A stretch of 27,390 nt of DNA from IMG/VR virus record IMGVR_UViG_3300020044_004293, positions 1-27,390 of that record, one strand, 5' to 3'. The first letter of the stretch is position 1. Every line of letters starts with the position of its first letter. Under the pieces are notes generated by a model, which saw nothing but the letters and a program-made list of their open reading frames with translations, ran no database searches and had not been told where the DNA came from. This DNA comes from a virus. Its lineage: Duplodnaviria > Caudoviricetes. Positions 1 through 27,390 of the stretch are shown in pieces. Made by a program: the position numbers and the translations under genes.

Positions 1-534
1 GCGCTTGCTGCAGACAATACAATAAACATACAACAGATCGGTATGAATAATACCATCAATGTGTTACAAGATGGTTCTGGTCATACCGCTACTGTTAATC
101 TTGGCATAACAAGTAATGTAGATAACACAGCAATCTCTATCGATCAAAAAGATTCTGGTGTTAAAACTGCTAATGTAGAAATAAAGACTGGAGTAAACAA
201 TGGAATAAATATTTTACAACAGGGTGTTGGTAATCATACAGCCAGCATACAAAATTTGAATGGTAGTGGAAATAATATTTCCATAAACCAAGATGGTAAT
301 GGCAATCATCAACTTAATGTAATTGGTAGTGCTGGAACTACCAATAGTGGCAATACTATAAACGCAACTCAAAGTGGTGGCGCTGGCGCAGATAAGTGGT
401 TTCAAGTTAATTTACTTGGGGCTACTGGTGCAACAGTAAATGTCCAACAAACTAACCCGACGCAAGCAAATCAAGCGTCAATGAATATTCAATGTTCCAG
501 CAATTGTGGCTCTTGGTCATACATAAGAAATTAA
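1..534 (+). CDS. Curlin-like (CsgA/CsgB-type repeat) secreted protein, 5'-truncated
   Basis: The frame is open from base 1 (ALAADNTINIQQIGMNN...), which looks like the end of a signal peptide. It carries N/Q/G-rich repeats of the type I-x-Q-x-G-x-x-N/H-x-A-x-I/V, typical of curlin repeats. Confidence 0.65.
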   Translation, partial: ALAADNTINIQQIGMNNTINVLQDGSGHTATVNLGITSNVDNTAISIDQKDSGVKTANVEIKTGVNNGINILQQGVGNHTASIQNLNGSGNNISINQDGNGNHQLNVIGSAGTTNSGNTINATQSGGAGADKWFQVNLLGATGATVNVQQTNPTQANQASMNIQCSSNCGSWSYIRN

Positions 535-566
535 AATAACAACATCTACTTTAGTAGGGAAGAAAA

Positions 567-2546
567 ATGAAAAAAACAATAATTGCTGCCATGCTGGCAG
601 CAAGCGCAACAGCGTTCGCAAATCCAACTGATTTTAGTCTAAGCACAGGAGGTTGGTCTTCAGTTGCTGGACAAACATTAACAGGTGCTCAAACATTCCA
701 AGCTGGACAAAACGCATGGGCGATTAGTCCTTATACTGGTAGCACTATGTATAGTTTATCACCCAACAATCCAGGTGACTCATATGCCAACATGGCAACT
801 GCTTTGGGTATGAGTGCTGCAAGCGTTTCTGCTCTATCAGGAGAGATCGCTGCTCAAAACCCACAAGGTGGTGGTAACATCACTAACGCTGCATGGGTAA
901 GTAAAGATTTTACATTTACATCTGCTGCTTCATTCAAGATGTATTGGACATACACTTCAACTGACTATGTTCCATTCAACGATGGTTCTATCACTACTCT
1001 AGTGAACACAGGCGATGCAACTACTTTAGGTAAAATTAATGGAGTGACAACTCAATACTTACTATTGGGTGCAACAAATCCAGGAACAGGTAACTACTCA
1101 ACTGACTCTTATGGATCAACTGGTTGGCAAGTTGTTAACTATAATGTTCTTTCTGCTGGAACTTATAAATTAGGTTTCGGTATTTTCAATCAAGGCGATA
1201 CTGCTTTGTCTCCAGTGTTGAATGTCAATGATGGTTTGGGTACAGTTACTAAGAATGGAACTACTTTCGGTTCTGTTGCTCCAAACGATCCAACAATGCC
1301 AACAGTAGACCCAACACCACCAGCTGGTCCAACTGTTGTTAGTACAACTACTGCTGATTCAGTATCATCTTCAACAAGCAATGGCACTTCTACTATTGCT
1401 ACTTCTATTGCTTATGGCGCAACTGCCAGTGCTGTTGCTCAAGCAAACTCTAAGGGTGACCAAACTCCTAAGGTGTTGAATGTTGTTCAAACAACAACTG
1501 TTACTCAAACAACTCCATTCACTTTGACTAACACAACTACTACTCCAGTCACAACTACAACAGTGACAACTCCAGTTACTACTAAAACTTGGAGTGATGG
1601 TACTGTTACAACTGAGAATGGAACACCAGTCACAACTACTAGCACAACAAACACTGTGACTTCTGCAGATACGCTAGGACAAGAAGTTGTTGAAGTACAG
1701 GCGCAACAAAACTACACTACTCGCATTGATCAGTATGACCAAATGCAAAAACAAAACAGTAGACTAAATGCATCTCTTGATAGCGATACACTAAGCAGAT
1801 TTAAAGTTACTGAGAATGGCTTAACACAGCGCACTGAAGATGATCGTGATTGGAATTTCTACATCAATACAACTGGTTCTAAATCAAACACTGCTGACTC
1901 TTACAAATATGATGCAAACACTTATGGTCTTGGCTTCGAGAAGAAACTAGATAGCGATACTTTAGTTGGTGTTCAATATAATCGCATTAACTCATCTACT
2001 ATTGGTGAGCAAGGTGGTGGTACTCTTTCTAAAGATGCAGTTGGTATCTATGGTCTAAAGAAAATTGATAACTTCTTACTGAAGGGTGATGCTGGTTACT
2101 CAATGAACAAATATAATGCAGGACACAATCTTCCTGAACTTGGTTTAAGCAACTGGTCTAGTGCCAATGGTACAGACAAATGGCTAGCTGTTCGTGGTTA
2201 TGCTCCAGAAGAAAAAGGATTCCGTCCATACATCGGTGTTCGTGTTGAGAATAATAAACGAAATGCAACTACAGACTCTGGTTCAGATGTTTCTGCAGTT
2301 ACATACTCTGCGTTAAATTCTACAAAAACAACAGGCGAAGTTGGTGTTCGTTATGAAAAAGAACTAACTGATAAATTGGCTGGTGTTGTTGATGTAGGAA
2401 CAACTACTGCACAACTAAATACCGTTAGTGTTAGTGCTATTTACGCAGCCAAAAATAATTCTTCTATAATTGCTAAAATTACTAGACAAGAACAAAATGG
2501 TCTAGTATCTAATCAAGGAATGATAATAGGAAGAATTACTTTTTAA
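567..2546 (+). CDS. Secreted protein with Thr-rich stalk and C-terminal autotransporter-like beta-barrel
   Basis: Signal peptide MKKTIIAAMLAASATAFA, a beta-rich N-terminal domain, a Pro/Thr-rich linker, and a C-terminal region of amphipathic beta strands ending in Phe (GRITF). Confidence 0.65.
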   Translation: MKKTIIAAMLAASATAFANPTDFSLSTGGWSSVAGQTLTGAQTFQAGQNAWAISPYTGSTMYSLSPNNPGDSYANMATALGMSAASVSALSGEIAAQNPQGGGNITNAAWVSKDFTFTSAASFKMYWTYTSTDYVPFNDGSITTLVNTGDATTLGKINGVTTQYLLLGATNPGTGNYSTDSYGSTGWQVVNYNVLSAGTYKLGFGIFNQGDTALSPVLNVNDGLGTVTKNGTTFGSVAPNDPTMPTVDPTPPAGPTVVSTTTADSVSSSTSNGTSTIATSIAYGATASAVAQANSKGDQTPKVLNVVQTTTVTQTTPFTLTNTTTTPVTTTTVTTPVTTKTWSDGTVTTENGTPVTTTSTTNTVTSADTLGQEVVEVQAQQNYTTRIDQYDQMQKQNSRLNASLDSDTLSRFKVTENGLTQRTEDDRDWNFYINTTGSKSNTADSYKYDANTYGLGFEKKLDSDTLVGVQYNRINSSTIGEQGGGTLSKDAVGIYGLKKIDNFLLKGDAGYSMNKYNAGHNLPELGLSNWSSANGTDKWLAVRGYAPEEKGFRPYIGVRVENNKRNATTDSGSDVSAVTYSALNSTKTTGEVGVRYEKELTDKLAGVVDVGTTTAQLNTVSVSAIYAAKNNSSIIAKITRQEQNGLVSNQGMIIGRITF

Positions 2547-2555
2547 GGAATTGAA

Positions 2556-3341
2556 ATGACAAGACTAATAAGAAATACCTTAGCGTTTGTAATAGGTTTA
2601 ATTATCGGAGGATACGCAGCATTTTCGTATGCGAATCCTATCGATGATGTATGCCCACAACATGTAGTTTGGGGCGCACCTCAAATTAAACAAGAAGGTA
2701 ATAACCAGTACCTATGTCGTACTGGTTATGCTGTGAATTACAACTATCAGACTAAGGTTGCTTATTTTGTAGCTGAAGTTATCAAACCAGAACTGCTAGT
2801 GAATAAAGCAGTATCTCGTAAAGATGATTTTCGTGAGGATCCAGAAATTCCTGCTACATATCGTGTCACATTAAAAGATTATCAAGGTTCTGGTCTTGAT
2901 CGTGGTCATATGGCACCTGCTGCGAACTTCACTTATGACGCAAGAGTTATGAGTGAATCTTTTTTGTTGACAAACATGATGCCACAAAGTCCTGGAAACA
3001 ATCGTGGAATCTGGAAATACTTAGAGGAAATGACTCGCTTCTGGGCATCAAAGTATGGTCACTTAAATGTTATCACAGGTACAATTTTTGATGCTAACTC
3101 TCAAACAATGGGGAATGGTGTAAAGGTTCCATCATATGTTTACAAAATCGTTATTGATCCACAACAGCAAAGATCTATTGCATTCTTATTTCCAAATGTT
3201 AAATTAGATCCAAAAATGATTGAGCAGTATGTTGTCTCAATTGGTGAGATAGAAGATTATACTGGTATAAACTTCTCTCCAGCACTACCACCAAACTTAA
3301 TACATCTTGAAAAAAATAGAGGTATCTTTAAAGATTGGTAA
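2556..3341 (+). CDS. DNA/RNA non-specific endonuclease (NucA/EndoG family), exported
   Basis: DRGHMAPA active-site motif, ESFLLTNMMPQ, N-RGIW and VP-YVYK motifs, and an N-terminal signal/TM segment. Confidence 0.92.
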   Translation: MTRLIRNTLAFVIGLIIGGYAAFSYANPIDDVCPQHVVWGAPQIKQEGNNQYLCRTGYAVNYNYQTKVAYFVAEVIKPELLVNKAVSRKDDFREDPEIPATYRVTLKDYQGSGLDRGHMAPAANFTYDARVMSESFLLTNMMPQSPGNNRGIWKYLEEMTRFWASKYGHLNVITGTIFDANSQTMGNGVKVPSYVYKIVIDPQQQRSIAFLFPNVKLDPKMIEQYVVSIGEIEDYTGINFSPALPPNLIHLEKNRGIFKDW

Positions 3342-3343
3342 TA

Positions 3344-5401
3344 ATGAAAAAACTATTATCTCCATGGCTGGCGCTGGTCACACTGGTGCTAATGATTGTG
3401 ATTCGTTTGGCAGACACATCGTTTGTAGAGTCTGTGCGACTTCGTTATTTCGATCAACTAATAACAAGCAAAGGAACAACTACATCTGAACAGGTGCATG
3501 TTGTAAATATCGACGATGAGTTTATTCGACAAAAAGGACAATTCCCGTTCCCTCGTGGGCAATATGCCTCCATCATTACTGATCTGTATAGGCATGGTGC
3601 TGGGTTGGTTGTGTTTAACATTTACATGCCTGACGCTGATCGCTTTAATCAAGATGATCAGTTAACAAAAGTACTAAAGAAATACCCTGTTGTTTTACCA
3701 CATACTGCAACAGACAATTCATCACCATTCGCACCATTTCGTCCAGGTGTTTCAGTAATTGGTGGCACTGCAGAAACAACAGGAGTGAGATATAATGGCA
3801 TATTACCAAACATTCAAAGTATCAACAACAGTGCTGCTGGTATTGGTGTCGTTAACACTATCCCAGAAATCGATGGCGTTGTGCGCAGAGTGCCGATGGT
3901 CGTCAACGCAGGTGGAGAACTCTACCCAAGTATCTCCCTCGAAACCCTCAGAGTTGCCAGCGGAGATCCCAGCTTCCAAGTCAAAGTCAACGAAGGTGGA
4001 ATCGAAGCAGTTAGAATTCCAAAGTTTGGAAAAATTCCAACAGACGAATACGGTAGAATCTGGGTGGATTGGTCATCCAAACCAACCGAACACTCCATGG
4101 CTAAGTTGCCAGAGGATTTCAAAGGTGGAATTGTTATCGTCGGTCTCACTGCTAGGGGACTCAATAATCCAGTATCCACAGCACGAGGAGAAATCTATCC
4201 GCACTATTTGCAAGCCAATGTATTAGAAACAGTTTCATCTGGTACTGTTATCAGCAGACCAGAGTGGTCGTTACTGGCTGAGTTGGGTTTTATGATTGTA
4301 GCAGTAGCCCTTTCAATCTTCCTAACAAGGTATACTCATGGATACATCTTCGCAATCTTACTGGGATTCATTACCTATTATGCAGGTGTGGAACTATTTC
4401 TTCGATCAGGGTATCTATTGGATGCTGTGTTCCCGATACTTACCATTGGGTTATGCAGCTTCCATGGATACATCGTCAAGTTCCTTGTCGAACTCAGAGC
4501 AAAACTCCAAATCAAAAAACAATTCGGAAACTACCTAAGCCCAGCATTAGTTGAGAAGTTACAGAAAAATCCAGAGTTGTTGGTATTGGGTGGAGAGTCT
4601 CGTGAATTGAGTATCATGTTTACTGATGTTCGTGGATTTACTTCTATCTCTGAGCACTATGGTAAAGATGTGCAGGGACTGACTAAAATTATGAATCGTT
4701 ACATGACTGCAATGACGATAAAGATTCTTGAGAACAATGGAACCCTAGATAAATATATCGGTGATGCGCAGATGGCTTTCTGGAACGCACCAGTCGATGA
4801 ACCAAATCATGCAAAGATGGCAGTGAAGACTGCTCTCGAGATGATGGACTCTTTGGATACATTCAATGCAGAAATCACAAAAGAAGGTGTCCCACCTTTT
4901 GGTATGGGGTTAGGTATTAATACTGGTGTCGTGGTTGTTGGGAATATGGGTTCTACTCAGAGATTTGATTACACTTGTCTAGGAGATCATGTGAACTTGG
5001 CATCCAGATTAGAAGGACAGAGTAAGGGTTATGGTGTTCGAATAATTCTTGGTCCAGAAACTGCAGCACAGATTGAAGATGAGTATGCAACACTAGAACT
5101 AGATTGTATCGCTGTCAAGGGTAAAAAAGAAGGTGTGAGAATTTATACTGTTCTTGGTAAGCATGATTGGTGGATGGAGAATTCAGCATATGTACCTGAG
5201 ACAATAGCCCATGAGAAAATGCTGGATCTTTATCGTATGCAGAAGTTTGATGCAGCAATTAAAATGTGTAATGAATTGAAAGAGTGTTTCCTTGGTGAGA
5301 TGAAACACTACTATGAACTTTGGATCGAAAGATGCGAAGAAATGAAGACCGCAGACTTACCCAAAGATTGGGATGGAGTTTATAGAGCAACAAGTAAATA
5401 A
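3344..5401 (+). CDS. CHASE2-domain class III adenylate/guanylate cyclase
   Basis: N-terminal TM, CHASE2 motifs (VVNIDD, FPFPR, DGVVRRVP), three TMs, then cyclase motifs FTDVRGFT, DKYIGDA, GINTG and GDHVNLASRLE. The Lys in DKYIGD suggests ATP specificity. An alternative start lies at 3335. Confidence 0.93.
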   Translation: MKKLLSPWLALVTLVLMIVIRLADTSFVESVRLRYFDQLITSKGTTTSEQVHVVNIDDEFIRQKGQFPFPRGQYASIITDLYRHGAGLVVFNIYMPDADRFNQDDQLTKVLKKYPVVLPHTATDNSSPFAPFRPGVSVIGGTAETTGVRYNGILPNIQSINNSAAGIGVVNTIPEIDGVVRRVPMVVNAGGELYPSISLETLRVASGDPSFQVKVNEGGIEAVRIPKFGKIPTDEYGRIWVDWSSKPTEHSMAKLPEDFKGGIVIVGLTARGLNNPVSTARGEIYPHYLQANVLETVSSGTVISRPEWSLLAELGFMIVAVALSIFLTRYTHGYIFAILLGFITYYAGVELFLRSGYLLDAVFPILTIGLCSFHGYIVKFLVELRAKLQIKKQFGNYLSPALVEKLQKNPELLVLGGESRELSIMFTDVRGFTSISEHYGKDVQGLTKIMNRYMTAMTIKILENNGTLDKYIGDAQMAFWNAPVDEPNHAKMAVKTALEMMDSLDTFNAEITKEGVPPFGMGLGINTGVVVVGNMGSTQRFDYTCLGDHVNLASRLEGQSKGYGVRIILGPETAAQIEDEYATLELDCIAVKGKKEGVRIYTVLGKHDWWMENSAYVPETIAHEKMLDLYRMQKFDAAIKMCNELKECFLGEMKHYYELWIERCEEMKTADLPKDWDGVYRATSK

Positions 5402-5415
5402 AACTGGAGAATAAA

Positions 5416-5862
5416 ATGACGGAGATCATTGAAGAAAAGAAAAAAGACGAAGACTGGATGCAGAAGAAATGGCGTCCAGCCATGGGTTGGATGTATATGG
5501 TAGTTTGTTTTTGTGATATGGTTTTATTCCCAGTCGCATGGGCACTCTTGCAAGCATTACTAAAACAACCAGTGACTCAGTGGAATCCGTTGACGCTACA
5601 GGGTGCTGGATTATTCCACTTAGCAATGGGTGCTGTTCTAGGTATTGCAGCATGGGGTCGTACACAAGAGAAAGTTGCAGGAGCAGCCACTAATGCACCA
5701 ACACCATCCTTACCACCAAGCATGCCAACAACACCTAGCGTATCTACGCCAGTACCGATGGCATCCGCACCAATGCCAAGACCAGTCATGGCTCCACCAC
5801 CAGCCCCAACAATGGACTTGCTCCCAGACGATCCTCCAACAAGGAACACTAGAAACGACTAA
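5416..5862 (+). CDS. 3TM holin-like membrane protein (GTA holin 3TM family) with Pro-rich tail
   Basis: WRPAMGW motif, hydrophobic segments and LGIAAWGRTQEK. Confidence 0.7.
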   Translation: MTEIIEEKKKDEDWMQKKWRPAMGWMYMVVCFCDMVLFPVAWALLQALLKQPVTQWNPLTLQGAGLFHLAMGAVLGIAAWGRTQEKVAGAATNAPTPSLPPSMPTTPSVSTPVPMASAPMPRPVMAPPPAPTMDLLPDDPPTRNTRND

Positions 5863-5904
5863 ATATCCCCTCTAGCCTATAACCCTACTGAGTGTAGGGT
5901 CATT

Positions 5905-5944
5905 AAACCTCTGTAAGTTGTTGATTTTACAGGGGTTTTTTGTT
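5905..5944 (+). terminator. Intrinsic terminator ending the envelope module
   Basis: Stem AAACCTCTGTAA / TTACAGGGGTTT followed by a T run. Confidence 0.75.
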
Positions 5945-5956
5945 GTCAAAAAGGTG

Positions 5957-5985
5957 TTGTCTTTAATTGCATATTCCTGTATAAT
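5957..5985 (+). promoter_or_regulatory. Sigma70-type promoter
   Basis: TTGTCT-N17-TATAAT. Confidence 0.8.
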
Positions 5986-6015
5986 ATCTGTATGAAAGTT
6001 GAAAAGGAACTCGAA

Positions 6016-6399
6016 ATGCAAGAAGTCTTCAAAAGCTGGGAAGAAATGTCTCTCCTCGAGCAGTATGCGTGCCAGTACTGGGACATGTACAAGGATGCTT
6101 ATGGTGTCCGTCCTCGTGGGATTGATACATCCAGCTGGACTGAGGCTGACTTCGAAGCCGAATTCGAAGTGCTTGGTCGTGCCATCGAGCGTGAAGAAGC
6201 AGATCGCAAAGAGCGTGAAGCAGAAGCGACTGTTAAGTTCGAGCAGCATGTTACCAATACCATCTGCATGGGTGCGAAAGATCGTGCCACTGCTTTGCGT
6301 TGGATTATGGATGCCAGCAGTGCAGATGGTGACTGGGAGTATTTCTGCTATCTTAATGGTCTCCCTTATGGTTATTTTAATTTGAAGAAGGTGGCTTAA
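6016..6399 (+). CDS. Hypothetical phage protein
   Basis: AAAGGA Shine-Dalgarno before ATG 6016; an in-frame ATG at 5992 sits at the predicted +1. Contains D-YKDAYGVRPR. Confidence 0.75.
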   Translation: MQEVFKSWEEMSLLEQYACQYWDMYKDAYGVRPRGIDTSSWTEADFEAEFEVLGRAIEREEADRKEREAEATVKFEQHVTNTICMGAKDRATALRWIMDASSADGDWEYFCYLNGLPYGYFNLKKVA

Positions 6400-6400
6400 T

Positions 6401-6571
6401 ATGCAAGGATCTATTCGTGTCGCTATCGGTTTTATGGTTGTTTTTGGTGCTATGGGTACTTTGGATATCGACCCCAGTGCTAGCGTTCTTGTTCAGAGTG
6501 GTATTGCTGCTCTTGGCTTGCTTGTTATGTACTCTGGTACTCGTGCTATGAATTCAAAGGATTGGAAATGA
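6401..6571 (+). CDS. Small two-TM membrane protein (56 aa, not in the ORF track)
   Basis: MQGSIRVAIGFMVVFGAMG...; SD GAAGGTGG; fills the gap between neighbouring genes. Confidence 0.7.
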   Translation: MQGSIRVAIGFMVVFGAMGTLDIDPSASVLVQSGIAALGLLVMYSGTRAMNSKDWK

Positions 6572-6807
6572 GTAAAATGGCTGACTTGGATATGCAGATC
6601 CGTGATCTGCTTGATGAGGGTGTGCTCCCTACGAATGTTGCTAACATTCTAAAGTGTCCTCTGCAGATGGTTTATGATATCATTGATTATGATACTCAAC
6701 CTGACTTGCAAGAGTATGACGACAGCATGGATGGTGACCATGATTCTGCGATGACTTCTGCAGGATTTGGCACTGACGAAGATTATGGTTATTATGGAGA
6801 TGAGTGA
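6568..6807 (+). CDS. Acidic hypothetical protein
   Basis: ATGA overlap with the upstream ORF; acidic tail DSMDGDHDSAMTSAGFGTDEDYG. Confidence 0.7.
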   Translation: MSKMADLDMQIRDLLDEGVLPTNVANILKCPLQMVYDIIDYDTQPDLQEYDDSMDGDHDSAMTSAGFGTDEDYGYYGDE

Positions 6808-7040
6808 TGACTTACAAAGAAGCGCAATTGGCTACTGAACACTTTAACAAAGAGCATGGTTCTTTCTTCGATCGTGGTTCAGCTGATAGTTACTACCATC
6901 GCCCACGCAATCCACATCGTGGTGGTGTAGGTGGAATGTCTGGTCCACGCATCGAAGCGGAGACTGAAGCAGAGTTTGAAGCATACCACGCAGGGTATGA
7001 CTACAATGAAGAATTTGGTGATAAGAAAAGTTGGGATTAA
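6804..7040 (+). CDS. Hypothetical phage protein
   Basis: ATGA overlap; motifs FDRGSADSYY and AYHAGYDYNE. Confidence 0.7.
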   Translation: MMTYKEAQLATEHFNKEHGSFFDRGSADSYYHRPRNPHRGGVGGMSGPRIEAETEAEFEAYHAGYDYNEEFGDKKSWD

Positions 7041-7041
7041 T

Positions 7042-7344
7042 ATGAATAAATTTGCAGCAATGAAACAAAAGAATGCGATTGATAGCGAGATTCTTTTGAT
7101 TACGCAAGAAGAATGCGCTGAAGTTACGCAAGCGATAAGTAAGGTGTTCAGGTTCGGTATGGACGATGAACACAAAGGACAAACTAATCGAGAGCACCTA
7201 GAAGAAGAAATTGGTGACTTGATGTGTATGATTGATTTGCTGATTGATAATGGTATCGTCAGTGAATCTGCAGTGATGACTGCCAAAGCTGAGAAGCTGA
7301 ATAAGTTGATGACATGGTCTGGAATCTTCAAGGAAGAAGTATGA
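7042..7344 (+). CDS. MazG-like NTP pyrophosphohydrolase
   Basis: EECAE...EEEIGD helical acidic motifs. Confidence 0.75.
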   Translation: MNKFAAMKQKNAIDSEILLITQEECAEVTQAISKVFRFGMDDEHKGQTNREHLEEEIGDLMCMIDLLIDNGIVSESAVMTAKAEKLNKLMTWSGIFKEEV

Positions 7345-7565
7345 GTGTGACAATCGAAGGTGTTAACAAGAGACAGAAACGACTCTTGAACATTATGTGG
7401 AACATCGACTCTTCAGAAGATTACGAAGAGTGGAAGAGTGGACTGTCCGAAGAATTAATGAATGAGGTTGACACATTGGAGACTCTGCTAATGTATGAAT
7501 CAATCGAGGAAGAATTGCAATCGTTTGAAGATGCAAAAAATGTATTAAGTAAATTTGCCTTGTAA
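7341..7565 (+). CDS. Hypothetical protein
   Basis: ATGA overlap; SD AAGGA. Confidence 0.65.
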   Translation: MSVTIEGVNKRQKRLLNIMWNIDSSEDYEEWKSGLSEELMNEVDTLETLLMYESIEEELQSFEDAKNVLSKFAL

Positions 7566-7583
7566 GAGGATATCGTGTATAAT
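7555..7583 (+). promoter_or_regulatory. Sigma70-type promoter
   Basis: TTGCCT-N17-TATAAT. Confidence 0.7.
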
Positions 7584-7589
7584 AAGACA

Positions 7590-7712
7590 ATGAAACCTAG
7601 AAATCCAATAGCAAAGGATTTGCGCACTCCCAAATACCGACAGCGTAGGGTGGAGAGCAAGGTTCAGTACATTCGTCAACCTAAACACAGAAAGGCAAAT
7701 GATGGAATATGA
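7590..7712 (+). CDS. Small basic peptide, possibly ArfA-like (40 aa, leaderless; not in the ORF track)
   Basis: MKPRNPIAKDLRTPKYRQRRVESKVQYIRQPKHRKANDGI; the ATG follows TATAAT after a 6-nt gap. Confidence 0.6.
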   Translation: MKPRNPIAKDLRTPKYRQRRVESKVQYIRQPKHRKANDGI

Positions 7713-7968
7713 ATGGGAATTATACCGAGAAGGTCTGTTGAGGACAGTCAAGGTAAAGCAACATATTCTCAAAAAAGAGAATGGTGATTTGATTTATGAT
7801 ATGATTGAGTTTACCATGATGAGCAACTTAACAAATGAAAATGGTAAGTTAATCACTAGTAGCAACAATACATTTTTCCTAACAAGACAAGAATTTAATT
7901 CTTTCTTTGGACCAATAGTTGATAAGTTGAAAGAGGAAATAGATAATGGCGTTTCAAACAGTATTTAA
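7699..7968 (+). CDS. Hypothetical protein
   Basis: ORF in operon context; SD AAAGG. Confidence 0.6.
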   Translation: MMEYEWELYREGLLRTVKVKQHILKKENGDLIYDMIEFTMMSNLTNENGKLITSSNNTFFLTRQEFNSFFGPIVDKLKEEIDNGVSNSI

Positions 7969-8254
7969 GAATGAAAAAGAGTTCGAAGAATTTAAAACCT
8001 GGACACTTGGAGTTCTCCACGATGACAACATCAAAGACTTGTGCGTTACTTTCACCAAAAAAGATGGAACGACTAGAGACATGCAGTGCACTCTCGTTGA
8101 GGGAAGAATACCTGCAGACAAGAAACCAACACAAGAAAGTGGCACTGCAAGTAGCCAGACTTCTGGATCCGCAGTTCGGGTCTTTGATACAGAAAAAAAT
8201 GAATGGAGATCCTTTCGTTGGGACTCCGTAACTAAAGTAGGATTTACACTATGA
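7946..8254 (+). CDS. SH3/Sm-like WYL_2 (DUF2693-type) protein
   Basis: VTFTKKDGT-R-M-CTL and VFDTEKNEWRSFR motifs. Confidence 0.7.
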   Translation: MAFQTVFKNEKEFEEFKTWTLGVLHDDNIKDLCVTFTKKDGTTRDMQCTLVEGRIPADKKPTQESGTASSQTSGSAVRVFDTEKNEWRSFRWDSVTKVGFTL

Positions 8255-8433
8255 AATATCTAATTATCTTCGCAATCGTTATTGCACTAATCGTTCTTAT
8301 GCCAATGGCGACAATCTGGTCGCTGAATGCTCTGTTCCCAGCATTGGCAATTCCATTCACAGTAGACACTTGGTTGGCTGCAATCATCCTTGGTGGTGTT
8401 GTTGGTGGTGGACACTTTAGGAGCAGCAAATGA
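8251..8433 (+). CDS. Small membrane protein
   Basis: Two hydrophobic segments; ATGA overlap. Confidence 0.65.
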   Translation: MKYLIIFAIVIALIVLMPMATIWSLNALFPALAIPFTVDTWLAAIILGGVVGGGHFRSSK

Positions 8434-8684
8434 ATTATGCACTGACACCTGAACAGAAAAAAGATTTGCAAGGTGCTATTCAAGAGATTAGCAACTCAAT
8501 GTTACGCACAGAAGCAGAACGAGATCTGATTAAAGAGATCGTTAAAGAGCAGTCTGATACACTCCAGATTCCAAAGAAAGTTATTTCTAAAATTGCAAAA
8601 ACTTTCCATAAACAGAATCTAGCGCAGGAAGTTGCAGACCACGAGGACTTCGTGGAGCTATACGAGAAAATCACTGCAAAATAA
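8430..8684 (+). CDS. dsbA: T4-like double-stranded DNA-binding protein DsbA
   Basis: Size, helical pattern (AIQEIS...IKEI...KIAKTFHKQN...FVELYE) and position upstream of rnh, as in T4-like phages. Confidence 0.7.
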   Translation: MNYALTPEQKKDLQGAIQEISNSMLRTEAERDLIKEIVKEQSDTLQIPKKVISKIAKTFHKQNLAQEVADHEDFVELYEKITAK

Positions 8685-8687
8685 TGC

Positions 8688-8716
8688 TTGTCTTTAATTG
8701 CGCTTTGGGGTATAAT
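8688..8716 (+). promoter_or_regulatory. Sigma70-type promoter
   Basis: TTGTCT-N17-TATAAT; shares TTGTCTTTAATTGC with the promoter at 5957. Confidence 0.8.
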
Positions 8717-8741
8717 ATATGTATAAATTATGGAGAAATCA

Positions 8742-9860
8742 ATGGCTGTGAATACCGCAAAGCGTCGTGCAAAGAACCAAGCAATCCTTGCATCACAAAA
8801 GAAATATGAACCAACAATCGACCAGCTGGACTTTACGACCAGTCTGAGTCGTGCGTTGGGTTACTATTCTGTAAACACTGGTGCCAAAGAACAGAAGTTA
8901 TTCACGATTGAGTTCTTCTCAAAGAAAGAACCCAAGATTGCTAAGCAACTTAAGAAACTCCCTGACCATCGTTTCACCACATTTGGGTCACTCTGTCGTT
9001 TGATGACAAACGAACAGACCACTATCAAGCAATTGACTGATTTCAGTCCATTCTTTGCTAGCCGACTCAAAGAGATGATTGAAGACGCAAAGAAAATCCA
9101 AGAGCAGATCGAAGTGATTAAACCAGTCACCAATGTCATAAGCATTCAAGAACGAATGGAAGAGAAAGCACATGACCTTGCTGGCGAAATTGATGGAGCC
9201 ATAGATGAGTTCATTCTCACAAAGGGTAAGGGTAATCAATTCTCGACGAAGAATTATCTACTATCAAATGAAGTTGCAGCACCAATCGCAAAGCGAATTG
9301 GAGAGTTCTATGTTAAACAGCTGCAAGAAATTCGTGACACCATCCAAGGGGATGATGAGCAACTCAACGAAGGATATTCATTCCTCAGTAAACGAGAACT
9401 GAAGAAGTTTGCAGAGTTCTTGGAAAGTATCATTAACGACTGCAATCAGCAGGTGCAGACTGCTAAGGCTAATCGTGCTCCACGAAAGCGTAAGCCACAA
9501 CCACCTAGCAAGATTGTATCAAAGATGAAGTTCATGAAGGACTTTGCTGAGTTCAATCTGAAGTCTATCAAACCAGAGACCATTGTTGGATCGTCTGAAG
9601 TTTGGGTGTACAATACTAAGTATCGTAAGGTAACTGTTTACAAAGCCATCAATGATGTGCTGACAGTTAAGGGTACGACTCTTATTGGATTTGATATCAA
9701 AGAGTCGCAGACAATGATGTTGCGTAAGCCAGCAGAATTCTTTAAGGGATTGACTATTGGCAAACGACCACTGAATGCTGCATTCAAGAAACTGACAACG
9801 AAACCTTCTACACCGAATGGTCGGATTAATGAAGAGTGTATCATTCTCGGAGCATTTTGA
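8742..9860 (+). CDS. Conserved T4-like hypothetical protein upstream of RNase H
   Basis: Long ORF with SD GGAG; C-terminal motifs VYNTKYRK, VKGTT, LRKP and GRINEE-IIL. Confidence 0.75.
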   Translation: MAVNTAKRRAKNQAILASQKKYEPTIDQLDFTTSLSRALGYYSVNTGAKEQKLFTIEFFSKKEPKIAKQLKKLPDHRFTTFGSLCRLMTNEQTTIKQLTDFSPFFASRLKEMIEDAKKIQEQIEVIKPVTNVISIQERMEEKAHDLAGEIDGAIDEFILTKGKGNQFSTKNYLLSNEVAAPIAKRIGEFYVKQLQEIRDTIQGDDEQLNEGYSFLSKRELKKFAEFLESIINDCNQQVQTAKANRAPRKRKPQPPSKIVSKMKFMKDFAEFNLKSIKPETIVGSSEVWVYNTKYRKVTVYKAINDVLTVKGTTLIGFDIKESQTMMLRKPAEFFKGLTIGKRPLNAAFKKLTTKPSTPNGRINEECIILGAF

Positions 9861-10483
9861 TGGAGTTTACTTACATCGCTGATGGAATCGATGCTGTCGT
9901 CATTGATAACTTTTATAGCGAAGAACAGTTAAATCATATCAACAAACAATTACAATCTTTAACTGATGAACAACACATGGTCGCTGATAAAGATAAACTT
10001 GAAGCAGCAGTTGATATTGACGGGAATTTTATTACAACAAAATATGGTGTATGGATTAATGATGTAGAATCTCCACTCATTAAGTTTTCAATAGAAAACT
10101 TTTCTGACGAACAATTAGTTGAAACTATTATTGGCTTCAACTCAATGTACAGAATTCTATTCTTTCTTAATCGTAGATCTCATTTGGTCTCGTATTATGA
10201 GAATGCTGGATATTATTCTAAACATATAGATGCTAGTGTATTTACTATACTAAATTATTTTCACAAAGAACCGAAACAATTTAAAGGTGGTGATATAATC
10301 GTATACTCGAAAGATTACACTAAAAAGGCGACCATTGAAACAAGAAATAATCGAGTTGTTATTATACCAAGTTGCACAACACACGAAGTTACACAGGTTG
10401 AAATGACATCTTATAAACTAGATGGCACTGGAAGATATTGCTGTTCAATTTTTGCAGAAACTCAAAATAAAGAAAATATATGA
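9860..10483 (+). CDS. 2OG-Fe(II) oxygenase (prolyl 4-hydroxylase-like)
   Basis: YY-NAGYYSKHID (HxD), FKGGD, distal H-V and R-C. Confidence 0.85.
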   Translation: MEFTYIADGIDAVVIDNFYSEEQLNHINKQLQSLTDEQHMVADKDKLEAAVDIDGNFITTKYGVWINDVESPLIKFSIENFSDEQLVETIIGFNSMYRILFFLNRRSHLVSYYENAGYYSKHIDASVFTILNYFHKEPKQFKGGDIIVYSKDYTKKATIETRNNRVVIIPSCTTHEVTQVEMTSYKLDGTGRYCCSIFAETQNKENI

Positions 10484-11373
10484 TTCTAATTGATTATTCC
10501 CAAGTTGCTCTTGCAGCAATCCTTACCTTCCAACGAGAGTTGAAGGGAACAGAGTCTGAGGTTAAAAACCTCATTCGTCATGTCACACTATCAACTATCA
10601 AGTCATACAAGAAAAAGTATGGCAAAGAATATGGAGATATTGTAATCTGTTGTGATGGTCGTAAGTACTGGCGCAAGGAATTCTTTGCTAACTACAAAGG
10701 TATGCGTAAGAGTAATCGAGATAAATCAGATCTCGACTGGGGTCTTATCTTTGATACTCTCAACGAGATGCGTCAAGATATCGCACAACACTTTCCTTGG
10801 AAGGTAATGCATATCGATCGTGCTGAGGCAGATGATATCATTGCTGTATTGACCAAACATCTACAAGAGAACGATTTGGTCCAACAGGGATTGATGGAAG
10901 AACCACAGAAGATTCTTATTCTGTCTTCTGACAAAGACTTCAAGCAGTTGCAGTTGTACGATAATGTTAAGCAGTGGTCACCAATGCAGAAGAAGTATGT
11001 GACTGCAACTCAACGAGAAATTATTGAGTACAAGATTGAGCATATCGTTAAGGGTGATGCTGGTGATGGAGTGCCAAACATTCTAAGCAAAGATGATGTG
11101 TTCATGAATGGAGACAGACAGAAACCAGTTAGCGCAAAACGACTACAAGAATTCTTTGACAATGGTTTCATTGCATGTCGTAACGATGAAGAGCGACGCA
11201 ACTGGCATCGTAACTCTACTCTGGTAGACTTCCAGCATATTCCAGAAGATGTTTCTAAAACGATTATTGATTCGTACATAAGTAATAAGCCAACTGGTGA
11301 TAAGATGACTGTTATGAATTACTTAATGGAACATCGTTGCCGATTATTGTTAGATGAACTAGAGGATTTTTAA
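10480..11373 (+). CDS. rnh: T4-type RNase H (5'-3' exonuclease)
   Basis: MILIDYSQ, YWRK, YKG-R, EADDII, SSDKDFKQL and KGDAGDGVPNILS motifs. Confidence 0.95.
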   Translation: MILIDYSQVALAAILTFQRELKGTESEVKNLIRHVTLSTIKSYKKKYGKEYGDIVICCDGRKYWRKEFFANYKGMRKSNRDKSDLDWGLIFDTLNEMRQDIAQHFPWKVMHIDRAEADDIIAVLTKHLQENDLVQQGLMEEPQKILILSSDKDFKQLQLYDNVKQWSPMQKKYVTATQREIIEYKIEHIVKGDAGDGVPNILSKDDVFMNGDRQKPVSAKRLQEFFDNGFIACRNDEERRNWHRNSTLVDFQHIPEDVSKTIIDSYISNKPTGDKMTVMNYLMEHRCRLLLDELEDF

Positions 11374-11795
11374 TGAGAAAATATGTAACCCAGATGTTGG
11401 ATGCAGTTAATGCAGACCCAAAGGTAATCCAGCAGTACAAAGATGACGCAGCATTAAAGATAATCTTTGAGTATGCGTTTGATCCTGCTAAGAAAATGAT
11501 TCTACCTGAAGGAGATCCACCATTCAAGCCTAGTGCTGAACCAATGGGTATGACACCAACTAATCTGTTCAGCGAATTGCGTCGTATGTATGTATTCTGT
11601 AGAGCAGATTTAAAACCAATCAAGCGAGAGAGTCTATTCATCTCCTTGCTTGAAGGTGTTCATCCTGAAGAAGCAAAGATGTTAATTGCTGTAAAAGATC
11701 AGAAGCTGACTAAACTGTATCCAAAGATTACACATAAGTTGGTTGCTGAGGCTGGAATGGTTCCAGCACCTGTGAAGAAAGAAAAATCCGTTTAA
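11373..11795 (+). CDS. Conserved T4-like protein following rnh
   Basis: LPEGDPPFKP and KRESLFI-LLEGVHP-EA motifs; synteny with rnh. Confidence 0.75.
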   Translation: MRKYVTQMLDAVNADPKVIQQYKDDAALKIIFEYAFDPAKKMILPEGDPPFKPSAEPMGMTPTNLFSELRRMYVFCRADLKPIKRESLFISLLEGVHPEEAKMLIAVKDQKLTKLYPKITHKLVAEAGMVPAPVKKEKSV

Positions 11796-11813
11796 TATTT
11801 TTGGAGATATATT

Positions 11814-12305
11814 ATGCCTAATTGGTGTTCAAATAGTTTAACAATCGTACACGAAGATTCTGAGAAGGTGGATGCACTGGAAGCAGAATTGAAGAAAGGT
11901 GACGATGCCCAAGTTTTCAATCACATTGTTCCTCGTCCTCTTGAGGAAGAAGAGAATTGGTACAGTTGGAATGTAAACAACTGGGGAACCAAATGGGATG
12001 TGACACCATACAGCTGGGAACGAGATGGTAACAGAATCAGTATGAATTTTGATACTGCGTGGAGTCCTCCAACTACGCTATACGAAACTATGGTAGACGA
12101 TGGATGGGAAGTTCGTGCATTTTATCATGAACCTGGAATGGTATTCATCGGCATGTACGAAGATGGATTCGATGACTACTATGAGTATGACATTACTGAT
12201 AGAGAGTCAATCGAGAATCTGCCAGAAGAGTTAGTTGAATATGGTAATCTCATGGAAGAACATGAGAATTGGATTGCAGAACAGGAAGATGAAGAGGAAA
12301 ATTAA
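11814..12305 (+). CDS. DUF1281/Api92-like ferredoxin-fold protein
   Basis: MPNWC-N, WY-W-V-NWGTKWD, FDTAWSPP and EPGM-F-G motifs. Confidence 0.75.
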   Translation: MPNWCSNSLTIVHEDSEKVDALEAELKKGDDAQVFNHIVPRPLEEEENWYSWNVNNWGTKWDVTPYSWERDGNRISMNFDTAWSPPTTLYETMVDDGWEVRAFYHEPGMVFIGMYEDGFDDYYEYDITDRESIENLPEELVEYGNLMEEHENWIAEQEDEEEN

Positions 12306-13048
12306 TGTTTTGGTTTAAGCCAACCAAGATAGTTGTTGATTGTTTCACATACCACCATGGTATATTTGATTTTTACCGACCTGTTAAAGCCAGCAATTTT
12401 ATTCCTGATGGTTGGAAGGCACTACCTAAGAAAGTTGACTTAAAGTGTTTTCCAAATAATTCAGAAAGTAAAATGTATGTGGATGGAGCAACTGCAAAGA
12501 CATGTGTTGGTTTTATCAATCTATACAGATCTGGATTTATTTTACAAAACGCAGTAGAACTAAACTTAGAGATTAGTAAAGATGGTAACTTAAATGTACA
12601 CTCAACAGATCCTCTGCGCCCAATGCAAGTGTCTCAACACGACTCCTATCAAGTATGGGATGGGTTTTATAGAGATTATGCTCATGTTAAACTGACTCCA
12701 CCATGGAGTCTTGTAGAAAAAACTGGAGTGAACTTTCTATTCACCAAATGTACTTGGAATGATACTCACATTGCAGATAACTTTCATGTGCTTAATGGTA
12801 TTGTTGACTATAAAATACAACACAACTGTGCTGTAAACTTTTATGCAAAGAAAGATTCCATCGTTAAATTATATGCAGGGCAACCACTGGCACATATTAT
12901 TCCTCTATCAGATAAAAAGATAGAATTAAAATATCATCTGATTTCTAGTGAAGAATATATGCATAGATTTGGCTTTGTGCCAGCGAACAGATTGTATCCT
13001 GAATTTGAACGAGTGAAGAAAACTTGTCCCTTTGGATTTGGAAAATGA
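12305..13048 (+). CDS. Hypothetical phage protein
   Basis: TAKTCVG, KL-PPW, G-VDY and AGQPLAHIIPL motifs; C-terminal CPF. Confidence 0.7.
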   Translation: MFWFKPTKIVVDCFTYHHGIFDFYRPVKASNFIPDGWKALPKKVDLKCFPNNSESKMYVDGATAKTCVGFINLYRSGFILQNAVELNLEISKDGNLNVHSTDPLRPMQVSQHDSYQVWDGFYRDYAHVKLTPPWSLVEKTGVNFLFTKCTWNDTHIADNFHVLNGIVDYKIQHNCAVNFYAKKDSIVKLYAGQPLAHIIPLSDKKIELKYHLISSEEYMHRFGFVPANRLYPEFERVKKTCPFGFGK

Positions 13049-13503
13049 AACAGAAATGGATTGATGCATTCATGGACACAGCGGAGAGATTCGCACAGTT
13101 GTCCAGTGCTAAACGATTGAAGGTTGGTGCTGTGGTCGTGAAAGACAATCGTATCATCTCAATTGGATATAATGGTATGCCATCTGGATGGACTAATGAG
13201 TGTGAAGAAGTTGTCACACCATCACTTCCATACTTGCAAGGCGATGGTCCAGTATTAAAAACTAAGGATGAAGTTATTCATGCTGAAGCAAACGCAATAC
13301 TCAAATTGGCTCGTGATGGTGAATCAGGCAATGGCTCCAGTTTATTCTGCACTCATGCTCCTTGCATTCAGTGCGCTAAGTTAATCCATGGAGCAGGGAT
13401 ACAGAAACTCTATTATCGGGATTCCTACAGAGACGACAATGGTCTAGCCTTCCTAGAAGCCTGCAATATAGAGGTCCAAAAAGTGCTTGACATTAATTCA
13501 TAA
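13045..13503 (+). CDS. cd: dCMP deaminase
   Basis: VGAVVV, IGYNG, HAEANAI and PCIQC zinc motifs. Confidence 0.93.
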   Translation: MKQKWIDAFMDTAERFAQLSSAKRLKVGAVVVKDNRIISIGYNGMPSGWTNECEEVVTPSLPYLQGDGPVLKTKDEVIHAEANAILKLARDGESGNGSSLFCTHAPCIQCAKLIHGAGIQKLYYRDSYRDDNGLAFLEACNIEVQKVLDINS

Positions 13504-13515
13504 ATACTGTATAAT
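13487..13515 (+). promoter_or_regulatory. Consensus sigma70 promoter
   Basis: TTGACA-N17-TATAAT. Confidence 0.88.
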
Positions 13516-13521
13516 AGACTT

Positions 13522-13863
13522 ATGAAAAATTGGAAAGGTATGCAAATGAAGAAGAAACTATCGTCGTTTATTGCAGTTGCTCTTGTAGCATCTTGTGGTT
13601 ACGCACCTGCTGCTCATGCTTGGGGTGCGAGAGAACAAGGTATCCTTACTGGTGTTGCAGGTCTTTGGGTGTTTCAGCAATTGTCTAAACCACCTGTTGC
13701 AGTTTACCAACAACCAGTTCCAGTTTATGTTCCACAACCACAAACTGTGTATGTGTATCCCACTCAAGCACCAGTGATTCAGTATCCAAATACTGTCTGC
13801 GAATTGCGCAGCGAATATGTAAATGGTCAAGTTATTACTGGAAATTTTTGCTATCAGCGTTAA
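13522..13863 (+). CDS. Small exported Pro/Val/Tyr-rich protein
   Basis: Signal peptide ending AHA; alternative starts at 13540 and 13546 follow SD AAAGG. Confidence 0.65.
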   Translation: MKNWKGMQMKKKLSSFIAVALVASCGYAPAAHAWGAREQGILTGVAGLWVFQQLSKPPVAVYQQPVPVYVPQPQTVYVYPTQAPVIQYPNTVCELRSEYVNGQVITGNFCYQR

Positions 13864-13917
13864 TTTTTCCTATATAATTAACAACCCTACGAACAGTAAG
13901 GTTATTTTAAAATAAGT

Positions 13918-13946
13918 TTGACTTTAAACCGAAAGAAGAATAGAAT
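13918..13946 (+). promoter_or_regulatory. Sigma70-type promoter P1 of the tRNA region leader
   Basis: TTGACT-N17-TAGAAT with an AT-rich upstream tract. Confidence 0.75.
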
Positions 13947-13952
13947 TCTACC

Positions 13953-14072
13953 ATGAACTCGAAAATGATATCCTTAAGCAGAAAGCACCTACCACTTAAT
14001 AGTGGCTGGACATGCTCACGCCCACAGTATACATTTGCGATTGAGTTGGATAGTGGGGGTTTTGGAAAGTAA
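13953..14072 (+). CDS. Putative attenuator leader peptide (39 aa, leaderless)
   Basis: MNSKMISLSRKHLPLNSGWTCSRPQYTFAIELDSGGFGK*; 33 distinct codons; its 3' end overlaps the antiterminator strand. Confidence 0.65.
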   Translation: MNSKMISLSRKHLPLNSGWTCSRPQYTFAIELDSGGFGK

Positions 14073-14107
14073 AGTATAGACTAACAAGTTTATTTCCCAA
14101 AACCCTC
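14055..14107 (+). promoter_or_regulatory. Antiterminator hairpin
   Basis: GGGGGTTTTGGAAAGTAAA (14055-14073) pairs with TTTATTTCCCAAAACCCTC (14089-14107): 18 of 19 positions pair, including 2 G-U. Confidence 0.72.
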
Positions 14108-14137
14108 TACCTGAAAAGTTAGAGGGTTTTTTGTTTT
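14099..14137 (+). terminator. Intrinsic terminator (attenuator)
   Basis: Perfect 11-bp stem AAAACCCTCTA / TAGAGGGTTTT followed by TTGTTTT. Confidence 0.85.
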
Positions 14138-14142
14138 AGGGG

Positions 14143-14171
14143 TTGACTATCATGTCAACATGAGATAAGAT
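14143..14171 (+). promoter_or_regulatory. Possible second promoter P2, overlapped by an inverted repeat
   Basis: TTGACT-N17-TAAGAT; the palindrome GTTGAC-N6-GTCAAC spans 14142-14159. Confidence 0.55.
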
Positions 14172-14178
14172 CTCTCCC

Positions 14179-14190
14179 TGTTCTTTAAAA
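14179..14190 (+). promoter_or_regulatory. rrn-type boxA antitermination element
   Basis: TGTTCTTTAAAA versus the boxA consensus TGCTCTTTAACA, located just before the first tRNA. Confidence 0.65.
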
Positions 14191-14207
14191 ATTTGCGTAC
14201 CATATGT

Positions 14208-14281
14208 TCCCGAGTAGTGTAGTGGTAACACACCAGACTTTGACTCTGTTATTGTAAGTTCGATTCTTACCTCGGGTGCCA
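14208..14281 (+). tRNA. tRNA-Gln(UUG)
   Basis: Cloverleaf; anticodon loop CTTTGAC; CCA end. Confidence 0.88.
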
Positions 14282-14388
14282 AACATAAACACATTGCGTG
14301 ACGCCACTGTCGTAAGTGCTGCAGCACGAGAAGATAAAAAGCCTAAGCATGCAGATGGGCTCGCATGGCGTAATGTGTTTTTGTTTGG
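14279..14388 (+). ncRNA. Putative structured RNA A
   Basis: Closing stem of about 20 bp, CCAAACATAAACACATTGCG / CGTAATGTGTTTTTGTTTGG. Confidence 0.45.
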
Positions 14389-14446
14389 TTTAATTTTTTG
14401 AAAGAGAGGATGATATGAAACGAAGTTCGAAAACTCGAAAACCTAT

Positions 14447-14521
14447 GGGGGTATAACTTAACGGCTAAAGTAGTAGGCTTTTAACCTATTAATCAGAGTT
14501 CGATTCTCTGTGCCCCTACCA
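14447..14521 (+). tRNA. tRNA-Lys(UUU)
   Basis: Anticodon loop CTTTTAA; GTTCGA T-loop; CCA end. Confidence 0.9.
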
Positions 14522-14534
14522 AGAATTCTTTGGT

Positions 14535-14608
14535 GTGACTATGATGTAGCGGTAGCATCTCAGATTGTGATTCTGATCGTATGGGTTCAACTCCCATTAG
14601 TCACCCCA
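14535..14608 (+). tRNA. tRNA-His(GUG)
   Basis: Anticodon loop TTGTGAT; C73; CCA end; position -1 is T rather than G. Confidence 0.88.
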
Positions 14609-14618
14609 AAGAATTTTT

Positions 14619-14694
14619 GCCGAGATAGCTCAGTTGGTAGAGCGACAGACTGAAAATCTGTGCGTGGGCGGTTCGATCCCGTCTCTCGGTACCA
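14619..14694 (+). tRNA. tRNA-Phe(GAA)
   Basis: Canonical cloverleaf; anticodon loop CTGAAAA. Confidence 0.95.
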
Positions 14695-14698
14695 ATAC

Positions 14699-14773
14699 AG
14701 CCAATTAGCTCAGTGGTAGAGCAATCGCTTGATAAGCGATAGGTCAGTGGATCGTAACCACTATTGGCTACCA
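14699..14773 (+). tRNA. tRNA-Ile(GAU)
   Basis: Anticodon loop TTGATAA; atypical T-loop ATCGTAA. Confidence 0.88.
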
Positions 14774-14779
14774 ATTTAT

Positions 14780-14868
14780 GGAAGGTTAATTCAGCTGGGC
14801 TGGACTCTGCCTTGAAAGCAGAAGGTGTGCGAAAGCGCATGGAGTTCGATTCTACCATCCTTCCTCCA
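14780..14868 (+). tRNA. tRNA-Ser(UGA)
   Basis: Anticodon loop CTTGAAA; long variable arm. Confidence 0.85.
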
Positions 14869-14878
14869 AGTTATATGT

Positions 14879-15337
14879 ATGATGAAAACTATATTTACAT
14901 TCCTGCTGTTTATTCCTCTTGTTGCTAATGCATGCAATGGTTATGTGATAGCATTCAGAGGATTGAAGGATGTGTTCGATCAGAGAGAACTAAACATTTA
15001 CTCTAGTCGTCTTGCATACTGCAGTAAAACTTTTTCTTGGCATAAAGAAAAAGATGCGATAGAATTTATCAGTACAATAAATGTTCCGTATCAGTTGTAT
15101 GGATTTAGTAGAGGAGCAGGTTCTGTTGTTACAGTATTAAAACAAGTAAAGACAAAACCTGAGTATGTGATAACGATCGGTGCGTATAAAACTACTGATG
15201 TAGATTTTAGTAAGTACAATGTTCGTTATGATAATTTCTTTGACAACTCTGGCATTGGTCAGCGTAGTCCTGGAATGTATATGAATGTTCCTCATGATAA
15301 GATACAATCTGAAGTGAATAAATTTTTGCCTCGTTAA
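14879..15337 (+). CDS. Exported alpha/beta-hydrolase-like protein inside the tRNA array
   Basis: Signal peptide and a GFSRG (GxSxG) motif; the stop codon overlaps the 5' end of tRNA-Val. Confidence 0.65.
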   Translation: MMKTIFTFLLFIPLVANACNGYVIAFRGLKDVFDQRELNIYSSRLAYCSKTFSWHKEKDAIEFISTINVPYQLYGFSRGAGSVVTVLKQVKTKPEYVITIGAYKTTDVDFSKYNVRYDNFFDNSGIGQRSPGMYMNVPHDKIQSEVNKFLPR

Positions 15338-15402
15338 CTCAGCGGTAGAGTGTCTCCCTTACAAGGAGAAGGTCGGCAGTTCGATCCTGTCACGAGGTAC
15401 CA
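15328..15402 (+). tRNA. tRNA-Val(UAC)
   Basis: Anticodon loop CTTACAA; CCA end. Confidence 0.92.
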
Positions 15403-15403
15403 T

Positions 15404-15478
15404 GCGTCTTTAGTAAAATGAATATTACACATCGCTACGAACGATGAAGTGGGAGTTTGATTCTCTCAGGACGCACCA
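15404..15478 (+). tRNA. tRNA-Arg(ACG)
   Basis: Anticodon loop CTACGAA; CCA end. Confidence 0.85.
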
Positions 15479-15484
15479 AGATTA

Positions 15485-15574
15485 GGAAGATGGGCAGGAC
15501 GGTAATGCAGCGGATTGCTAATCCGTAGATTCACGAAAGTGGGTCACAGGGTTCGACTCCCTGATCTTCCACCA
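15485..15574 (+). tRNA. tRNA-Ser(GCU)
   Basis: Anticodon loop TTGCTAA; long variable arm. Confidence 0.9.
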
Positions 15575-15582
15575 GTTAGTAT

Positions 15583-15676
15583 GCTCCCATAGTTTAATGG
15601 TAAAACACCTGCTTTATACGCAGTTCCGTCGCCAGATTAGCGAGCGATCTAGGTTCGAATCCTAGTGGGAGTACCA
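15583..15676 (+). tRNA. tRNA with UAU anticodon (Ile by anticodon) and a long variable arm
   Basis: CTGC-TTTATAC-GCAG anticodon arm; extra arm of about 20 nt; CCA end. Confidence 0.75.
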
Positions 15677-15681
15677 GTATT

Positions 15682-15756
15682 GGGCTGATAGCTTAATGGT
15701 AAAGCAGTCGACTCATAATCGATCGAGTCTGTGTTCAATTCACAGTCAGCCCACCA
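15682..15756 (+). tRNA. tRNA-CAU, probably Ile2 (lysidine type)
   Basis: Anticodon arm GTCGA-CTCATAA-TCGAT resembles bacterial tRNA-Ile2. Confidence 0.75.
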
Positions 15757-15759
15757 AAT

Positions 15760-15838
15760 GCCCTTGTGGACAAATTGGGAAAGTCGTCTCTCTCAAAAGG
15801 AGAAGTTGTTCTGAGTTCGAATCTCAGCAGGGGCACCA
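15760..15838 (+). tRNA. tRNA-Leu(CAA) with a short variable region
   Basis: TCTCT-CTCAAAA-GGAGA anticodon arm; A73; CCA end. Confidence 0.78.
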
Positions 15839-15846
15839 GATAGTTG

Positions 15847-15875
15847 TTGACATGCAAGATTGTTTGATGTATAAT
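15847..15875 (+). promoter_or_regulatory. Internal sigma70 promoter in the tRNA array
   Basis: TTGACA-N17-TATAAT. Confidence 0.85.
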
Positions 15876-15884
15876 AGAGTTAAT

Positions 15885-15969
15885 GCGAGTATGGTGGAAT
15901 AGGTAGACACAAGAGACTTAAAATCTCTCGCCTTCGTGCGTGTCGGTTCAAGTCCGACTACTCGTACCA
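15885..15969 (+). tRNA. tRNA-Leu(UAA)
   Basis: Anticodon loop CTTAAAA; long variable arm. Confidence 0.92.
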
Positions 15970-15974
15970 ATTTT

Positions 15975-16049
15975 ATCCCCATAGTATAATGGATAATACA
16001 GCAGTCTTCTAAACTGCGAATCGAGGTTCGATTCCTCGTGGGGGTGCCA
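15975..16049 (+). tRNA. tRNA-Arg(UCU)
   Basis: Anticodon loop CTTCTAA; CCA end. Confidence 0.92.
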
Positions 16050-16058
16050 GAGATAAAT

Positions 16059-16132
16059 GTAGGTGGAGCCAGTTGGACAGGCACTGGATTGCAAACCCAT
16101 GGAAGCAGGTTCGATTCCTGTCACCTACTCCA
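16059..16132 (+). tRNA. tRNA-Cys(GCA)
   Basis: Anticodon loop TTGCAAA; U73; imperfect anticodon stem. Confidence 0.8.
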
Positions 16133-16140
16133 GATAGTTG

Positions 16141-16169
16141 TTGACTTGTAAGAGTTTTTGATGTATAAT
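16141..16169 (+). promoter_or_regulatory. Internal sigma70 promoter in the tRNA array
   Basis: TTGACT-N17-TATAAT; flanks similar to the promoter at 15847. Confidence 0.82.
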
Positions 16170-16302
16170 AGTTGTTCTTCAAAAGTCCTCTCTGAGTCTT
16201 GGTTGCGAAACTAAGCATGAGGCATCGTGGATCTGATTGTTGCAATTCGCCTACAATCTTCCATTAGCAAGTTTGGTGGTTCTTGACAAAAACTACCACC
16301 AT

Positions 16303-16377
16303 ACTGCGTTCGACTTCAGGTGAGGTCATCACCCTTTCAAGGTGACTAGATGGGATCGTTACCCATACGCAGTACCA
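16303..16377 (+). tRNA. tRNA-Glu(UUC)
   Basis: Anticodon loop CTTTCAA; atypical T-loop ATCGTTA. Confidence 0.85.
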
Positions 16378-16378
16378 G

Positions 16379-16599
16379 ATTTAATTACATTGGTTACCAA
16401 GCCAGTAGGTGATTTGGAAGAGAATAATCAGTAGCCGTACTGACTCTTGCCAAGTTACATGAAAGATGGAAATCAGCTTAGGCTTTGATCAGTAGTCACG
16501 CTGGAACAACTTGGAATGTAATGTGGATGACGACCAGTCGCTAGACGATAGCGTGGTTAGCCCGATGGGATTGTTGTCAGACATCCAGTGTAATTAAAT
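16379..16599 (+). ncRNA. Putative structured RNA B
   Basis: 15-bp closing stem ATTTAATTACATTGG / CCAGTGTAATTAAAT, with internal hairpins. Confidence 0.5.
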
Positions 16600-16603
16600 G
16601 GGG

Positions 16604-16752
16604 TATTAGTTTAGTGTTATCAAGGTATCGTCATAGGACGCTATGACTATGCGGGTCCAACTGTGCGAGGAACGGATCCTAATATAACTGCTAGTCGCTC
16701 GCCAGAGGAAGCACCTTTGTTGGCAAATAGGCAAGATAACACTAAACTAATA
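16604..16752 (+). ncRNA. Putative structured RNA C
   Basis: Perfect 18-bp closing stem TATTAGTTTAGTGTTATC / GATAACACTAAACTAATA. Confidence 0.5.
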
Positions 16753-16756
16753 TTAT

Positions 16757-16849
16757 GGAGGCATTGTAGATATGGCGTGTTCTGCAGCGGACTGTAAATC
16801 CGTTCCCTCGTGGTAAACAATGTTGGTTCGACTCCAACTGCCTCCACCA
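16757..16849 (+). tRNA. tRNA-Tyr(GUA)
   Basis: Anticodon loop CTGTAAA; long variable arm. Confidence 0.88.
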
Positions 16850-16932
16850 TTAAAAGTCCTTGAAGATTAATCAAGGCAGATTAATCACCGAAAGGTTTGA
16901 TTAGCAGCAGGTGAAAGCCCTGCACCAATTTA

Positions 16933-17007
16933 GGCTCGTTCGTATAATGGTCATTACTTCGGATTGTCTATCCGATTACGGGGGTTCGATTCCCCCACGA
17001 GTCGCCA
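16933..17007 (+). tRNA. tRNA-Asp(GUC)
   Basis: Anticodon loop TTGTCTA; G73. Confidence 0.9.
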
Positions 17008-17014
17008 AGTTTAT

Positions 17015-17089
17015 TCCAGTGTAGCACAGCGGTAGTGCAGTTGACTGTTAATCAATTGGTCGTAGGTTCGATCCCTGCCACTGGAGCCA
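17015..17089 (+). tRNA. tRNA-Asn(GUU)
   Basis: Anticodon loop CTGTTAA; G73. Confidence 0.93.
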
Positions 17090-17091
17090 GT

Positions 17092-17293
17092 TTTGTTGTA
17101 AGTGTTAGCAAGAGAAAGACACATTGAGAAGATTCTTCGAAGATCGACTTAATGTAAAGCAGTGAGGGGCGCAATACCCTAGCAAAAATATAGAAGCACT
17201 GGTCAAGTATCCCAAGTAGCGTACCGAGTCCTGCTCGAGCTAGTTACACAGGTGAATGGTGCATATAACGATGGGTGCACTACTTACAACAAA
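17092..17293 (+). ncRNA. Putative structured RNA D
   Basis: 12-bp closing stem TTTGTTGTAAGT / ACTTACAACAAA, with internal UUCG- and GCAA-type hairpins. Confidence 0.48.
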
Positions 17294-17301
17294 TTTATTA
17301 T

Positions 17302-17377
17302 AGCGGGGAGGGTCTGGTCACCAGCGAGGTCTCATAAGCCTTTGCCATCCTTGGTTCGAATCCAAGTCCCGCAACCA
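17302..17377 (+). tRNA. Initiator-like tRNA-Met(CAU)
   Basis: Acceptor AGCGGGG / TCCCGCA with a 1:72 mismatch; anticodon loop CTCATAA; atypical D arm. Confidence 0.75.
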
Positions 17378-17577
17378 AACCTGCAGCTAATCACTGCTAG
17401 TGTGATCCGCACGAGAGAAACTGACTGACGATCAGTAGGATGGTTCTGGTCTACCTAACCAGCGTTGGCAACACGAGAGTTCTTTCTGGTCGGGAAGTGG
17501 GTGGAGGGTATGCGTGATGGGGTTGGGGATTCTCGGCTCTTGATGTACTATAATTACCACCGCAGAAAGAAAGCATT
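17378..17577 (+). ncRNA. Putative structured RNA E
   Basis: GC-richer non-coding spacer; stem TTCTTTCTG (17480) / CAGAAAGAA (17563); CACGAGAG occurs twice. Confidence 0.35.
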
Positions 17578-17578
17578 T

Positions 17579-17659
17579 GCCCCTGTGGTGGAATTGGTAG
17601 ACACGCTGGTCTTAGAAGCCAGTCTTCGGGTGCGAGTTCGAGTCTCGCTGGGGGCACCA
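17579..17659 (+). tRNA. tRNA-Leu(UAG)
   Basis: Anticodon loop CTTAGAA; CCA end. Confidence 0.92.
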
Positions 17660-17757
17660 TAAAAAGTTGTATTGGTAAGGAAAGAAAAAGGAGCATGGGC
17701 AAGTTGAGACATCCTAAAGTCGAAACCAGATACCGCACCTGCCAGTATAACTCTTTA
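17660..17757 (+). ncRNA. Putative structured RNA F
   Basis: Closing stem TAAAAAGTTGTATTGG / CCAGTATAACTCTTTA. Confidence 0.4.
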
Positions 17758-17758
17758 T

Positions 17759-17833
17759 GGTGATGTAGCACAGTGGTAGTGCATCTCCTTCATACGGAGC
17801 AGGTCAGTGGCTCGAATCCACTCATCACCACCA
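17759..17833 (+). tRNA. tRNA-Met(CAU), elongator type
   Basis: Anticodon loop TTCATAC; paired 1:72; CCA end. Confidence 0.85.
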
Positions 17834-17841
17834 GTTTTTAT

Positions 17842-17919
17842 CCGAGTGTAGCGCAGTCTGGTTAGCGCATCTGCTTTGGGAGCAGAGGGTCGAAGGTTCG
17901 AATCCTTCTACTCGGACCA
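17842..17919 (+). tRNA. tRNA-Pro(UGG)
   Basis: Anticodon loop TTTGGGA; C1:G72. Confidence 0.95.
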
Positions 17920-17926
17920 AGTTTTT

Positions 17927-18001
17927 GCCCTTGTATCCTTAATGGTAGAGGTTCGCTCTTGTAAGGCGAGTGATGCGGTTCGATTCCGTACTGGGGCACC
18001 A
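17927..18001 (+). tRNA. tRNA-Thr(UGU)
   Basis: Anticodon loop CTTGTAA; CCA end. Confidence 0.87.
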
Positions 18002-18018
18002 AGCATAAGTAGTATATC

Positions 18019-18093
18019 GGGGGTGTAGTGCTAATGGGAACACATCTGGTTTGCAACCAGAAATTGAGAGTTCGATTCTCTCCATCTCCACCA
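18019..18093 (+). tRNA. tRNA-Ala(UGC)
   Basis: Anticodon loop TTTGCAA; G3:U70 identity pair. Confidence 0.92.
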
Positions 18094-18112
18094 TTTTAAT
18101 ATAAAGGACAGT

Positions 18113-18376
18113 ATGATTATTAAACCATTGAAGAAGAAAATTCTTGTTGCTGAAAACAAGAGTGAAACAAAAAGCGAGTCAGGTATCATTCTTGAAGGTG
18201 CTGCTTCAGTTCGAGAATCTAAACGAGCAACTGTGCTTGCGATTGGACCAGATGTAACATTAGTTAAAGAAGGTGATGTTGTTCTTCTTGAATGGACTAA
18301 AGGTACTGTTGTTAAAGTTGATGATGCACAAAGAGTGATGATTGACGAAGAATTTGTTGTAGCAGTTTTTGATTAA
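18113..18376 (+). CDS. groES: Co-chaperonin GroES-like protein
   Basis: IKPL...ETKSESGIIL...VLAIGP-V--VKEGDVV motifs. Confidence 0.9.
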   Translation: MIIKPLKKKILVAENKSETKSESGIILEGAASVRESKRATVLAIGPDVTLVKEGDVVLLEWTKGTVVKVDDAQRVMIDEEFVVAVFD

Positions 18377-18382
18377 AGTTTA

Positions 18383-18458
18383 GCCCACATAGCTCATTTG
18401 GTAGAGCAACGCACTAGTAATGCGTAGGTGGTCAGTTCGAATCCGACTGTGGGCACCA
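18383..18458 (+). tRNA. tRNA-Thr(AGU)
   Basis: ACGCA-CTAGTAA-TGCGT anticodon arm; canonical body. Confidence 0.9.
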
Positions 18459-18472
18459 AATTAGGAGTTTAT

Positions 18473-18637
18473 ATGAGTGATGGTGGTAAAGGTAGTAAGC
18501 CAAGACCATTTAGTGTCACGCAAGAAGAATATGATAATCGATTCGAAGCAATCTTTGGCAAGAAAAAGAAAAGCGAAGAAGAGAAATTTGATGAGAAAGT
18601 AGTCATGAAAGATGAGTACTATGATTTAGAAGATTAA
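18473..18637 (+). CDS. Small phage hypothetical protein
   Basis: SD AGGAG; MSDGGKGSKPRP...FEAIFGKK. Confidence 0.75.
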   Translation: MSDGGKGSKPRPFSVTQEEYDNRFEAIFGKKKKSEEEKFDEKVVMKDEYYDLED

Positions 18638-18638
18638 T

Positions 18639-18712
18639 GTCTCGATGGTGTAATGGCAGCATCACAGTCTCCAAAACTGTTGGTCGGGGTTCGAGTCCCT
18701 GTCGGGATGCCA
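18639..18712 (+). tRNA. tRNA-Trp(CCA)
   Basis: Anticodon loop CTCCAAA; G73. Confidence 0.92.
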
Positions 18713-18729
18713 AATATAAAGGAAAATAG

Positions 18730-19440
18730 ATGAAACAAACTGGAAATATAAATTGTGAGATGGGTTGGCAAACCTATTTGGATACTCCAAAACAAGGAGA
18801 AGAAGTCACATTAGATTTATGGCCAACGCCAGTTAGAATGTCAAAACCATTTGATGATGAGTTTATACAAAAACTTCGTGAAGATGTTCAGTATCTATTG
18901 AAACCTGGAGCACCTGGACAGTCCAACAAAACTAATTTGTGGGCACTTCCAGATTTACCTGATACAATGATTCAGGTAAAACATAAAATGGAAGAAATGT
19001 GTGAGGTTGCATTTAGAAATCATTGTGAGATGCCATTACCACAGTTTAGTGCTTCTAAAGGATATTTTAGAGCAGTTGCTGGTAACAGTCCATATAGAAT
19101 AATGCCACATAGACATTCTAATGTTTTATTTGTTGCGATAATGTATGTTACAATACCAGAAGAGAATCCTGGAAATTTAGTTTTTATTGATCCTCGTGCT
19201 GGTGTGAATTGGGTCAATCAATTTTCTGCATATAAAAAAGTTCGTGCCGAAGAGGGATTGATGATAGTACATCCAGGTTATTTAATTCATTATGTGGAAC
19301 CATCTAATGTAGAAATGGGTATGTTCTATAATGGTAGACTGGCGATAGTTAGTAATATCCATAGGAATCAAGATGAATGGCAACAATCGTTAGAAGATAA
19401 TGATGAACAAATCACAAAGATGACGAGTGTAGATTTTTAA
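18730..19440 (+). CDS. Putative 2OG-Fe(II) oxygenase (TIGR02466-like)
   Basis: PHRH, GNLVFIDPR, P-YLIHYV and R-AIVSN motifs. Confidence 0.8.
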   Translation: MKQTGNINCEMGWQTYLDTPKQGEEVTLDLWPTPVRMSKPFDDEFIQKLREDVQYLLKPGAPGQSNKTNLWALPDLPDTMIQVKHKMEEMCEVAFRNHCEMPLPQFSASKGYFRAVAGNSPYRIMPHRHSNVLFVAIMYVTIPEENPGNLVFIDPRAGVNWVNQFSAYKKVRAEEGLMIVHPGYLIHYVEPSNVEMGMFYNGRLAIVSNIHRNQDEWQQSLEDNDEQITKMTSVDF

Positions 19441-19441
19441 T

Positions 19442-19515
19442 GCAGGTAAGCTAAAGGTTAGACGCCAGCCTTCCAAGCTGCGCTGAGTGGGGTTCGACTC
19501 CCCCTACCTGCTCCA
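19442..19515 (+). tRNA. tRNA-Gly(UCC)
   Basis: Anticodon loop CTTCCAA; U73. Confidence 0.82.
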
Positions 19516-19533
19516 TATAAGTAGGAGTATAAG

Positions 19534-20010
19534 ATGCGTAAGCAAATTGATATTGAAGAAGTGAGACAATTTATTGCAGAGCAAACACCAGAGACTAAAA
19601 TCTATATCGGTGGTGACTCTGAACGATTTAATATTGGCAAAGATTGGTACGCAGATTATATTATGGTTGTTGTTGTCCATATCAATGGTAACAATGGCTG
19701 TAAGATTTTTGGTGAAGTAGTTCGTGAGAGAGATTACGATCAAAAACGAGACAAACCAAGAATGAGATTGATGAACGAAGTGTATAAAATTGCTGATTTG
19801 TATCTCAAGTTACATGATGTGCTTGAGGACAGAGAAGTAGAAGTCCATCTGGATATTAATCCAGATGATATGCATGGTTCATCTTGTGTAATACAAGAAG
19901 CGACAGGATACATTCGTGGAATGTGTAATGTTGTTCCGATGGTTAAACCAAATGCATTTGCTGCATCATATGCAGCAGACAGATATAAGTCTTTTAAGAA
20001 AGCAGCTTGA
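19534..20010 (+). CDS. RNase H-like YkuK (DUF458) family protein
   Basis: IYIGGDS, RLMNEV, EVHLDIN and KPNAFAASYAAD motifs. Confidence 0.85.
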   Translation: MRKQIDIEEVRQFIAEQTPETKIYIGGDSERFNIGKDWYADYIMVVVVHINGNNGCKIFGEVVRERDYDQKRDKPRMRLMNEVYKIADLYLKLHDVLEDREVEVHLDINPDDMHGSSCVIQEATGYIRGMCNVVPMVKPNAFAASYAADRYKSFKKAA

Positions 20011-20011
20011 T

Positions 20012-20461
20012 GTGATACAGACAATACATTTTATAACAGAGCAATTCGTTTCGTTGCTACTGGAAGATCCAGTTCGACCAACGATACCTCACACTGATAG
20101 AATCGGAGAGAACAAAGACATCTTTGTCTTTCGTGATGAGAATGATGAAGTGAAAGCAATCACTTGCGTCAGTTATCAGAAAACGATTCCAACTACTGAG
20201 GGTGAACTGTTTGAAAAATGTATTGATCCATCAGTTGCAGTATTCTATACCATTTGGAGTTATGCTCCAGGTGCTGCAAGAAAGTTAATCTTCGATGCTG
20301 TCAAACACATCAAAGAGAACAGAAAAGAAATCACAAGGTTTGTTACGCTATCACCACCAACTGACATGGCAAGAAAATTCCATTTAAGGAATGGTGCTGT
20401 CGTGTTTAGAGAGAACGAACAAACAGTCAACTACGAATACAAGCAAGCAGTTTTACTTTAA
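20012..20461 (+). CDS. Hypothetical protein, possibly GNAT-like fold
   Basis: DPVRP, AVFYTIWSY-PGA and VTLSP-T-MARKFHLRNGA motifs; the start is uncertain (GTG 20012). Confidence 0.65.
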   Translation: MIQTIHFITEQFVSLLLEDPVRPTIPHTDRIGENKDIFVFRDENDEVKAITCVSYQKTIPTTEGELFEKCIDPSVAVFYTIWSYAPGAARKLIFDAVKHIKENRKEITRFVTLSPPTDMARKFHLRNGAVVFRENEQTVNYEYKQAVLL

Positions 20462-20463
20462 AC

Positions 20464-20492
20464 TTGTCTTGCAATAATTATTGATGTATAAT
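20464..20492 (+). promoter_or_regulatory. Sigma70-type promoter
   Basis: TTGTCT-N17-TATAAT. Confidence 0.8.
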
Positions 20493-20517
20493 ATACCTAT
20501 TGAATTGGAGAAATAAA

Positions 20518-21096
20518 ATGCAAATTACCCTACGAAAAGCAAATGCAGTCCAGAGCGAGATCCGCAAGGCGATTGCAGCTAAGAATGTTAGCGATACAGT
20601 TAGCATCACAGAGTTCACCAAAAATGTTGATGGTGTTTTGAGTAAAGCAATGACTGACTTTACCACTGATGTTACTCGCAAAGTGGCATTGAACACTGCT
20701 CTGTTTAACATTCGCAAGAATGTTGCACGAGTAAATGCGTCTGCTGGTATCAGCGACATCCTTGCTGACATCGAGTTGATCGATGCAAATATGGCAGTTT
20801 ACTCTGCAGTGTCCACCAAGGATGTGGCTAAAACTTTAAGTGAGATTACTGCTCGCATCGAAAAGATGAAAGCAACAACAGCAAGTGCCACAGATCGTAT
20901 CTATGGAGATCGTTACAACACTGTGGAAACCACTGTTGTTGAACAGAGTGTTATCGATGGCTCTAAAGAAGTCGTGAAGAAATTGAAGCGTGAGAAACAG
21001 GCGCTGCAAGATAAGCTGTTGACTTTGAATGTCAACAAAACAATCGACATTGATAGTGTCGATGAAATGGTATTGAAATTGGAAGGTATCATCTAA
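20518..21096 (+). CDS. Coiled-coil protein, possibly DIP1984-like
   Basis: SD GGAG; begins ITLRKA and ends LQDKLLTLNVNKTI; the family call is tentative. Confidence 0.6.
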   Translation: MQITLRKANAVQSEIRKAIAAKNVSDTVSITEFTKNVDGVLSKAMTDFTTDVTRKVALNTALFNIRKNVARVNASAGISDILADIELIDANMAVYSAVSTKDVAKTLSEITARIEKMKATTASATDRIYGDRYNTVETTVVEQSVIDGSKEVVKKLKREKQALQDKLLTLNVNKTIDIDSVDEMVLKLEGII

Positions 21097-21101
21097 GTTT
21101 C

Positions 21102-21348
21102 GAGGGACAATGCGGATAAGAGAGCAGTAGCAATAGTTGCGAAAACTAATACTTACAAAGTATTGGCTTGGTCTTGAAAACCAAATCCGAACAATCGTCC
21201 GACTTTGTTGTTGCTCCACGAATTATACTTGACTGTTATAGTCGCTGCTTGTTGCTTCGTGGTTTATAACTTTTGTGGACTGTCTTTTGCACACTGCTAA
21301 TTGCATATTGCATTGCGACTATTCGCTTGAATTGAAACATTGTTCCTC
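21102..21348 (+). ncRNA. Putative structured RNA G downstream of the coiled-coil gene
   Basis: Closing stem GAGGGACAATG / CATTGTTCCTC; internal stem GAGCAGTAGCAATAGT / ACTTTGTTGTTGCTC; no + strand ORF in the track. Confidence 0.5.
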
Positions 21349-21361
21349 ACCCATTAACTAT

Positions 21362-21436
21362 GCAGGATTAATTCAGTGGTAGAATGTCTCGTTGCCAACG
21401 AGAATGTCATCGGTTCGAATCCGATATCCTGCTCCA
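21362..21436 (+). tRNA. tRNA-Gly(GCC)
   Basis: Anticodon loop TTGCCAA; U73. Confidence 0.92.
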
Positions 21437-21448
21437 ACGAAAGAGAAT

Positions 21449-21637
21449 ATGAAAGAGCCATCAGAATTTAAGCAACAGTGGGAAGCACGGAAACTACTGA
21501 AGCGAGCAAAGAAGAAAGCCAAGAAACAATTGGAACAAAAAGGATTTTCTTCGCAGTCTGCCAGTAGAATGGTTAAGCAAGCAGTAAACAATATTGCAAA
21601 TAAACCAGAGAGAAAGAACGCTGGCAGAGGTGGTTAA
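21449..21637 (+). CDS. Small basic hypothetical protein
   Basis: ATG after AAGAGA; Lys/Arg-rich. Confidence 0.6.
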   Translation: MKEPSEFKQQWEARKLLKRAKKKAKKQLEQKGFSSQSASRMVKQAVNNIANKPERKNAGRGG

Positions 21638-22281
21638 TGTACAATATAGAGTTCACCAGTAAATCTATATTTGTTCCTAATGTAAATGTAAAATTACATA
21701 GTTCTTTTATATCAGAATCGCTTCGACTCTCATTGAAGGAAGTTGTATTAAAAGAAGAGCAGAATATATTATCTTTGCCATGTGATAATGATCACAATAA
21801 AGATTGGATCACTAGTAGACTATGGCACTACAATCTTTTTGATTATGAATATGACTGTATCAGAGAACTAAAGTCATTTGTCTACAACGAGTACATTAAG
21901 TTTATGAGTGATATTGGAGCAACTCCAACACCAATTTATGGTAGATGCTGGGTGAATATCATTCGACAAAATAGAAATATAACTCCACATCATCACGCAG
22001 ATGGACACACAGACATAGATAATGCACCGCAGGACTATGCATATCTTTCTGGAAACCTTTGTATTGAGACAGAGAATACAAGCACCTATTTTAGGCATCC
22101 ATTCTTAGATAAACTGTATGTTGGTATTGCAAATAAAAATAAAGAGATGATATTATTCCCTTCTTTCATTACACACTATGCAGATGTGAGTGAAACTCTT
22201 CCAAGAATAACAATATCATTTGATTTGATTACTAAAGAATATTACGATATAATTGGTGGAGAATATTGTGTCATGGGATGA
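21637..22281 (+). CDS. Putative 2OG-Fe(II) oxygenase
   Basis: WVNI, HHH, LSG, LFPSFITH and RITISFD motifs. Confidence 0.8.
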   Translation: MYNIEFTSKSIFVPNVNVKLHSSFISESLRLSLKEVVLKEEQNILSLPCDNDHNKDWITSRLWHYNLFDYEYDCIRELKSFVYNEYIKFMSDIGATPTPIYGRCWVNIIRQNRNITPHHHADGHTDIDNAPQDYAYLSGNLCIETENTSTYFRHPFLDKLYVGIANKNKEMILFPSFITHYADVSETLPRITISFDLITKEYYDIIGGEYCVMG

Positions 22282-22426
22282 ACATCGTATGAATATGCGC
22301 AGATATGTCGGACAGTGGATCGTTGGTCCATCTGTCCGATTCTCATTGGAGAAGAAACCCAGTTGGCTGCATCGTTTCATGACTAAATTATTACTAGGAT
22401 GGGAATGGAGAGATATCAATGAATAA
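22268..22426 (+). CDS. Small hypothetical protein (not in the ORF track)
   Basis: Start at GTG 22268 or ATG 22289; contains KPSWLHRFMTKLLLGWEW. Confidence 0.55.
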   Translation: MSWDEHRMNMRRYVGQWIVGPSVRFSLEKKPSWLHRFMTKLLLGWEWRDINE

Positions 22427-22598
22427 ACCCCTAACATTTGAACAGTGGAAAGCAGATCTTGCGCCACCAAAGGACGATAATCTAATCAAAGCGATGAATC
22501 GACTACATCAATTAGACTATAGTAAAGAATACGAAGAAATGCTTAAACGAGAGTACCAAGAATACCTCGGAGATTTTAATGGAAACTGGTTGCTATGA
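22419..22598 (+). CDS. Small hypothetical protein (59 aa, not in the ORF track)
   Basis: SD GGAG; MNKPLTFEQWK...; overlaps both neighbours. Confidence 0.6.
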   Translation: MNKPLTFEQWKADLAPPKDDNLIKAMNRLHQLDYSKEYEEMLKREYQEYLGDFNGNWLL

Positions 22599-22789
22599 TG
22601 GCAGTGAACAAGAATTTACTGAATCGACTAGTGATTGGATTAGTTGGTGTGGCAAATGCAGATGGTTGGTGGAATTCGCCCAACAAAGCATTTGATATGA
22701 AAACACCCAACGAAATGATGACGGAAGAAACATGGCTTGAGGTGCGAGATTATCTAATGCACCATGCGTATAGTGGTGGTGGATCATGA
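22595..22789 (+). CDS. Stand-alone MbcA/ParS/Xre antitoxin C-terminal-like protein
   Basis: LVG---ADGWWNSPNKAFDMKTP...VRDYL pattern. Confidence 0.6.
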   Translation: MMAVNKNLLNRLVIGLVGVANADGWWNSPNKAFDMKTPNEMMTEETWLEVRDYLMHHAYSGGGS

Positions 22790-23364
22790 GCATAGCATAT
22801 TTTCCAATTCTGATATATGAAACAGAATTGGATGTTGATAATATTTCACTACATGAAAAGGCTATTGAATTATATAATAAAAGATCGCCTGTTTCCACTA
22901 GCTGGTTCTGTGATACTTTCAATACAATAGGAACATATGATATCACTAATGATTCTTCATTTTCTGAATTTGTAGAAACCATTATGCATCACACTAAGAT
23001 TTTTGCTAAAGACTATGGCATATCGAATGCCACAATCAAAAGTAAAGAAGGATGGATAAATGTTGCAATGCCAAATGAGTACCAAGAATTTCATCTACAC
23101 CCAAACAATCATTTTTCCATGGTGTACTATGTTTCAGTCCCTGAAAATTCTGGAAACATAATTTTTAGAAGTCCAGAATCTAACACAGATATGTTTCAGT
23201 TACCATTCGGTCATGAAACATTAGCAACAATGAAGACTGCCACAATTAAAGCCAAGACTGGGAAATTAGTTATTTTTAGATCTAATTTACTTCATATGGT
23301 AGAGAAGAATAAAAGTTCTTCTGAACGAGTGAGTATTTCAATGAATGTTGTTCTGGAGGGATAA
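22786..23364 (+). CDS. Putative 2OG-Fe(II) oxygenase (TIGR02466-like)
   Basis: WINV, HLH, SMVYYV, SGNIIF, LLHMV and RVSISMN motifs. Confidence 0.85.
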   Translation: MSIAYFPILIYETELDVDNISLHEKAIELYNKRSPVSTSWFCDTFNTIGTYDITNDSSFSEFVETIMHHTKIFAKDYGISNATIKSKEGWINVAMPNEYQEFHLHPNNHFSMVYYVSVPENSGNIIFRSPESNTDMFQLPFGHETLATMKTATIKAKTGKLVIFRSNLLHMVEKNKSSSERVSISMNVVLEG

Positions 23365-23541
23365 ATGAAACTGGAAAGTCATAGAGATTTATGGACCAAT
23401 CGATACGACTACTGGTGGACAGAAGACCGAAGGATCATATCACCATATTTTAATAGTGAAGAAGAAGCCAATCGATGGAAGAAAGAAAGAGAAGATTCCA
23501 CCGAATGGGATTCTTGGAAACCAAATAGGGATTTAAGATGA
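23365..23541 (+). CDS. Small Trp-rich hypothetical protein (not in the ORF track)
   Basis: SD GGAGG; MKLESHRDLW... Confidence 0.6.
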   Translation: MKLESHRDLWTNRYDYWWTEDRRIISPYFNSEEEANRWKKEREDSTEWDSWKPNRDLR

Positions 23542-23666
23542 CATGCTGCAATAACGACTGCAATCAAGGTAGGAACTGCCCATATCGAACTGAGTATCAC
23601 TACCGATTTTATAATCTATTTCAATCAATGAAGGAACTATATGTTAGAATGTTTAATCGTAGGTGA
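23538..23666 (+). CDS. Small Cys-motif protein (not in the ORF track)
   Basis: MTCCNNDCNQGRNCP...; ATGA overlap. Confidence 0.5.
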   Translation: MTCCNNDCNQGRNCPYRTEYHYRFYNLFQSMKELYVRMFNRR

Positions 23667-24054
23667 CTCAATTGCAGTTGGAACATCGATGGCTAGACCA
23701 GAGTGTGTTTCATACTCAAGAGGCGGATGGAATTCATGGCAGTGGAACAAAGACTATTTGTCCAAAGCATCCGAAAAGCCAGCCAAAACTCTTATTATTT
23801 CTCTTGGTGCAAATGACCATGAGGGAGTAAAGACTGAGGTTGAGTTACGAAAAATGCGATCGACTGTGAAGGCTGATCGTGTATTCTGGATTAGTCTGGG
23901 TAAAGATCGTAAACAAAAACAGATGGCAGTCATCGAGAAGATTGCAGCTGAGTATGGTGATACGATTATTCCTAGACCAGAGGACAAGATGAGTCCAGAT
24001 AAGATTCATCCAACTCCGCAGGGCTATAGAGAAATCGCAAGGCAGACCAAATGA
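23641..24054 (+). CDS. SGNH/GDSL hydrolase
   Basis: GDS, GAND and DKIHP blocks. Confidence 0.88.
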   Translation: MLECLIVGDSIAVGTSMARPECVSYSRGGWNSWQWNKDYLSKASEKPAKTLIISLGANDHEGVKTEVELRKMRSTVKADRVFWISLGKDRKQKQMAVIEKIAAEYGDTIIPRPEDKMSPDKIHPTPQGYREIARQTK

Positions 24055-24233
24055 AGACGCTAAGAGAACAAGAGACCGAAGCAATTCTGCAGATGGGTGC
24101 AACTCATGACATGCAGAGAGAAGTAATCTTTCGATTACAAGCTGAGATCGATACACTACAACTGATGCTTCAGCAAGCCAACTCAAGAGTCCGAGAATTG
24201 GAATCACAAGTATTCGGTGGATCAGTAAAATGA
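24051..24233 (+). CDS. Small coiled-coil protein
   Basis: ATGA overlaps with neighbours. Confidence 0.6.
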   Translation: MKTLREQETEAILQMGATHDMQREVIFRLQAEIDTLQLMLQQANSRVRELESQVFGGSVK

Positions 24234-24526
24234 TAGATCCAATCTTCCAATCATATGACTATGCAATCGGTGGGAAGATGGTTGTTGGACGAGCAGAGAT
24301 GTCTGAAGAGTTTAAAATACTACTGGAAGATGGTGATTTCGATGCCAAGAAAGAAATCAAAAACCGATTAATCCACCAGATGGCAGAGTATATGTTAGAA
24401 CACAATCTGGTCGAGTTTACTTATCACGACGACCCAATAACATTCCGCAGAAAGATAGCAATCCGAGCATATCTCGCACCAAACGACCAAGTGAAGATTT
24501 TAAGACTAGCCAATAAGATATTATGA
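24230..24526 (+). CDS. Hypothetical protein
   Basis: ATGA overlaps with neighbours. Confidence 0.65.
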   Translation: MIDPIFQSYDYAIGGKMVVGRAEMSEEFKILLEDGDFDAKKEIKNRLIHQMAEYMLEHNLVEFTYHDDPITFRRKIAIRAYLAPNDQVKILRLANKIL

Positions 24527-24945
24527 GTAAGATTTTTGTTATTGCAGGTACTGGTGAAGAAGCCAGACGATGGATCAATTCTAACATTGAAAAGCGAGCC
24601 AAGAGTGGTGAAACAACCCTTTCACTCTCTGAATATTGCTATGTTGCCACCCCAGATAAACTAAAGGGAATTCGAGATCCCCATGGTGTATTTGTTGGGA
24701 ACTGGCTTGGCAGACCAGATATCCTAGAGATCGTAGAAATGCTAATGATGCAGAGTATCCATGTGAATCCTGCGCTGGGTAAAATCTACAAAGATTTACT
24801 GCCAAAGGTAAGACCAACTCCAAAGCAACCACCACTACATAAAGTCGCTGGTGGATATGCACTGGCAGTGGAAGATGCTGCAAGACTACTGGCTCAAGAG
24901 ATCGACAAAGAAGTAATTAAATCACTAATGAAGACAACAACATGA
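24523..24945 (+). CDS. Hypothetical protein
   Basis: ATGA overlaps with neighbours. Confidence 0.65.
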   Translation: MSKIFVIAGTGEEARRWINSNIEKRAKSGETTLSLSEYCYVATPDKLKGIRDPHGVFVGNWLGRPDILEIVEMLMMQSIHVNPALGKIYKDLLPKVRPTPKQPPLHKVAGGYALAVEDAARLLAQEIDKEVIKSLMKTTT

Positions 24946-25166
24946 CACAAGAAATAACCCTACATCGAGACGACCTAGAGAAGATTCTGAAAATGGTTGA
25001 TGCTCTGAATCCAGCTGATACGCTAAGACTATCTGCAGGCTATGTAACAATCTACTCTGATCAATCATCGGGAATTGGTCAACTAATCGATGCAGAGGTA
25101 GATGTAGAACTCAATGGCACTCACGGTAAATTCAAACAATCAATCGTAGACGAATCCTCATGGTAA
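24942..25166 (+). CDS. Hypothetical protein
   Basis: ATGA overlap; SSGIG motif; C-terminal ESSW. Confidence 0.65.
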   Translation: MTQEITLHRDDLEKILKMVDALNPADTLRLSAGYVTIYSDQSSGIGQLIDAEVDVELNGTHGKFKQSIVDESSW

Positions 25167-25633
25167 GAATCTACAGTGATCTACTGACTGAAGACGAACT
25201 ATCATTCGTCCAGAGAGAGATATCTGGGAATCACTGGGGCTATGGCTATATTTCAACTGATGCAAGCAAGCCAATCTGGAACTTTGATAAGCAACGAGGA
25301 AAGCCAGTAGCCGAACTCATTGCATCCAAACTGGACTATCGACTAACCGACTGGCACATCAATGGACAAACCATGGGACAATCTGGTTCTCCGCACAGGG
25401 ATGAGTACGACCAATGCGACACTGCATTCGTTTTCTTCTTTCAGGACTGGAACTATGAATGGGGTGGAAGATTGCATATATTTGATACAAACACGACAAT
25501 CATCACTCCACAAAAGAACACTGGAGTTTTATTCGATGCATCTCTATTGCACTATGCAGAAGCACCAGTGATCAATACACTAAGAATGTCAATCGGGCTG
25601 AAGTTACAGTCTACTCTATCTCCTACAGGGTAA
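25160..25633 (+). CDS. 2OG-Fe(II) oxygenase (prolyl hydroxylase-like)
   Basis: HRD, WGG-L, LLHYA and RMSI motifs. Confidence 0.85.
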   Translation: MVRIYSDLLTEDELSFVQREISGNHWGYGYISTDASKPIWNFDKQRGKPVAELIASKLDYRLTDWHINGQTMGQSGSPHRDEYDQCDTAFVFFFQDWNYEWGGRLHIFDTNTTIITPQKNTGVLFDASLLHYAEAPVINTLRMSIGLKLQSTLSPTG

Positions 25634-25636
25634 AAA

Positions 25637-25969
25637 ATGAATCCATCTGACTTAGTAATACAACTCCACGATCTGGCGAGAGAAACAAAGGATAATCGTA
25701 TAAGAAAGATTGCCGATGATCTTGCAGAGGTAGGTAAATGGATGGACGAGGATAAAGGCTATAGACTATCCACTCACGAGAAACAACAAGAATGGGCTAA
25801 GAGACGATGCTGGTGTCATACATGTCGACCAATAGATGCCAGTGATCCAGAATCCGTCTATATGAGGCTATGTCCTCTCTGTGGAAACAAACGATGCCCC
25901 AAAGCCACTAATCATATTCATGAGTGCACCAATAGTAATGAACCGAATCAAGCAGGAAGTATTTACTAA
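25637..25969 (+). CDS. Zn-finger-like hypothetical protein
   Basis: CWCHTC and CPLCGNKRCPKATNH---C motifs. Confidence 0.7.
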   Translation: MNPSDLVIQLHDLARETKDNRIRKIADDLAEVGKWMDEDKGYRLSTHEKQQEWAKRRCWCHTCRPIDASDPESVYMRLCPLCGNKRCPKATNHIHECTNSNEPNQAGSIY

Positions 25970-26175
25970 TGAAACTCTACGAAATAGCCTATCCAGACGA
26001 GAACAATAATGATGTAGTGGAGATACTAACAGAGGATGAAATCATTGCTTCATATTGGAACTACTGGAAAGAAAGAATGGAATCTGTTGGAAAGCACGAT
26101 GAGATTAGTAGAGAGAAATGTATCGAAGACTGGTGTGTTATACATTGGGCTGTTGAAGCAAATGTTCCTATTTAG
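25969..26175 (+). CDS. Hypothetical protein
   Basis: YWNYW--RM and CIEDWCVIHWA motifs. Confidence 0.65.
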   Translation: MKLYEIAYPDENNNDVVEILTEDEIIASYWNYWKERMESVGKHDEISREKCIEDWCVIHWAVEANVPI

Positions 26176-26230
26176 CCATGGCTATCGAAGTCCGAGAAAA
26201 TCGAGTTTAGTGTGTTTATGAGCATCTGAG

Positions 26231-26509
26231 ATGGCGTACAAGCAAAAAATCTGTCCAACATGTCAAGCGACGCACACCAAGCGTGGCGCATACTGTAGTC
26301 GCAGCTGTGGCAACACCAGACCAATGCCAGAGCACCAGAAAGAATCCATCCGTTCAGCCAAGCAAGAGTGGATGAATACTGACAAAGGCGAAGTGGCACG
26401 ATGGCAACTGAACAATCATGATGCGCCTGAGCCACCACTACCACCATCTGCTCCTCGTATAGGGAACAATCAATTCATTGCTGGTGGTGATCTATGGACT
26501 GAGGACTAG
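26231..26509 (+). CDS. Zn-finger-like hypothetical protein
   Basis: CPTC...YCSRSC. Confidence 0.65.
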   Translation: MAYKQKICPTCQATHTKRGAYCSRSCGNTRPMPEHQKESIRSAKQEWMNTDKGEVARWQLNNHDAPEPPLPPSAPRIGNNQFIAGGDLWTED

Positions 26510-26590
26510 TTTGCAAGTTGCAATTCTTATTTGATTTGCACTTGACGAACAGGTATACTAACTGTGTTAGGGATGATCGAGAGATAGAGA

Positions 26591-26619
26591 TTGTCTTTAA
26601 TTCCTCTCTGTAGTAAGAT
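26591..26619 (+). promoter_or_regulatory. Sigma70-type promoter
   Basis: TTGTCT-N17-TAAGAT with the shared TTAATT spacer start. Confidence 0.6.
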
Positions 26620-26638
26620 TATCCCTTTTGGAGAGATT

Positions 26639-26785
26639 ATGTATACAGTGACGACTAAGGATGGTAGTACTTTCGTTTTCGAGACTTTTGACGAAATCGC
26701 CGAGTTTTGGGGTGAGGTAGTGTGGGCTGATGGAGCCGAAGACGCAGAAATCTCGATTAAATTCAGTAATCCCATGAACGACTGA
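26639..26785 (+). CDS. Small acidic hypothetical protein
   Basis: SD GGAG before ATG 26639; MYTVTTKDG... Confidence 0.6.
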   Translation: MYTVTTKDGSTFVFETFDEIAEFWGEVVWADGAEDAEISIKFSNPMND

Positions 26786-26836
26786 GGGTTATTTTTCCCT
26801 TTAAAATCAACAACTTACGGATGGAGAAGAAAGTTG

Positions 26837-26865
26837 TTGTCCTTAATTCCGATTTGATCCATAAT
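26837..26865 (+). promoter_or_regulatory. Sigma70-type promoter
   Basis: TTGTCC-N17-CATAAT with TTAATT after the -35 box. Confidence 0.6.
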
Positions 26866-26896
26866 TCTCTTATTGAATCGAGAAAAGGAAGAAATT

Positions 26897-27390
26897 ATGA
26901 CTACTGTGACTGCTGTGGAATTTGACGCTAAATCTGGCAACTACTTCGCTAAAGTTGGTTCTAAGACCATCAAGTCTTACTCCAAAGCGTATGTGGAGCG
27001 CAAGCTGAAAGCCATGGTTGGCGACATCTCTGTGGCTGTTGCAGCTGCTGTTGAAAAATCCAACAAATACGACATTAACACTCGTTTCGGTTTCGTTGAG
27101 AAGTTGGTGAACATGGTTGCCACTGGTGTTCAACCCTCTGCTGTGATTACTGGTGAAGGTGGACTCGGTAAGACTTACACTGTCACGAAGACTCTTGAAG
27201 CAAATGGCTATAAAGACATTTCTGATCTGGCTGACTTCCAAGTGGGCTCTGTCATTAATTCACGTCGTTGTTTTACCATGATTAAGGGTTTCTCGACTGC
27301 CAAGGGTCTATATCGTACTCTGTTCGAGAACAACAAGTCTATCGTTGTGTTCGATGACTGTGATGCTGTTCTGAAAGATCCGATTGCACT
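26897..27390 (+). CDS. P-loop (AAA-type) ATPase, 3'-truncated (not in the ORF track)
   Basis: SD AAGGA; Walker A GEGGLGKT and Walker B VVFDD; runs off the window. Confidence 0.85.
   Translation, partial: MTTVTAVEFDAKSGNYFAKVGSKTIKSYSKAYVERKLKAMVGDISVAVAAAVEKSNKYDINTRFGFVEKLVNMVATGVQPSAVITGEGGLGKTYTVTKTLEANGYKDISDLADFQVGSVINSRRCFTMIKGFSTAKGLYRTLFENNKSIVVFDDCDAVLKDPIA

Follow-up and report, generated by a model that had tools for sequence, protein, structure and literature searches.

Leaders of amino-acid operons, among them trpL, hisL, pheL and the multivalent thrL and ilvL, contain runs of between one and three amino acids, and the genes under their control are biosynthetic. A broader sensing range is found in the whiB7 upstream open reading frame (uORF) of mycobacteria, the closest precedent for the element reported here, where translation of the uORF leads to termination and stalling to an antiterminator (PMC10274678, available part). 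The same part of that source describes the M. smegmatis uORF as encoding every amino acid except Cys, and reports that a single Trp codon suffices for Trp sensing and that loss of the uORF start codon results in higher expression. Large phages often carry near-complete tRNA sets, and it is a long-standing question whether these compensate for codon usage or replace destroyed host tRNAs. Phage tRNAs have been reported to counter tRNA-cleaving defences (PMC11555353, PMC10264068, PMC11464382, each in the part available), and in the accessible text of PMC11555353 their rescue depends on expression strength, the control described being a strong promoter. A large bacterial tRNA array, the Anabaena trn operon (L-array), is induced by translational stress (PMC8421152), and the available text describes its control as promoter repeats together with a repressor (PMC8421152; TrcR, PMC10272220). 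A literature search with most subscription journals outside its reach found no attenuator on phage or operon tRNA genes.

Here we examine a leader that precedes a phage tRNA array in IMG/VR record IMGVR_UViG_3300020044_004293; the window is the whole stretch analysed, positions 1 to 27,390. From comparative sequence evidence and RNA folding models we interpret the leader as a translation-coupled attenuator that would sense a shortage of almost any charged tRNA and raise transcription of the array, a reading to which we give a probability of roughly 0.7.

Genomic context and the tRNA array

The window, part of the genome of an uncultured T4-like phage, encodes a T4-type RNase H, dCMP deaminase, GroES and 2OG-Fe(II) oxygenases, with the best cultured-phage RNase H matches reaching only ~40% identity. 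A 688-aa ORF (3335-5401) is, judging from its motifs, presumably similar to CHASE2-type membrane adenylate cyclases. The tRNA genes form a single array:

14208..21436, + strand, tRNA array, 27 genes called by ARAGORN and two read by eye

The first gene, tRNA-Gln, starts at 14208. The two genes read by eye, Ser near 14783 and Gly near 19441, fold as tRNA-like structures and bring the count to the 29 tRNAs of the initial annotation. Two promoters lie within the array, at 15847-15875 (12/12 sigma70 match) and 16141-16169 (11/12).

The array has several further features. The gene at 15583-15676, called as Ile(TAT), has a long extra arm and would be an unusual reader of AUA; ATA is kept in 51 of 55 related leaders. 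tRNA-Thr genes with an AGT anticodon are rare among bacteria, and the one at 18383-18458 would possibly need inosine editing. Structured-looking spacers occur at 14290-14385, 16190-16300, 16380-16600, 17090-17290 and 17380-17575, and no Rfam family matches any of them at gathering score. A closing helix forms in the fold of the first, at a z score of only -0.45. The segment 14405-14460 holds a Shine-Dalgarno-like site and a very short ORF, basic in composition, which extends into the tRNA-Lys gene.

Leader architecture

The interval upstream of the array contains the following features:

13487..13515, + strand, upstream promoter P0, 12/12 sigma70 match, serving a 113-aa ORF (13522-13863)
13918..13946, + strand, leader promoter P1, TTGACT-17-TAGAAT, sigma70-type, 10/12 match
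13953..14072, + strand, leader ORF of 39 codons, predicted sensing zone at codons 2-32
13992..14005, + strand, small hairpin within the ORF (codons 14-18), putative pausing site for RNA polymerase
14055..14107, + strand, antiterminator helix pairing 14055-14073 with 14089-14107, the 5' strand comprising the last codons and the stop
14099..14137, + strand, intrinsic terminator, stem 14099-14130 with a GAAA loop, U-tract to 14137

A promoter scan and a recount of the ORF reproduced the elements first noted here, namely the P1 hexamers with their 17-nt spacing, an ATG 6 nt past the -10, for which a leaderless start is predicted, and 39 codons specifying 19 amino acids with 33 distinct codons and no Val, although the array carries tRNA-Val. 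No codon is used more than twice, Ala occurs once, and 26 of 32 decoding classes are represented. Transcription from P0 could also read on into the leader; no terminator was called in the interval between them, which holds only a -5.6 kcal/mol hairpin. The small hairpin within the ORF is weak (-5 to -12 kcal/mol) and recurs in the majority of relatives, where some of the changes are compensatory; it is a candidate pause signal.

The antiterminator hairpin has 18 of its 19 positions paired (-22.1 kcal/mol, z -3.65) and the terminator stem is likewise stable (-16.3 kcal/mol, z -2.96). The terminator is missing from the list produced by the terminator scan, probably on account of an internal mismatch. 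Since the two helices share 14099-14107 they are mutually exclusive, and folding confirms the arrangement originally proposed. That proposal had also listed all four Gly codons among those used by the ORF; three of them sit in the antiterminator strand, which a ribosome stalled there would mask, and these three would therefore be unable to act as sensors.

As a single copy, the leader has a codon content that is moderately unusual. None of 20000 windows of phage genes (mean 25.1) reached 33 distinct codons, and yet the value gives P=0.025 against base-shuffled ORFs, which agrees with the caution attached to the initial annotation that codon diversity here is only moderate evidence. For 19 amino acids the corresponding values are P=0.05 against gene windows and 0.10 against base shuffles.

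The window sequence was also found in river metatranscriptome assemblies. Contigs, which carry no information on strand, end or level, cover the leader in 4/4 runs examined (of 24); in runs X2 and X4 a single contig spans the terminator into tRNA-Gln, and in X1 and X3 the contig breaks at 14056 and 14073. The highest RNA contig depth in two river runs, a contig-level figure, lies over 16182-16400 within the array.

Conservation among relatives

Patterns derived from the peptide gave 25 and 65 matches in IMG/VR and 95 in metagenomes, 13 of the 25 from the first pattern being chance matches. A core subfamily of 55 distinct close relatives was assembled, entry to which required an open ORF and a stop 20-40 nt before the terminator core. 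A tRNA gene follows in 53 of the 55, nearly always tRNA-Gln, and the -10 lies 6-7 nt from the ATG in 47. The stop is 25-35 nt before the terminator core in all 55 members of this set, for which 20-40 nt had been required, while ORF length ranges from 32 to 46 codons. The alternative frames are closed by stops in 54/55 and 55/55 relatives; the leader frame is open in 55/55 by construction.

Covariation in both helices had been suggested as a check and was found in an alignment of 41 sequences (41 of 49 distinct segments plus L045, near-duplicates removed). The antiterminator has 90.9% of cells paired and six pairs with two-sided changes, also in loci that have a promoter-like site after the terminator, and the terminator has 95.4% paired and five such pairs. 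In slid controls the paired fraction does not exceed 60% for the antiterminator and 68% for the terminator, a comparison in which the paired fractions of the real helices are inflated because the reference helices come from the fold of this window. Judged from these alignments, the leader ORF and its helices are a real, conserved regulatory element.

Searches of this locus against cultured phages by blastn and tblastn returned only tRNA-Gln or chance matches, and the leader peptide belongs to no PHROG family. None of 37 matches of one antiterminator-terminator pattern in GTDB genomes combined a leader with a tRNA, which does not imply absence from bacteria. A leader variant without Arg occurs before tRNA-Leu; its terminator is kept in L474 and lost in L038 (801-914), a natural deletion.

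Amino-acid and codon content of the leaders

The amino-acid content of the leader is kept while its peptide diverges. In 68 of 69 family members the ORF specifies 19-20 amino acids, and in 46 all 20, with a mean of 19.65 in the leader frame versus 16.2 and 17.4 in the other frames. Cys is present exactly once in 54 of 55 relatives, either 2-4 codons after Trp (35 leaders) or 10-15 codons before it (19), and at both sites in none. On a tree built without those columns this relocation takes 7-9 changes, at least five of them forced by well-supported branches; five independent pairs go one way and none the opposite (sign test p=0.0625). Relocation of Gln provided too few independent pairs for a sign test. 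Tyr occurs exactly once in 55/55 relatives, spread over 13 positions, some of them reached through indels. Thirteen further leaders all have 19-20 amino acids, one of them with two Cys. These observations support selection for retaining almost every amino acid once, as read from the sequences both here and in the unrelated pre-array leaders described below.

At the codon level, ATA is found in 51 of the 55 relatives, TCC in 54, AGR in 50, CGH in 53 and TTR in 55, and ACY, GCY, CCY and CGG are mostly absent. With decoding classes as we defined them, and two of the tRNAs read by eye, the leader contains 24 of 26 classes served by the array versus two of six unserved (Fisher p=0.006; p=0.03 when limited to amino acids with more than one class). 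Synonymous diversity given the peptide is slight, with p=0.013 for the blind representatives (among the matches listed), 0.12 for this copy under a uniform null and 0.98 for 14 non-core members. The diversity signal is strong at the level of amino acids and weaker at that of isoacceptors.

Leaders retrieved without reference to the peptide

As a guard against circularity, peptide-blind scans were made with the terminator only (at least 122 loci) and with antiterminator plus terminator (at least 120 loci). A detector blind to amino acids yielded at least 100 distinct leaders, at least 60 of them from the blind scans, which fall into at least 27 single-linkage families. Among the matches listed in the terminator-only scan, a tRNA follows 29 terminators, 24 of which have a strong antiterminator, versus 9 of the 92 others. 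Again among the matches listed, 19-20 amino acids are found in 10 of 27 family representatives, where 1.6 (gene windows) or 2.1 (shuffles) would be expected, and in 9 of 26 once the family of this window is left out; the other 17 of the 27 families reach 13-18, and in them the geometry occurs without a near-complete amino-acid set.

Near-complete leaders with unrelated peptides include L153 (20 amino acids in 34 codons), L282 (20 in 38) and L256 (19 in 26). Of five near-complete leaders examined that have no tRNA within 450 nt, four head an array further on, and the fifth is cut by the contig end. The recurrence of the same logic in leaders with unrelated peptides suggests a widespread class. 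Four leaders with unrelated peptides (L132, L251, L282 and L126) have no match in cultured phages.

Two 20-amino-acid leaders, L144 and L153, belong to attenuators inside a tRNA array rather than at its head. Five others (L235, L317, L328, L329 and L340) show the pre-tRNA attenuator geometry with leaders of only 13-15 amino acids, whose sensing may be confined to a subset that corresponds to the neighbouring tRNAs.

Sites between the terminator and the first tRNA

Two sites in the short gap after the terminator, and a repeat upstream of the leader, bear on how the array could be transcribed:

14143..14171, + strand, second promoter-like site P2, 9/12 match, inverted repeat over the -35
14180..14190, + strand, boxA-like Nus-factor site, perfect match to GYTCTTTAANA
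13886..13901, + strand, imperfect inverted repeat CCYTAC..GTARGG, 5' of the leader promoter -35

Neither P2 nor the boxA figured in the initial annotation. Use of P2 would bypass the attenuator in this copy. Promoter-like sites occur in the gap of 21 of 53 relatives; the other 32 have none, and for these the attenuator looks like the only way into the array. The caveat of the initial annotation that other promoters lie downstream is borne out by the promoter scan, with sites at 14143, 15847 and 16141, and these tell against the attenuator gating all 29 tRNAs here. Given P2 and the two strong promoters within the array, the attenuator would boost tRNA output in this copy rather than gate it.

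The spacing from P2 to boxA is the same as for clear promoters in relatives. The boxA is the sole GYTCTTTAANA match in the window, where 0.21 are expected, and the consensus is the gamma-proteobacterial one (PMC5725501, available part). A boxA-like site is present in the gap of 43 of 53 relatives. An rRNA-type boxA before the array suggests that host Nus factors are used on the phage tRNA transcript.

The CCYTAC..GTARGG repeat lies no more than 80 nt 5' of the leader ATG in 30 of 55 relatives, and a second copy is located at 5884-5899 in the window. In some relatives it is also found 5' of P2 (L039, L044 and L045 are among the repeat carriers). It is possibly the operator of a phage regulator, or a weak hairpin.

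Proposed mechanism and alternative explanations

Folding of the RNA up to the terminator loop, the state before the terminator can form, gives an antiterminator probability of ~1 in the absence of a ribosome and for A-site positions from codon 2 to codon 31; this falls to 0.66 at codon 32 and to at most 0.16 from codon 33. In the same kind of model masking of the antiterminator begins 7-10 codons before the stop in 55/55 relatives. At equilibrium the full RNA behaves differently, with the terminator favoured at P 0.9-1.0 when the ribosome stalls at codons ~6-21 and at 0.79 when none is present; the switch must therefore be kinetic, acting by trapping.

In the proposed sequence of events, a ribosome keeping pace with the polymerase would mask 14055-14073, the terminator would form and transcription would end at 14137. 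A ribosome delayed at a depleted codon, whether through host tRNA cleavage, tRNA decay during infection or starvation, would leave the antiterminator in place, and the polymerase would read on into the tRNA genes. By analogy with the rRNA case, Nus factors would then load at boxA and the polymerase would be carried through the untranslated RNA. In this copy P2 would supply the basal output and the attenuator an inducible increment to the first tRNA block. The claim of 'pan' sensing made at the outset is to be narrowed for two amino acids. Val is absent from the leader in 15 of 55 relatives, and 20 of 55 have no Val codon within the sensing zone. Asp is borderline, its codon lying where the masked zone begins, such that it would be sensed in 54/54 relatives if the ribosome masks no more than 8 nt past the A-site start and in 4/54 if it masks 10 nt or more.

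The fold model predicts read-through for any lag or for an absent ribosome, and the leader might accordingly be a generic translation-coupling sensor reading ribosome initiation or pace (ribosome loss, antibiotics, host shut-off), with its codon content incidental. The 17 of 27 unrelated families that have the same geometry and only 13-18 amino acids, among the matches listed, are in keeping with such a sensor, which nevertheless leaves unexplained a single Cys that relocates 7-9 times, one Tyr in 55/55 relatives and near-complete amino-acid sets in unrelated families; we consider it unlikely, while noting that the two readings overlap, as an almost-any-tRNA attenuator would also respond to general slowing. 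A more local explanation treats 13953-14137 as a self-contained small gene or RNA, closed by a terminator of its own, and has the array transcribed from P2, the attenuator being vestigial or nearly always terminating here. The P2-boxA spacing shared with clear promoters, the preference for the terminator at equilibrium and the strong promoters inside the array would fit, but the gap lacks a promoter-like site in 32 of 53 relatives, the antiterminator covaries, in P2-bearing loci as well, and its 18-pair helix is intact in this copy, and on balance we find this explanation improbable.

Nascent-peptide arrest sensors include TnaC, SpeFL and ErmCL, and a KHLPLxSGW core, invariant in the first alignments, could in principle stall the ribosome upon ligand in the same manner, although these sets were themselves retrieved with the core. 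Peptide-blind retrieval recovered the same geometry with altered or unrelated cores, and part of the core coincides with the hairpin. Moreover, its third positions are no more variable than its first (0.16 vs 0.24, in a set partly retrieved with the core), a pattern more in keeping with constraint on codons or RNA than with a function of the peptide. An arrest sensor is in our estimation very improbable.

With the almost-any-tRNA attenuator as the preferred reading, a wider and more tentative proposal, to which we would give slightly less than even odds, is that a compact test message has arisen repeatedly in large phages. Such a message would sample almost all tRNA species, including even Ile-AUA, Arg-AGA and three Ser isoacceptors, and its transit time would switch on a replacement array, in a closed loop that would detect and answer host anticodon-nuclease defence of any specificity. 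If the attenuator reading is true, array transcription tied to decoding speed at nearly every codon would favour the replacement view of phage tRNAs, which a 200-nt reporter could then test directly. Leader-peptide attenuation would also be shown to reach tRNA genes and viruses, and the element could serve as a ready-to-use reporter of tRNA damage inflicted by unknown defence systems.

Comparison with known systems

An Rfam scan of the leader gave Thr_leader at 18.9 bits and Phe_leader at 15.4 bits against a gathering score of 55, no family other than tRNA at its gathering score, and no covariance-model match to a T-box or other Rfam riboswitch. Two features of ribosome-mediated attenuators are nonetheless present, in that a short leader ORF lies between a promoter and tRNA genes and is followed by mutually exclusive, covarying helices; the element likely works like a leader-peptide attenuator yet falls outside the trp/his/thr families. 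With trpL, hisL, pheL, thrL and ilvL it shares the order of promoter, short ORF, antiterminator over the ORF end and intrinsic terminator. It differs from them in that it has no codon run and uses no codon more than twice, in the tRNA genes downstream, and in that a strong 1:2 protector helix is not established.

The Anabaena L-array resembles the phage array as a large set of tRNA genes raised under impaired translation, whereas the available part of PMC8421152 describes neither an attenuator nor a leader. The rationale is likewise common to anti-defence phage tRNAs, with attenuation going unmentioned in the accessible text of PMC11555353. The boxA matches the consensus of rRNA operon Nus antitermination (PMC5725501, available part) but stands before a phage tRNA array and after an attenuator, with Nus binding being putative.

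Broad-spectrum sensing had initially been presented as a departure from known attenuators; the whiB7 uORF is a precedent for it (PMC10274678, available part), and makes the mechanism more plausible and less new. According to the same part of that source, whiB7 attenuation controls a chromosomal transcription factor gene, whereas the present element is viral and its output is tRNA. The whiB7 uORF also has a high Ala content (25-40%), and in other species several amino acids are missing from it (PMC10274678, available part), while the phage leader has one Ala in 39 codons and a tRNA array, not whiB7, downstream. Compared with the whiB7 uORF, the phage leader packs a near-pangram into a compact ORF and bears signs of selection that keeps rare residues at a single copy each, and the likeness between them is one of mechanism, with no homology claimed.
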